Positions 1-64,000 of a stretch of 64,000 bases of DNA are shown piece after piece. Made by a program: the position numbers and the translations under genes. The stretch comes from Phyllosticta citribraziliensis. Its lineage: Eukaryota. How positions within the stretch are numbered: position 1 is the stretch's first letter; every line of letters begins with the position of its first letter. The stretch covers positions 868,001 through 932,000 of the forward strand of contig NW_027117343.1 in assembly GCF_038025025.1 (NCBI RefSeq), given 5' to 3'. The notes beneath the pieces were generated by a model, which was not told the DNA's origin, made no database searches, and saw only the letters and a program-made list of their open reading frames with translations.

Positions 1-319
1 CGTTTCCTTGTCGCGGATCAGGTGGATGTGCACCGGCTCGCCGTACTGCGAGAAGATGGTGACGATGTCGCCTTCGGAGAGGTTGAACGGGAGCCCGCCG
101 ATGTAGACGTATGCCTGTGTCAATGTGAGCGCGTTGCTCGTGCTGTGTTGTGTGCTGTGTGCGAACAATGTCCGCGCGTGGAGGTTGCTATTGTAGCCAG
201 ATTGGACGGGCAGAAACACGTACCGTGTCGCGGTAGTCGGCGTGCCATGAGGCTTCTGGAGGGATGCCGGCTTCAAGCTCGCGCTTGTTGAGCTCCTTGA
301 TCGAGCGGATCGTGTTCAT
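1..319 (-). CDS. IST3: U2 snRNP/RES complex RRM protein Ist3/Snu17 (RBMX2, Cwf29 orthologue); 5' part only, runs off the window start
   Basis: Manual translation: ATG at 319, MNTIRSIKELNKRELEAGIPPEASWHADYRDT, GT-AG intron 223..115, then AYVYIGGLPFNLSEGDIVTIFSQYGEPVHIHLIRDKET (RNP2 and the family-typical N-terminus). Absent from the ORF track. Confidence 0.93.
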
Positions 320-680
320 CGTTGCAGCGGCTTCTAGGCGCTGGTTTCTGAGCTTTGAGCAGGGATTGCGTTGGTTTCGAAACGCGGTTTAGAGATAGGT
401 CATCCTGTGACTGGGATGCGCAAATAAAGTTTCGAGGCAACAGGTGTGGTTGAATGTCGAGGGAGCTTGGTCGAGCTTGCGGAAAGTTGTGATGGATGAT
501 GTCGTTGCCGCGGCCGCTTACTAATCACGAGATGACCATTTCCCGATGCAAAGGAACGTAGCGCAGCTCATAGCTATCCAGCAAGTGTCTCAAATGATTA
601 TGAGGAAGAATTCAATTGTACTGTCTAATTCTACTCACGCTGAATCTGATCTGACAATGGTTCCCCAATCTGACCCTTAG

Positions 681-2311
681 TCAAACTCCTCGGGCATCTC
701 CTTGACTTTCATGAGCTTCAAACTCCTCGACCATCTCCCCGACGGTCATAAGCTCATCATTGGGTTGGACCCCATACGTTCGGCTCTCCCGCGGCTCAGC
801 GATCAAACCCAATTCGGCAGCTAACGAGCGGTCTGCGGCTTCATCCTCCTCTAAAGACGACATGGAAGGATCGTTGACGCTTTCCGGGCGAACTAGTGCT
901 GAATTCGTCATGGGTGGTGGTTCCGAGAATGGCGAGTTTCTCAAAACTGGCGACACCCGTGAAGGCGACGAGCTTGGTCGTCTCTTTCGCAAACGCTCTG
1001 ACATGCGTCTGATGGATTCTGGGACGTCACACGCGCGCGCCACGCTCTGCTTCGCCTGTCCTCGTAGTTCCGAGGGACTTGCATGCTGATTCTGCTCCGG
1101 ACTTCGTTTTTTCTGTCCTTTCAATTCCGTGGCTTTCTTGTGCTGGGCCGGCTGGTTCGTCTGCTGTTGTTGCGCGGAACGACTTTCGTGTGCGATTCTG
1201 CTTTGAATGCGGCATTCTTCCACACTTCGCACGAACCATCTCGACGTACCCAATGGCACAAACCCCATCGACAGGTGGAGTCGCTCAGTAAGTAGTTGGG
1301 CCACGTTTCTTTGGTGGTCGTTGTCAAGGCCAGCGGCCCGCATGTCGCTGAACGGCCAGTCCAAGTCCATCATACTAAGAGGCCAGGCTACCACGAATTT
1401 CATGTTGGGGTACCGCCACACAGCCGCATCGATGAGATGTTTGTACATCGCCTTTGCGATGCCACGGTGGCGGTATTCTCCACTGACAGTAACCATTTGG
1501 ATGATGAGGAAGCCAAAGTCGCCGATTTCTTCGACGTTGTCCGTCTCTGATCGCTCAAGGGAGTTCGGGAAAAGCTGGGGCGTACTTATGTCTTGGTCTG
1601 TTTGAACGCCGGCTTTCGTAGTCGCTGTGCTAGAGTGAGCTGTTTGTCCTTCCTCCAAGAGAGCAAGACATATACCTCCTTCCTGAGACCTACCCATCTC
1701 CTCCTCTCGGCAAGTACGCCTGGACTGGCTCTCGTCAGAATTGTTCGTCGGCTTTCTCGGGGAAGTATGCTGTCCCTCAACAACAGGGCAATTTCCTATT
1801 TGCTGGACGATGGGAGTGGGCATGTCTTGTGCCTGAATAGCAGGGAAGGTGTTCGGCACATTTTCATCACCTGAAGTGGCTTCAGAACCAGACTCCGAGC
1901 TACTGCAGTCAAGATCATCTACAAATTTGACGGCTGCTTTCGCACGACCATGCTCGTCAAAGGCTTCCTTGACAAAGAGCTTTGCTTGGCCAGGGATTCG
2001 ATATCCACTGCGACCAAATTTCCAGCCGTGGTCCAGAGCCTGCTGGCGATCGAAGCAGAACCCTTTACAAAAGGCCACTTCTTGTAGTAGCTCTGGACTG
2101 GGGTCGTTTGTTACTCTGCAGATTACATCAGACCTTGAACTCTTGCGGGAACAGATCCTACTCGCTTCTTCCCCACGCTGACTTCCAGACTCTCCCAGGG
2201 ATCTCCTCTTAGATGAGCGCACATGGTTCTCAACGCCGCGATATCAGTTCCTTCAACTTTGTAGGGGTGATATTTGACAATAACCTCCGGGATTTTTCCG
2301 TTGGAGGCCAT
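681..2311 (-). CDS. Hypothetical protein with a divergent GNAT acetyltransferase-like domain and a low-complexity C-terminus; 5' exon structure uncertain
   Basis: 513-aa ORF 681..2222 contains VSGEYRHRGIAKAMY (GNAT motif A-like V-x3-R-x-x-G-I-A), FVVAWP and SMGFVPLG. The nearest upstream ATG (2311, MASNGKIPEV) is in another frame and would need an intron I could not place in frame. Confidence 0.5.
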
Positions 2312-2895
2312 GTTTGCAGACGCAAGAAGCGATAGTGATAAGAGAAGAATACGTGACGAAAATCGGATGGACAACAGGATCTGAGCAATGTGAGACAGGA
2401 TGGATGGCGGTTCTCGCAGGTTTTTGTAAAGTTGCGATTTCCATTTTGACCGTTTGAGGCGAGGTGGGAAGGGGCCGTGGGCGAGCATGTCCGTCAATGA
2501 TCATGGAAGCTGGCTGGCACCCGTGTCACTTCTTCAACACAGGTGGTCCACCGAGGAGTCATCGAAAACTTTCCAACATTGCCTTTCCGTTCAGATGAAT
2601 CGCGACCAGCAGACAGTATTTGTATTGCGGTCGGACCTGGGCATTAACGCAGAAAGCAAGACCCGATTTGTCAAACCTGAACATCTTTCAGTTTTCTCCA
2701 TTCATTCTCTTCTACTGAGGTGGTCGTTTCTTCTTTTGGTAGCTTCGTCATTCCCTTTAATCCAGCGTGGTATCTTCGTCGTGGTAGCCGCCTTGCTTCC
2801 GTTTCATGGAGCGCGAGGTGCACAACCGAATCGCACCCAAGCATGGCCGAGTTTTTTGATATTGGAAAACGTAGCAGTCATGAAATTTTCTGCGT

Positions 2896-5060
2896 TTACA
2901 TCCTGTCGACAGGGGTCAAGCCAAGGAGCTCCATGCCGTTCCTGAGGACCTGTCTGGCGCTGACATACAACGCCATACGAGCTCTCTTGAGCTGCTCCTC
3001 GCTACCAATGACCTGCAGGACTTCGTAGCTGCTGCTGATGGCGTGCGTCATCTTGAAGAGATACATGAGAACAGTGGTGGGCTCCTTCTTCTTGAGAGTA
3101 TCCATAAAGACGTCTGGCCACTGAGCGAGCATCCGAATCACGTCAACTGCATGTCTCTCGGTGAGGAGCGACAGGTCCGCATTGACCAGCTCTTCCTCGG
3201 GGATGCCAGACTTGCGGACAATGCTGCAAAGACGGGCGTGCGCGTATTCAAGATAGGGGCCAGTGTCGCCCTCGAAAGAAGTCATGCGCTCAAGGTTGAA
3301 TTCGTAGTTGTTGATGCGCTTGCCCTTCATGTCTTGGACCATGACGGCGGCGATGCCCAGAATGTCTGCCGTCTCTGCCGGGTTCTCAACTTGCTCGTAC
3401 TTGGTCTGGTTGGTCTTCATGACCTCGTGCATCTTCTCGCCGACAATGTTGAGGACCTCGTCCAGTGCCTTGGCAGTTCCGAGACGAGTGGACATGCCCT
3501 TGACCATACCAAAGTTGACGTGCTCGCAGCGGTCTGCAATGTCCTTGCGACCCATGAGCTCAATGATCTTGAACAGCTGTGCCAGGTGCAGGTCCTGCTG
3601 CGTGGCGACAACGTAAATCATCTTGTCAAAGTGGTACGCGTCGAAACGCTCGACAGCGGCACCGATGTCACGGGTCAGGTATAGCGAAGTTCCATCCTTC
3701 TTCTTGACAAGAGCCTTGCCCAACTTCTTGTTGTGCTTGGTCAGGTCAACAATTACCGCGCCCTCGCTGTTTTCCGAAGTTCCAGTCTCCTCCAGCTGCT
3801 TGGCGGCGGCCTCCATGGACTCGTTCTTGACAAAAGACTCGCCAGAGTAGACGTCGTATTCGATGTTGAGGCGGCGGTACGACTTCTTCAGCGCCTCGAT
3901 GGACACCTCGCGGCACCATTCCCAGAACTTCATGGGCTCCTCATCGCCGTCCTCCATGCGCTTAAAGTAGTCGCGCGCTTGCTGGCTGACACTCTTGGCG
4001 ACGAGGGCGTCGACTTCTTTTTGAAGCTCTGCTGCCTCCTGGTCCTTGCTTTCCTTCTTAAGCTCTTGAATCTTGTCCTGCTTGGTCTTAATCTCCTCGT
4101 CCTCTTCCCTCTGGATCTTGGTCATCTGCTGGTAAACCTCGACAAGATGCTTGATTGGGTCCGCCTTGAGCTTTTGCTCATCGCCATACTGCTTGTATCC
4201 AACGGCGAGAATGCCATACTGCCTGCCCCAGTCACCAAGGTAGTTCATCTTGGTGACGTCCCATCCTGCGCCCTTGTAGAGGTTGGAGAGGAAACCACCG
4301 ATGATGGTGCTGCGCAAGTGGGCGTAGCCAAAGGGCTTGGCAATATTGGGAGAAGAGAATTCGATGATGATGTGCTTGCGGCCCTTGGAGGGGTCTGAGG
4401 GGTCTTTGAGACCATCGTAAGGGTTCAGGCCGTACTTGCTGCCGCGCTTGAGGATGGTGGGGAGGACCAGGGACGTGAGGGCTTGGGGCTTGAAGAAGAA
4501 GGAAAGGAAAGGCCCATTCGCGACGGGCTTTTCGACGAGCGGAGACTCGGGGAACTGGCAGTGTAAGTCTTGAACTAACAGTGGTGGCACATTTGGTTTA
4601 CCTTGTCCTGAATCTCCTTTGCCGTCTCGTCTGGCTTCTTGCCCTTCAGCCTGAGGGCAGGCACAGGCAGAGTCAAGTCACCCTTGTCCAGAGTCTGAGT
4701 GGTTTGAATGACGGGAAAGATGATGTTGACGTCGACGCCGCTTGCTTGCGACACGAGCTCGGCAATGTGGGAGCGGAAGATGTCGACTGGGTTGACTTCT
4801 GGGTGGGTGTTGCGCTGCTTGGGAACCTCGGAGAGTCCCAGGTTCTTCAAAGTCGCAGCGACGTCGGCAATGGACGCGTCTTGGAGCTGGACTGCGGCCA
4901 TGATGGTTGGGTCGAAGGGTTTGGACTGGTTGGTTGGTGGAGGGTGAAAGGACCGAGTCCGAAGAGCGATTGAGGGGCGCGGCAGGCGTGGGAGTGTGGA
5001 ACAGCGACTGGATATGCGAGTTTGGAAAGGCGTCCGTTGGAAGAGGCGCAGGAATCGCAT
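2896..5060 (-). CDS. Arginyl-tRNA synthetase (class I), probably dual cytosolic/mitochondrial
   Basis: EFSSPNIAKPF, NYLGDWGRQYG, DGTSLYLTRDIGAA, FEGDTGPYLEYAHARLCSI and C-terminal LGLTPVDRM. One 47-nt GT-AG intron at 4601..4555. In-frame ATGs at 5060 (Arg-rich presequence) and 4901 (MAAVQLQD). Confidence 0.96.
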
Positions 5061-5699
5061 GCAGACCTGACAATGGAACTGGGCCTGAGGTGGTGGGGTC
5101 GCGAAGCAGTCGGTCGGAAAAGCTGATGCGCGTCAAAAATTCTTGACCGCCCGCGCCATTTGACTCATGCCGCCCTGGATGCCCCAACCCCTCCCGTCTC
5201 TCTCCTCTCCCCCCGCTGCACTAACTACCACGCCTCCATGTTCGTGTCATCCCAATTCTGCCTCACGTCCTGTCATGTCTGATGACTCTGGCAAAGCTGG
5301 TTGCTCCACGTCGGGGTGATTCTTGACATCTTGCTACGCCGCCCAGCCACCAACTGCCCCCCGCCAGAGTTGTCACAATCCTGTCCAACGACGAAGCTCC
5401 AACATATGCTGCCGGTGTGATTAAGCCTGTTGGAAGCTCCCGACGAATGATTGCACTTCACGGGACGGGAAGTTGTTGTTGCATCGTCAGCAAGCCCTCG
5501 CCTTCCAACTCCCCCTCAGCCTTGCTGCACCGCCCTGATATCTCCACCAGCTGGCGATCATCAGGGTATATAAGACGGGCTGGATGTCAACTTTGATCAC
5601 CATCACTTTGACACAACCTTCGTCTACTTTCACAGCTTATTCACCATTCAGATATTGAATTCTTTGAGTTGGAGACGACTTCTGACATCACAACACATC

Positions 5700-6245
5700 A
5701 TGTCTGAGCAAACAACTTCAAACGCGGAGCAAATCGCCCCCGAGGTCGAAAGGGTCATCGCCTCTGGAAAGGCCACCATCTTCAAAGCACCCCACCCGAT
5801 CACTACAACCAGCCCTTCCGTATTTCTTGCGGGCAGCATCGAGATGGGCAAGGCTGTCGATTGGCAGACAGAAATCACGAGCACCCTGAGTCATCTTCCG
5901 ATTACCATCATGAATCCACGCCGTCCCGACTGGAACAACGACTGGAAGCAAGACATTTCGGATCCACGCTTCAAGGAACAGGTCGATTGGGAACTCGACT
6001 GCCAGGACCGCGCCGACGTCATCGCCATGTACTACGACAAGGGCACTCAATCCCCAATCACTCTGTTGGAGCTCGGTCTGTACGCAAAGAGCAGAAGGAT
6101 TGTCGTCGCCTGTCCCGAAGGCTACTGGCGCAGGGGAAATGTACAAGTTGTGTGCGACAGGTATGGCGTCGAGCTGCTAGGCTCGCTGGAAGAACTCGTG
6201 AAAAGGACCACCGAGAAATTGGAAGCCAAATTGGGAACGTCGTAG
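5700..6245 (+). CDS. Nucleoside 2-deoxyribosyltransferase-like (NDT/N-glycosidase fold) protein
   Basis: ATG at 5700. SVFLAGSIEMG..DWQ, NPRRPDW, QVDWEL, SPITLLELGL and RRGNVQVVC match the Nuc_deoxyri_tr2-type family. TATA-like TATATAAG near 5567. Confidence 0.85.
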   Translation: MSEQTTSNAEQIAPEVERVIASGKATIFKAPHPITTTSPSVFLAGSIEMGKAVDWQTEITSTLSHLPITIMNPRRPDWNNDWKQDISDPRFKEQVDWELDCQDRADVIAMYYDKGTQSPITLLELGLYAKSRRIVVACPEGYWRRGNVQVVCDRYGVELLGSLEELVKRTTEKLEAKLGTS

Positions 6246-6972
6246 ATGACGGTTCTCAATGCAGGTGTGCCAACGCCTGTTTTCGAATGCAACACGATGG
6301 CCGAAGACCTGGTAGACCTTTCAGTGTCGCCTCAAGGGATTCAGACAGTTTATCCTTTGACAGACAGGTCTGGTAGACAGGGGCGATTTTGTTCACAATG
6401 GATCCCATTCAATTCTGAAAGTCTTCCATTGTTCAGTTTTCGAGCGAGCAGCCAAAAATCGCATGTTGATGCGTCACTTGGGAGGTATCGTGGCTTTCCC
6501 ACATTTCCCGATGTCATGGCCAGTCTCCCACATGGGATCTCAATCGGTAGATTCACTTGGATTTCAAAAGCATCCAGTCTCGAACACGTGTGCCCCAACT
6601 CTCAGGACCGACCTCCACTGCTGACGATGCGGGGTACCCACGCCTGCTGCATCTTCGCTTTGGAGATAGGATGCGCTTATCACCCCCGGGCCGCGCACCA
6701 TGGTGCATGTTCGCTCGCAGTCGCTTCTGCACCATTTTCCTGCCATTGAAGCAGTGAGTTTAGCCATTTGAGCGGGGATCGCGTGGAGTTGACGCGGCTT
6801 CGGGTGCCAGGTATACGGGAAGTCCCTATCACTCGATGACCATGCATTCCACCCCATTCTGCTCCAGCGTTGAAGAGCAAAAGTTCTTCATGTATCGGCG
6901 CTGTATTCGTTTCCAGGTCTCAACTCCCCGTCTTGAAGAAAGCATCCCATCCGAAGGCCCGCTACGTCAGAC

Positions 6973-8666
6973 ATGGAGAACAAAAAAGACAGCATAGAAA
7001 AGCCAGAGGCTGAGATCGCTGAGGGCGTGGTGGAGTACGGAGCAGATCAGCAAAAGCTACGGGATATTGCAGGGGAATTGTATCTCGAGGTGCAACAATA
7101 CCCAAGGGAGGAGCTCGAAGCCGAAGGCAAGAAAGTGCTGCGAAAGATTGACAAAGTGATACTTCCAGTGGTAAGCGAACATGCTCAAAGGATCTCGGTT
7201 CATTTACTGAAGACAACATTCAGATCTGCATCACTTGCATGCTACATTATCTCGACAAGCTGTCCCTCAACTATGCCTCAGCATATACCCTCAAGGAGGA
7301 CTTGGGACTCGAAGGGTAAGGCGCGCTCTCTCTATCGTTAGTTCTGACCCGGAAGCTCACTCAAAGTCAGCCAACGCTACTCGTGGACCGCCGCCGTCTT
7401 CAACTTTGGCTACCTCTTCTGGTCCATACCAGCCAACATCATAATGCAGAAGCTTCCCGTCGCTAAATTCACCGGTGGTCTCCTGCTCGGCTGGGCCGTT
7501 GTCCTCGTTTGCCATGTCGCAGCCACGAACTACGCTGGGCTGTTGGTACTGCGCTTCTTCATGGGCATGTTTGAGGCCAGCATCTCGCCGCTCATCATGA
7601 CCATCACGTCCATGTTTTATGCGCGCGACGAACAGCCGTTCCGCATGTGCCTGTTCCTAGCCTTCAATGGCGTCGCGACGATGTTGGGCGCGCTTCTGAG
7701 CTACGGACTGGGCAACGCGACGGGCAGCTTGCTCAAGACGTGGCAACTCATCTTCTTGGTCATTGGAGCGCTGAACGTTGTCTGGGGCATCTTGTTTGTC
7801 AGTCCACCCCCTGATGCCCCCTTTCCGCTGTCGTCAAGAGAAAAATGGCCTGACTTTAGCTGCAGCTCATCCTCACGCCCGACTCGCCCAGCACGGCCAA
7901 GTTCCTAACGCACAAGGAGAAAGTCGTCGCCATCAACCGCATCGCAACCAACATGATCGGCGTCAAGAACGCGCACTTCCAAACCAAGCAGTCGCTCGAA
8001 GCCCCCACCGACGTCAAAGTATGGTGCCTAACGCTGATCGGGCTGGCCTGTGGCATCATCAACGGCGGGGTCTCCAACTTCTCGTCCGCGCTGCTCAAGG
8101 GCTTCGGGCTCTCCGGGCTCAACGCCACGCTGATGCAGCTGCCGAGCGGCGCCATCGAGTTCGTCGTCGTGCCGCTGTGCGGGCTGGCCGCCGGCCGCTT
8201 CCGCGACACGCGCGCGCTGTGGCTCGTCATAAGCTGTCTGCCGCCGCTGGGCGGCCTCATCGGCATCCAGTTGACGAGCCTGCAGCACCGCTGGGCGCTC
8301 GTCGGCTGCAGTTGGCTGCAGTACATCTTCGGCGCCGCCATCATCCTCGCCTGGAACCTCTTGACAACCAACGTTGCGGGCCACTCCAAACGCGCCCTCG
8401 CGACGGGCCTGTGGTTTGTGTTTTACGCCGCGGGCAATGTGGTTGGCGCGCAGGTCTTTTTGGATCGCGAGGCCCCGCGGTACCATTCGGCCATTATCAC
8501 GCTGTCGGTTTGCTACGCTGGTATTATTGTTGCGACGTCGGTCTTGCGGCAGCTCATGTGGTGGGAGAACCGGCGGCGCGAGGGCAGCAGCGGGGACGAG
8601 GCGACGAGGGACGGCTTCATGGACCTGACGGACCGTGAGAATCGCGGGTTCAGATACGCCTTGTAA
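6973..8666 (+). CDS. MFS transporter, allantoate permease (Dal5/ACS) family
   Basis: Exons 6973-7170, 7224-7315, 7371-7797 and 7866-8666 joined by GT-AG introns. Motifs LRKIDKVILP, YLDK, LRFFMGMFEA, PDSP, NVAGHSKR, EAPRY, DLTDREN.FRY. Confidence 0.93.
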
Positions 8667-8941
8667 CGGCGTCGACATGAGTCGGGGACTATTGGAGCAT
8701 CGACGCCATGGGTCGAAGACGGCAAAGGTAATGTCATGGGAGCGTTCAGACATTGCAGAAATGGATAGATAATAGACGCTAGAATATTTGATCATGACAT
8801 TCTCCGCTCGGACAACCACCGACAGTCCCCAACATCACCCCTGAAGGCATCTCGACCCAACTACTTCGTCCGCTCCGGCAGCCTGCATCGCAATCAGCGC
8901 CACGCCTCCCACGATCCCACCCAACACGACCAACAACATAC

Positions 8942-9319
8942 TCACTCCTTCTTCTCCTCGGCCGGCGCTCCCTCCGCAATCGTCACCTCAAGGACATCCT
9001 TGCCGACACCACTCGCCTCGACCAAGCGCAGCGCCGCCTCGACATTATCCTCGGTCAGCACCGTCGTGGCGGGGAAGGTCTTCGCGTCGCGGCCGGCGCC
9101 GGCCCAGCGCACGCGGATCGTCTCGACGCGGTCCGGCTGGCTCTTCTTCTTGGCGTACTTTGCCAGGAACTCTTGCGTGTTGACCGACGTCGACGCCACC
9201 GCTTCGATCTGCGACGTCAGGTCTGCTAGCTTGGTGCCGGGCGAGATGAGGAGCAGTTCGTGGCGGGAGGACGAGCCGGCGATGGTGAAGATGATGGGGA
9301 AGGTGTTGCTGGAGGCCAT
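8942..9319 (-). CDS. Small hypothetical protein (125 aa)
   Basis: ATG in a good context (CAAAAACACCATGG), strong GC3 codon bias, globular-looking sequence (IRVRWAG..FPATTVLTEDNVEAALRLV..KDVLEV). Confidence 0.7.
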   Translation of the reverse strand: MASSNTFPIIFTIAGSSSRHELLLISPGTKLADLTSQIEAVASTSVNTQEFLAKYAKKKSQPDRVETIRVRWAGAGRDAKTFPATTVLTEDNVEAALRLVEASGVGKDVLEVTIAEGAPAEEKKE

Positions 9320-10442
9320 GGTGTTTTGTGGTGGTTGTTGTTGTTTATTTTATGGGTTGAGGAGGTGATGGACGGTGGCGCGGTGCCTTTACGATGTTTT
9401 TTGCGAGTGATGCAGGAGAGCTTGTGTGAGCTGTGCGAGGTCTCCGTATAGCGTGCGTGCGTGCGAGAGGGAAAGGAGGACGAGTCCGGCGCGCTGAACG
9501 ATGATATAAACTTTGAACCAAATCCGTCGTCCCCCGAGGGGTGCCTCGATCTTTATACGTCCCAGCCACCGCCCCGACAAGGCTACCTGCCTACCCGGCA
9601 GACATCATTCATCCACCTGGTCAGACACGATGATGCCAACCAACCAGCCAGCCAACAGCAAGTTTTCAGTCTGGTCCGCCGCCGCCCCGTTAGGTGCTCC
9701 AGTAGCACGCGTGAGGCCGCACGCGCGGCGACGTCACCGTGCAGCCGAGCCATGGATGCGCGGCAGGGGTGGGCTGGCCAATCGCATGTGGAGCCCCGCC
9801 GCCAGAGAAAGTCGCAAACTGTCCGTCTGTCTTGCTTGCTTGCGTGCGAGCAGCAAGATCACCCGGCCCGTCCCAGCTGTCAAACTGACTACCGTAGTTT
9901 GGCGGCGCGCGGTGGCTGATGGGCTGCGGGGATCGTGGTGGAGAGAGCGTTCCGCTTGAGGAGCTCGCAGTCTTCCGACGCATACGTTGTCGATTGTGGA
10001 GGTGTTGTTGGAAGTGGTCGTCGCTGGACATGGTTGTGGTGCTCTTACCCCTGTCGCGTCGGCCAGGGGGTGTTTCTCTCGCGTCGCACACTGCGTCATT
10101 GCGACCACTCTGGCCTCGGGTAGCTGCGACAACACCAGTAAAATCTTGGAAGACTCGATGAATTTCGGTCTACGTGCAGCGCGCTGCCTTGTTTCGCCGT
10201 GCACCGAAGAAGTGGAGCTGGCCGAGGCGAGCGCAAGATGGAGGAAATGGTAGATATGTAAGGTAGTACAAACGGGGGGTATAACCAAGCTCGAGTCCCC
10301 GCAACTGTTGAGCGTCATAATAAGAAGGAGATTCTAGCAGAAAGACAATGGACCTCCCGACATGATGGTCATGCAAAATAGCAAAGAAAAAGAAGGAAAC
10401 TTTTTCCGCTCGCCCTGATTACAAGAAAAGGTATTACAGCAA

Positions 10443-12188
10443 TTACAACGCGGCAATCAGCTCGCCGCCCTTCTCGGCGGCAACCATGATGCCAAACTGC
10501 GGGTTGACGGTCAGCGGCGCGACAACGCTGGCATCGACGACGTGGACGTTGTCGGTGCCCTGGACCTTGAGCGCCTCGGCGTCAACGCACGACCCGATGC
10601 GGCAGCTGGAGCTCCAGTGGTTGACCTGGCCCTTGGCGTACTGCGACGGCGTGGTGATGTAGTTGACAATCTCTTCCTTTGACGCGTTGGCGGGGATGTT
10701 GAGCGGCGTCAGGCCAGAGCCGGGAAGCGCCTGGAACAGGTCGTGGATGAACTGCGCAATGTCGCTGGCGTCGCGGCCCGCGGCGTCGCTGTAGTAGATG
10801 TCGTCCGAAGGCCCAGCAACGCCCTTGGCGTCGACTTGCACACGTCCCGACGAGAGCAGCCCGCTCGTGCCGTACACGTTGAGCGTGATGGTCCGGTCGT
10901 CGACGTATTCGCCGTATCCGGCGCTGTCGATGGTGCCCTGGACGCCAGTCGGCGGTGTGCCGTCCGTGTGCGGCATCATGGTCCAGAAGACGGAGGTCTG
11001 CGAGGCAAAGGTGTAGGGTCCGCTCTTCGAGCCGAGGTACATGAGGGTGTCCGACGTGATGGGAGACTTGTAGGAGTAGGTGTACGAGGCGATGCTGGGA
11101 CCGGTGAGTTCGATGAAGGTGTTGGGGTTGTCGAAGAGACCATCGCCGACGGCCGTGTTGTTGATCCAGGTAGAGGGGTTCATCGAGTCGGGGAGAAGCT
11201 TGTTGGACTCGAGCTGCGAGAGAGTGGCTGGATCACCGATTCCGCTCATCATCAGGAGCTGGGGCGATTGAATGGCGCCTCCGCTCAGAACCACGCGGCC
11301 GGTGGAAGAAAGGGGAATCGTCACCGTGGTGCCATTGAACTTGGCCACGACGCCGGTGGCCTTCGAGCCGGACCTCTCGACGCGCTGGACGCGGACACCG
11401 CTTTGGAGGAGGAAGTTGGAGCGGCTGAGAGACGTCTGCAGGTAGGTGGTGACAGGTCCTCCGCGCTGGCCGTTGTTATAGTCGTACGCGGGCCGGCCAA
11501 AGACCTTGGTCTTATCATGGGGCTCATCGTTGATGACAACGTTGGAGTAGCCAGCACTGTCGACAAGCCACTTTTTGGCAGCCTCGTATCCCGTCTGAAG
11601 ATAGAAGTTGCCATCGGCAGAGTAGTTGGTAACAGACTTTTGTCTGCTCAAAAGCCGCTTTGTTGCCGCCTCGAGGTCGGCATCCTTCCAGCCGTCAGGA
11701 TGAAAGGTATCCCAATCAGAAGAAGGAGGTTGGAAGAAGAGTCCTGCATTGATTGCGCTGGAACCGCCAATCGTGCAGCCTCCAAAGGCGGCGGTCTCTT
11801 CGCTTGCGCACGTCAAGTCGCCGGGGTCGTCAAATACACTTTTGTCTGTCGCGGTTGATAAGCGGAAATTCAATCAAGGTTGAAGGTTGTAAACAAGCTT
11901 ACATAGACCCGGGATGTCAACGCGACTCATGTTGGTTCCCGCAAGCCAATCAGGCTGCTGCGAGCCGCCAGTGATGCCATATGACTTGCCCCCGCCTTCA
12001 AGCAAAAGCGTCTTCTTGCCAGCTTCGCTCAGCTTGTCGGCAACGATGATACCGGCCGGTCCGGCACCAACGACAATGGCATCCCATTCTTGCGAGGTCC
12101 AGTCTTGCTCGCCAAGCGCAATGGTCAAAGGTGCGGCGAGAGAAGAGCAGGAAAGAAGAGCGACGAGGGGTATGTGTATTAACCTCAT
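10443..12188 (-). CDS. Secreted GMC oxidoreductase, cellobiose dehydrogenase-type flavodomain (AA3_1) with no cytochrome domain
   Basis: Signal peptide MRLIHIPLVALLSCSSLA; WDAIVVGAGPAG (FAD-binding); intron 11902..11846 restores DIPGLYKSVF; GGSSAINAGL, GQRGGPV, catalytic His/Asn pair in VNHW and TVNP. Confidence 0.9.
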
Positions 12189-13503
12189 TGTGAAGAATTA
12201 GGAATCAAAGAAGATAAGAAGGTGGAGGATTAAATGTATCGATAGTTCATGAGAATGGCAGGGAATCTCTCTCCGCGTGGGGGAGATTCATATATGCAGA
12301 GAAGCAAAAGAACCGAAGAAGACTCCGCCACAAGGCTGAACGGATCTCTCGTGAGAAAAAACAAAAACAGAGCATCAATCGAGCCCGACGGGCGCGAGGC
12401 CTCAGGGCAGGTCATTCCGCAGCATCGTATCTGGCGATCCCTGCTCTGCACAGATGTAGTCATCAAATAGGAACGGCCGTTAGCAATTTCCCTGTCGAGG
12501 AAGACGGGAAGCCGTCCCAGCGCGGCAATGGGCGATAGCAAGGCCAAGAGAGGACGTCATTGGCGATCAGATCGATGACAAGAATGACAGCAGTGGGACA
12601 AGAAAGGGCGAAGACGGCGTTGCCGTCGCGCATGGTGTTGGCCGTTTGGCATGGTGGTGGTGTAGGGCCGGAGAAAAAAAAGGCGAGCTAGCCGACCAGC
12701 CGCCAACACGAGGGACCCTAGATCTGCAGGGCTATTAACAGCAAGGGGCCATGTTCAACACGAGCTTGCAACCCCGTGTCTTCCTTTTTTCGAGAACAAG
12801 TGCAAGGGCAGCACGAGGAGCGGCCTCTGCAATCGGATGGGAGAGGCAAACAGGGGGTGCGGAGCCCGTGCCAATACGATGGTAGCTCTCCTCTTTGGGA
12901 CGCATTCAAGCAAAGCTTGGCAAACCTTGAGCTGAAGAATGTATTCCGTAGGCCGAGTCTTTTCCAGCTGTCATCGAGACTCGGTAACCCCGTCAGGTAG
13001 CCATCAGGGCGACATGGCGTCCAGGCTAAGCGTGTACCCGGGCTGGGACGCCAACTCTGTTCCGCGCGCGTCCCGGAGCGAAAGCGAGTTTGCACGCGCC
13101 AGCCGCCTGTACTTGAAGCGGTGCCGCCCCGGGTCGTCTTGGTCGCATGCAAAGGCCCTGTCGCGCGGGAGCCGTTGCCAGACTTTGGCCAAAACCCGGA
13201 ATTCCGCTTCTTCATTGCTGCAGCGAATATGCAGTCTCAGCTGCAACAGCCAGACCCAGACACCGGTCACTGGCCACGACCAATGATCCTTCGAGCTTCT
13301 TGTCCAGGAGGCGATGTGTCATCGACAGCAGAAAGCCCTCTCATTCTCAGTCTCGCGGGAGCGCCGCCAGCATGCTTACGCTCGCTAGGTCTATGAGTTA
13401 CGTACGATCCGAAACGCACCTCTGATGCAAGGGAATCATTCAAAGCAATGCAAGCCTGCCACAAGAACCAAAGGAAACGGAAAAAATGCACCTCACACCG
13501 CCA

Positions 13504-14726
13504 CTACTTTTGCCCGTACACCACCCACATGGTATAATACGCGTGTACCTTGGGATTCCTGACGGCCTTTCGCGCCTCGGCACACAAAACTTCGGCCTCT
13601 TCTCGAGACCACCCAAGGCCCTTGGTGATTGGCCCGTTCAATCCCATATTGAAGGCATCGATGACGGCGGCCTGCATGTATAGGCCGGCGGTTCGCAGCA
13701 GCTGGTTTTTGGCCCACGGTCCGATGGGTACTTTGATCTCGTGCGTGGTAATGTTCTTGAAGCCGGCGGCGCGGAGCTTCTCGGGGACCTTGCCACCGAT
13801 GTGAAAGTCGCTGCCGAATTCTTTCAGGCCGTCGCGCACTGCTGCCGTGTACTTGAGGTACGCCCAGTCGGGCGGAATACTGTTATCATCCGTCTTGGGA
13901 ACAAAGTCGAGTTCTTGTATCTCAATGTAGCCGTTGGGGGTCAACCAGCTAATCACGAGGCTGTCAGAGTCGCACGCTTGCAGCGAGGAGGGCCATTCTT
14001 ACTGAAGTGCGCTCGCGAGAACCTTGGGCCAGTCCTTGACGGCTGGCGCCATGGCGCGCAGATGGATGAGGTCGAAGGGAGCAGAATATACCCATTCGCT
14101 TTCGATGTCGTCTACCAGGAATCTGACTGGCGCGTTTCCCACATCAGCATCGTCCCTGCGCTACAAGATGGCATGTTCACTCACCATTTGGTGGCACGAA
14201 GCTGGGCTGAATGGGGCTGAGGTCCACGCCCACAATCTCGGCGCTAGGATAGGTATCCCCCATGTCGACAGCCCAAATCCCGGTACCCGTACCCTTTGCG
14301 CCGTCAGCATGTCCGCACGCTTCAAATCGACGACTGCCGTACCAGATCCAAGACGCGACTCGGGTCACTGCCAATTGGGGCCAAATGGAGCTTGTCGCCG
14401 CACACGGCCACGGTCATGGCGTGCTTCATATCCTCCCTGTCCTGCTCCTGCTCGTCGTTGGGGAAGATGTAGCGGCCCTCGCAAAACTTGTGGTAGCGGC
14501 GGCCGTTTTCGAAGTTGTAGTCGCGGACAGAGGAGCTGACGCTCGTCGTCATGCTGCCATTGTCGTCGCTGTTGTAGCCGGACTCGGCGTCGCTAAAGTC
14601 CTCGTGGGCCTCGATTTCGGTGCGCGCCTGGGCAGCGGCGTCGGCGACGTCCTGGGGCGATGCGGCGATGCCTGGAGAACCAAAGCTGGACTGGGAGCGC
14701 GGAGAAGAGCCAGGCTGGGCGGCCAT
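13504..14726 (-). CDS. SAM-dependent methyltransferase, LaeA-like/TAM family
   Basis: [62 protein letters not shown]. Three GT-AG introns (14342..14294, 14184..14127 and about 14002..13949). Confidence 0.92.
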
Positions 14727-15328
14727 TGTTGGGAAGGTGTTTCGAAAGGAGAGGATATGCGCGTGGTCGTCAGAAGGACCCACGGACGCTGCGAGCTGCT
14801 GCCGGTACCCGGTATCCGGACAGTCCAGGTGAAGGTACAAGGTGACAAGGCCAGGGCAGAGGTCCAGGTAGAGGCAGAGACATTCTTTAAGTCCGGGCGG
14901 GTGTGCGGCGCGGGGGAGGGTGAATCAAAGGTATATAAGCGGGTCTGGTGCGTATCCAATGTAAGCTGGATGCATGAGCGTCGGTCCGGCCCTCATCAGG
15001 GCAAAAGTCGCCGACACCGCGCCGCTTCGGTCCACGTCTCCGTCTGCCACTTCACCTGAAGAAAAGACAGATCCACTCGAGATTCACTAATGGACTGCTC
15101 TTACATCTTTGTGGTGGCGACCGGACCGTCGCTCACTCGCCGCGCAATCGACAAAACCCAAATGATCCATCGCAGCAAAAAGAAAAGAAAAGAGAAGAGA
15201 CCAATTGTACCAGCACACCAGCACACCAGCACACCACACCACCACCATCTGATGCCTGGCCCTTCCAAATACCTAGGTATTCTCGCCCCGGATTTGCACC
15301 TATCCGAAGCCCCGGGTCACGCATCACA

Positions 15329-17336
15329 TCACGCAGGCTCGTTGTGCATCGACTGCCTTGGCGACATGCGGCGGCGCCCTGCAAAGGGCCTCGTTGGACT
15401 GCCGTGGTGCTCACCCACCGATGCACTCGAGCCCATGTACGCCTGGTGCGTGCCCACGCCCTCGCCCTTCTCCACGTCCATCATGGCGTCCTTGGTCGCC
15501 AACAACTCGACCTCGTTCGTCTGTGGCGTCCAGGACCCGTCCGCTTGCTGAGACGTGTCCATGCCCAGCCGCGCCAGGATGCGCGCCGTCTTTGCTCGCT
15601 GCTTCTCGCGCACCTGGTGCGACGGGTTCTTGGTCGGGTCGTTGGCCTCGTCGCCGTCCTGCCCCGGGTTCGCCATCTCGTACTCGAGCGTCTTGATCAA
15701 GAGGTAAAACCCAATCGCCAGCACCGCGCCGGCTGCCGGAGCCGCCCAGTAGATCCAGTGATTCGAGTCCCACGTGTTTGTCACAACCGCTGGGCCGAGG
15801 CTGCGGGCGGGATTCAGACTGCCTCCGGTGTAATACACGCCCGCGAGTTCAGCCACAAACAGCGCGAGCCCGATTCCCACGGGGGCGATAAACGTAGCCT
15901 TGTGCTTCTCTTTGGCCAGCATCAAGATGCTGCAGACCCCCCTTGTCAGTACCACGCAACCAGGTGGGCAGGGCGTGAGCAACGTACGTAAATATGAGCT
16001 CGGCCGTCATGACCATCTCAATAATAAAGCCCTGGGCGATCGACGTCCCATCGCTGAGAGTCGTCTGCACATTGAGTGGAGCCGGGAAAATTCCCAGTAC
16101 CATCCCGGACGCGGCGATTCCTCCCAGGATCTGAGCGACAAACAGGCAAAGTGCACGCCACGCCCCGAACGCTCGTGTCACCCACAGCGCCAGTGTCACC
16201 TGCAGTGAAACATTAATCAGCGTCTCATCAGCTTCAGACGGAGTCGCCGCCAAGTGCCGGGCGCGATCGAGGGGCTGCCGACTTACCGCAGGGTTGAACA
16301 GGCCGCCAGAGATGCGGAAGAAGATCCAGACGTTGACCATGAGGCTAAAGCCAAAACAGAGCGCAATGTAGAGCATGACGGTCGGGTCCCATGGCGGGTC
16401 TCCCTCGACTTGATTCGAGTCTGCCGGAGTCGAGGCCCTGGCTTTGGCCACTTCGGTGCCTGAAAAGGCAAAGAAAAGGAACATGGTTGTGCCAACGAAT
16501 TCCCCAAGGCTGGCGACAAAGTGGTTTTTGCAATTCGTATTCATCCACATGGTCCAGGGGAGCCTCATGGGCAACATGTCGTTGTCTTTTTCTCGGTACC
16601 GAGGTGGCGGCGGACTGTCGCCTCTGTCCTCCTTGTGGCCCAGGGGTATCCAGCGCGAGCTTCTCCACGAGTCTCTGCCTGGAGTTTGTCTGGGAGAGCC
16701 ATCGGCGTACAAGCTTGCTGTCCTTTCTTGCTTTGCGCGCTCTTTCATGTCGTAAAATGACAAGGGCTGTCCGTTGTGATTCAGTCGGCTCAGGTACTTT
16801 GCCAAGGCAGGCTCGATGAAAGGATCATATTGAGCGCTCGTGCGCACCTCTTTCGCAGATGATTCAGGCTCCTTCCTGAGATTACCATTACCATTGGTCG
16901 AATCTCCGGGATTGATGGTGGTCCCGTTCGAATTTGATCTTTGACGGCCAAAGCCTGGGTTTAGCCTTGCTTGTTCAGGACGAGGGGGTCGCGCATCTTC
17001 CTGGCTGCCCGTTCCTCCATCTTTGAAGACTCTCAGATTTGTAGGTCGCTGAGGCGTGGTACGATTGCTGTCCCACGGAGGCCTAGGCTCGTGCGCTTTG
17101 CCGTTGCCGGGCCCATTTTGGTGTTTTCCCTGGAATTGCTCTCTTGCTCTTGAGCGAGGCGGAATTGGCCTTTCGGCTGATTGCGGGCCTTCAGACGGCG
17201 AGCCGAAAACAAACTTGGACGCCGTCGGAGAACTAGGGACCGAGCTTGCTTGATGACCCAGAGGCTCGTACGGGTTTTTTGTGGGGTTGAAACGCTCATA
17301 AACAGAACGATACTGATTCGAATTACTGCCAGACAT
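15329..17336 (-). CDS. Aquaporin (MIP family, fungal AQY type) with a long disordered N-terminus
   Basis: GEFVGTTMFLFFA, ISGGLFNPA|VT and TGGSLNPARS (both NPA motifs), HWIYW. Introns 16286..16200 and 15987..15930. ATG at 17336 (MSGSNSNQ). Confidence 0.93.
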
Positions 17337-19179
17337 GTCAACAACTGAACAAAGTAGACTGATGACGTTGCAAGAGACCAATCAGCTATGCTTGAAGACA
17401 AAAGCAAAAACTCCAAAGTTGCTCTGCAAAATGTGTATGCAAGAAAAATCGTTGGGGAAGAAAAAAGCTCTTCCAGGTTCAGGTTTTGGATATCATCTGG
17501 AGCTTTATACATCTGTAGGCTCCCTCGTGCAGCTGTGGTTCTGAATGGCCTGATTACCAGGGCAACATGTATCTTGAAGGAAAAGCAGCACAAGCTTTTG
17601 GAGGCTTGCGCCATCCAAGATTTGCTATGGCAACATAGCACAGGACGTGAGGGTCTGTAGAGACCCAGCATGGGAAGCCCAGAGAACAGTTCAGCTGGTG
17701 GGATAGCCAAGCTTTGGACAACGACTTGGGCACCAAATTGGCGGGACGGACGAAAACAGAGATGATGCCAGTTCTGAGCTCTCGAGACGGCGTCTAGATG
17801 AGCTAGACGCTGGGAAACAAGACCATTCAGTGTAGCGATGATCCCTCAGCCGTGGACGATTCAACATCGGGAAAAGAAGACCTCCATGGAAGAGACATTT
17901 AACGATATGAGAATTCGGTGCACCATTGGACAAGCGACGTTCTCGGGAACGGGCCGAGGATATTGAAGAACGAAATACGAACGTTCCGTCGTCTTATGCC
18001 GCAAAACATGAGGGTCGGTCATGCTCCGGGCCAGGAAGGAATCGAGAACCTGCTGATCGCTGGTACAGTCGCACGAGAATTTCGTGAAACATATCCGGCT
18101 ACAATTTCCACGATGTCCTCATATCAGACAGGGCAAAATTCCATCTCAAGGGCTTCTCAAAGCAAACAGCTTCGAGCGGACCGCATGAGGTCTTTTCAAA
18201 GTGGTCGTCGGCAAGACGGTTTGGAAATGTTGAATAATCCAGCGGCTGAGAAGTTGGATGCCCGACTTGGTGGCTGAATCTTGGGATGAAGACAGGTGAG
18301 TTGTCAGTGTTTACTGTTGTTTGGAAGTGGTGAGTTGGCGTGGAGAGGGGACATAGGTACCGAAGTGGACGGGCCGATGCCGAAAACACAACCAAACCCT
18401 GTCGCACCGGCCATGGCTCCGGGTCCACAGCCGGACTCTTCACTCACCTCTCCTCCGATTTTGTCAAACAACAAGTTGCAGACTCCAGCCCGCCTCATAT
18501 TGGTTGATCGAAGCTTTATGGGGATATTCAGATGCAAAACCGGTTGTCTTCACTGAGCGGTGCAAGTGTCGCGCCCGTCCTTTCGCTTGCTGCACCGCTG
18601 CCGAGTGCCGGCCACAGTCGACCAATAATGTCGTCCACGTCTCATCTCCATGTCTTTCCAGACCTCCACGCTATCCAAGCTCCGCTCCTGAATCTCCTGA
18701 GCGGCTCGTTCCTTCGAGGTCCTCTTTTTTGCTCTGACCTCTTCTCCGGTCAAATGTTCTCAACACTTGCTCTGTGCTACTCAGCGCCCTGCTGCCAACA
18801 GTGTCATTCGAGCAAAAGGCTGCGTTTTCATCGATCATCAACGCGCGAGACTCTCATCACTTGAGAATACGATTGGTGTTTCAGAATTGACACTTCGCTA
18901 AGCCATGATTGCCAAAAGCCCGGGTCAGAGCAGCAGAGCAGAGCTCTTGCATCATGACCTCGATTGGCTGATCCCGACGCCCTGACCGTGTCCAGGTTTT
19001 GGACTGTTGCAAACGTCTCAAGGGTCCCATCTCTTGACGCACTGGATGCCACTTTATCAGCACATTTGTGGAAGCTCCGGTGCTCGAGCAGGACATGGCG
19101 GAAAAGGGACTCCCCACTCGTTGTTGATTTATAGCCGTGAGAGAAGTCGCCAAGAGCAAGACAGAACCCTCCCGTCACG

Positions 19180-20145
19180 ATGCTGTTGTTTAATCTGGCT
19201 CTGTTCGTGCTTCCAGTCCTTTCTTCGACGACCCCCGGCCCACCACCAGGAAACGGAACAAAAATTCGCACTGTTAACACAAAAGTACAAACGATTCACC
19301 AATTCGAGGAAAACACCTGGGCAGAGAATATTGCCATTCGCCAGGACGGAACCCTTCTCGTTTCCTTGCTGTCGAAGCCCCAACTCTACTCGATCGATCC
19401 GACTGAATATCCGTACAACGTCCAACTAGCCCACGAATTTGATGGCTGCGCAAGCGTCCTTGGCATCGCAGAATACAGGAAAGACGTCTTCGCCGTCGTC
19501 AGGGGAAACTTTTCCATGGAAGTGACGGAATGGGTGCCTGGGACCTTTAGCATCTGGAGGGTGCAATTCACGTCGGACGGCCAGTCCGAATCGTCGCAAA
19601 TCACCGAGATACCAGAGGCAGGCGGGCTAAATGGGATCGCAACGCTCAACCCCAAATCAGGCATTCTGCTCGTAGCGGACTCTGTCAACGGCGTCGTCTG
19701 GCGCGTTGGTGCCGACACGGGAGACCGCGTCGTCGCGCTCCGTGACGAAACAATGACACCTTTCGGAAACTCATCAACGCCAATCGGCGTTAATGGCATC
19801 AAGGTCAAGAATGGATACGTCTACTATTCCAACACGAACAAGCAACTGCTCTGCCGGGTTGCCGTCGACACTGATAGTGGAATGGCCACGGGACCATTTG
19901 AGATTCTCGCCACCTCCTTCATTGCCGACGACTTTGCAGTCACTATCGACGGCTACATCTACGCTGCGGGAAATGCGGCGAACGACGTTAAAAAGTACCA
20001 TGTCAACGGGACTTGGGAATCAATCACGGGCGGCTCTGATCTCATTGGACCGACTTCTGTCGCCTTTGGGCGATCTTTCGAGGACGCGGACACGCTGTAC
20101 ATAACCAAGAAGAAGACACCAGGCCTCGTGAAGATAGGCATATGA
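19180..20145 (+). CDS. Secreted six-bladed beta-propeller protein (SMP-30/gluconolactonase-like)
   Basis: Signal peptide MLLFNLALFVLPVLS; blade motifs WAENIAIRQDG, LNGIA, LLVADS, GVNGIK, ADDFA, GPTSVAFG; intronless 321 aa. Confidence 0.82.
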   Translation: MLLFNLALFVLPVLSSTTPGPPPGNGTKIRTVNTKVQTIHQFEENTWAENIAIRQDGTLLVSLLSKPQLYSIDPTEYPYNVQLAHEFDGCASVLGIAEYRKDVFAVVRGNFSMEVTEWVPGTFSIWRVQFTSDGQSESSQITEIPEAGGLNGIATLNPKSGILLVADSVNGVVWRVGADTGDRVVALRDETMTPFGNSSTPIGVNGIKVKNGYVYYSNTNKQLLCRVAVDTDSGMATGPFEILATSFIADDFAVTIDGYIYAAGNAANDVKKYHVNGTWESITGGSDLIGPTSVAFGRSFEDADTLYITKKKTPGLVKIGI

Positions 20146-20362
20146 ACCCAACCATGGACCCCAAAAGAGAGAAGGAATCGTGCGAGGACCAGGAGTAATT
20201 GTGTTGAATGAGAAAGAAGAATGCAGAGGTCCAGAAGAGTAATGAGCGCCACACTTTACGGTGGCTGTTCGACAGAGAGAGAAAAGACAACATACCACGC
20301 CAAACGCCCTAATGATAATCGAAATTGAAAGCGCTTTCGCTGATGCTCCACCTCCGTGCTAC

Positions 20363-20974
20363 TCACAATTCAAAATACCACCCCATGCTCCTCCTTTTCA
20401 AATCGCGCCGCCAGGGCCTCTGCTCGACCCACTCGACCATCTGGCCCATGCGGACGCCCTCTTCGTCTGACACGCAGTCCTTCTCCGTCAAGCCGTCTTC
20501 GACGTGGAAGACTGCAATCTCGACACGCCGTGCGGGTGGTTGCGTGATGAGCATTTTTCTCCAGGAGGCTTCCTTCGGATCGTGTGCTCTGTCTCCCCGC
20601 AGTATGGCGTCACCGCCGTACGACACCATGGGCATGTAACCGCCGTCATAATCTTCCTCGGGGTCGTTGAGTATTCCAAGTCTGAATTTCTTGGCCAGCA
20701 GTTTGTTGAGCTGTGGTTTGGCGATCCGGGGCGACTTCTTCAGGTCGCCATGGTTGAGCGACACGTCCTTCAGTGACGCATTTTGGTGCTTTCCTCGCCG
20801 AAAAGGAACAGGTGACAGGAACAGCGCTCGCTGCAGCGTCGTCGAATGCCGGATGGTGGCGTTCCAGATGTGGCAAACCTGGTGGGCCGAAATCAAAGAT
20901 TGGAAAGGAAGTTGGAGAAGAACTTGTTCCAGCAGCTCAATGGTGAAGAGGACCTGGTGGGCGGCGGAGGACAT
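20363..20974 (-). CDS. F-box domain protein
   Basis: N-terminal VLFTIELLEQVLLQLP..LISAHQVCHIWNATI..S..LQRALF (fungal F-box) and the family-typical ASWRKMLITQPP. Confidence 0.85.
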   Translation of the reverse strand: MSSAAHQVLFTIELLEQVLLQLPFQSLISAHQVCHIWNATIRHSTTLQRALFLSPVPFRRGKHQNASLKDVSLNHGDLKKSPRIAKPQLNKLLAKKFRLGILNDPEEDYDGGYMPMVSYGGDAILRGDRAHDPKEASWRKMLITQPPARRVEIAVFHVEDGLTEKDCVSDEEGVRMGQMVEWVEQRPWRRDLKRRSMGWYFEL

Positions 20975-23002
20975 GTTGAGCCTTGCAGCAGCGTTGAGCG
21001 TGCGCGCGGAATCCCGGTTTTTCCAAGCCCTTCAAGTACCCCTGCCCCTGATGCGCGTATGGCTTGAGAATTGAGTGCTGACGCTCGGCTAGCAGTGGCA
21101 GATTGCTAGCGCTGACAGTCGTGACGGTGTAGCGTCGCCGCGGACGGCTTGCATGCGAATAGCATTGTTGAATATAGCACTGGCAAGTTGCCGTCGACGC
21201 AGTGCCGCGCTGGAAACTCTCGGCATGTCCGAGGAATAATTTGGTTGATCGATCGACAGACGCTTTTACAATTGCGGGGAGAGGGAAGCGCAAACAATCC
21301 GTCCACGTTGGTCGACAGAGTCTGGATCCAGTACTTTGGCTGGACGTGTCACCGGCGGGAAAGCTAGGCTGTCTTGGTGGCTAGTGTCGGATCAGCCACC
21401 CCGTTCGAGAACCTCACCTCTGCCTCATCGTTGGAGCGCGCTTCGGCGTATGTACCGCGATTTTGCGTTGCGCGTCGACGATTGTCAACGAATGTGATCC
21501 ACGGGACTTTGTCACCCGTGTACACCTACAGAACAAACAGCTGTCTCGTCTGCTATTTTGCCATTGCTCTTAGCAACAACAGGCCAAAATCCAAGAAGCA
21601 ACCATCAACCAGCTTTTTCGACCAACTGACCAGATTGACCCTGCATCGAAAAGAAAAGGCTCCAAAATAGCACAACAACAAGCCAATCGGCCGCCTCACT
21701 CAGCGCATCTGTCGCTTTGCTCTCCTACCTGAAACCATCGTTGCCCCAGGGCAGCAAGCAAGCGGGTGCCCATTTGGGTGTGCTCAAATCGTTGCGACGC
21801 GGGCCAGCCCGGCGGGAATGACCCTGGCTCCCGTCGCGCTTCTCACAGAGTCCAAGGGAATTTTTCCAAGGCATCTTTTGCTGCAGGAAAATCACGAGGG
21901 GACCGGCATAAATAGTCTGTCCAATGGCACCGTTGCCCCGGCACCATGCAAGGGCAACTCGGAAGCAGCTGGCATCGCCCGGGGTGCTCCCGGAAGTGTG
22001 CAAAAGAAAGCAGAAGCTCTTGTTCCTGCACCTCAGCTGAAATCTTGACATCATAAGTGAAGCACAAGAGCAGCAGCAATGCTGTGGTTTAATTCGATTG
22101 TTCTCGACTCAGAACCCTGAAGCATACCTTACTTATCGACGGTGATGGAGCTTGGACCCCCCGACGTCATTTCTTGTCGATCCGGCCCGTGTGGAGAGCT
22201 ATTGGCCTCGTTCTTCAGGCGTTTCAAGATCCGTGACCTCGAAAATTGCGCAACCAAACGACGAAGCTGTGCAACACCGCGCTTCTCATTCTCCATGACT
22301 TCGCAAGATACGCGCGCAACGACTAGTTGCGGGGTGCTGATGGGAATACCTTTGCCCGGGCGGTCAAGGTTCCTGATCCGAGCACACCCAGAACTCTTGC
22401 CTGGACGTTTCTCGGCGTGTTCTTTGCCTGCGGCCAGCTCACCATCAGGAATCCAAGGCCCTTTGCTTCAGCTCTCGAGCATCAGAAAATTGGGTCAAGG
22501 GGAGATTCCCATCATCGCCTTTAAACCTCACTGCCATTCTGCCGTCATATGCAGTTGCTCCCGCCAATCACAATTTCCGGAATGAACTCCTTGCAGCCAG
22601 GATCGGCTTATCTTCTGTCGTGCTGGATCTCATTGGTTGCACAGAAGCAAGGCAAGTCTTGAATCTGCCTGTCTTGGAGTGAAGGAGAAGCGGTCATCTT
22701 GAATTCTAGACATTAGACACCGAGAAACGTTCGTTCAGAACATGGGAAGCATTGGAAAGGAAGCATCCAAAGTCTCTGCTATAAACACAGGGCTGCTAAC
22801 AACGGTAGAGCCGCATCGCTAGTCTTGCCATACACACGGGCCGGCATCGGCAACGCTGCTCTTGCGTGCGATGTCATGGGTCCGGGCGGCAGATGCAACA
22901 TAGCGTTGGATGAAAGAAAGGGCATCCTGGCTCTCCCATTCGCGCCCAAACTTTAAAGGCAACTTACTGCCATGAAACGTCCGTGACCGCGTCGCCTTCT
23001 CC

Positions 23003-24907
23003 ATGTTTCCACGCTGCTCACGAGTCTGGAGGCCGATTGGACGCAGAGGCCGCTATCTCTTCATTGCCGCATACCTAACGCTATCAATATACCTGTACTC
23101 GTCGTTGCTGGACGACCCGATACTCTCCAGCAGCAACAATGGCCCAAGTCCGATAGACAAACTTATCGAGGAAGCTCAAACGACTTTTGCCCAGGTTCTC
23201 GAGGGCCGCTCGAACACGGTCCGGAGCGCCGCGGCGCGGTACCGCATCAGACGAGGAAGACACCCACCGCCGGGATTCGACGCGTGGTTTGAATATGCGC
23301 AGAGCCGCGATGCCATCATTGTAGAAGATTTCTTTGATCAAATCTACCATGACTTGGAGCCGTTCTGGGGACTGCCGGCAAGATACACTCGCGAGGCAGC
23401 CGCCGCTTTTCAGCCCACGGCAGTATCAGTTCGCAATGGCATTGCAAACAAGAAAGATGGAGAAGATCGTGTTTGGATGAATCTGTGGTTTGGTCTCGTC
23501 AACAGCATCGCGCAGACGCAGTCACTACCGGATGTTGACTTGCCCATGAACATCAACGACGAATCTCGATTGTTTGCTCCGTGGGAAGACATTAATGATT
23601 TCATGGCCAAGGGCAACGCCACCAAAGATATGCCGGAATCTGCGAATGTTATACAGAGCTTCAGTGGGCTCAGCGATCTCAAAGACCCGGTGGCGCCGCC
23701 CGCACAATGGCTCGAAGACTTTAAAGAAATGTGGCCGGCTTTTCGGGACGGCTGTCCCCCTGATAGTCCAGCTCGACGAAACCAGACGGAACTCGATCTT
23801 TCCGTGCCTGCGCTAGACTATTTGAACGGCCTTAGCAAGGACTTTCCACCCTCGTCGTACTACGGCTATATTTACAACTGGACCAAGGCTACGGATCCGT
23901 GCATGCACGCCCATCTGCGCGGCCTCCACGGCTCTTTCATTGAACCGCAATCGACATCGATCACGAAGCGTCTAATCCCTCTAATGGGCGGTTCGAAGCT
24001 CTCCAAGAATAACGAGATTCTCATCCCACCTGCCATGTATTGGAGCGACGACGAGCACTACTCGGGCGGCATTGATCACGGAGTTCCTTGGGAGAAGAAG
24101 ATTTCCAAGATCGTTTGGCGGGGCTCTGGGACAGGAGGACGAAACCGCGAAAATACATGGCCACATTTCCAACGCCATCGGCTCGTTTCCATGATGAACG
24201 GAACCACTGTGTCGATTGCCGAGAGACAGCAGTACAAACAACTGGAGGAGCAACACAAGCAGCAGAAGCAACTACCGTCCAACATGTACAACCCAGACCC
24301 AAACACGACCACCTTTGTCCTGCCACCTCCACACCTCTACAACATCGACGCACACAGGCACCGCCGTCTCGGCGCCTGGCTCTCGCACATCGCCGACCCG
24401 GGCTTTACCGACCTCCTCTGTTTCCCGCACGAAGACGGGCCGCGCTGCTCGTACACGGCGCCGTACTACAACCCCGTCCCCGACCTGCCCATGCGCCTGC
24501 AGTACAACTACAAGCTACTGCCGGACGTCGACGGCAACTCGTTCTCCGGGCGCTACCGCGGCTTCCTGCGCTCTTCCTCACTGCCCCTCAAGGCCACCAT
24601 CTACCGCGAGTGGCACGACTCGCGCCTCTTCCCCTGGATCCACTTCGTCCCGCTCGACAACACGTACGCCGACCTGTACGGCTTGATGCAATACTTTTTG
24701 GGCACGGGGCGCACGGGCAGGGGCGCCAGGGACGACAAGGCCAAGAAGATTGCCCTCGACGGCATGCATTGGGCCGAGCAGGTCTTGCGCAAGGAGGACA
24801 TGCAGATTTACGTGTATCGCCTCATTTTGGAGTTTGCAAGGTTGTGTGATGACAAGCGGTCGGTACTGGGGTGGGTGGATGATCTCAAGGCGGCGAAGGT
24901 GCAGTAG
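23003..24907 (+). CDS. Glycosyltransferase family 90 (Cap10/Cxt1-like), type II membrane protein
   Basis: 634-aa intronless ORF with an N-terminal TM segment; RRGRHPPPGFDAWF, NINDESR, WRGSGTGG, QRHRLV, DVDGNSFSGRY, EWHDSRL.PWIHFVP, LRKEDMQIYVYRLILE. Confidence 0.93.
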   Translation: MFPRCSRVWRPIGRRGRYLFIAAYLTLSIYLYSSLLDDPILSSSNNGPSPIDKLIEEAQTTFAQVLEGRSNTVRSAAARYRIRRGRHPPPGFDAWFEYAQSRDAIIVEDFFDQIYHDLEPFWGLPARYTREAAAAFQPTAVSVRNGIANKKDGEDRVWMNLWFGLVNSIAQTQSLPDVDLPMNINDESRLFAPWEDINDFMAKGNATKDMPESANVIQSFSGLSDLKDPVAPPAQWLEDFKEMWPAFRDGCPPDSPARRNQTELDLSVPALDYLNGLSKDFPPSSYYGYIYNWTKATDPCMHAHLRGLHGSFIEPQSTSITKRLIPLMGGSKLSKNNEILIPPAMYWSDDEHYSGGIDHGVPWEKKISKIVWRGSGTGGRNRENTWPHFQRHRLVSMMNGTTVSIAERQQYKQLEEQHKQQKQLPSNMYNPDPNTTTFVLPPPHLYNIDAHRHRRLGAWLSHIADPGFTDLLCFPHEDGPRCSYTAPYYNPVPDLPMRLQYNYKLLPDVDGNSFSGRYRGFLRSSSLPLKATIYREWHDSRLFPWIHFVPLDNTYADLYGLMQYFLGTGRTGRGARDDKAKKIALDGMHWAEQVLRKEDMQIYVYRLILEFARLCDDKRSVLGWVDDLKAAKVQ

Positions 24908-25746
24908 CACGCGTTCATGTGGAATGTTAGGAGACGATGCTGCTTGGCCGAGATTTGGCTTTTGGTATACCCCTTTCCCCCGTTTTTCCTCTTTCTCCTT
25001 GCGCTGTTCTTGGGTTTTGTGGATTTGGTCTCGAAATGTGGCGGGTTGGCAAAAAGGGCGCAGCATGCGGTGGATTCGTGTCCTTATACTTTGCTTACGC
25101 TTTCTAGGGTCTCTGGTTGCTCTGTCTGCGTCTTTCTGGTCATATGAACGACAGCAAGAGCCCCTGGCCAGGGTAACCAGCGAGATAAAATCTAATGTAT
25201 CGAATTCATGTCAGTCCTGGTCTTCGAAGATGAAGGGCTTTGACCAGTCGCCGCTGGTACAAAGCACATCACACTTCAATGTTCACTCGCCCCATATCTT
25301 CGACGTTTTTCCCAGAACTTAACACAGTCCTCCTTCTTTCTGGAACAGACCACGGAATACTTCTACAGCTTCCAAATGAGCCTCACTGGCCCTTGTGTAT
25401 CAACAACGGGACAAAAGAAGGATAGTGATGAATGGTATCCACATCTTGGCCCGCAATATGTGGTTGAAACATGCAACATTCAAGAAGAAGGATGGGATAT
25501 CGACGAAGCTTTTGGAACCAACCAGCATAGCGTCGTCTGCAGAAATGTTGACAGCCGACTGTTTCTTGGACCGGCTGCCGGTGGAAGGTTCCATTTTGTC
25601 TGAGACGGCTCTGCAATTCGCAATTCACCACTAGCAAATAGCAAACCTACTACATTCCCCTTCCCTCCCTTGTCGGTCTTTAAGCGGCGATATTTCTGAA
25701 ATTTGTTGCTGTCCCTTTGCCCTTTCTCGCCATTCTACAAGCAACG

Positions 25747-26607
25747 ATGTTTACGAACTCTGCTGTCGACCCCTCTCCTCGACTTCTCAGGTTTCCGCTC
25801 CCTCCAGACTACTCGGACCTTGCTGCCAACCCTTCTCCTCAACTCAGGTTCCAGCTCCCTGAAGACCACTCCGTCACCAACAATCTCGCCACTCCGCCCA
25901 GCATGCTAAACTACACATCCATCGAGGAGCTCTACCGCCTCCCCATCCTCGAAAGTCCCGAAGACTTCAACCTCTGGCGCGCAGTCATCGAAGACTACCT
26001 CACATCGCTAGGCCTATGGCACGAAATCATGGGCGCGGACCCGGACGTCGTCCCAGCCAAACCAAACAAGGACAACTACTGGTTCGCGCCCTCCCCTTTC
26101 AACAGCAAGCCCTCCGCCTCGGCCATGAACACCGGGTTCCGCAGCTTTGGCTTCAAGGACCCTGCTCCCGCCGTCTTTCAAGTCAAGAGGCCCTTTCAGA
26201 ATGAGAGGTACCGCAAGGATAGCAAGGACTTTTGGGAGTGGAAGGCTCGCGATGCGCGCGTGCGTATGGTTATGAGGAGCACGGTTTCGGAGGATCTGAA
26301 TCGGAAGCTGCCGGCTGGCTCGGCGCATGAGATGTACACCTTCATTTGCAAACTGTTCGATACGCATGCGGTCGCCAAGGAGGAGTCTAAGGAGGAGGCC
26401 ATGAAGGAAGCCAAGAAAGAGCTCAAGACGGAGGTCAAGAAGGGGATCAAGAAGGAGGCCGAGGAGGAGGTCAAGAAGGAGGTCAGGACGGAGATCAAGA
26501 CGGAGGCTGAGGAGGAGATCAAGGAGGATTCCAACGAGAAGGCCAAAGACAAGGTCAAGGGAGAGTCCAAGGAGGAGGCCAAGGAGGAGGCCAAAGAGAA
26601 GGCCTAA
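25747..26607 (+). CDS. Hypothetical protein with a Ty1/Copia Gag-like (DUF4219/UBN2-like) core and a K/E-rich repeat tail
   Basis: LESPEDFNLWRAVIEDYLTSLGLW...WKARDARVRMVMRSTVSEDL...SAHEMYTFICKLF resembles the Copia Gag N-terminal pattern. Strong GC3 bias. First ATG at 25747, alternative at 25903. Confidence 0.6.
   Translation: MFTNSAVDPSPRLLRFPLPPDYSDLAANPSPQLRFQLPEDHSVTNNLATPPSMLNYTSIEELYRLPILESPEDFNLWRAVIEDYLTSLGLWHEIMGADPDVVPAKPNKDNYWFAPSPFNSKPSASAMNTGFRSFGFKDPAPAVFQVKRPFQNERYRKDSKDFWEWKARDARVRMVMRSTVSEDLNRKLPAGSAHEMYTFICKLFDTHAVAKEESKEEAMKEAKKELKTEVKKGIKKEAEEEVKKEVRTEIKTEAEEEIKEDSNEKAKDKVKGESKEEAKEEAKEKA
26373..26604 (+). repeat. Degenerate 12-bp (4-codon) coding tandem repeat, xKxE units
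   Basis: GCCAAGGAGGAG / GTCAAGAAGGAG / ATCAAGACGGAG-type units encoding AKEE SKEE..AKKE LKTE VKKG IKKE AEEE VKKE...AKEE AKEK. Confidence 0.8.
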
Positions 26608-28154
26608 GGGCATGTATCAGGGGACGACATGCATGCCGTAGCTAGAAACCCCTTATGCACAAAGATGGCACCTGAAATACCAGCAGGCAGTGGATGGAAC
26701 TAGACGTGGAGTTGATGAGCAAATTCGGAAGGGTCATTTCAAGAGAAATTTACAGTAGTGATTTTGTGCTAGGAATTCCTGAGCGTCTAGAGACGCGTTC
26801 GTCAGCGAATGCCAGCCCATATGATTTGGATTTGAGCAACATGATGTCTGTTCATGACAAACAAACCGTTGCGACCGTTGAAAGCTCCTCGTGCACATTC
26901 ATCAGTCAGCCTCGCAGGCAGTCGAATGTTCCTCCTCAGCTCGCCTAAACTCCTCAATTCGTCGAATCATGTTCCTGTGACCCTTCATCACAATATGTTG
27001 CTACTTATCAGAACGCGGCAGCCAATCTTGCAAAAGTTCTCCTGGGCCAACTCGGCCCCCCAAACAGCGCGGAAAAGTGTACCTAGCTCATCAATGTGGC
27101 AAGCCTGTAATCTACACACTCAGGAGCACATCTGCAAAGTCTGTCAGTGGAGCGGAAACAGTGTGGGCCTGTTCGCCTTTTAAACATCGAAGTCCTGTCC
27201 GCACCACGTCACAAGGAGGCATGTAATGTTGGGAATGGGGCATGTGGACAACGCAGTTCAACCACACGCCAACGCACAGCCTTCTCATTGAAAAGACAGA
27301 AAAGCAAGTCAGATTCCGCGTGGTCGCAGCTGCAAGACCTTTGAAAATTCCTCCCCCTTGCCCCTTCCCGCTCCCCGCCCCCAAGCAATACAAAAACCCA
27401 AAATCCCACTTCAACCACCACGTACGACCACAGCACGTAGAGAATTCGGAACCCCGTCCGCTCTTCCATAGACAAGCTACGTTGCGGGCGATTAGTAGTT
27501 GCGTGGGTGACCAGCAGCGAATCCCGCCTGTTGTACGTTTTGTTTTTGTCCTTGGTCAACCAATGATTCCTTGTCGATTTTTTTGCTTCGATTTTCTGTG
27601 GGCGGGAGGTGGTTGGTGCGTGGTCGGCTGTGCGTGGGGCGGTTGGTCTCGGCACAAGGGCGATCATTGAGCAGTCGTGATGGACGCACCCGTGTCGATG
27701 TGAGGAGAGCTTTGCGCGGTTGTTTGTATGTTGTGAGATGGCTCTGGTAAAGTCGTTTTAGTTGTGCGTAACATGCACAAGTGTTTCTGGGATACTGACT
27801 GCTCATTTTGGGAGTCAAAGTACAGAAGGGCCAGAATTTAGGTGTAAAAGAAGTTGCTGATAGAAGAAAGAGATTCAGCAATGAGAACAACGATGACTTC
27901 TCTTGACCCTGGTCCGTCATGCAAGATGGGAAGTTGGCGATGAACTTGCGAGTTTTCGGCAATTCCTAAAATTCCAGGTTTCGCGTGACAGGCAGAAGGA
28001 CCATGTAGTATAGGAGATTCAGGATTATGATTAGTATACTAAGCGGACGTTTGTGCGAGTTGTCCGATGCAGAAATGCTAGTTAATGCCTCGAGATGTAC
28101 CAAGATGCGCCGTATGAACAACGAAAACATGCACAGCATGTACAAGTTTCGGCC

Positions 28155-30299
28155 TCAGGCCAAGGCCTTGTAGGCCAACTTCCTCACTCTCCCCCACCCA
28201 CCCTCAAAGTCTTCTTTTTCTCCAATCGTCCGCACCTGCTCCACGGCCCTCTGCGCGCGAATCATGTCCTCGGTAAACCATTCTCCGTGCAAGCCATAGG
28301 GCACGCGCTGGGGCAGGCGCACCCGCGCTACCACATCGCGCATGTGAGTTGCATCTAGGACCCACAGCTCCGAGACGGCGTTCGGTGGAGCTTCGCCATC
28401 GGCGTCGAGTTGGCTCTCATCAAAGGCGTAGAAGAGAAGGTAGCCGTCATCTTCTGATTTAGCTTCCGCGCGCGGAACGAAACGAGCTTCTTGCGCAAAC
28501 CAACCGACCGGCATGTGAAAGCATCGGATAGGGTCGTCAGACTTGGCAGTCCCGGCTTCTTGCGCGGCGAGTATGGATCCAATGGGGCGCGTGTCGACAC
28601 AGCCGGTGATGGGAGTGGGCGGATTGGCCTCGGCGCGGCGGAGCAGCGTGTGCACGTCAAGTTTGGCCAGAACGTCGATTTTGGCTGCTTTGCCTAAGGC
28701 CGCGCCGAAGGAGGAGGTGCTGGTGCTACAGCCGTAGACGTAGCGCGCGGCAGCCATGGAGAAGAAAGGATTGACGGCAGGGAATTCAAGGGGGATTGCC
28801 GAGAGCGCAAATTGGTGCGAGATGGTCGGCTTGTCTGGCGTTGTGAGCGGGAAGCGATAGTAGTAGAGTTGGCATTGTTCTTCTTCGTCGAGCGGAGAAA
28901 CAATATAAGCGGATTCGATCAAGGGGAGTGAGTCCTCAGGCTTCGACTCGAGATCCGACGCCGCATCAAAGGCAGATCCACGGGAAATGCCGTTCAGTGT
29001 TGGCTTGTCTGTTTGATCGAACTCGTAGCTGTCGAAAAACGAAATTGGCTTTTTTGGTACAATGGAGTAGTCTGCAAGACTGGGATTTCCGAGATTGCCG
29101 GCTGTGTAAACAACAGTTGCCGAAGTTAGACGGCATGCTAGGAGGTTGACAGCTGAAACGTTTTCATCCTTTCCTTCAGAGTCCCAGGCATTTGCGGTGT
29201 GGAATATGCAACATGCTGAAGTTTCGAACCATTGCACTTGAGACGGGTTCCGCCGTGGAAAGACGCCAAACCTGGATGGGGCAGACGGGTCGTATGAGAG
29301 CGTAGGTCGGTTCTTGAGGAGATTCAAAGGATCCAAAGTCAGGGGAAGGTCCAAAATCACGGTGTGCTTTTTCGAAACGCCAAAGTCATGCATCATTTTG
29401 CCGCCTGAGACGCCGCGCACCGGTTGATTCAAAAGTTTAGGAACAGTCGGGCCCTTCGGTTGCCTGTCTTGATTCGCCGGAATGATGGAATAGTGGACGT
29501 ACGGGGGCGCAAATGTACAGTGGTAGAGCAACATTTCTTTTGTCACAGGGTCAACCTTTGGATGGCCAGTCGTCCATTCTTTCATGAAACCGAGCAGCCC
29601 ATCACCTCCAAATCCAGCCTCCTTCTTTTCGTCTTCCGGCTTTTCCAGAGCTTCCCCGTCGGCTTCGTTGCCGTCGAACCAGCCTACGGTGTCCAGACTT
29701 GGCAGAGCGATTCTCATTGGTGGCCCACTTTCACAGGTTGCCAGTGCGCGTCCGTCGTGGTAATATATGGCGGTGTTGGCGACGCTGATTTTCTTGATCG
29801 CTTGACGAGATCCGGGTAGAAAGGACAACACGACGAGAAAGATGGTCCTCGTAATGCGCGAAATGATGCGAATCAGGCTCGAAGCTGGATTGACCAATGT
29901 TGCAATGCTTGGGAGAATTGGGTGTCGCAGAGAAGGGTTGGTCGTAGTGGCCAAAAAGACGTCGGTGAGAATGTACTGGGCCACGAACTCGGGCTCAACT
30001 TCCCCAGTGCTCCCTCTTTTGAACAAGACGCCAGAGAGCATGCCGTCGCCGTCAAACCAGTGGGCGTCGCGGCCCAGGTCCTCGTTGGAGACGGGGTTTG
30101 CGCCATTGCGAACATACTGGCCGCCGACGAGTTCTCGGGGAATAGTGCCAGTATATGTACACGGGGTCAAAGGGCGGGTCTGGATGATTGGAGCATAGTT
30201 GCCAGAGAGATATCTGTATGGGGTCAGAAGCTTTGAAATTGGACAGTTGGAGCAATTGACGTACGGGTGTCTGTCGTCGCGTCCTTTGAGAGGCCGCAT
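28155..30299 (-). CDS. carX: Carotenoid cleavage oxygenase (CarX-type, beta-carotene to retinal)
   Basis: HP|YLSGNYAP after removing a 51-nt intron (30264..30214); YVRNGANP, HWFDGDGM, four iron-ligand histidines (TTGHPK, MMHDF, IFHTANAWD, GLHGEW); divergent from carRA. Confidence 0.92.
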   Translation of the reverse strand: MRPLKGRDDRHPYVNCSNCPISKLLTPYRYLSGNYAPIIQTRPLTPCTYTGTIPRELVGGQYVRNGANPVSNEDLGRDAHWFDGDGMLSGVLFKRGSTGEVEPEFVAQYILTDVFLATTTNPSLRHPILPSIATLVNPASSLIRIISRITRTIFLVVLSFLPGSRQAIKKISVANTAIYYHDGRALATCESGPPMRIALPSLDTVGWFDGNEADGEALEKPEDEKKEAGFGGDGLLGFMKEWTTGHPKVDPVTKEMLLYHCTFAPPYVHYSIIPANQDRQPKGPTVPKLLNQPVRGVSGGKMMHDFGVSKKHTVILDLPLTLDPLNLLKNRPTLSYDPSAPSRFGVFPRRNPSQVQWFETSACCIFHTANAWDSEGKDENVSAVNLLACRLTSATVVYTAGNLGNPSLADYSIVPKKPISFFDSYEFDQTDKPTLNGISRGSAFDAASDLESKPEDSLPLIESAYIVSPLDEEEQCQLYYYRFPLTTPDKPTISHQFALSAIPLEFPAVNPFFSMAAARYVYGCSTSTSSFGAALGKAAKIDVLAKLDVHTLLRRAEANPPTPITGCVDTRPIGSILAAQEAGTAKSDDPIRCFHMPVGWFAQEARFVPRAEAKSEDDGYLLFYAFDESQLDADGEAPPNAVSELWVLDATHMRDVVARVRLPQRVPYGLHGEWFTEDMIRAQRAVEQVRTIGEKEDFEGGWGRVRKLAYKALA

Positions 30300-30927
30300 T
30301 GCAATTCAAGTGTCGTAAAAGAGCGAGTCAACGGCACATGAAGACGACGGGCGGCGGTCGCGAGGGGACATGTCGAGCAGGACATGAGGGAGTGACAGGG
30401 GAGCCGGGGGCGGGGAAGACGGTAGTGCTAGTGGTGAGCAGGTGGGCACATGGGCAAACGGGAAGTGCATGGCGCCGATTTCGAAGCAGTTTCCTGGGGC
30501 AACTAGGATCAGTCGGGCATGACATGACGTTGACGGTCGAGGGTGCGGGGACAGAGTGGTGAGCCGTGTTTGAGAGTAAAAGCGGCACGTCAAAGGCCCA
30601 AGCGCGATCGCCAAGTCGCTTACTTAGCTCGGATACGGTATGCATCGCCCTAAGCGGGACTGCCGAGCTCGCCCCGAGGCCGTTGGGTGGCTGGCGCTGC
30701 TGGTACCTTGCTGCTACCCTCAACACCATGTCCCGCAGCTAGCCAACTCAAATCTTGCTCCAATCCCATCTCGCGCTCTTGTCTTCCCAGCCGCAACTGT
30801 TCTGCTCTGCGCTTGCTCGTCACGTCACGTCTTATCGCTCCACCGCTCGCTCGTCCTCCGCGCACGTTCCTGCAGCTCCCTCGCCGGGTAATGGCATAGC
30901 ACCACGCACCCTTCCGCTGGCTGCGCA
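30300..30927. promoter_or_regulatory. Bidirectional promoter region shared by carX and carRA
   Basis: 628-bp spacer between divergent ATGs (30299 and 30928). Contains GCGATCGC near 30604 and tandem TCACGTCACGTC near 30820. Function inferred from position. Confidence 0.65.
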
Positions 30928-32993
30928 ATGGGTTTCGACTATGCCCTTGTGTACGCCGTTTCAACCCTCCACTCCCGTCTCTCTTCTGACACGTGAGCTA
31001 GACATCTCAAGTATACCATTCCTCCAGCCATTGTTCTCTCCATCGCATACCGTCCTCTCTTGACGCGCCTCGACCTGTACCGAATCGCCTTTCTCGTCGT
31101 GGTCAGTATGCGCCGCGCGCCTGCCATCAATCTGATCCTCTCTGATGTCTGTAGATCGCCGTCCTCTCCACCATCCCTTGGGATTCTTACTTGATTCGCA
31201 CCCGCGTGTGGTCCTATCCTTCCCATGTCATCATCGGCCCGAAGCTACTCGATATCCCTGCCGAAGAGGTCTTCTTTTTCGTCATACAGACCTTCAACAC
31301 CTCGCTCCTGTACCTCTTCCTCAGCAAACCAGTCTTCCATCCGGCATACCTGCACACCGAAAAAAAGTCGCCTAATGCCGGATATTTGCGGTTGTCCCAT
31401 TGGGCGCTATTGAAGCGGGGAGGCCAAGCCGCCCTGGCACTTGGCATCTTCATCAGCATTCGCATGATCAAAACCGGCGGCCACGGCACATATCTTGGTC
31501 TCATCGTTTTATGGGCATTTCCGTTCTTGCTGCTTTTGTGGTAATTTCAAAATACGACCCACAATTAGACGAGGCTGCTAACGGCATATAGGAGTCTAGC
31601 ATACCAGTTCCTCATTAATCTTCCAAAGTATAGCATTGGTCTTCCAATTGCAATCCCGACATTGTACCTATGGCTTGTTGATACACTCGCTCTGCAACGA
31701 GGGACATGGGTAATCGAAAGCGATACGAAGACTGGCATCCATCTCTGGCCAGGTCTCGAAATAGAGTGCGTCACCACTTGATAAGCTTCCGCATTCGCTA
31801 ACCTTACCCAGAGAAGCTTTTTTCTTCCTGGTAACCAATTGTCTCATTGTCTTCGGGTTGGTCGCGTTTGACAATGCTCTGGCTGTGCTCAACGCGTGCC
31901 CAAAACATTTTCCCTCGGTCCCGGCTTGGCCATCACCCCTCTTACTCGTCCGCGCCCTGTTGTTACCCGTCAGTGAATACGATGGAGAATATCTTGGGGC
32001 ATTGCGGGAGGCATTGGTCCGCTTGCGCCAAAAGAGCCGCAGCTTCTACCTTGCGAGCGGATCGTTCCAGGGTAGATTGCGCATGGACCTGATAGTGTTG
32101 TAAGTTGAAAACGCGGTCAACAACGCAGTTGCTGACACGTGCAAAGGTACTCTTATTGTCGCGCCGCGGACGATCTGGTCGACGAATCATCCGTCGGCCA
32201 AGCCAAAGAATGGATTGCGAAAATGCGCAAATTCCTGGACATTTCATACGAAAAAGGCGGACAAAGGGATCTAGCCTCCAACTTTATCGACAAACAGTTT
32301 CCTCAAAGATTCAAATCCGCTTTCCACCATCTTCCAACGGCCTACCTCTCCCGGAAGCCACTGTATGATATGTTGGACGGATTCGAAATGGACATTGCTT
32401 TTGAAGTGGCTGGCAATGACACCTCCCGCCATCCCATCAGAACAGTTGCGGACCTTGATCTCTACGGGGCACGTGTAGCTGGGACAGTGGCCGAGTCCAT
32501 TCTGGAGCTGGTCTTCCATCACCTTCCCAGCCACGTGACGACCAAAGAAAAAGCGCGGCTTTTGAAAGCAGGGGCTCGGATGGGAATCGCATTGCAGTAT
32601 GTCAACATCAGTCGCGACATTGCGGTCGACGCGCGCATTGGGCGCGTCTACATTCCTCTCGACTGGCTGGCTGAGCAGGATCTCACTCCGGCGGCGGTCA
32701 TTAAGAATCCGTCGGGAACGAGGGTCGAGGCACTTCGCTTGAAGCTCCTGGACAGAGCATTCGAATTATATGACGGGGCAAAGGACGCCATCGAGAGCCT
32801 GCCCGAGGATGCCAGAGGGCCGATGAGAGTGGCCGTGGAAAGCTACATGGAGATCGGCAGAGTCATCAAGCAGGAGGGCTACACGGTGCGCGCAGGCAGA
32901 GCAACAGTGCCAAAGAAGAGGCGGATCCGCGTGGCTTGGACAGCGCTCAGCGGGCCTGCCAGTACCGCTGCGGTCAAGGCTTCGTCACGATGA
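30928..32993 (+). CDS. carRA: Bifunctional lycopene cyclase/phytoene synthase (CarRA/Al-2)
   Basis: [80 protein letters not shown]. Five GT-AG introns (30951-31001, 31102-31154, 31541-31591, 31766-31811, 32100-32146). Confidence 0.96.
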
Positions 32994-33336
32994 AGTAATG
33001 TAATGTGTACGATGGGGGAGTTGTATGTAGTTAGCTTCGGAGATACCCATGTTGATGCATTCGGGTCGTTCGGAACAAACAGACCACAATCAGCTGTTTC
33101 TTTGACACTTGGTGGACGACGTGGAATTGGAAGCGGTGGAGTCAGGTGCTGTGCCGTCGGGTAGGCGGAGTGAGGTGATGGACCAGAATCCCTGTCGTCG
33201 ATCACGGCCAGTGCTTTTCGGCTCGCATCGGCAGGGATCCATGCATGCCAGGCCTCACTTCATGACGTCCTTGTCGCCGACTCCCAACCGCCATGGTGTT
33301 CGCACATCTTGCGATTTTCGTCCCTCACCCCTCCAA

Positions 33337-35367
33337 ATGGCGGAAAAGCACCCGCAAAAGACCGCCATCGTAGTCGGTACGCCTCAATCGCCCAATTGTG
33401 TCTTCAATGGCTCAGGACTGACCCGCTGCAGGCGCAGGAATCGGCGGCGTAGCAGCATCAGCGCGGCTGGCAAAAGCGGGCTACAAAGTGACCGTGATCG
33501 AGAAGAACGACTTTACCGGTGGCCGCCTATCTACCATTTCTCACGAGGGACATGTAAGACCCCGACGTCGTTTCTCGCCGAACTGCCTAGTAACCCGCTC
33601 CTCGACAGCGCTTTGACCAAGGCCCGTCGCTGCTACTCTTGCCACACTTTTTCGCCGAGACCTTTCACGACCTGGGCACGTCGCTCGAAGCCGAGGGCGT
33701 GCGCCTGCTCAAATGCGAACCAAACTACAATCTGTGGTTCGGGGACGGCCAGTCGTTCGAGCTGTCGACCGACCTCGCGCGCATGAAGACGGAGATTGAG
33801 AAGTGGGAGGGCAAGGACGGCTTCTCGCGCTACCTCGCATTCTTGCAAGAGTCGCACGCGCACTATGAGCTCTCGGTGGCGTACGTGCTGCGGCGGAATT
33901 TCACGTCGGTGCTGAGCATGCTGCGATGGGACTTTTTGAAGCATTTGATCGAGCTGCATCCGTTTGAGAGCATTTACTCGCGCGCCGCGAGGTACTTTTG
34001 GACTGAGAGATTGAGACGCGTCTTTACGTTTGCGAGCATGTATATGGGTATGAGTCCGTTTGATGCACCGGGCACGTACAGTTTGCTGCAGTACACCGAG
34101 TTGGCCGAGGGTATTTGGTATCCAGCGGGGGGCTTCCACAAAGTGGGTAGCAGTCTTGTGTGCGTACAGACATCCGGCTAACAGTCTCCAGGTTGTCGAA
34201 GCTCTCGTGTCCGTCGGACGTCGCCTAGGAGTAGAATATCGCCTCTCCACCCCCGTCTCCAAGGTTCTCCTCTCCCCAGACAATGCCACTGCGACTGGAG
34301 TACAGCTCGAATCCGGGGAAACACTGAGCGCAGACGTCGTGGTAGTAAACGCTGACCTCGTATACGCATACAACAACCTCCTGCCACAGACGCCTTACTC
34401 GCGAGCACTGGCCTCTCGACCGCATTCCTGCAGCTCCATATCTTTCTACTGGTCACTGGACCGCCAGGTGCCAGAGCTCAAGCCGCACAACATCTTCCTG
34501 GCCGACGAGTACCGCGAGAGTTTCGACAGCATCTTCAAACACCATCTCATCCCCTCGGCGCCATCCTTCTACGTCAACGTGCCCTCGCGCATCGACGCAT
34601 CGGCCGCTCCGCCAGGCAAGGAATCCGTCGTAGTCCTCGTCCCCGTCGGCCACCTCCTCGACGACGCCTCCGATGGTCCGGCGCCCTCGACCCCCAACGC
34701 CTCAGGCACGCCCGCCACAGCGACCCAAGACTGGCCCGCAATGCAAGCGCTTGCGCGCAAAACCATCCTGTCGACCATCGCAGCGCGCACCGGCATCGAC
34801 CTGGCGCCGCACATCGTCCACGAATCGACCAACACGCCGCGCACGTGGGCGGCGTCGTTCCACCTGCACCGCGGCGCCATCCTGGGTCTCGCGCACGACT
34901 TCTTCGACGTGCTGTGCTTCCGGCCCAAGACGCGGCACGAGCTGCCGTCGGCCGCGGCTGCCACGGTACTGCGCCTGCTGGAGCGCGTCGGGCTGGCTGG
35001 CGGACGCGTCGCCGACGTTGCGGGCGCGGTCGCTGCTGCTGTGGCGCCGGGGCGGGGCGTCAGGGGGCTGTATTTCGTTGGCGCTAGCACGCATCCGGGG
35101 ACTGGCGTGCCGATTGTGCTGGCGGGCGCGAAGGTGGTCATTGAGGGCGTGTTGGCGGATAGGGGCGAGAAGGCGCCGTGGGAGGCTACAGGGAACGAAG
35201 TGTTTGGAAAAGCTAGGGGAGAGGGCGAAGGCATTGACAAGGTGGAAGGAGGCGCGGCGATGGGGAGCTGGGTCTGGGTGCTGCTGCTTTTGGGCGGACT
35301 CGTTGCCGCTGTGCTCGTCCTGTCTGGCGGGCCGGCGTCTGGGGTGCGGTTGGGTGGGGATTGGTAG
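33337..35367 (+). CDS. carB: Phytoene desaturase (CarB/Al-1, CrtI family)
   Basis: AIVVG|AGIGG, EKNDFTGGR, RFDQGPSLL, MYMGMSPFDAPGTYSLLQY, GAILGLAH, LYFVGASTHPGTGVP, C-terminal TM segment. Introns 33377-33431, 33554-33608, 34143-34191. Confidence 0.96.
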
Positions 35368-36232
35368 GGGTGAGGGGGCGCGAGGGGGTCAGAATTCCGC
35401 CAGGGTAACATATCAGGTGGAGCTTGGACGACATGTAATACATAGGTAGCAGCACAGCCAACAGTCGTGTAATAGTACATCACCACTCGAGCAAGTTTAC
35501 TCGGCGCTCTCATCACAGCCATCTTGTCACTTTCCCTTCCCATGTCTTTCTTTTCTCCTCAACCACACGTACACCTACTGACCCACCCAACAAACGAGCA
35601 CCAAATCTTGGCCCCCCACCCTCTCCTCCTTAGTTTATGCCAATCCAGCCCCTGCCGCTTTACCCCTGTCGCACCATTGGCGGAGTGGGCAGCGGGAGGA
35701 AGACACACGAAACGTTGGCTACGCAGTACTCTCCGCAAAGTGGGGAAAATGGAGGGGTTGGAGGTGGTGTGGTGAGAGCAGAGTGGTGTAAGACAAGAGA
35801 GAGGGGAACTGGGGGTTTGGGGGACGAGGGGATGGTCTACATGGTATGAAGGGTTGAAGCGTGTACAGTACATTACTACGTGTATGTAGCCAGGTACCCG
35901 GACATAGATAGATGGGTTAGTACCTTTGCTTACACACGGCGCTCTCATTTGGTCGGAGAGAGCCGCACCACCTCCTTTCCTTTCCCTCCGCTCTCGCTCA
36001 AAACTGCTCGCGTGACACACATTGAGGATTCGGATTTAGATGCTCGCTTGATTGATCACCCCAGCCTCTCGCCTAATCAACGCATCACATCGTGAGCTGT
36101 CTAGCACAACACAGCGCACCATTTCTCCCTCACTCCTCACGACGGGCGCTACTGCCTCCAACAGCGCACGCACTGCAACTGCCAAATCAGAGGCGGCTGG
36201 GTGGGTGAGGTGGGTGGGAGAGTGGGAGTAGC

Positions 36233-36260
36233 GCATCACATCGCAGCGCAGCGCATCGCA
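36233..36260 (+). repeat. Left arm of a 28-bp perfect inverted repeat (partner at 41444..41471)
   Basis: gcatcacatcgcagcgcagcgcatcgca is the exact reverse complement of 41444..41471. Confidence 0.85.
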
Positions 36261-36470
36261 ACTCACGTACCGCACATTACATTAACTTAGCGCAAGGCCA
36301 TCGCGCGCCTAGCCTAGCGCAGCCGTGCCGCCCGTCTGGCTGGCTGTCTCGAAGAGACGAGGAGAGAAAAAGAGGGGAAGTGCGTGTCGTGTGTGGGGTG
36401 TGGGGATGCTCTGAAACGATGGCTCGGCCGGCGGGGGAGGAGGAGAGGAGGATGTGGTGGTGGGCAGGCG

Positions 36471-36500
36471 CGAACGAACGAACGAACGAACGAACGAACG
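36471..36500 (+). repeat. (CGAA)7 microsatellite
   Basis: Directly visible: cgaacgaacgaacgaacgaacgaacgaacg, followed by degenerate copies. Confidence 0.95.
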
Positions 36501-38835
36501 ACCGAACGGACACTTTGCTTTTTCCCTCGTCGTCGTGTCTTCATTGCCGCATGTGTGAGGGCGTTTTCTGTTGCCTCTTTTGGCCACACGAGAGGCCAAG
36601 ACTGTGGGGCAGGCAGGATGAATGAATGCATGCAATGAATGAGGCTTCTGTGCATGTAAGACGACGGAAAGGATGGGATGGGCTGGGAAAAGTGTGGAGT
36701 GGAGTGGAGAGTTTGTGGGAGGAGGAGGTGAGGAAGCAGAGATAGGTCGGCGTGTGGTGGTTGGTTGAGATTCCCGAGTGGACGGCACGATGAGGTGAGA
36801 GAGGAGCGTGCAGTGAAGATGCAGGGGTGGGTGGTTGCGTGCGCGTGTGGGTTGACGGAGGGAGAGCCGCTGTCGGTCGTCGTCTGTCGAGGGACCCCGT
36901 GAGATGAGGGAGCAGAGGCAGGAGGAGGGGAGGAGGGCAGGAGGGCAGGAGCGAAGGAAATGCCATCTGCAAGCGGGACGGATCCAAGACACGATGCGAG
37001 TGGACAATGGGCAGTCATGGTGGTGAGAAAAAATCAGCGGCTGCAGCAGCAATTAGGTGTGGCTGTCTGTCTGCTGCTGCTCCCATCCACGGAATGCTCG
37101 CGACTCGGCAGCATGCGAGGTGCTTATGCTCAAGGTGCAGCATGTTGTACCAATGCAGCCATGGAGCTAGGTACATTACCGTTGTTGCCGCAGTGCATGC
37201 ATGCATGGAGCTGCTACTGTACCTTGGCTGCATGGTAGGTTCTAGCAGACGACGGCGAAGACGCGAGGCGAGAGGGAAGGACAGCTGCTCATGCAGGGAT
37301 GGTGTCCTGATTTCCGTCGAAAGACGTTGAACAGTCATCTGGGATGCAGCGGTGAAGCACTGGCCATTTATTGCGAGAGATGCGGTCATGACTGACTGTG
37401 TATGTCAGGCAGTCGACGGAGATTTCAAGGCCAAGTCTAGGATCTCAACACGACGACAATTCTGCGCTGGCACAGGCAGGTTTCGCGGCATTGTCGCCGA
37501 GAAGATGCAGGACGGACGTGTTTTGTGATTCTTGGGGGGGCATGCCGAAGATCCGCGGGGGCAGCGACGGGCCACAACCATCTCGGCGGAGGCGGCGGGT
37601 GGAACGTGCAAGGCGGATTGGCGACAAATAAACAATTCCATGGCATGGGGAGGGGGTTGGCACATGACCTGACTGAATGCTTGCAGGCGGGGAAAGCGGA
37701 GGTGGTGGTTAGTGATCTGAGATGTTAAGCATACAGGCTGCCTGGTGCATCAAGTGGGCTCAGCTGATGGCCGCTGTTTGTTTGGATTGATACTTTGGTG
37801 ATACTTTGGCTGTAGCACGGGGGCGACGAGGTCGACGACGACGACGGTGACAGCGACGTGGAAAAAAGAAAGACGAAAAAGATTGACAGCGATGGAAGAC
37901 AAGGTAGAGCGAGTAGACGACGTGATCATCTCGCCATGGGTGGAGAGACATTACTGGAGCGAGAGGGGGCGGCAGATCGGGAGCGACTCGGCGAGGGGAG
38001 ACGGGAGTGCTGAGAGGTCCGCCGGCGGCTTCGGGTTGGGGTTGGGGCCGCAGACGGGACGAGCAAGGAGCAGTGACCGGACAGCGGAGGAGATGTGCGG
38101 CAGGGATCAAGCAAGCCCGGCCATCGCAGGTCGAGGCGCGAAGGAAGGATGCGGACAGACTACGTGATTGTCGTCGTTGAGGACAGAAGTCGACTGTGTG
38201 TACGGTGCACGCATGTCGATTCTCGTCGGTCGTCGCCGGGTGCCGGCGCAGCGAGAAGGCACTTTGTGGTGACGAAACGCCGGGCCCTGAGTCGTGGCGT
38301 CCCAGCATCACCACCCATCGACAGCCAAAAGCTTAGTATGAGATGAGTCCGTGCTCAAGCTACCCCTGCCAGCCTCGACCTTTCCTTTTCGTTGCATCAT
38401 AGACACTACACAACTCTCCGCCCTCTGGAAATCTCTGCCCTAACCACTTCGCGCCCTCCAGACCCAGCCCGGTCCTTCCAGCGCTGCCGGCGGCACACCC
38501 TTCCCGGCGCGCCACCATGCCGCCGCCGCCGACGTCTCCCTGTCTGGAAACATGGCCTTTTTCTCCACCTCATGCCTGTCTAAGCTCCTCCAACGGCTCC
38601 TAACCATGCACCAGTCAATCGTGATCCACTCCCCAATGCGCTATGACACACCCGCCCAGTGAGCCCAGCGTCACACCCATCTTAAAGCGGCCACGGACGT
38701 CACCTGCTACCCTGGCAAGCCCGTCCATCCTCCCCACGCCCTCATATACCGTACCTGCGGCCCTCTTGCTCGCCAGGAACTCGTCGTCCCACACTCACCT
38801 CTCGGTCTCGTCAATCTGCCCATCGGTTGCCCACC

Positions 38836-39863
38836 ATGAATCAGCTCTACCGTAGAAACGACGCTCTGAACGTCAACCGTCAGTTCGCCCCCCTCGCATC
38901 ACTTCTCAATGCTGACCCTCCACAGCCCCCGTGGTCAATGGCAAGACTTCCGACATCAACATTACCGTCCGTGGTTCGGACTGGTACTGGGCAGTTTGCG
39001 CAATCATGACAACTGCGGCCCTCGTCTTCTCTGGCTTGTCCCACACAAAGCCGCGTCCCCAGCGCCTGTTTCACTACATCACCGCTGGTATCTGCTTCAC
39101 TGCCGCCATTGCCTACTTTTCCATGGGCTCCAACCTTGGCTGGACTCCAATTGATGTTCAATTCCGTCGTTCCGACTCCAAGGTGTCCGGCATCAATCGC
39201 GAAATCTTCTATGTCCGCTACATTGACTGGTTCATCACCACGCCGCTCCTGCTCATGGACCTCATGCTCACTGCCGGCATGCCGTGGCCCACCATCCTGT
39301 GGACCATCTTCATGGATTGGGTCATGATCGTCTGCGGCTTGGTTGGCGCCCTCGTCAAGAGCTCCTACAAGTGGGGTTACTTTACCTTTGGTAAGTCGAA
39401 AGTAAATTGGTTCGCCTTCATTTGCTGACGCGACTAAGGATGCGCCGCCCTCGTGTACATCATTTACCAACTGGGTTGGGAGTCCCGTCTCCACGCTTCG
39501 CACATTGGCCCTGACGTCAGCCGCGTTTATTTGATGACTGGCGTCCTGACCATCGTCCTGTGGATCTGCTACCCCATCGCATGGGGTGTCTGCGAAGGCG
39601 GCAACATTATTTCTCCTGACTCAGAAGCCGTCTTCTACGGCATCCTTGACATCTTCGCCAAGGTTGGCTTCGGCGCCGTCCTCATCTTTGGCCACCGCAA
39701 CATCGATGCCGAGAGACTTGGTCTGAGGATTCGCGATTACGACGAGGACCCTGCCGTTCACCCGTCGACCACGGGCGAGAAGAGGTCCAACGGTGGCTCC
39801 AACGGCGTGACGAACGGCGGGCAGCAGGCGGCTCCCGCTGAGACGACCGCTACCAACGTGTAA
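38836..39863 (+). CDS. carO: Fungal rhodopsin CarO (retinal-binding opsin, predicted proton pump)
   Basis: Exons 38836-38878, 38926-39390, 39439-39863. GSDWYWAV, helix C RYIDWFITTPLLLMDL (DTD motif), helix G YGILDIFAK with the Schiff-base Lys; fourth gene of the car cluster. Confidence 0.93.
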
Positions 39864-41443
39864 AAACTTCGATCCTGATTCCATCGACTGGAGGTTGACA
39901 CCACGCCTGTATGGATTCTCATTACATGATACCAAGCGCAGTCCTTCTTCGCTTTTCGCAACCTTCTTGCGTTGTTCCTGTTTCGCATTTTTGCTCTTCT
40001 TGTCTCCAATCCTTCTTGCCCGGCGGCTTCTTGTCAGAGATTTGTCTTGGTCCGGGCTTGGTATGTTTTCTGTTCTGCTCAACGCTTGGATACTGGTTAT
40101 CAATGCTAGGCAGGGGCAACTAATGCAAACAACCTAATAATTGATACCCTGGCTCTAATCAAAAGAATTTGCATGTCGTCGAAACTGACTTTTCGTGCTT
40201 TGAAACTGCCACGTAGCGGACTGTCGTTCGCCAGCGACTAGGATTTGTTGATGTATTTTTTCCACCACAAAATTTGCTAGTTGTGCATGGATGAAGTTGG
40301 TTTAGAGATGCTTCGCTCGGCGCACACGTCAATCAAGATTTCGAACGAGGCGCACGGCACGCAGGCGCCACAACGGACGCAAAGCCTGCGTTCCTGAAAA
40401 TAATGTCATCATCTAAGACGACTACGACACGAAATTTCCCTCCCGTCACTGATCCACTCAATTCACCACACGCCTCCATATACGCATCCTCGACTTAGTC
40501 ACAAGCCACTCGCTGCCGCGACCAATTCAATTCCATTCCTTCTGCCATCCTCGTCATCCCGGCTAACCCAGCAAGCACCTCAGTCGACGGCCGCCCGCAC
40601 GTGGACCAGTCTCAGCGTCGCGCCCAGCCTTAGCCGCACCCGCCTTCCCTGCTCCGCGCCTTTGCAACTCTATCTCGAACAGCTGCATCCCTCCCTTTCC
40701 GCGATATGACTCCTCAACTTTCCCTGCCTTTCCGTCGTCCTTGCTTCCATCCTTCCCTTCCTGCTGCTGCTGCCGCCGCCGCGCTATTGTACCAACTGCC
40801 CGACTCCGTCTTCGATCCGACAGATGCCACGCCCCTCCACTCCCTACACGCGCTGCGCTGTGCCGTGCTGGGTAGCCCCGCTCCGTCCGCGCTGCCGCCG
40901 CTAGATACCGCGTCCTAGGCAAGGCCCGCTTGCGAGCGATGCAGGGAAATCGATGCCGGCCGGTCTGAACAACACTAACGGCTTTCACGGGCGCCCAGCA
41001 CCCCAAGAAAAGGGGGCCACGGTACGGTGGTACGGTACGGTGCGGTAGGGGTCATGATGGGCAATTGCTCGATTGCGATGGCCAGCTCACTCGAGAAGTT
41101 TCGCGCGCAGTCGGCGGTGTTTCACGTCGAGAGTGCTTGACTGACGCCGGGGGTGGGAGGGAGGGTCTGCGAGGTAGCCATTTAGCCAGCCAGCCAGCCA
41201 GCCGCCTTTCGCGATGTTTCGACGCCGTACATGCTTGTCGTCGTGTTGTGTTGCGCTCTCGTCTACTAGTGCATTTTTGTTTCGTGATGCAGACGCGACG
41301 GGGAGTAAGTGATGTGGACGGAACGCCAGGAATGGCAGAGCCGGCCAGCAGCAAGCCTGTCGACGACTGTGAAACGCCGTCCTCGATGCATGACTACATG
41401 ACTGAGCGTGCGAGCGGCTGGCAGGTGCGAGGTCGCGATGCGA

Positions 41444-41471
41444 TGCGATGCGCTGCGCTGCGATGTGATGC
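41444..41471 (-). repeat. Right arm of the 28-bp perfect inverted repeat (partner at 36233..36260)
   Basis: tgcgatgcgctgcgctgcgatgtgatgc, embedded in a (GCGAT)n-like run. Confidence 0.85.
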
Positions 41472-44254
41472 TTTCGCCCTGCATCATCACCGTCCCCTGC
41501 CCTTGCCAGCCCAACACTCACCTGCTATACCCATCCTGAAAACTTTCTGTTTCGCATCCCCTTTCTCCTCTGTCTTGAAACACGTCACCATCGCCATCGC
41601 CGCAGCTACACCGCAGAGTCTCTATCCGCCCCCCGACTAACTTACCCCCTGCCAACACCAAATCTTTTCCGATCGTAGGGTCATGACCTCTCCTTTTCCG
41701 CCATTATTACAGTGCTTCGACTTGCTGGTTCATTGGTGGATTGTTCTTGAAACAAAAATCTCTGACTTACTGTTCTCTTATCCATGTCGCCGGCCCCTGA
41801 ACGACTGGTTGCGAAGGCGATTGGATCACCGACTGCTCATCCAAGTTTCGCTTACGGACGCTTTCTGTTTGTTTATGGATTGTCGCTACTGCATCCCGCG
41901 CTCTTCTGCCTTTTGATTGCCAGAGAGAAGAGTGCGACGCATCCTCTGGCTCACTTGTGCCGATGACGTACTGCTCTCAGTCGAAGAGAAACACATGATC
42001 AAATAACTGCCTGATATGCCTCTTCTGTGACCCGACCGCCATGCGCATTTGCATGTGACCAAAACTTGAAGAATTGTCTCCTGACTGGTGCCAGTCCAAC
42101 TATGTAAACACCGGCCTCTCCAGGGGTATCACCTCCGCATTCGCAGCGTCCGCTCTGCGCAGCAACAACGAAACCATGGAAGAGGACGACTTGTCCACCC
42201 AGCTCTCTCGGAATGGAAATTTACTTCTCTGTGGCGGGGGTGGTGCGGTTTGCAAGTTGTATGCAAGGGCGCCTCAGGGGCAAGAGGGCAGTGTCAGGGG
42301 GCGCACCATTCAACCACGGTGTAAGAGTGCGATGCTAGGAATCGACACTGACAACCATCGACGAACTTGCTGTTTTTTATCACCATGATTGCACAGCGTC
42401 CAGATGATTCCGCGCCTCATCAAAACCAAGCAACGACTCCCAAACTCCAAACGAGCCCAGAACCCACACGCAAAAACAGTAAAGCATGAGGATAGATGGG
42501 TCGCCAACCAACACCAGTGTAAGCTCTTATCTGACTGGCTTCACCGAGCGAGCCAGCCAGCCATGAGCGACACTGGGCTAACTCCTGCGGGGGGCGAACG
42601 GCGATTTTATACCTCCCTCTACTCGACTGCGCACGTGTCAGGAGGAGTCGTGCGCGCATGCGGGATCACGAGAGGGGTTTCAGACTGCAGCTTTGGTTGG
42701 TGGTTGCATGTGAGATTTGTAGTGTTTATGATGCTCCTGAATTCGTAGTCTTGCTGCGATAGAAGTGCTCTTTTGCGTACTGATCCGTGGACTTTCTAGG
42801 AGCATCATGACAGAGCAGGAATTACTGTTTGGCGGCCGCGGCCGTGGTGGTAGGGTGTTTGGTTTAGTATCTCAGGGGTAGGAGGGTAGGGGTTATATTC
42901 TTGAGAAGTGTTGTTCAGCGACACTTTTCTGCTTCTCCTTCATCACTGTCAATCAATGAGTACTAAACGCGGCGACGCGCTGGTGAAAGAAGAAAAGATG
43001 GGTTTTCCGCAGCCACGCGAGGCCGCAAAAAACAATCGTCTCTGTGGCGAGGTTTGACACCGGAAGACCAGCCCAAGTGTACTCGTACGTGACGATTGGT
43101 CCTTGAAGTTGGCTGGCCACGATTGTCAGTGATCTTCTTCTGCGGAGCGAGGGCGTGATTTTGTACCCCTGACCTGCCGGTCTGTCCACCGCAACGGCGT
43201 TCCACACGCTCAAGACTCACGAGATTCACAGGCCGAGCTGGAGGCTGTGCCTGTCTCGTGATCTGTTGCCTCTGCTACGCGTCATGCGGCTGCAGCCGCG
43301 GACCGTGTACCTGCTTCTCCCGAAGAGGAAGTATAAATTGCGCTCGACCATGGACCATTTCTCATCAGTAACACACTATTCATATGCTTCTGTACTCAAG
43401 TGGAAAACGCCCAACAAACCCTACACTTTGTCTGTCTTCTGCCCCTTGGTCCACTTCATACCCGCGGACACAGACCGTTCTGCGAGTCCTTCCAGCGTCC
43501 ATCAACTTTGTTGAAATAGCATTATCATTCAGTGATGCAGAAAATTGTCAAAAGTTGATGACTTAAAGCATCTCCGTCGCACTGTGAATTGGGAAGAAAA
43601 TATGCGAGATTCGTGACTTCTAGTTCCTGCGGAAGGGCTGCTGCCGGCAGCAAAGTGTTGAGTTCTTCGAATTTTCATCAGCAAAGATAGCGTTCTGCTA
43701 GTTGACTTCTCCAATCTGGTGCCAACAAAGAACTCTGATTGAACAGGATACCAGCAGAATCACCTCGCTTGTATATGCGAGTTTGCGGGTAAGATCGTGC
43801 TCTACGCGTAGAGTTCGGCGCGTGACGGCGCCATTCTCTTCTCGACAGTTCCATGTGATAAAGCAGGTGGCAGTCCGAAGACGGAAGTAGACTGACCAAC
43901 CGAGCATGTGAGGCACTTGCTGCTGACAGGCCTGGTCGAGGCTTCGGGTATAAAACCTCCTTCGATCGCTCACTCTTGTCCAGGTCGCCAAGCAGCCCGT
44001 TGTCTGGCAATGCAACGAGGGTCGATCCAAAACCTTCACTTCGAAGCCCAAGAGCCACTTTTGTTTGTTGTCCCGCTGGATTCACGTTGGCTTTGGGTCC
44101 CTGCGTCATCGATCAGCGCGGAATATTGCTTCCCTCCAGCATTCTCAAGAGTCGTTCAGCAGCATGAACGCACAGTGTAAATAGCGGGTATCTGCAAGCT
44201 GCGAGGCTCTAGCGTCGATTCAAAAAAAATCCTTCGTCAGTCTTCTGTCAAACT

Positions 44255-45064
44255 CTACCACACCACGCCCATGACCCCCCAAACCGCCTCATAAACGCCC
44301 TCCACATCCCGCAACGTCTCCCTCGCAACAAAAACACCATAAACATCCTCCGCCCTCTCCAACAACTCCACCCCCTTCACCGGCCGTCCTCCCCTGAGTC
44401 CAACCCACCGCCTCAGCGCCGCCACCGCATCCGCCATATCCCATGGTCGCTGCCCCAGCCAGCTCATCCGCGCCACAGCACTCGCGACGACGTACTCCCA
44501 CGGCGCGGCGAGCACGCGCAGCCGCCCGCTATGCGACACGTAGATGGTGTCGTTTTGGCGACACGCGGCGGCCGCGAGGTGCGATTGCAGCGGCAGCGGG
44601 AGCGAGAGGATGACGGCGTTGGTCAGCCAGTTGGGCTGCAGGCGGGGGACGTTGCGGGTGCGGCTTTTGCGGTCTTGCCCACCACTGGCTGGCATGGCGA
44701 ATGCGGCGGCGGCGGCGAGCGCGGCGTTCTGCGGCGACGCGGGATCTGGGTGGAAGAACTGCAGCGCGGATGTCGTGAGGCGGCTGCGCAGGTGCAGGAC
44801 GTGCAGGGCGCCGCCGAGCGCGATGATTGTGATGGGGGCTTCGTTGTGGTGGTCGAGGTGGAGGGAGGCGAGATCCAGGGCGTGTAGAAGGTCGGCTCGT
44901 GTGAGTTTGGGGTCGAGGGTTGGGTCGCTGGTGTTGTGCTCTGGTTGGGGCGATGGGACCATGATGGGACCGCCTATGGGAGGCGAGATGCAGCGGTTGG
45001 GTGGTGGCGCTCTTGGAGGAGTACGTTTGGATGGACATGAGGGACGGGAGGGGAGACAGCCCAT
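44255..45064 (-). CDS. Hypothetical protein with a fungal nucleotidyltransferase-like fold (AbiEii/DUF6036-like), degenerate active site and N-terminal MGC motif
   Basis: ATG at 45064 (MGCLPSRPSC), Pro-rich linker, then IIALGGAL..LHLRSRLTTSALQFF, NWLTNAV, LRVLAAPWEY, WDMADAV. Family recognised by pattern only. Confidence 0.62.
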   Translation of the reverse strand: MGCLPSRPSCPSKRTPPRAPPPNRCISPPIGGPIMVPSPQPEHNTSDPTLDPKLTRADLLHALDLASLHLDHHNEAPITIIALGGALHVLHLRSRLTTSALQFFHPDPASPQNAALAAAAAFAMPASGGQDRKSRTRNVPRLQPNWLTNAVILSLPLPLQSHLAAAACRQNDTIYVSHSGRLRVLAAPWEYVVASAVARMSWLGQRPWDMADAVAALRRWVGLRGGRPVKGVELLERAEDVYGVFVARETLRDVEGVYEAVWGVMGVVW

Positions 45065-45783
45065 GTTTTTGAGGCGCTGGTTCGATGGTCCCAAGTAATC
45101 GAGCTTTTGAATGCCCCGGGGTACGTGTCTGAAAGAAGACTGTCTGGCTATGAACAAATTCCCTTCATCCACATCAGTGTATCAAATGGCATATATACAT
45201 GCCCATTCATGGCTTCGTCGTCCTCTCCGCAATCGCTTTCTGCATACACACTTCGGCAAATGCACTCAATGAGGCGATGTTGGTTGAGCCGCACAGCGCT
45301 GCGATTGGCCACCGCGTGCTTACTTACATGAACAAGACAAGCGCGCGACAACTGCGCCTACCACATCTAAGGTTATAGTTAGCCTCGTTCCAATATGCAC
45401 AAAATGACCAAAACTGTCGATTTCCTGGAAGAGTGTCAAATATGTGTGGGTGAGCCCTGGTTCCAATACTGTGCTTATGCGGCGTTTTCATGTCGGGAAG
45501 AAGGAAATGGCAGCTGATGGTAGCGTGGCAAGCTCTTGTTCGTTGCGAATGTAGTCTTTGGAAGATGGAACATGAAGCGCAATTGGTGATACATTCTTAG
45601 AAGGGCTGTTGAGAGAATCATGAGAACGTCCATTGGGTCTGTGACTGAGAAAGGAGAGCAAATTGAGAAGTGCAATTGTGGCCGAGAAAGCCAGAGGCGT
45701 GAAAGGAGAAATCAGAAGCAATCCTCAAACTCCATGTCGAAATGAAAGAGTGAAAAGAGACAGAAACAAACTCAACCATGAAA

Positions 45784-48700
45784 TCAACGACGAGAGAACA
45801 GGGCCTTCCTTGGTGCCTTACCACCCGTGGCTTTCCTCGCGGGCGTGCCGAAGAGGCCACCCGTCGAACGCGTGAGAATGGATCCGCCAACATCTCCATC
45901 ACTATTGCCCTCCTCGCCATCCTTCTTCTTGTTCTCGAACCAGGTCTTCGCATAGCAAATCCAATTCTCAACCTCGTCGACGCCGTCATGAGAGCTGGTC
46001 CACGATCCATCCCTCTGCTTCTTCGCTAGGCGTCTGGCGACCTCGTTGGCTTCACTCAAAGAAACGAGCTTCCTCTTGGCTTGGCCTGTCTTCTCGTCCG
46101 AGCTCAAACGCTCTTTGACCATGTTCCACGTCTTCAAAACCAAGCTCGGTTCCTTCTTGTCGATGGACTTCTGCTCGCCAACGAACTTTTCGGGTCGACG
46201 CCTGACAATCGGATCACGTCCCACAGTCTGGCTGATTGATGTACCAAAGATGGAACCTGGGTCGCGGGGAAGCTGAGGAGGTTCCTTGAAGCATTCTCTC
46301 ATGCGTTCGTCCCATGCCATTTCCGCTGGGGTACGGCCAGTCGCATTTTCGCGATGCAACAGCTCTGGGCGGCGGTCCAGGATGATGTTGGCCAGGCGTA
46401 GGAATTTATTGCGGATGACGATGTGAAGGGGCGTGTCGCCTGCACCGTTAACCAATTCGAGCTCCTCGAGAGAGGAAGAAAAGTCCAGGATGACATTCAA
46501 GATCGCTGCATCCCGATCTGAATCACAGGCAAGGGTTTCGAGCCATTTGGAGAGCGGAGTGCTGCCTCCGAAGTCAGTGGCGCTGCGCTCGGTGAAGAGG
46601 CTGGGCAAGAGGCGGCGGTCAACTAGATCAAGCATCTTGGACAGTTGCTGAGGTCTGTAAACCTCATCTCCCGCTTGGTAAGGGATATTCTGCAAAAGCG
46701 TGTGGATCAGGTTGTTTCCGTCCTTGTCGCGAGTTGTTTGGTCGGCACCAGCGTCTATGAGGGCACGAGCGACAGCGTAGCGGCCAAGGCGGAAGGCGAG
46801 ATGGAGAGGGGTCAGACCAGAACTCGGTGACTTGGTTTTCAAAGACTTGGGAACCGCGTCGACAATGTAGTCGATCAGCTTGTTGCATTCCTGGATGGGG
46901 ATGTCCGAGATGATGATGCAGTGAAGAACGAGGTCGCGCCTTGTTCCCAACCAGCCCTTGATGCTCTTGTCCAATCCGCCTTGGGCCTGGGCAAGATACT
47001 GTAGACGCTTGTCTTCCTTGTGCGCCGCGGCGAATTCGTGATACCATCTCGTGGGGCTGTCGCTCAAGAACAACTCCAAAGAATCGACGTTTCCTGCCTT
47101 GGCCGCTTGAAGAAGAGGTGGGTGCAGAAACTGGACTACTGGCATGCTGACTTCCCGTCCAGCAGCCGCCCAGTCGGCACGCTTCGTGCCATGGACTGAC
47201 AGACCTTGGTAGAACTTGGGCTTCTCCGTGATTTTGACTCCACTGCTCTTGACAAGCTCTTCCAAGGGAATACCAGAGCCAGTCCTTTTGATTATCTCGG
47301 CAAGACAACGGGTTCTTCCATTCTTGATTGCAAAGGTCAGGTCGATCTCGTCGACCCTAAAGAATCGTTGCTCTCCGTCTTCGACCTTTTGGTACTGCTT
47401 GGCATACTCATCGCCCCACGTCAGCAGAGTCTTGAGCAAGTCCAGGTCGTCTTTGTAAATGGCGTATTGCAAAAGACCGATCATCTGAGCACGAGACCAC
47501 TCGCCAGATGTAGGATGCGAGGTCAATCCCAGCGACGAAGTGCCATCGTCACCCAGTTTGACCTCAGGGATAACGTAAGACCACTCGAAGAACTCGAGGG
47601 GAGTCGTATGGCTCCTGACTGCAGTCGCAACCTCACCGACGTTTTCGATGGTGAATTGGTCGTCGAGAATTTTGACGTCAAGCCTGATATTTCCACCATC
47701 GTCGTCATCAGTCTCGCTTGCCTGACTCGAGTCATCATCAGCCATATCGTAGCGTTGCTGAGCCTCCTCAGTCTTTGGCTTGTACTGGAGTTTTGCAATT
47801 TCGAGAATTCCTTTGGCGGTATCAAGGTGCCCCCGCAAAAGAGCAATGTGGAAAGGACTGGCTCCATTGGGGTCCTTGACAGCGATCTTGAGAGGGAACT
47901 GGTCGCCAGAATCACCCCAGAAGCTCAGAGTAAGCTTCTTGATCGTAGAAAAGTCACCGTTCCAAGCAGCCTCGTACCTGAAGACGCGTTAAATTAAATC
48001 ACAAAAAGACCTTGCCAATGCACTTACAGCTGAATGTACCCCTCCGTCATCTTTGGATTCAGATTCGGGACTTGAAATGAGAAGGTGACTTCGAAGGGCT
48101 TCTCCTTCGTGCTTTGTGGCGTTGCGTGGCGTCCAAAAGCACTTCGCTTTTCCCGAGTTGGCTGTTCGATTTCAGGGTGGAGTTCGTAGAAAGTTTTGGC
48201 ACCCTTTTCAACAAGAGCCTTTTCGACCTCTTCGAATTGCTCGATGAGACGGTTGATCGCTTGTTGCTTTTGTTCAAGGCCCTCTGGCTGTTGAGGCTCC
48301 GCCTTGTTCTGGTGGTCTAACTCGGCCTTGTAGCGGGCAATGGCCTGTTGAACCGTCATGACCGCCATCCACTGCTGATAACCGCCATCCTTGAAGGGTT
48401 TGATGAGATGCTGTCCGTCTCCTTCGAATGGAATCTTCGGTTCCTTCGGTTGGGCGGGGGTCTCCGGCTTGTACTTTCTCAATTCATTCAGCTTCTCGCG
48501 CACAACATCGATGAGCGCAAGACCGGAATCGCTCTTGCGTCTGTAGTCCCACTGAATGACTTGCCATCCCTTGTGAGCGATGGTGTTGGGATCAGCACCG
48601 TATTCGAGAAGCTTGAGCACGATATCCGGCATCTCCGCTTCGACGGCCATGACGATCGGCTGATGGACATGGTCGTAGAAGTTGCGCTTACTCTGTTCAG

Positions 48701-51361
48701 GAGTATTGTAGAAAAGATTTTTCTCAATGTCTTCAGAATGCAAGGCCAGGTAGGCATCCATGAACTTGGTGAAGTCGATTTCTGGCGAAGCACCAAGCTC
48801 GAGCAGGGTGATGACAGACGAGGGGATCTTGCCCTCGATGGCAGATAGAAGAGGAGTGAAGGGGTTCGGCCTCCAGCGGGTTTTTTCAATGGACAAGTGG
48901 TTGACGGCTCTTTGTGCGGCGGGTTTGTCGTGTTCAATAAACTTGTCCAAGAACCTCGGATCGACGGTAGCGTAACGGTGCAAGGCCGTAATGCCGTGCA
49001 AATCGGCTTGAGCTGGAGAGGCACCGAGTTCAAGCAGAAGTTGGGCCATTTCTTCAGCCTTGTCATACGGAAGACAGTGAGCGAGGACAAGAGTGAGGAT
49101 CGCGGATCCAGGGGTCTTGTCATAAGCCTGGAAGAGCTTGACAGGCAACAGGACGTCGGCGCCGAAAGTCTGAACGAGCTCTTTGACAACGTCGCAGTGG
49201 CCATTGACTATGGCAAGGTGCAACGCTGAGCATGGTGTGTCCCAGGCCAAGACATTTACGTCGAAAACGTCTGGCTCTTCCTCATCCTCCTCTTCTGGCA
49301 GGTTGTCGCCCTCGGTAGGTCCCTCGGTCTTCCTCAGCTTGACGTACGATCCCGTGGTTGCTGACTTCATTTCGACATCCTCATCCGAGTCTCCATCCTC
49401 AACGATGTCCATATCGTCGTCGGATTCTTCGTCTGCCTGAGCACCGCTGGCTTCCTTTTTGGCTGCAAGTCTTTCCTGCTTGCGGAGATCTTCCTTTTGG
49501 GCCTCCTCCTCTTCATTCTTCTCGCTTCTGGTCAGGAGAATCTTGACCATCTCGAGGTTGCCGCGAGCAGCTGCAATATGAAGGGCGGTTCGACCATCAG
49601 CGAAGCGAGCGACCATGCGGGCGCCAGCATCAACAAGGACCTGGACAATCTCAGGAGTGGACGAAGTGCAAGCCAGTTGCAGAGGAGTGCGACCAGTGTA
49701 ATCGCGGCAGTTCGGATCGGAGCCCTCCTGGGCAAGCCAGTCCTGTACGTGCTCGAGGTCCTTGTCGACGATTGCTTGGCAGAGGCGTGCCGTGTTGCCG
49801 ACGTAGGCCATCTCGGTCCAATCGTCGTCAGTGAGAGGGTTGAAGCTGCCAATCGTTTGTCGACCCGGGTCGTCTTTGATGAAGGAGATTTCGCCGGAAA
49901 TGTAGATTTTGCTTTCCTCTTCGGCTACCTCTTCTTCCTCGGGAGTCTGGGGTTTGGGGCAGTATCCGCAGCAGTCGTGGATGACATCGTCAACATCACC
50001 GAAAAAGGCGGGATGCCGATGGAGATGCACTTCACGGTCCTTGGGCTTATTCCACTCGGCGTTCATGAGCAAGTCTTTGGTGTAGAGCAGCTTCTCAATC
50101 TTGCGAGCATGAAACTTTTCGCCGTAGGGGATCGTAAAAGTGTGGTAGTTGGAAACATCTTCTTCGTCGACCCATTCCGCAACTTCGTCTTCATGGTCGT
50201 CTTTGATGTTGCCTGCGAGGGTTCGGGCGAAGCGGTTGTGGCGGTTGATCGGCGGTCGGCCCCGCTCTCGCCGTCTCTGGTCCATGTATGAGTCTCTGTC
50301 GGTTGACGTTGGCAGCTTCTCGAGCACCAGTAGCCTTGCGAGACCGAGAGTTCGTGCGAAGTTGCGCTCAAAGATGGTGGGGTCAATCCTGGCGCGGTCC
50401 ATTTGAGGCCAGTAGACCTCAAAGCCTCGGTGAGAGTACTTGGACAAGCGGTTTTCGTAGGATGGAGAGCGTCGACTCAGATCGATGGTGTTGACTTGGG
50501 TCATGTAAGCGGCCAATGCCCTGGGCGAGGCATAGACCTGCTTGCCATCGTAGGCGGCGCAGGAGCAGTCGACGTCGAAGCCAGTGAGAATTTCGGCGAC
50601 GGATTTGTAGATGCGGAGCACAATCTGTACATGGCGGGTGGGATATTGGCTGGCAATGGTAATGGCGTGCTTGGTCCTGATGGTTGTCGTCTCTTCCAAG
50701 ATGGCGTCTTTGACCTTTGCCTCAATTTGCCTAATCTTTTCGATTGCCTGCTCTTCGTCGAGGCCGTAGATGAAGAGGTCGACGTCTGAGGCCGGGGCAA
50801 TGACATCATGGTAGTATCGGCGAAGGGAGCGCTTCGATCCAGAATATTCCTCAGGGACGGGCAGAAGTGAGGTGACGACGGAGCTTCCGGCCTAGCACTT
50901 GGTCAGTATGAAGACAAGTCGAGGAGTGGAAATGCACGTACAGCAATAACGTTACTCCAGTCCATTTCAGACAAAGAAGACTCGGAGAAGAGATTGAAGT
51001 TTGTCTGGAAGTCTTGGAAGCTTTGCACAACACCAAGGGCGCCGTTTGGCTTCCGGTCTTTATCAGCAAGCGGCATCAAGTACTTGTCCGTCTCCTCGGC
51101 TGACTCTGCGGCAAGGTCGCGAGCCCGAATCTTGAGGTCTTTCTCATGGCCGGCAAAGATTGGAGTGATGTTCAGGTGGTTGTCGGCCAGCAGTGGGTTG
51201 GTTGGGTCCTGAGCAAAGACCTCTCTGAGTTTGGAGTCGTACTGCTGGTATGGCGCTAGGAGCTCGGGGATGGGGGTTTCTGGGTGAGCAGCCACATGCG
51301 AGATGAAGTCGGCATGCTTGACCGGCACGTCTGGAAGCACGGTGGTGGAGACTGCAGCCAT
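45784..51361 (-). CDS. Large (about 1800 aa) ankyrin-repeat protein with an N-terminal nucleotidyltransferase-like domain and a C-terminal histone H3-like motif
   Basis: Three ORF-track pieces join through 50-nt GT-AG introns 50941..50892 and 48027..47978. VIA|AGSSV, ASDVDLFIYG, GFDVD, ankyrin repeats (GRTPLQLA, GRTALHIAA, GLTPLHLA, GDTPLHIV), end ARKATGGKAPRKALFSRR. Confidence 0.9.
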
Positions 51362-52001
51362 TGCGAGAAGATGCAGCGAGGAATCGAGGGATTGCGAAAG
51401 TGAGGGTAGGTTTGGAAGTGAGTGGGTCGCAACGAGGTGTGGTTGAGAGGGAGGAGAAGGCGATGGAGACAGAAGAGAGCAAACAAAGAGGATTATATAG
51501 GAAGACGCGTTGATTGCGTCGCGCAAGTACGCGCATCACGTGTGGCCATTTGGGATGGAAGATTTAGGCGGCAAGACCCTGGTCTAACCCGTTTTGGGGG
51601 TCGTAGATCCACAACACCAGGCAACATGGCGCTATTGCCTGGACCACCTGCTCCAGACCTGACGGGAGCGGACGCGACTTACCGCTTACCGGCTCATCTT
51701 CGCCGCTTGCCGTCACCGCAGTTCCACTGCCGCTCGTGTCTCGGCCTGCATCCTGCCATTAGCTTTGCAACTTCACGGCAGACGGCATCAGAGCTCACCC
51801 TCATTGACGTCAGAATCTGGCAGCTGCCTCTAGGATTTTTCACCAATACGATTTCGTTGCCTCACAAGAAATCCGACTTGCGAGAATGAATTTCTTAGCT
51901 GCTTCGTGTCCGGGTATAGCCAGCCAGCACCATCCAATTGTTTTTTGTCCTGTTCCTTTCCCAGATCCGTTTCCCACTCTTAACCATCCCTTACGACAAA
52001 C

Positions 52002-53273
52002 CTATCGCTGCATCATCGCCAATCTAGCTGGATTGATACCTGCGAAATGGCTCTCTTCCGGTTGCGCCTCCTCGACCGGCCCATCGAATTGAGGAGCCTC
52101 ATTGCCACCGGCACCCTGCTTCCTATGCGCGCGCTTCTTCTCCTTCTCTTCTTGTTCGAATCGACGTTTGCGCTGCTCATTGAGCCTTTCGTTCTTGTGC
52201 TGGATGCGCTCCTTACGGGCTTCGGTATTTCCGCCGCCACCGGCACTAGAGGAAACCATGTCAGCGTCATTGTAGGTTTGATAACAAGCAAGACTACTCA
52301 CGTCAACTCGACGTTGATCTTTCTCGTCTTCCCCTTGCCAGCCTCAAACAGCGAATGGTGGTATAGCTTCAAGCAGCTCTTCATGTAGTCGTATCGGTCA
52401 AACTCGAGGAACGCAAAGCCCTTGGACTTCTTGTTGTCGTCCCGCATGGGCGCCCGGATCGAAATGGGATGGACCTTTTCAAAGTGCTTGGCCACCGATT
52501 CGGCATTGGCAGTGTATGGAAGGTTGCCTGCGAAGGATTCACGTTAGCCAGTTTCCGTATCCTTCATGATTTGACAGCATCATACCAATGAAGCAGATGA
52601 AGCGCGATTTGGGCTTTCCATCCTCGTCCACTTCTCCGTCCTGAGCGCCATTCTCGTCTTGCTGTTCTTGCGCAGGCTCCTCTTGCGCAGCACCCTGTGG
52701 TGCCGCGGGAGTCTCGGACTGAGCTGCTTCGCCATCGTTCTTCTTGCGCTTCTTCTTCTCCTTCTTCTCCCTCTTCTCGACCTTTTCTTCCTTGGTCTTG
52801 CTCGACTTGTCAGCGGGCGCAGATTCGTCGTCCGTCTCGTCGTGCTTTCTCTTCTTCGACTTCTTGGTCTTTTCAGACTTTTCAGACTTCTCAGACTTCT
52901 CCAACTTTTTGGACTTGCTAGGCGCCTCTTCTTGTGCGTCGGCCTCTGCCTCGTCGGTTTCCTTCTTGTCGGCCTTTTTCTTGTCCTTCTTATCCTTCTT
53001 CTCCTTCAACTCCGATTCTCGCCTCTCCTTCCGGCGCGCCTTTGAATTCTTGTGCTCAGAAGTCGCATCATCGGTGGCTTCGGTTGGGATGGCGACGAAG
53101 TCGGCGCCGGTGTCGAGAGGTGCGGAACTCGTTGCAGCAGTCTCGGCACTGGTGTCGACGGACTGGGCGGCAGCAGCCTCTGCCTCTTTACGTTTCGACT
53201 TCTTTTCTTTCTTCTCCTTCTTTTCGGAGCGCTCCTTCTTGCTCTTCTTCTCGGGCTTTTCGGATTTCGACAT
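52002..53273 (-). CDS. NOP6: Nucleolar RRM protein Nop6-like with a long K/E-rich N-terminus
   Basis: RFICFIG|NLPY (RNP2), KGFAFLEF (RNP1), RKINVELT|AGGGGN, C-terminal GINPARL. Introns 52585..52528 and 52301..52246. Confidence 0.85.
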
Positions 53274-53465
53274 TTTGGCGACGCGACGAAAAAAGGTGTG
53301 TTGGTGAAGGGAGCGCGTTGAGTGGTCGGGACGGGACCAAGGAAAGATTAATCGAGAAATTTTGCCGGCATTATTGTCACCGCCCTCACCCACACCCTCC
53401 AGCCAGAGCCGCCCACAGCGATCACCGTCTCCGCATAGCACTGCGCGCCACGACACCTGCCCGCC

Positions 53466-55223
53466 ATGCAGGCCGTACGGTTCTCAGCGCGACAATTGCA
53501 TCCTCTCCGGAGACCATTGCTGTCACCTAGCGCCCTCCTTCAGCCTCCAAAACCGCGCCCGTTCACCCACAACTCGCAGCTCCTATTGGTCGTGTCTCCA
53601 GCCAATCCACGACCGCAGCTGCCCTTCCTCCACCCCGCCGCAACCGAATTTCGATATCGACAGAATGGTGGTCAATGGCAACTATCCCGCTATCTTACGA
53701 CTGAGAGAAAGGCCAAATGGAAATACAATGCCTGGATAACGACCAGAACACTCGTCATCTGCGTCGTTGCTACTGCCTTCTTCGGCGTCGCACAATACGG
53801 CATTTTCCAGGAAAGGCTTGAGCGAGATCGACCAACTCCGCGTGAGTGGTCCTCGCTGACCCGTTGGATATACCGGGATGCCCGCGGTGTAGATGATCCG
53901 GCATGGTCGGTACTGGCCATGGGCGATCCTGTCGTTGCTGGACGGCGGTACAAGGACTGTGTCCGGCGATTGGAAGACCCAGAGATTGACGGCCAAGGCG
54001 TCAAGGAACAAGACGACATTCCCGTCAAACTGCTCGGCATGGGTAAAATGGGCTTGGATATCGAAGCGAAGAGCGAGCCCTGGCGACGCGGATACCACGA
54101 GGTGCTGATGAGTCTTGGACGTTGCGCCGAAGCGCTTGATACTTGGGTCACAGACAAAAAGCGGTTGATTGTTTTCCCTCCTGCAATGGTCATAGGGCCA
54201 AACAACCCCAATCCCCTGCCTGTGCCGCCTGGATCCCCCGAAGCGCCGCGAGAGGAGGACTGCAGGCCAGCTTTTGCACCACCGGAAGACTTTTATATCA
54301 AGATACTCACCACGAAGGGTTTCAACGCTCGTCAACGCATCGAAGCAGCAAACAGAATGGCAGACTTCCTCGTCAAAAAGGGGCGTACGCAGGAAGCTGA
54401 CACCATGTATCAATGGGCGCTCGACACTGCAAAAACCGCTGTCCCTGAGGGCGACAGCATCATCGACAAGAGCGGCGTCATCCAAGAAAAGGCCCAATAC
54501 GTAACAACCAACATCCTCTCCACCGCCAAAGAATTCGCTGCACACAAGGCACGAAGCGGCGACGTCGACCGCGCCCTCCCCATCCTCCTCTCCATCCTGC
54601 GCGCTCGCCGCCAAGCGCCCCAAGGCCCTGAGCCGGACCTAAACGCCGCCAAAGACGACGGCGACTTCATCACCACGTTCCTCTGGTTCATCCGCGAGAA
54701 GCCATACCCGGCGCCGCCGCCGACGGGCGACGAGCCGCTGCAGCGCACGTCGGCCAGTCTGTGCGACGACGCCGAAGTCATGACGCTGATTGGCGAAATC
54801 CTGTACGCGACGTCGGCGCCGTCGCGCGAAAAGGGGCTCAAGTGGACGCGCCAGGCCATCGCCGACGCCGAGCTCGCCCTCAACATCGGCAACCTCGACG
54901 ACGACCAGCGCGTCAAGTGCCGCAACTGCATGCTCGCCGGCCGCCACAACCTCGAGAAGATGGTGCAGCAGCTGGTCCGGATCGAGGAGGAGAGGAGGGC
55001 GAAGCACGGCGGCAGCGCGGCTGCTGCTGGCCAGAGTAGCTGGTGGCGCCCTTGGAGCAGCGGCAACGGCAAGAGCAGCGATCAAGCCCTGGCCGAACTG
55101 AACCAGGAGCTGCTCGATAATCGGCATTGGATGGTGCGCGGGGAGAGAGACGCTGCCGCAGAGGAGTACAAGATGATGCGGTCGAAGAATCCGCTCTCTG
55201 GTACGCTGCTCTTCAACACCTAG
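53466..55223 (+). CDS. Hypothetical protein, probably mitochondrial membrane (presequence, one TM segment, helical TPR-like region)
   Basis: 585-aa intronless ORF. Arg/Pro/Leu-rich N-terminus without acidic residues, TM LVICVVATAFFGVAQYGIF, helical repeats (A..MYQWAL, ALPILLSILRAR, LIGEILYA). Confidence 0.8.
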   Translation: MQAVRFSARQLHPLRRPLLSPSALLQPPKPRPFTHNSQLLLVVSPANPRPQLPFLHPAATEFRYRQNGGQWQLSRYLTTERKAKWKYNAWITTRTLVICVVATAFFGVAQYGIFQERLERDRPTPREWSSLTRWIYRDARGVDDPAWSVLAMGDPVVAGRRYKDCVRRLEDPEIDGQGVKEQDDIPVKLLGMGKMGLDIEAKSEPWRRGYHEVLMSLGRCAEALDTWVTDKKRLIVFPPAMVIGPNNPNPLPVPPGSPEAPREEDCRPAFAPPEDFYIKILTTKGFNARQRIEAANRMADFLVKKGRTQEADTMYQWALDTAKTAVPEGDSIIDKSGVIQEKAQYVTTNILSTAKEFAAHKARSGDVDRALPILLSILRARRQAPQGPEPDLNAAKDDGDFITTFLWFIREKPYPAPPPTGDEPLQRTSASLCDDAEVMTLIGEILYATSAPSREKGLKWTRQAIADAELALNIGNLDDDQRVKCRNCMLAGRHNLEKMVQQLVRIEEERRAKHGGSAAAAGQSSWWRPWSSGNGKSSDQALAELNQELLDNRHWMVRGERDAAAEEYKMMRSKNPLSGTLLFNT

Positions 55224-55508
55224 TTAGCTCTGGTACCGCAATGAGGGCGTCGATGGCGTAACGGGAGTTGAACTTGAGCGTGTCATTGTATCATGTTGAT
55301 TTTATCTACTCCATGACCGACGGGTCATTCACTGGCGAGGCGTTCTCTGGCACGGAAATATCAAACTCGACACTGCAGCTGCGTTGAATACCTCGAATTT
55401 CTTTTCCCGTCTTGCAGTGTACTTTCATCATCATCCAAGCGAACTTCTGTGGCAAAACTCTCAAACCGAAACCCTCTTCTGCCTTACGACCACGCCGACT
55501 CCCCCCGT

Positions 55509-56457
55509 TCAGTCCACCTCATTCTCCGACTTCGGAAAAAGCGAATTATAAGCCGGCGGCGCCTTCGGATCCTCCGGGGGTCTAGGAAACTCAATATGCA
55601 GCTTCTGGCCCCCCGTCACCTCCTCATAATTCAAACAGAGCGCCGTCAGATTGTCGACTTCCAGCTTGGCCACGGGAAACACCTCGGCGTCATGGCGCAC
55701 CATGAAGAGGGACTTGTAGTTGACGCGCGTCGTGGGCGGGAGATCGAGGAAATAGTTAAACTTGGTGGCAAAGATGGCACCGCGCAGCTTTTTTTCGTCG
55801 ACGAGCGGCGACGGCGGGCACGGCGTCGTGTAGATGATGCCGTGCTTGCCGCGCGGATCGGACTGGTTTGAGCGGACCGTGGCGGAGTGGCCGGAGGCTT
55901 CGACGAGGCTGTGAAGGGAGCGGAGATGGGATGTTAGAAGGGAGACTGGCTTGCTTGGAGGGAGAGGGTGGCCGGCACAACGTACAGGCATTCGGATTCG
56001 TCGCTGCCTACGTGCACGATGATGCCGTAGACGGTCACTTTCTGCCCGTCCTCTGGCCGGCGCAGCCTGGTCTGGATCACCTGCCGCCGCCGAAACGCGT
56101 CAGCTGAAATGGCTCGTTGGGAGTTTTGAGGATGGAGGCCGCTTGCCTTGCCGACTTTGAAGAAGGCTTTTTGTTCAGAAGGCGTATCGAGGACGCGCAT
56201 GGGCAGGTCTGGCTCCACTATTAGGGTCAGCTCAGTAAGCGAATGGAGCAGACGCAAAAGCAAGTACGTTTGGGACTGTTCAAGGGAATTTCGCCGTGGA
56301 CGCTGTTCGACTGCTGGCGTGCGAGCTCTGCGGCCGCGTCCATGAGGAAGTTCAGCAGGTACTGTGCTGCTGAGGGAAGTGATGGAAAATATGGTCTGAT
56401 GGCGTCTAGTGCTGGAGTAGCGAGTGTATTCATAAATCTGGTAGCGATGGACAGCAT
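55509..56457 (-). CDS. DUF6590-like protein (four exons)
   Basis: Spliced model with introns 56267..56218 (GT-AG), 56146..56081 (putative GC-AG) and 55985..55909 (GT-AG). FFKVGK|VI, ECL|LV, KHGIIY..PP, LPPTTRVNYKSLFMVRHDAEV match the DUF6590 pattern as I recall it. Confidence 0.65.
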
Positions 56458-57888
56458 TGTGTTGAATGGTGGAGGTTGGAGATGGAACGAAAGTCATGCT
56501 GTATCTCGACGCTGTTTCTGGGGGGATCGCAGACAGGAAGGTGCAAGTTGGGAGCGCCGAGAGTTCCAGCTTGACTGACTGTTCGTCAATTCCGAAGTGA
56601 CTACCTACTTTGCATTAATGAGAGACGGACAATCGAAGACATCTAATCCAAGGGAAAAAGAACAAAACTGATTAGATCACTGATGCCTTGCTCCAAGGCT
56701 GCTTGTTGAACCATTAGGCTTGATTGGAGGACATTTATGGGTCATGTCAAACATTTCCAATCAGAACCGATTGAGAAGACCATTCCAGTAAAGAAATGAT
56801 TGACGCAGCAGTAATTAGACACTGCGAATTATCCGCTGAGCACCTCCATTTGATAGTTCAATAAATAACTACCTTGTGCTGCCCAATTTGCATTGCTTAT
56901 AGCGGCAGCAAGTGCAGATTGTGATGGCAATGTCGACACATGGAGCTCAAAGCTCTTTCTGCTTTCATCCCTCACGGCAACTTCCACATCAAATCTAGAG
57001 AAGGCCCATGATGCCAAAGCACAACCCAGGTTAAAAACAACCAACCCCATCATTGAATAACAATACTGCCACCCATCTTCTTCACACTCTAGAGTTCTTC
57101 ACACTCCAGCACTCATCAATCTAGCGTACGCAACCAGAACCAAAAAACAAACAAACCAAGTCAACACTCGGCCGACCATTTGAGTTTGGTCGCACCACTC
57201 CCCACTCTCCACTTAACCCGCTTGCTCGCTTGCCCTCCGTTGAATAGATGGCGAGCTCTACGTCTTTATATACCTTACCCCAGACCTGCGCATAGGCAGC
57301 TAAGGCGCCGGCTGACTTAGTGAGTCAAATGCACATGCCCACGCGCACATGCCTTACTACCCTGAACATGTGTCCTAGTGAGTAGGTTGATGCGCGTGAA
57401 TGCTTTAGGGTGCCCGTGCGTGTGTGCCTTGTGAGTTGAGCACTATGATGTGCTGCATCACGGGCTATAGGGTCTTTTACATGTGGGTAGCTCTTTTTGC
57501 TTGTGGTTAAGCTGTGATGTGATATGACGCGGCAGGTATGAGACTACTCGGCACTATGATGCTTTACAATTTGCCAGCTGGTATTTCTGAGCGCACCACT
57601 CTGCAGTCATATTCGTTTCCGCTACCGCAAACTCCACTGACCAACTCTAACACCGCATGCTCAGGAATCCAACACTGCTGATTGCCTTTTTTGGTGAGCA
57701 GATTTTGATTCTCGGTACGTGAATGCCGGATGTTAGATCGAAAGTAGCTTCAAAGCAATCACGTCCCACAAAAACACAGGGCTGGGGAGTCTTCGCACCC
57801 ACACCCACCAAATCAGGTCACCATCAGTGCCGACACCAATGAATCAACGAATCAATCAATCGGCCTTGAATTAAGTATGCCAAAAGCC

Positions 57889-57912
57889 GAATCTGAATCT
57901 GAATCTGAATCT
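57889..57912 (+). repeat. (GAATCT)4 microsatellite
   Basis: Directly visible: gaatctgaatctgaatctgaatct. Confidence 0.9.
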
Positions 57913-58593
57913 GCTGGAACGCTCTGAAAGAAAACAGCAAAAACGACCACGGAAACATAGAGGGAATAAGTGAAAAGAAGGAAAATCAAGCAACTAAACA
58001 CCCACACGCGCCGAATGCACCCCTGTCCAAATCAAATCCATACACAAACGCACTCCATACGCGCGCTGACCCATGAGTTGTGCTGTAATACCGAGAGATA
58101 AAAGGAAAAGGAAGAGAGAAAGGGAAGGAAAGGGAGGGAGAGAGGAGGGAGGGAATCAACCACGACTGGTGGAATCTCTCATACACATGGGGGAGGAAAG
58201 GAGGAGAAGGAAGGAGATAGGAGACAAGGAGACGGAGAAAGGAAAAGGAGACCCAGAGACCCAGCTAGAGAAACGCCATTGATCTTATCTTGATGAGTGC
58301 ACCACTGCGGCCGACGACGCTGACAACGGCTTCGTCGTCGTCAGCGTCGCCACCAGCAGAAGCATTCATATCGTCATCGTGTCCATCGTGTAGGTCATGA
58401 AGCGTGCTCAAGTCGTCAAGAAACCCACCCCCGCCCCTAGCGAAGTGTCCCTCGTCCAGCTCTTCAGGCGCCGATTGCAGCGGATGCGCCGAATCAGCTC
58501 TGTGCAGCCTTTGTCGTTTGACCCGTAAAAATGACGCGTCGTCGTCTGTCTCGCCGTCCTCTTCCACCACGACGCCTAGGGCGGAGGTCCAAC

Positions 58594-61500
58594 CTACAAA
58601 AAACTATTCCGCGTACCGTTTGAGAGCTTGCGCATCGACGATCGGAAACTTCCAGCCGCGCTTCCCAGACCGCCCAGCCCCTTGAGATGCGGTGGCGGCT
58701 GCAGCTCGCTCAGCATCTCGGCGTAGCTGTCGCGTCGACTGCCACCCGCCTCGCTGCCGCCAGCGCGGTCGGGCGTGGGCACCCCGAGTTGGCTGCGGCG
58801 CTCCATGCGCAGGCCCTTCCAGCCCTCGAGCTCGCGCTCAACACGGAGCTTCTCTTCGCGGACTTGCGACAGTTCGCGCTCGGCGCGCTTAGCTGCAAGC
58901 TGGTGAGCCGAATCCGACGTTTGGAGCTCGTCGATGGATGAGAGAAGGGAATGAATCTTGTCGCGGGCTTTTTGAAGGTCGTCAGAGAGCATTGTGCTTT
59001 GCTTCTCGCGCCTGTCGATTTGGTTTTGAAGATCCTTGACCGTGCGGTCGATGCTGCGGGCGGCACGGGATTCCGATGAGCGGACTGCTTGGGCTTCTTC
59101 GAGGGACTTTTCGAGCTAGAATCAATTGTCAGTCACATGTTTCAATCAAGACTAATGGTGATGACATACCTCTTGAATCCGACCGTGGAGGTACTTGACA
59201 TCCTGACTTGTGGATGAAAAGCCTTTGGTCTCAAGGTCGATCAGGCGGAGCTGGAGGTCCTTAGCCTTCTTCTCCAGGCTACCCTTATCCTTGTGGAGTT
59301 GAACGTTGGCCTCGCGCTCGGCGACAATGTCCTTTTGCAGCTCCTGGGTCAAGGCTTCTGCGCGGCGCATCTTGCCAACGGCGGCGGCAGCAATGTCCTC
59401 TTGTTGAGCGAGACCGCTCTTAAGCTCAAGCAGTTCGCGATCCATTTCGGCGGCGTTGCGTAGGCTAGGACTTTCGCTATGGGCGAGCTCCTCAAGACGC
59501 TGAGCCGCGTCTGCAAGACGAGCTTCGAGACTCTTCTTCTCTAGCAAAGCCGTGTCGCGTTCGGCAGCAACGTCGTCTACAGAAGTGCGAAGCGTGCGGA
59601 CCTGAGACAGAAGGCTCACAATCTTGCTCTGGGCCTCGTTGTGGGCGTTGACAGCCTCGTCTCGAGAGTTGCTGAGGTCTTGGAGGGTAATCTCCAGGCG
59701 AGCCTTCTCCTTGGCCCAGGTAGAGCTATTGAGGACTTCATCGTCCCACTTGCTGCGGAGCTCTTCAATCTCCTCGTGCAAACGGCCATTTTCTTCCTTG
59801 ACGCGAATGACATTCTGTCTTTCGAATTCCAACTCTTGAGTGGCACTGGACAGCTCCGCCTGGTACTTCCTCCTTGTCTGCTCCATGTTCGTCTCCGTGT
59901 CCTCAATATCCATGGCGCGTTGATTGCGGTAGTCCTCCAATTCGTTTTGCAGTCTCTTCTTGGCCTGGAGCGCGCCCTCGAGATCGGCGGATAAATCCTC
60001 GATCCGCTCTTCGTACTTTTGAGCCTGCGTCTGCAGGTCCTCAACCAGGCCATCCATTTGTTTCCTCTCCGCCATGATGCTGGCACATTGTTCCTCGGCC
60101 TCGCGGGCTTGCGTTTTGGCGAATTGTTCGGCGCGGCTTGCCTTGAGCACAGCAATCTCGGCTTGCTCAAGCTTACTGAAGTATTCGTCTGCACGACTCT
60201 TGTACAGATTGAGGCTGGACGTGACATCGAGCAATTTCGATTGCTCATTGTCCAACCGAATCTGCAAGTCGCTAAACTCCTGCAGCAGCTGAGCGTGGTT
60301 GGCAGCCTCCTGCTCACGCTCATATTGGATGTCGGTCAGCTCGGAACGTGCATCTCGAAGCTCGACCTCCAACTCACGCTTCGCCTGCTTGATGTCGTCG
60401 AACGCAGCCTTGGCGTCCGCGAGCTCCGTCACAATGCCATTGTGTGACTGGAGAAGTGATTTTCGGTTTTGCTCTTGCGAATTGAGCAGGTCGTAGAGCT
60501 CCTCGTGGGACTTGGTCTGGACTTCCTTGAGGGACAGCTGGCCAGTGCGGAGGCTATTCTCCAGAGCAGAGACCTTTTTGGCAGAGTCGTCCAGCATATC
60601 GTGCAGCCTAAAGTTCTCCCGCTCAAGCTTCTGCACACGACGCAAGCTTGGACTCTCATCTTCCCAACGTTTGGTTGGAGATCGGTCAATTTGACCTTGG
60701 AGGTGTCGGTTCCTCAGCTCGGACATTTGGAGCTGGTTCTGTAAAAGCTCAACCTCTGAGGCAAGGTCCATGTTCTTCTTTTGCGTGACGGTATCGGTGG
60801 TCCTGTCAGAACGGACAGACTCGGCATTGCTCATTTGACGCTGGAAGGGTGGAGTGCCGACAGGAGTGCTGAAAGCACTAAAAGGTCTCCTGTTCTCGAG
60901 ATCCTTTCGGTACGAGGGGTTACGGGAGTGAGCTTGGTTGAGCTGGTTTTGATTCATCTCCTCGAGGAGGGCGCGCTTATTGCTCGAGTGTCGTGCACCA
61001 AGGTCGCTAAGCTCACCATCGTAACGCTCTCGAAGCTCCTCAACCAAAATCTCGGCATTGATCGCCCTTTCGTTAGCTTGACGGAGGGCCAGCTGAGTTT
61101 GGTCAAGCTCCTTGGCGAGATCGATGGCCCTGTCGATGTCAGCCTTTGCAGACTCGTACGTCACAGGCTCATCGCCGGATCCCTCTGGATCGAAAACCTT
61201 CCGAAGCAATAGCAGCTGACTCCTGGTCTCTTCAAGCTCTGCATTGGCATTTTCGAGTGCCGACTGGATGGTGCGAATGTTTGCCTGAGCTTGAGTCCGA
61301 AGTTGACGCTCAGTCTCAAGCTTGCGGTTCGAGTCAGCAAGTTGGAGGTTCGCAGTTGAAGCTGCCTTCTCCGCGTTGCGGCTGGCCATTTGTTCGCGCG
61401 TGACTTCGTGGTTGACATCTTCCAAGCCCAGAGCAAGCTTCTCCTTTTGCTTTTCGAGAGAGGTGATTGTGAGTTGCGCATCCTCGACTTGACGATGGAG

Positions 61501-64000
61501 CTTCTTGTTTTCTTCCTCCAGCTTGGTCTTTTCACTAGACAGTTGCGTAATGCGTGTCCTTTGCGTGTCACCAGCACGGGAGTTTGACCGCGCAATGTCG
61601 AGGTTCTTTTGCTGAATCTTGTTGAGCAGCGCCTTGTTGTCGTTCTCCGAAGCCGAAAGGCGGCCCTTGATGGTAACCAACTCTCGCTCGAGCCTCTCCT
61701 TGTATTGGTCGTTGTAAGCCCGGTAGGTGTCCGACTCGGAAATCATTTGTGTCAGGCCTGAAACCTCATTGGAAAGACGGGCACATTCCGACTTCAAATC
61801 CTCTGTTTCCATTTCCTTGGCCTCCAGCTGTTTGCGCAGCACAGCCTGTCGCTCGTTGGCAAGGCGGACGACGTTCGTTTCGGCAGAGGCTTCGGCTTCA
61901 AGCTTTTCTTCCTGTAGCTCCAAAAACTTTTGACGCAAGCTGCGGAGTTCTTCTTGATAGTCTTTGCGCTCCTTGTCTGCGTTCGCGCGAGCTTCCGTGG
62001 CACGTCGAAGAACATCCTGTTGGACGTACATTTCCTTTTCAATGTTGATCTTGGCTTCCTTCAGTCCGTCATAGTCTTTCTTGAGACCGTTGTACTTGTG
62101 GTCGCTCAGCATTTGAACGTCATCACGAGACTGTCTCTCACGGCTGAGATCAGACTGAACCTGGTACAGTTCCTTTTTCAGATCGTCCAGCTGCTTTGCC
62201 AAGAATTTTCGCTCTTCGACAGCATCAGCGTCTTCAGACAATTTGGCCTCGAGCATCGTTTTGGCATCCGCCGCCTCTCGCTCGAGCTGAGCCTTGGCAG
62301 ACTGCATGGCTTCCATTTCCGCCTTGACCTCGCGAAGTTGAGACTGAATGCTGTCATGTCGAGTCGACAAAGTTTTCCACTCTATCTCCATTTTCTGCCG
62401 ATCTGATTCGTGCTGCTTGTTCTCAGACTTGAGAATTGCGAGTTCACTGTCTTTACGACGGACAAGGTCCTCGTAGCTGGTGGCGCTGTTTGACAAATCA
62501 GACATTTGCGTTCGGATCTCGCGGTTCTCATCGACCAGGTCCTTGATTTGCTTTTTGGAAGCATTGAGGTCCCGCGTAGTTGTTGCAAGCTTGACATCCA
62601 GATCTTGGTCGTTTTTGAGCATCTTAGCCTCGAGATCTTTCAACTTCCGCTCCTTCAGCCCAAGGTGGCTGTTGAGCATGTTGACTTCTTGCTGGAGCTT
62701 TTCCTCGGCCGCGGTCCGCTGATTACGAGAGCTTTCCAGGTCCGTTACTTGAAGATCGAGCTCGGTGATCCTGTCCAGGAGGTCTTGCTTTTCAGTCTCC
62801 AGAGCTCCAATGATTTCACCGGCTTGTTCGAGTTCCTGACGCCACTGCTCAGCTTGCTCTTCCGTCTGCTTCTTTGCAATCATCAGCGCTGACAGTTGCG
62901 CCTCCAGGTTGTCAGAGTCGGCCTCGGCTTCGGCAAGTCTTTCAGTAAGCTCAGCTTCTCGTTCCTGAAGACGCTTGAAAATTTCTTCCTTGTCCAGTGC
63001 CAAAGCGCGCTCGCTTTCGAGAGTGTCCTGGATGCGTTGGACTTCAGTCTCAGCACGACGACGCTCTTCTTCGATTCTTTGGCGCTCGGACGCCTCATCG
63101 CGCCTCTGGTTCTCGAGCTGTTGAATCATCTCATCGCGCTTCTTGACTTCTTGGGCCTGACGAGTAGCTCCGAGCAGTGGCCTCATGCGAACGAATAGTT
63201 TCCACCACGGATTGTCTTGCAAATCGAGATAGACTTGAAAGTTGTGGTGAATCACGCGCGTGGCTTCTGCACGATAGAGCCGCTTGTGTGCAATACGCCT
63301 CTGAACATAACCGCGAGCAACTGATTGGAAGCCGCCGACAATCTTGCTAATCAGAGTATCACGCTGCTCTTCCAACTCGGCCAAGACTCCGGCACGGAAG
63401 AAGACCTTGGTGAGACCGACGCGGTAGAACGAACGATCCATGTTGAGCTTTTCCAAAATCATTCTGGCGGCAGTCTGGCCTTCCAAGTATTCTTTGGGAA
63501 TGTCGTTGCAGAGGATCTCGTATCGTTGACGGAACTCTGCGAACGTCAATCTGTTGGGAAACCCGGTGCGGGCGATCCTGATTCCCTCCAAGACACCATT
63601 GCAGCGGAGCTGATCGAGAACGAGGGGGGCGCTGAAAAGTTTTGGTCGTTTCTTGTGATTTGGCAGAATGCATCTGACAAAGTGCGGATGAGTGGAATGC
63701 AACTGCCCCATGAGCTTTGACAGATTCTCCTTGTGTTTCTGTGCAACAGTTCTGAAGAGGCCTTTCTTGACCAGGCTTCGCGTGGCACCAGCATCTTCAT
63801 CAGTATCTGCACAATCCGCAAAGAGGGTGGAAACATGTCTGTCGTTTGACCGAGCCAGAAGGCGAGTCACATTGTCGTTCATGGGATCTTTGTTCTTCTC
63901 CAGCCAGCCACTGGTTGAATATTCCACCTCGGCCGCGTAGTGGGTAAGGATAAATCCGTTCGTCAACATGGAACGCCTGTACTTTGGTGTTTTGCGATCC
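58594..64000 (-). CDS. Myosin II heavy chain; 3' part (end of motor domain, IQ region, coiled-coil tail), 5' end outside the window
   Basis: HYAAEVEY..GWLEKNKDP, HFVRCILPN, QLRCNGVLEGIRI, GLTKVFFRAG, PWWKLF, then more than 1300 aa of heptad coiled coil. Intron 59169..59116, stop at 58594. Confidence 0.96.

Follow-up and report, generated by a model that had tools for sequence, protein, structure and literature searches.

The window analysed here, a 64,000-nucleotide stretch of the genome of the citrus-leaf fungus Phyllosticta citribraziliensis, raises the question of why a large ankyrin protein should end in what looks like a piece of the histone H3 tail, and whether such an ending is expressed, exceeds chance, is shared with relatives and is likely to have a function. 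The gene is encoded on the minus strand (51361..45784) and specifies a protein of 1825 amino acids (aa) from three exons separated by two introns of 50 nt each.

51361..50942, 50891..48028 and 47977..45784, minus strand: exons, stop included, from the splice sites as read and the spliced translation
50892..50941, minus strand: intron 1, 50 nt, GTACGT...TAG, bridged by X1 and X2 contigs from 50890 to 50941 (cut +1)
47978..48027, minus strand: intron 2, 50 nt, GTAAGT...CAG, bridged by X1 and X3 contigs from 47974 to 48025 (cut +3)

The spliced three-exon translation reproduces every letter of the annotated P. citribraziliensis ankyrin protein (row P0079), whose C-terminus is ...GLFGTPARKATGGKAPRKALFSRR*, with the minus-strand frame running ...ILTRSTGGLFGTPARKATGGKAPRKALFSRR into a TGA stop at 45786..45784. 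Contigs from run X1 leave out precisely the two 50-nt introns, and X1 and X2 contigs are unbroken, with 0 differences, over 45000..46256 and 45426..46880, tail included. Runs X1-X3 come without an RNA record, and we take their contigs to be cDNA because of the intron-skipping joints. The H3-like tail is transcribed as part of the gene, and the last exon does reach 45784, as the first-pass annotation of this DNA had presumed.

The following elements can be recognized at the C-terminal end of the protein.

45787..45930, minus strand: C-terminal extension, residues 1778-1825, predicted to be disordered (pLDDT <50) and lineage-restricted (absent in P. capitalensis)
45856..45873, minus strand: TRSTGG, STGG element repeated in part (translation), not conserved
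45847..45858, minus strand: GLFG, kept in all five tail-bearing species (alignment)
45799..45840, minus strand: ARKATGGKAPRKAL, 12/14 identical to H3 residues 7-20 (translation; phmmer against PDB chains)
45799..45825, minus strand: GGKAPRKAL, invariant core equivalent to H3 12-20, 9/9 between two Phyllosticta groups

Translation confirmed both the match to H3 and the positions at which ARKATGGKAPRKAL (45840..45799) and TRSTGG (45873..45856) had been reported. The likeness extends to 13/18 identities with H3 6-23, and the core GGKAPRKAL differs from H3 12-20 only by Q19A. A phmmer search of PDB chains with the last 30 residues returned 131 distinct sequences at E<=10, the best 60 of which are all H3 tails or H3-family chains (one named Cse4); the best match (E 0.0028) aligned 'parkatggkaprkalfsr' to 'TARKSTGGKAPRKQLASK'. 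The probability of at least 12/14 identities at one position is 3.4e-13 given the composition of the protein and 8.5e-11 given that of the last 30 residues, and among 20000 shuffles of those 30 residues the top score was 9/14, reached 3 times. The likeness to H3 7-20 is therefore far above chance. At the site of TRSTGG one finds TSSTGG in P. citrichinensis and RTTPSG in the citricarpa group. A Pfam search at E<=10 with the 58-aa tail and with four loop-bearing orthologues (described below) gave only ankyrin families, and no histone or AT-hook family.

The remainder of the protein places it in a recognizable family, of which three regions are given here.

49872..50891, minus strand: Gad2-like (PF26128) domain, approximate core, residues ~141-480 (homologue annotation; invariant columns)
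49518..49784, minus strand: ankyrin repeats, residues 510-598, the middle block's best Pfam stretch (Ank_2 E 1e-41)
46726..46941, minus strand: ankyrin repeats of the C-terminal half, residues 1441-1512 (Ank_2 E 2.4e-15)

PF26128 is precomputed in most full-length homologues, and in the nearest Atlas clusters 'PF26128 Gad2' is carried by 85-96% of members (score 0.90-0.91); the Pfam set searched here, from which this model seems to be missing, gave no match to it. Residues G142-S143, D176-x-D178 and D246/D248 of the domain are conserved; in an alignment of 80 sequences G142, D246 and D248 are invariant, and S143, D176 and D178 are present in at least 90%. This order, G-[GS] ... D-x-D ... D in the N-terminal domain, we take to be the Pol-beta-type catalytic pattern, and the domain is predicted to be a Gad2-like nucleotidyltransferase. 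Ankyrin membership is assigned by Ank_2 at 141.8 bits (cut-off 27.3) and by four more Ank families in Pfam. The combination of Gad2-like nucleotidyltransferase and ankyrin repeats defines an uncharacterised family conserved across Pezizomycotina. The fungal N-terminal domain resembles phage Gad2 in its PF26128 assignment and in keeping the G-S, D-x-D and D columns, whereas the fungal proteins differ in their length of ~1800 aa, their two ankyrin blocks and their histone-like motifs. An excerpt of the preprint bioRxiv 10.1101/2023.05.01.538930 describes Gad2 as a phage anti-Gabija protein predicted to be a nucleotidyltransferase, with homologues almost always in phages and prophages.

Five citrus Phyllosticta species have the tail. 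P. capitalensis, the closest outgroup, lacks it, its protein ending WVENRD, and so do 111 of the 122 family rows examined; a tail-only search among proteins of 1003-3194 aa gave 44 candidates, 1 of them at E<=10 (P. citrichinensis), and nothing new. Between the two Phyllosticta groups, GGKAPRKAL is identical at 9/9 positions, as against 28/58 for the whole extension and 83% for the whole protein. The ARKAT that precedes the core is replaced in P. citricarpa, P. paracitricarpa and P. citriasiana by TRRVM or TRRFM (K9 to R, S10 to V/F, T11 to M). GGKAPRKAL is the sole invariant part of the tail, and the K9/S10/T11 equivalents have been lost in the P. citricarpa group. Conservation of the motif among orthologue C-termini, which the first-pass annotation had proposed to check, holds for the core in all five species and fails for K9-T11 in three. 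Aspergillus rows carry unrelated basic clusters, such as RRYRRRRY, in the same C-terminal disordered region.

The Gad2-like domain and the absence of the tail from the outgroup and most orthologues had been overlooked in the first-pass annotation, as had a further copy of the motif elsewhere in the family. What is new is that the same H3-like motif is present in an internal loop of other Dothideomycetes orthologues. The position of this loop in P. citribraziliensis is as follows.

47458..47592, minus strand: short 45-aa loop, residues 1224-1268 (table of 178 family loop segments), without the H3-like motif seen in Pleosporales and Elasticomyces at that position

Orthologues from Pleosporales and Elasticomyces carry the motif in a disordered version of the loop, in forms up to RRKSTGGKAPRKIL (12/14). 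Among 274 family proteins, 29 match H3 7-20 at 8/14 or better, comprising 10 Phyllosticta rows with a C-terminal motif and 19 rows with the motif in the loop, ~550 residues before the C-terminus (184-191 in the truncated models P0240-P0242). Four of these 19 reach 12/14 (RRKSTGGKAPRK[IV]L and GRKSTGGKAPRKIL). Matches of at least 11/14 are expected about 5e-6 times in 298,616 residues, and loops with at least 8/14 were observed 4 times among 178, compared with 0.003 per round when loops were shuffled within themselves. Across 56 distinct long loops of the Pleosporales type, the motif block is the conserved part. A profile of 23 loop motifs, containing no Phyllosticta sequence, was run against a further 193 proteins of the family (292,525 residues) and ranked the Phyllosticta tails first (13.3-14.7 bits, i-E 2e-4 to 6e-4); an earlier profile of 19 loop motifs had placed them just behind two true Pleosporales loops (4.1 bits, i-E 0.3).

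Identity to H3 at each position was counted in 23 loops that had been chosen for H3-likeness, and is found in 23 at G12 and R17, 22 at G13, 21 at S10 and P16, 20 at K18, 19 at A15, 17 at L20, 14 at T11 and K9, 12 at R8 and 0 at A7. Position 14 is R in 16 of them and K in 6, and R occupies -3 of S10 in 11. Four loop representatives have R8-K9-S10-T11-G12 intact together with K14, and P0100 keeps R8-G12 with R at 14. Since other orders carry the motif too, in an internal loop, it is no isolated curiosity but belongs to the family level, as a recurrent short linear motif of the Gad2-like nucleotidyltransferase/ankyrin proteins. It is not essential to that family, since most orthologues (by tail, the 111 rows above; by loop, all short-loop lineages) lack it. 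In the limited set of literature covered, no publication was found that describes an H3-like motif for these fungal proteins.

What, then, might the motif do? It is probably a working docking signal, because related fungi carry the same copy inside their proteins, and our best guess, tentatively held, is a histone-type import or docking signal. The motif copies approximately residues 8-20 of H3, at the C-terminus in citrus Phyllosticta and in a disordered internal loop in Pleosporales and Elasticomyces. The constrained part (S10-L20 of the loop motifs and G12-L20 of the Phyllosticta tails, position 14 being K or R) is the segment of the H3 tail to which karyopherins attach for nuclear import of the histone, and the motif would most likely dock whichever factor normally grips that segment. 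The leading candidate would be an importin of the Kap123/Importin-4/Kap-beta2 type, which would make the motif a nuclear localisation signal of the histone type.

An excerpt of PMC7752055 reports that Imp-beta, Kap-beta2 and Imp4 bind H3 residues 11-27 and that 12-GGKA-15 enters the same pocket in Imp4 and Kap123. According to excerpts of PMC5677370, Kap123 orders H3 12-17 and 21-26 and prefers small residues around K14, its consensus is small-K-small followed by a second lysine at least 7 residues after K14, and (citing Blackwell 2007) a charge-preserving substitution of K14 has a minor effect on nuclear localisation. The small-K-small first site is present, as G-K-A in the five Phyllosticta species and as G-[KR]-A in loops. 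The second lysine is absent: K14-A is followed by P R K A L F S R R, in which +4 is the last lysine and +9/+10 are arginines. The fungal motif is thus like the H3-tail import signal (11-27) in being basic and disordered, in offering G-K-A to the first pocket and in tolerating K or R at 14 across the family, and unlike it in lying at the C-terminus or in an internal loop of a non-histone enzyme and in having arginines for K23, the likeness being one of sequence alone. When the P0094 loop was compared with the PDB, only histone H4 13-30 was matched (49 H4 chains and one H3 chimera), and weakly (best E 0.44). This H4 segment is the other histone signal bound by Kap123.

Two aspects of the motif go beyond an import signal. 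The retention of S10 (21/23) and T11 (14/23) in loops is unexplained by importin binding, and one could suppose an adjacent regulatory phosphosite near the import motif. An identity of 12/14 to H3 also exceeds the needs of a generic import signal, and may record an origin by copying of H3 coding DNA.

That excess identity can also be read in favour of a mimic of the histone code, that is, a substrate or decoy for the writers, erasers and readers of H3 (DIM-5/Clr4, Gcn5/SAGA, HP1, 14-3-3 or an S10 kinase); it would tie the enzyme to chromatin signalling or titrate these proteins. The automethylation motifs of G9a and SETDB1 are precedents, and S10 in 21/23 loops, with R at -3 in 11/23, resembles a kinase site. 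In the excerpted part of PMC3248561, Neurospora DIM-5 required H3 R8-G12 in vitro, a segment that is intact in the five loop representatives, but S10A 'greatly reduced' its activity, and the P. citribraziliensis tail has A at S10. The first-pass annotation had argued that this change removes a phospho-switch; because of the DIM-5 result it would cost more than that. Its K9-centred reading of the tail as a DIM-5 substrate and HP1 ligand is further weakened by the citricarpa group, with R, V/F and M at positions 9-11. Position 14 is R in 16/23 loops, so acetylation of K14 cannot be a conserved feature, and A7, which belongs to the ARKS reader motif, is found in 0/23 loops, with R8 in only 12/23 and K9 in only 14/23. 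On balance we regard histone-code mimicry as unlikely. It is quite unlikely, in our opinion, that the tail is a functionless relic, a fragment of H3-coding sequence or of the loop motif copied onto the 3' end in the citrus Phyllosticta ancestor and now decaying neutrally, with a 9-residue core merely not yet hit. The extension does evolve faster than the rest of the protein, its absence from P. capitalensis and most family rows would fit, and the two Phyllosticta groups supply one independent evolutionary contrast only; but with flanks at ~39% identity, nine consecutive identities at a pre-specified core have P ~2e-4, the same motif is a conserved island across the 56 distinct loops, and a loop-derived profile ranks the tails first.

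A generic basic patch, helping the nucleotidyltransferase to grip nucleic acid as its substrate, or else an acidic partner, would make the H3 likeness a by-product of composition and ancestry. The predicted activity of the Gad2-like domain, the basic and disordered nature of the motif, and the unrelated basic clusters in the C-terminal disordered region of other orthologues all suit this idea, which is nonetheless decidedly unlikely: composition does not explain residue order (tail shuffles reach 9/14 at most), G12, G13, P16 and L20 are as strongly conserved as the basic residues, and neither AT-hook nor other nucleic-acid-binding families were detected by Pfam in the tail and the four loop-bearing orthologues. 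The presence of the motif and ankyrin repeats in one polypeptide also invites the proposal that the tail (or loop motif) folds back into the ankyrin groove of the same protein and inhibits it as a pseudo-ligand; an intramolecular ligand of the ankyrins had already been suggested in the first-pass annotation. The ankyrin repeats of G9a/GLP reportedly read H3K9me, binding H3K9me1/2. In an AlphaFold2 model covering the C-terminal half (mean pLDDT 81), residues 686-730, which form the tail, have pLDDT <50 and no secondary structure, and in a model of P0100 (mean pLDDT 79.8) the internal motif, 638-651, lies largely within segments of pLDDT<50. The tail is predicted from these models to be an intrinsically disordered extension. 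Neither motif gains the confidence or structure expected of a docked ligand in these deep-alignment models, which are blind to modified lysines, and this makes an intramolecular ligand very improbable. A predicted complex of ankyrin block 500-1095 with tail 1776-1825 scored 0.00 and, having no controls, speaks neither for nor against binding.

Whichever factor the putative docking signal engages, it differs from the mimics described in other systems. Histone mimicry is mostly known from viral proteins and from the ARKS-type motifs, 4-6 residues long, of chromatin enzymes in animals. G9a and SETDB1 are said to carry ARK(S/T) automethylation motifs that are read by HP1-type chromodomains; they are comparable in having an H3K9-like motif in a non-histone protein, in the case of G9a also with ankyrin repeats, but their mimics span ~4-6 residues around K9, whereas the fungal motif spans 12-14, is least conserved in its K9 part and resides in a protein without a SET domain. 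A G9a-type methyl-switch motif is defined as A-R-K-(S/T), with a phosphorylatable +1 residue; the P. citribraziliensis tail has A-R-K-A and the citricarpa group T-R-R-V/F. Proteins with H3 N-terminal mimicry (H3TMs such as VRK1; PAF15) reportedly also copy a segment of the H3 tail into a non-histone protein. H3TMs depend on an A-R-T-K at a free N-terminus, which PHD fingers read, whereas the fungal motif lacks H3 residues 1-6, covers H3 7-23 and is C-terminal or internal.

Taken furthest, in a reading that we hold with low confidence, a nucleotidyltransferase-ankyrin enzyme would be wired into histone-tail machinery through a look-alike of H3 (and partly H4) of 12-13 residues, and citrus Phyllosticta, where the loop copy is absent, would have kept the link by re-creating the motif C-terminally. 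Kinases, writers, readers or importins acting on H3 S10-K18 would then also act on the enzyme, and among cases in which a cell's own proteins mimic its histones this one would be unusual for its length, its recurrence and its ability to relocate. In a fungal enzyme family of housekeeping appearance, 12-14 residues from the middle of the H3 tail are copied, in different orders, at two disordered positions that are not homologous, and a conserved core of the copy falls on the part of H3 that importins bind. If functional, the motif would offer a handle on this uncharacterised family, and the distribution of loop, tail or neither would be a natural experiment on what recognises the H3 12-20 segment outside chromatin, as well as an example of short linear motif turnover between sites of one protein.

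Other short signals were also considered for the tail. A PTS1 peroxisomal signal does not fit the endings -SRR/-VRR by eye, and PP1 RVxF/SILK docking, a classical mono- or bipartite NLS, tankyrase RxxxxG and PY-NLS were dropped, likewise on inspection by eye. An aromatic-Gly element, in the tail represented by GLFG, is also seen upstream of many loop motifs.

The minus-strand gene for the Gad2-like/ankyrin protein is read as three exons separated by two introns of 50 nt each with canonical ends, and its spliced translation (1825 aa) is letter-for-letter P0079, which is annotated in Phyllosticta citribraziliensis as an 'ankyrin repeat protein'. The minus-strand open frame 47988..45784 terminates ...GDVGGSILTRSTGGLFGTPARKATGGKAPRKALFSRR, followed by TGA at 45786..45784.

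Features of the gene and its surroundings
51361..50942, 50891..48028 and 47977..45784, minus strand: the three exons (splice sites read)
45840..45799, minus strand: H3-like motif ARKATGGKAPRKAL (translation of the frame)
45873..45856, minus strand: TRSTGG (translation of the frame)
49872..51361, minus strand: N-terminal Gad2-like domain, residues 1-480 (PF26128 assignment), with G142-S143, D176-x-D178, D246/D248 and an invariant C447-C448-x2-C451
P0079 residues 1224-1268, minus strand: loop site between 'W.CP' and 'NLFQ.AI' (scan and loop comparison)
44255..45181, minus strand: next minus-strand ORF, no Pfam family found
52298..53483, minus strand: lysine/glutamate-rich protein with an RRM (PF00076, E 2e-11; Pfam)
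53439..55223, plus strand: 594-aa ORF, weak TPR matches below the cut-off (Pfam)

By Pfam, the neighbours at 52298..53483 and 53439..55223 include no histone and no evident chromatin gene.

The motif is identical to H3 7-20 at 12 of 14 positions (13/18 against H3 6-23), which reproduces the coordinates and count of the first-pass annotation; the TRSTGG that it saw upstream is also present. Among PDB chains, 131 distinct sequences match the last 30 residues at E<=10 (phmmer), the 60 listed all being H3 tails or H3-family chains, and the best match (E 0.0028) aligns 'parkatggkaprkalfsr' with 'TARKSTGGKAPRKQLASK'. The single-position chance of at least 12/14 is 3.4e-13 with whole-protein composition and 8.5e-11 with the composition of the last 30 residues; 20000 shuffles of these residues gave a top score of 9/14, 3 times. 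When compared with the H3 tail, EIIKRTGAGIPLD.L, a segment at window residues ~1322-1336 that is conserved and structured in all family members, scores 6-7/14 or 6-7/18; we regard this likeness as coincidence and as marking the background match level within the family.

Expression evidence comes from Logan contigs aligned to 45000..51700, drawn from runs that are not on record as RNA and giving neither level, strand nor ends of transcripts. One 5567-letter X1 contig skips exactly both introns, intron 1 is skipped in X2 and intron 2 in X3, and contigs cover 45000..46256 (X1) and 45426..46880 (X2) with no joint and no difference. Since contigs skip the introns and run through the tail, these runs contain spliced gene copies from which the motif is not removed; the splicing or earlier stop named beforehand as refuting the motif occurs in none of them, and X1 and X2 are unbroken across the tail. 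In X1, a single 2473-letter contig (record 1) runs from inside the last exon through the 3' region and past 45000 towards the next minus-strand ORF; the X2 contig ends at 45426, adjoining adapter letters. A diverged X6 contig (depth 134) spanning 45549..45925 aligns only at 45803..45855, the motif core, with joints at 45549>45803 and 45855>45925 and flanks without alignment at >=85% likeness, which would fit a relative whose DNA is conserved in the motif core alone.

By Pfam, the ankyrin repeats fall into a middle block, whose best stretch is 510-598, and the C-terminal half, at 1441-1512 and 1605-1649. The Gad2 assignment of the N-terminus rests on the PF26128 annotation of homologues, precomputed for most of the ~1800-aa Pezizomycotina homologues in the search table, and on Atlas clusters, where PF26128 is 'Gad2' and the nearest clusters score 0.90-0.91 with the family in 85-96% of members. 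The domain is conserved across Pezizomycotina; an alignment of 80 family members shows no variation at G142, D246 or D248 and has S143, D176 and D178 in at least 90% of them, a G142-S143/D176-x-D178/D246-D248 pattern that we take to fit a Pol-beta-type active site. To our knowledge, no fungal protein joining a Gad2-like enzyme to ankyrin repeats has been characterised. Phage Gad2 is an anti-Gabija protein and a predicted nucleotidyltransferase, according to excerpts of bioRxiv 10.1101/2023.05.01.538930.

Among 122 family rows keeping the C-terminal ANE[VI]..R helix, 11 carry a ..KAPR.. tail: 2 from the window, 2 P. citrichinensis models, 6 from P. citricarpa/paracitricarpa/citriasiana, and one from a Quercus suber record, the Mycosphaerellales-like P0013, which ends ..VFGSARGMKAPRT. 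P. capitalensis has no tail: its 7 rows with a complete C-terminus (5 annotated, 2 from Logan) all end WVENRD, and in a FastTree of 94 rows it is sister to the four tail-bearing rows (support 96); other Botryosphaeriales have different C-terminal ends. P0079 and P. citricarpa P0081 are 83% identical overall and share 28/58 columns of the extension, concentrated in KKKDGEE, GLFG, GGKAPRKAL (9/9) and S-R..R. This divergence, the intact GGKAPRKAL and the patchy occurrence together indicate an extension of recent origin that evolves fast but keeps a single invariant core (H3 12-20), although conservation within Phyllosticta amounts to one evolutionary contrast. The citricarpa group has TRRVM or TRRFM where the window has ARKAT; on these alignments, the K9, S10 and T11 equivalents of the tail are not conserved. 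Comparing orthologue C-termini, as had been proposed, thus upholds the core but not these residues, nor the tail itself in P. capitalensis.

The two P. citrichinensis models, P0080 and P0002, differ: one extends 62 residues past the motif (..KALSSQAHLSRACL...) and the other ends ..KALSSQVRSSRR, reflecting either a strain difference or differing annotated 3' ends. P0013 (1379 aa, named 'ankyrin repeat domain-containing protein 54') is 48-53% identical to its nearest, Mycosphaerellales-type fungal orthologues and is probably fungal DNA within a plant assembly; it bears both a diverged loop motif (FFGPRNAYTLAGKRSNTG) and the C-terminal ..VFGSARGMKAPRT.

Scanning all collected proteins for H3 7-20 reveals matches at a second, non-homologous place, an expanded loop; in Botryosphaeriales, including the window, this loop is short, at 45 aa, and lacks the motif. 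After a search around the loop of P0100, a loop-bearing orthologue, gave 42 hits, 29 of 274 proteins match at >=8/14: 10 are Phyllosticta rows with the C-terminal motif, and the other 19, with Macroventuria and Elasticomyces among the named members, carry it in the loop, ~550 residues before the C-terminus (184-191 in the truncated models P0240-P0242). Loop motifs read RRKSTGGKAPRK[IV]L in three representatives, which like GRKSTGGKAPRKIL reach 12/14, RSKSTGGKAPRKIL and RRKSTGGRAPRKRL reach 11/14, and Ascochyta and Stagonosporopsis rows (7/14) fall just below the cut. About 5e-6 matches of >=11/14 are expected in 298,616 residues; 4 loops among 178 reach >=8/14, against 0.003 per round when shuffled within loops (300 rounds). 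With the 40-aa P0100 loop as query, the PDB gives 129 sequences at E<=10 (best E 0.01), every one of the 60 listed being H3. When a profile made from 23 loop motifs, without any Phyllosticta sequence, is run on 193 other family proteins (292,525 residues), the Phyllosticta tails come out on top (13.3-14.7 bits, i-E 2e-4 to 6e-4) and score above genuine but degenerate loops, a ranking that an earlier profile of 19 motifs yielded only marginally (4.1 bits). The 56 distinct long loops share a conserved island, ..GG[RK].PRK[IV]LKDAANGRTY, and several have an upstream aromatic-Gly element (GLFG, GIFG, RFG), as in the tail.

In the 23 loops, which were selected for H3-likeness, identity with H3 is high at G12 (23), R17 (23), G13 (22), S10 (21), P16 (21), K18 (20), A15 (19) and L20 (17), and lower at K9 (14), T11 (14), R8 (12) and A7 (0); arginine occupies position 14 in 16 loops and lysine in 6. 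Farther along, the loop sequence is RKIL[KR]D, and the second half of the motif (..[AH][PH]RKIL[KR]D..G) resembles H4 17-24 in P0094, P0245 and other Pleosporales loops. The P0094 loop matches 50 PDB sequences at E<=10, all at H4 13-30 (49 H4 and one H3 chimera), weakly (best E 0.44). Such loops therefore resemble a hybrid of the H3 and H4 tails.

What is conserved, G12-L20 with a basic residue at 14, coincides with the part of H3 held by importins: Imp-beta, Kap-beta2 and Imp4 bind H3 11-27, with 12-GGKA-15 in the same pocket of Imp4 and Kap123 (excerpts of PMC7752055), and Kap123 orders H3 12-17 and 21-26, favours Gly/Ala on either side of K14 and has H4 13-20 as a further ligand; replacing K14 with the charge kept had a minor effect on localisation (excerpts of PMC5677370). 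K or R at position 14 fits charge-based importin binding and rules out K14 acetylation as a conserved feature. We therefore rank first, tentatively, a candidate histone-type import or docking signal, although the Kap123 consensus includes a second lysine that is missing from the tail, and the conservation of S10 in the loops calls for one more assumption. That the motif is a substrate or decoy for H3 writers or readers, as originally proposed, seems doubtful. Its main support is the loops with R8-G12 intact, which Neurospora DIM-5 needs; S10A greatly lowers DIM-5 activity (excerpts of PMC3248561), so the case is weak for the window, and K9, S10 and T11 are gone from the sister group.

The suggestion that the tail is a ligand of the protein's own ankyrins finds no backing in AlphaFold2, which predicts no docking in cis for the tail or the P0100 loop motif, and we consider it very improbable. 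In the C-terminal half (730 aa, 94-row alignment; mean pLDDT 81, pTM 0.79), the tail (model residues 686-730) has pLDDT below 50 and no secondary structure, and in P0100 (1176 aa, mean pLDDT 79.8) the loop motif at 638-651 lies largely within segments below pLDDT 50; in these models, both copies behave as exposed linear motifs. A neutral relic is an unlikely account of the motif, and a generic basic patch ranks below it.

Within a limited literature collection, no description of an H3-like motif in this fungal protein family turned up. Among known systems, those closest to this motif are the import signal in the H3 tail, the automethylation mimics of the ARK(S/T) type in G9a/SETDB1, and the H3TMs, which mimic the H3 N-terminus. 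The present motif exceeds the ARK(S/T) mimics in length, and the segment of the H3 tail that it copies is not that of the H3TMs; it belongs to a protein family other than theirs and occupies two positions.
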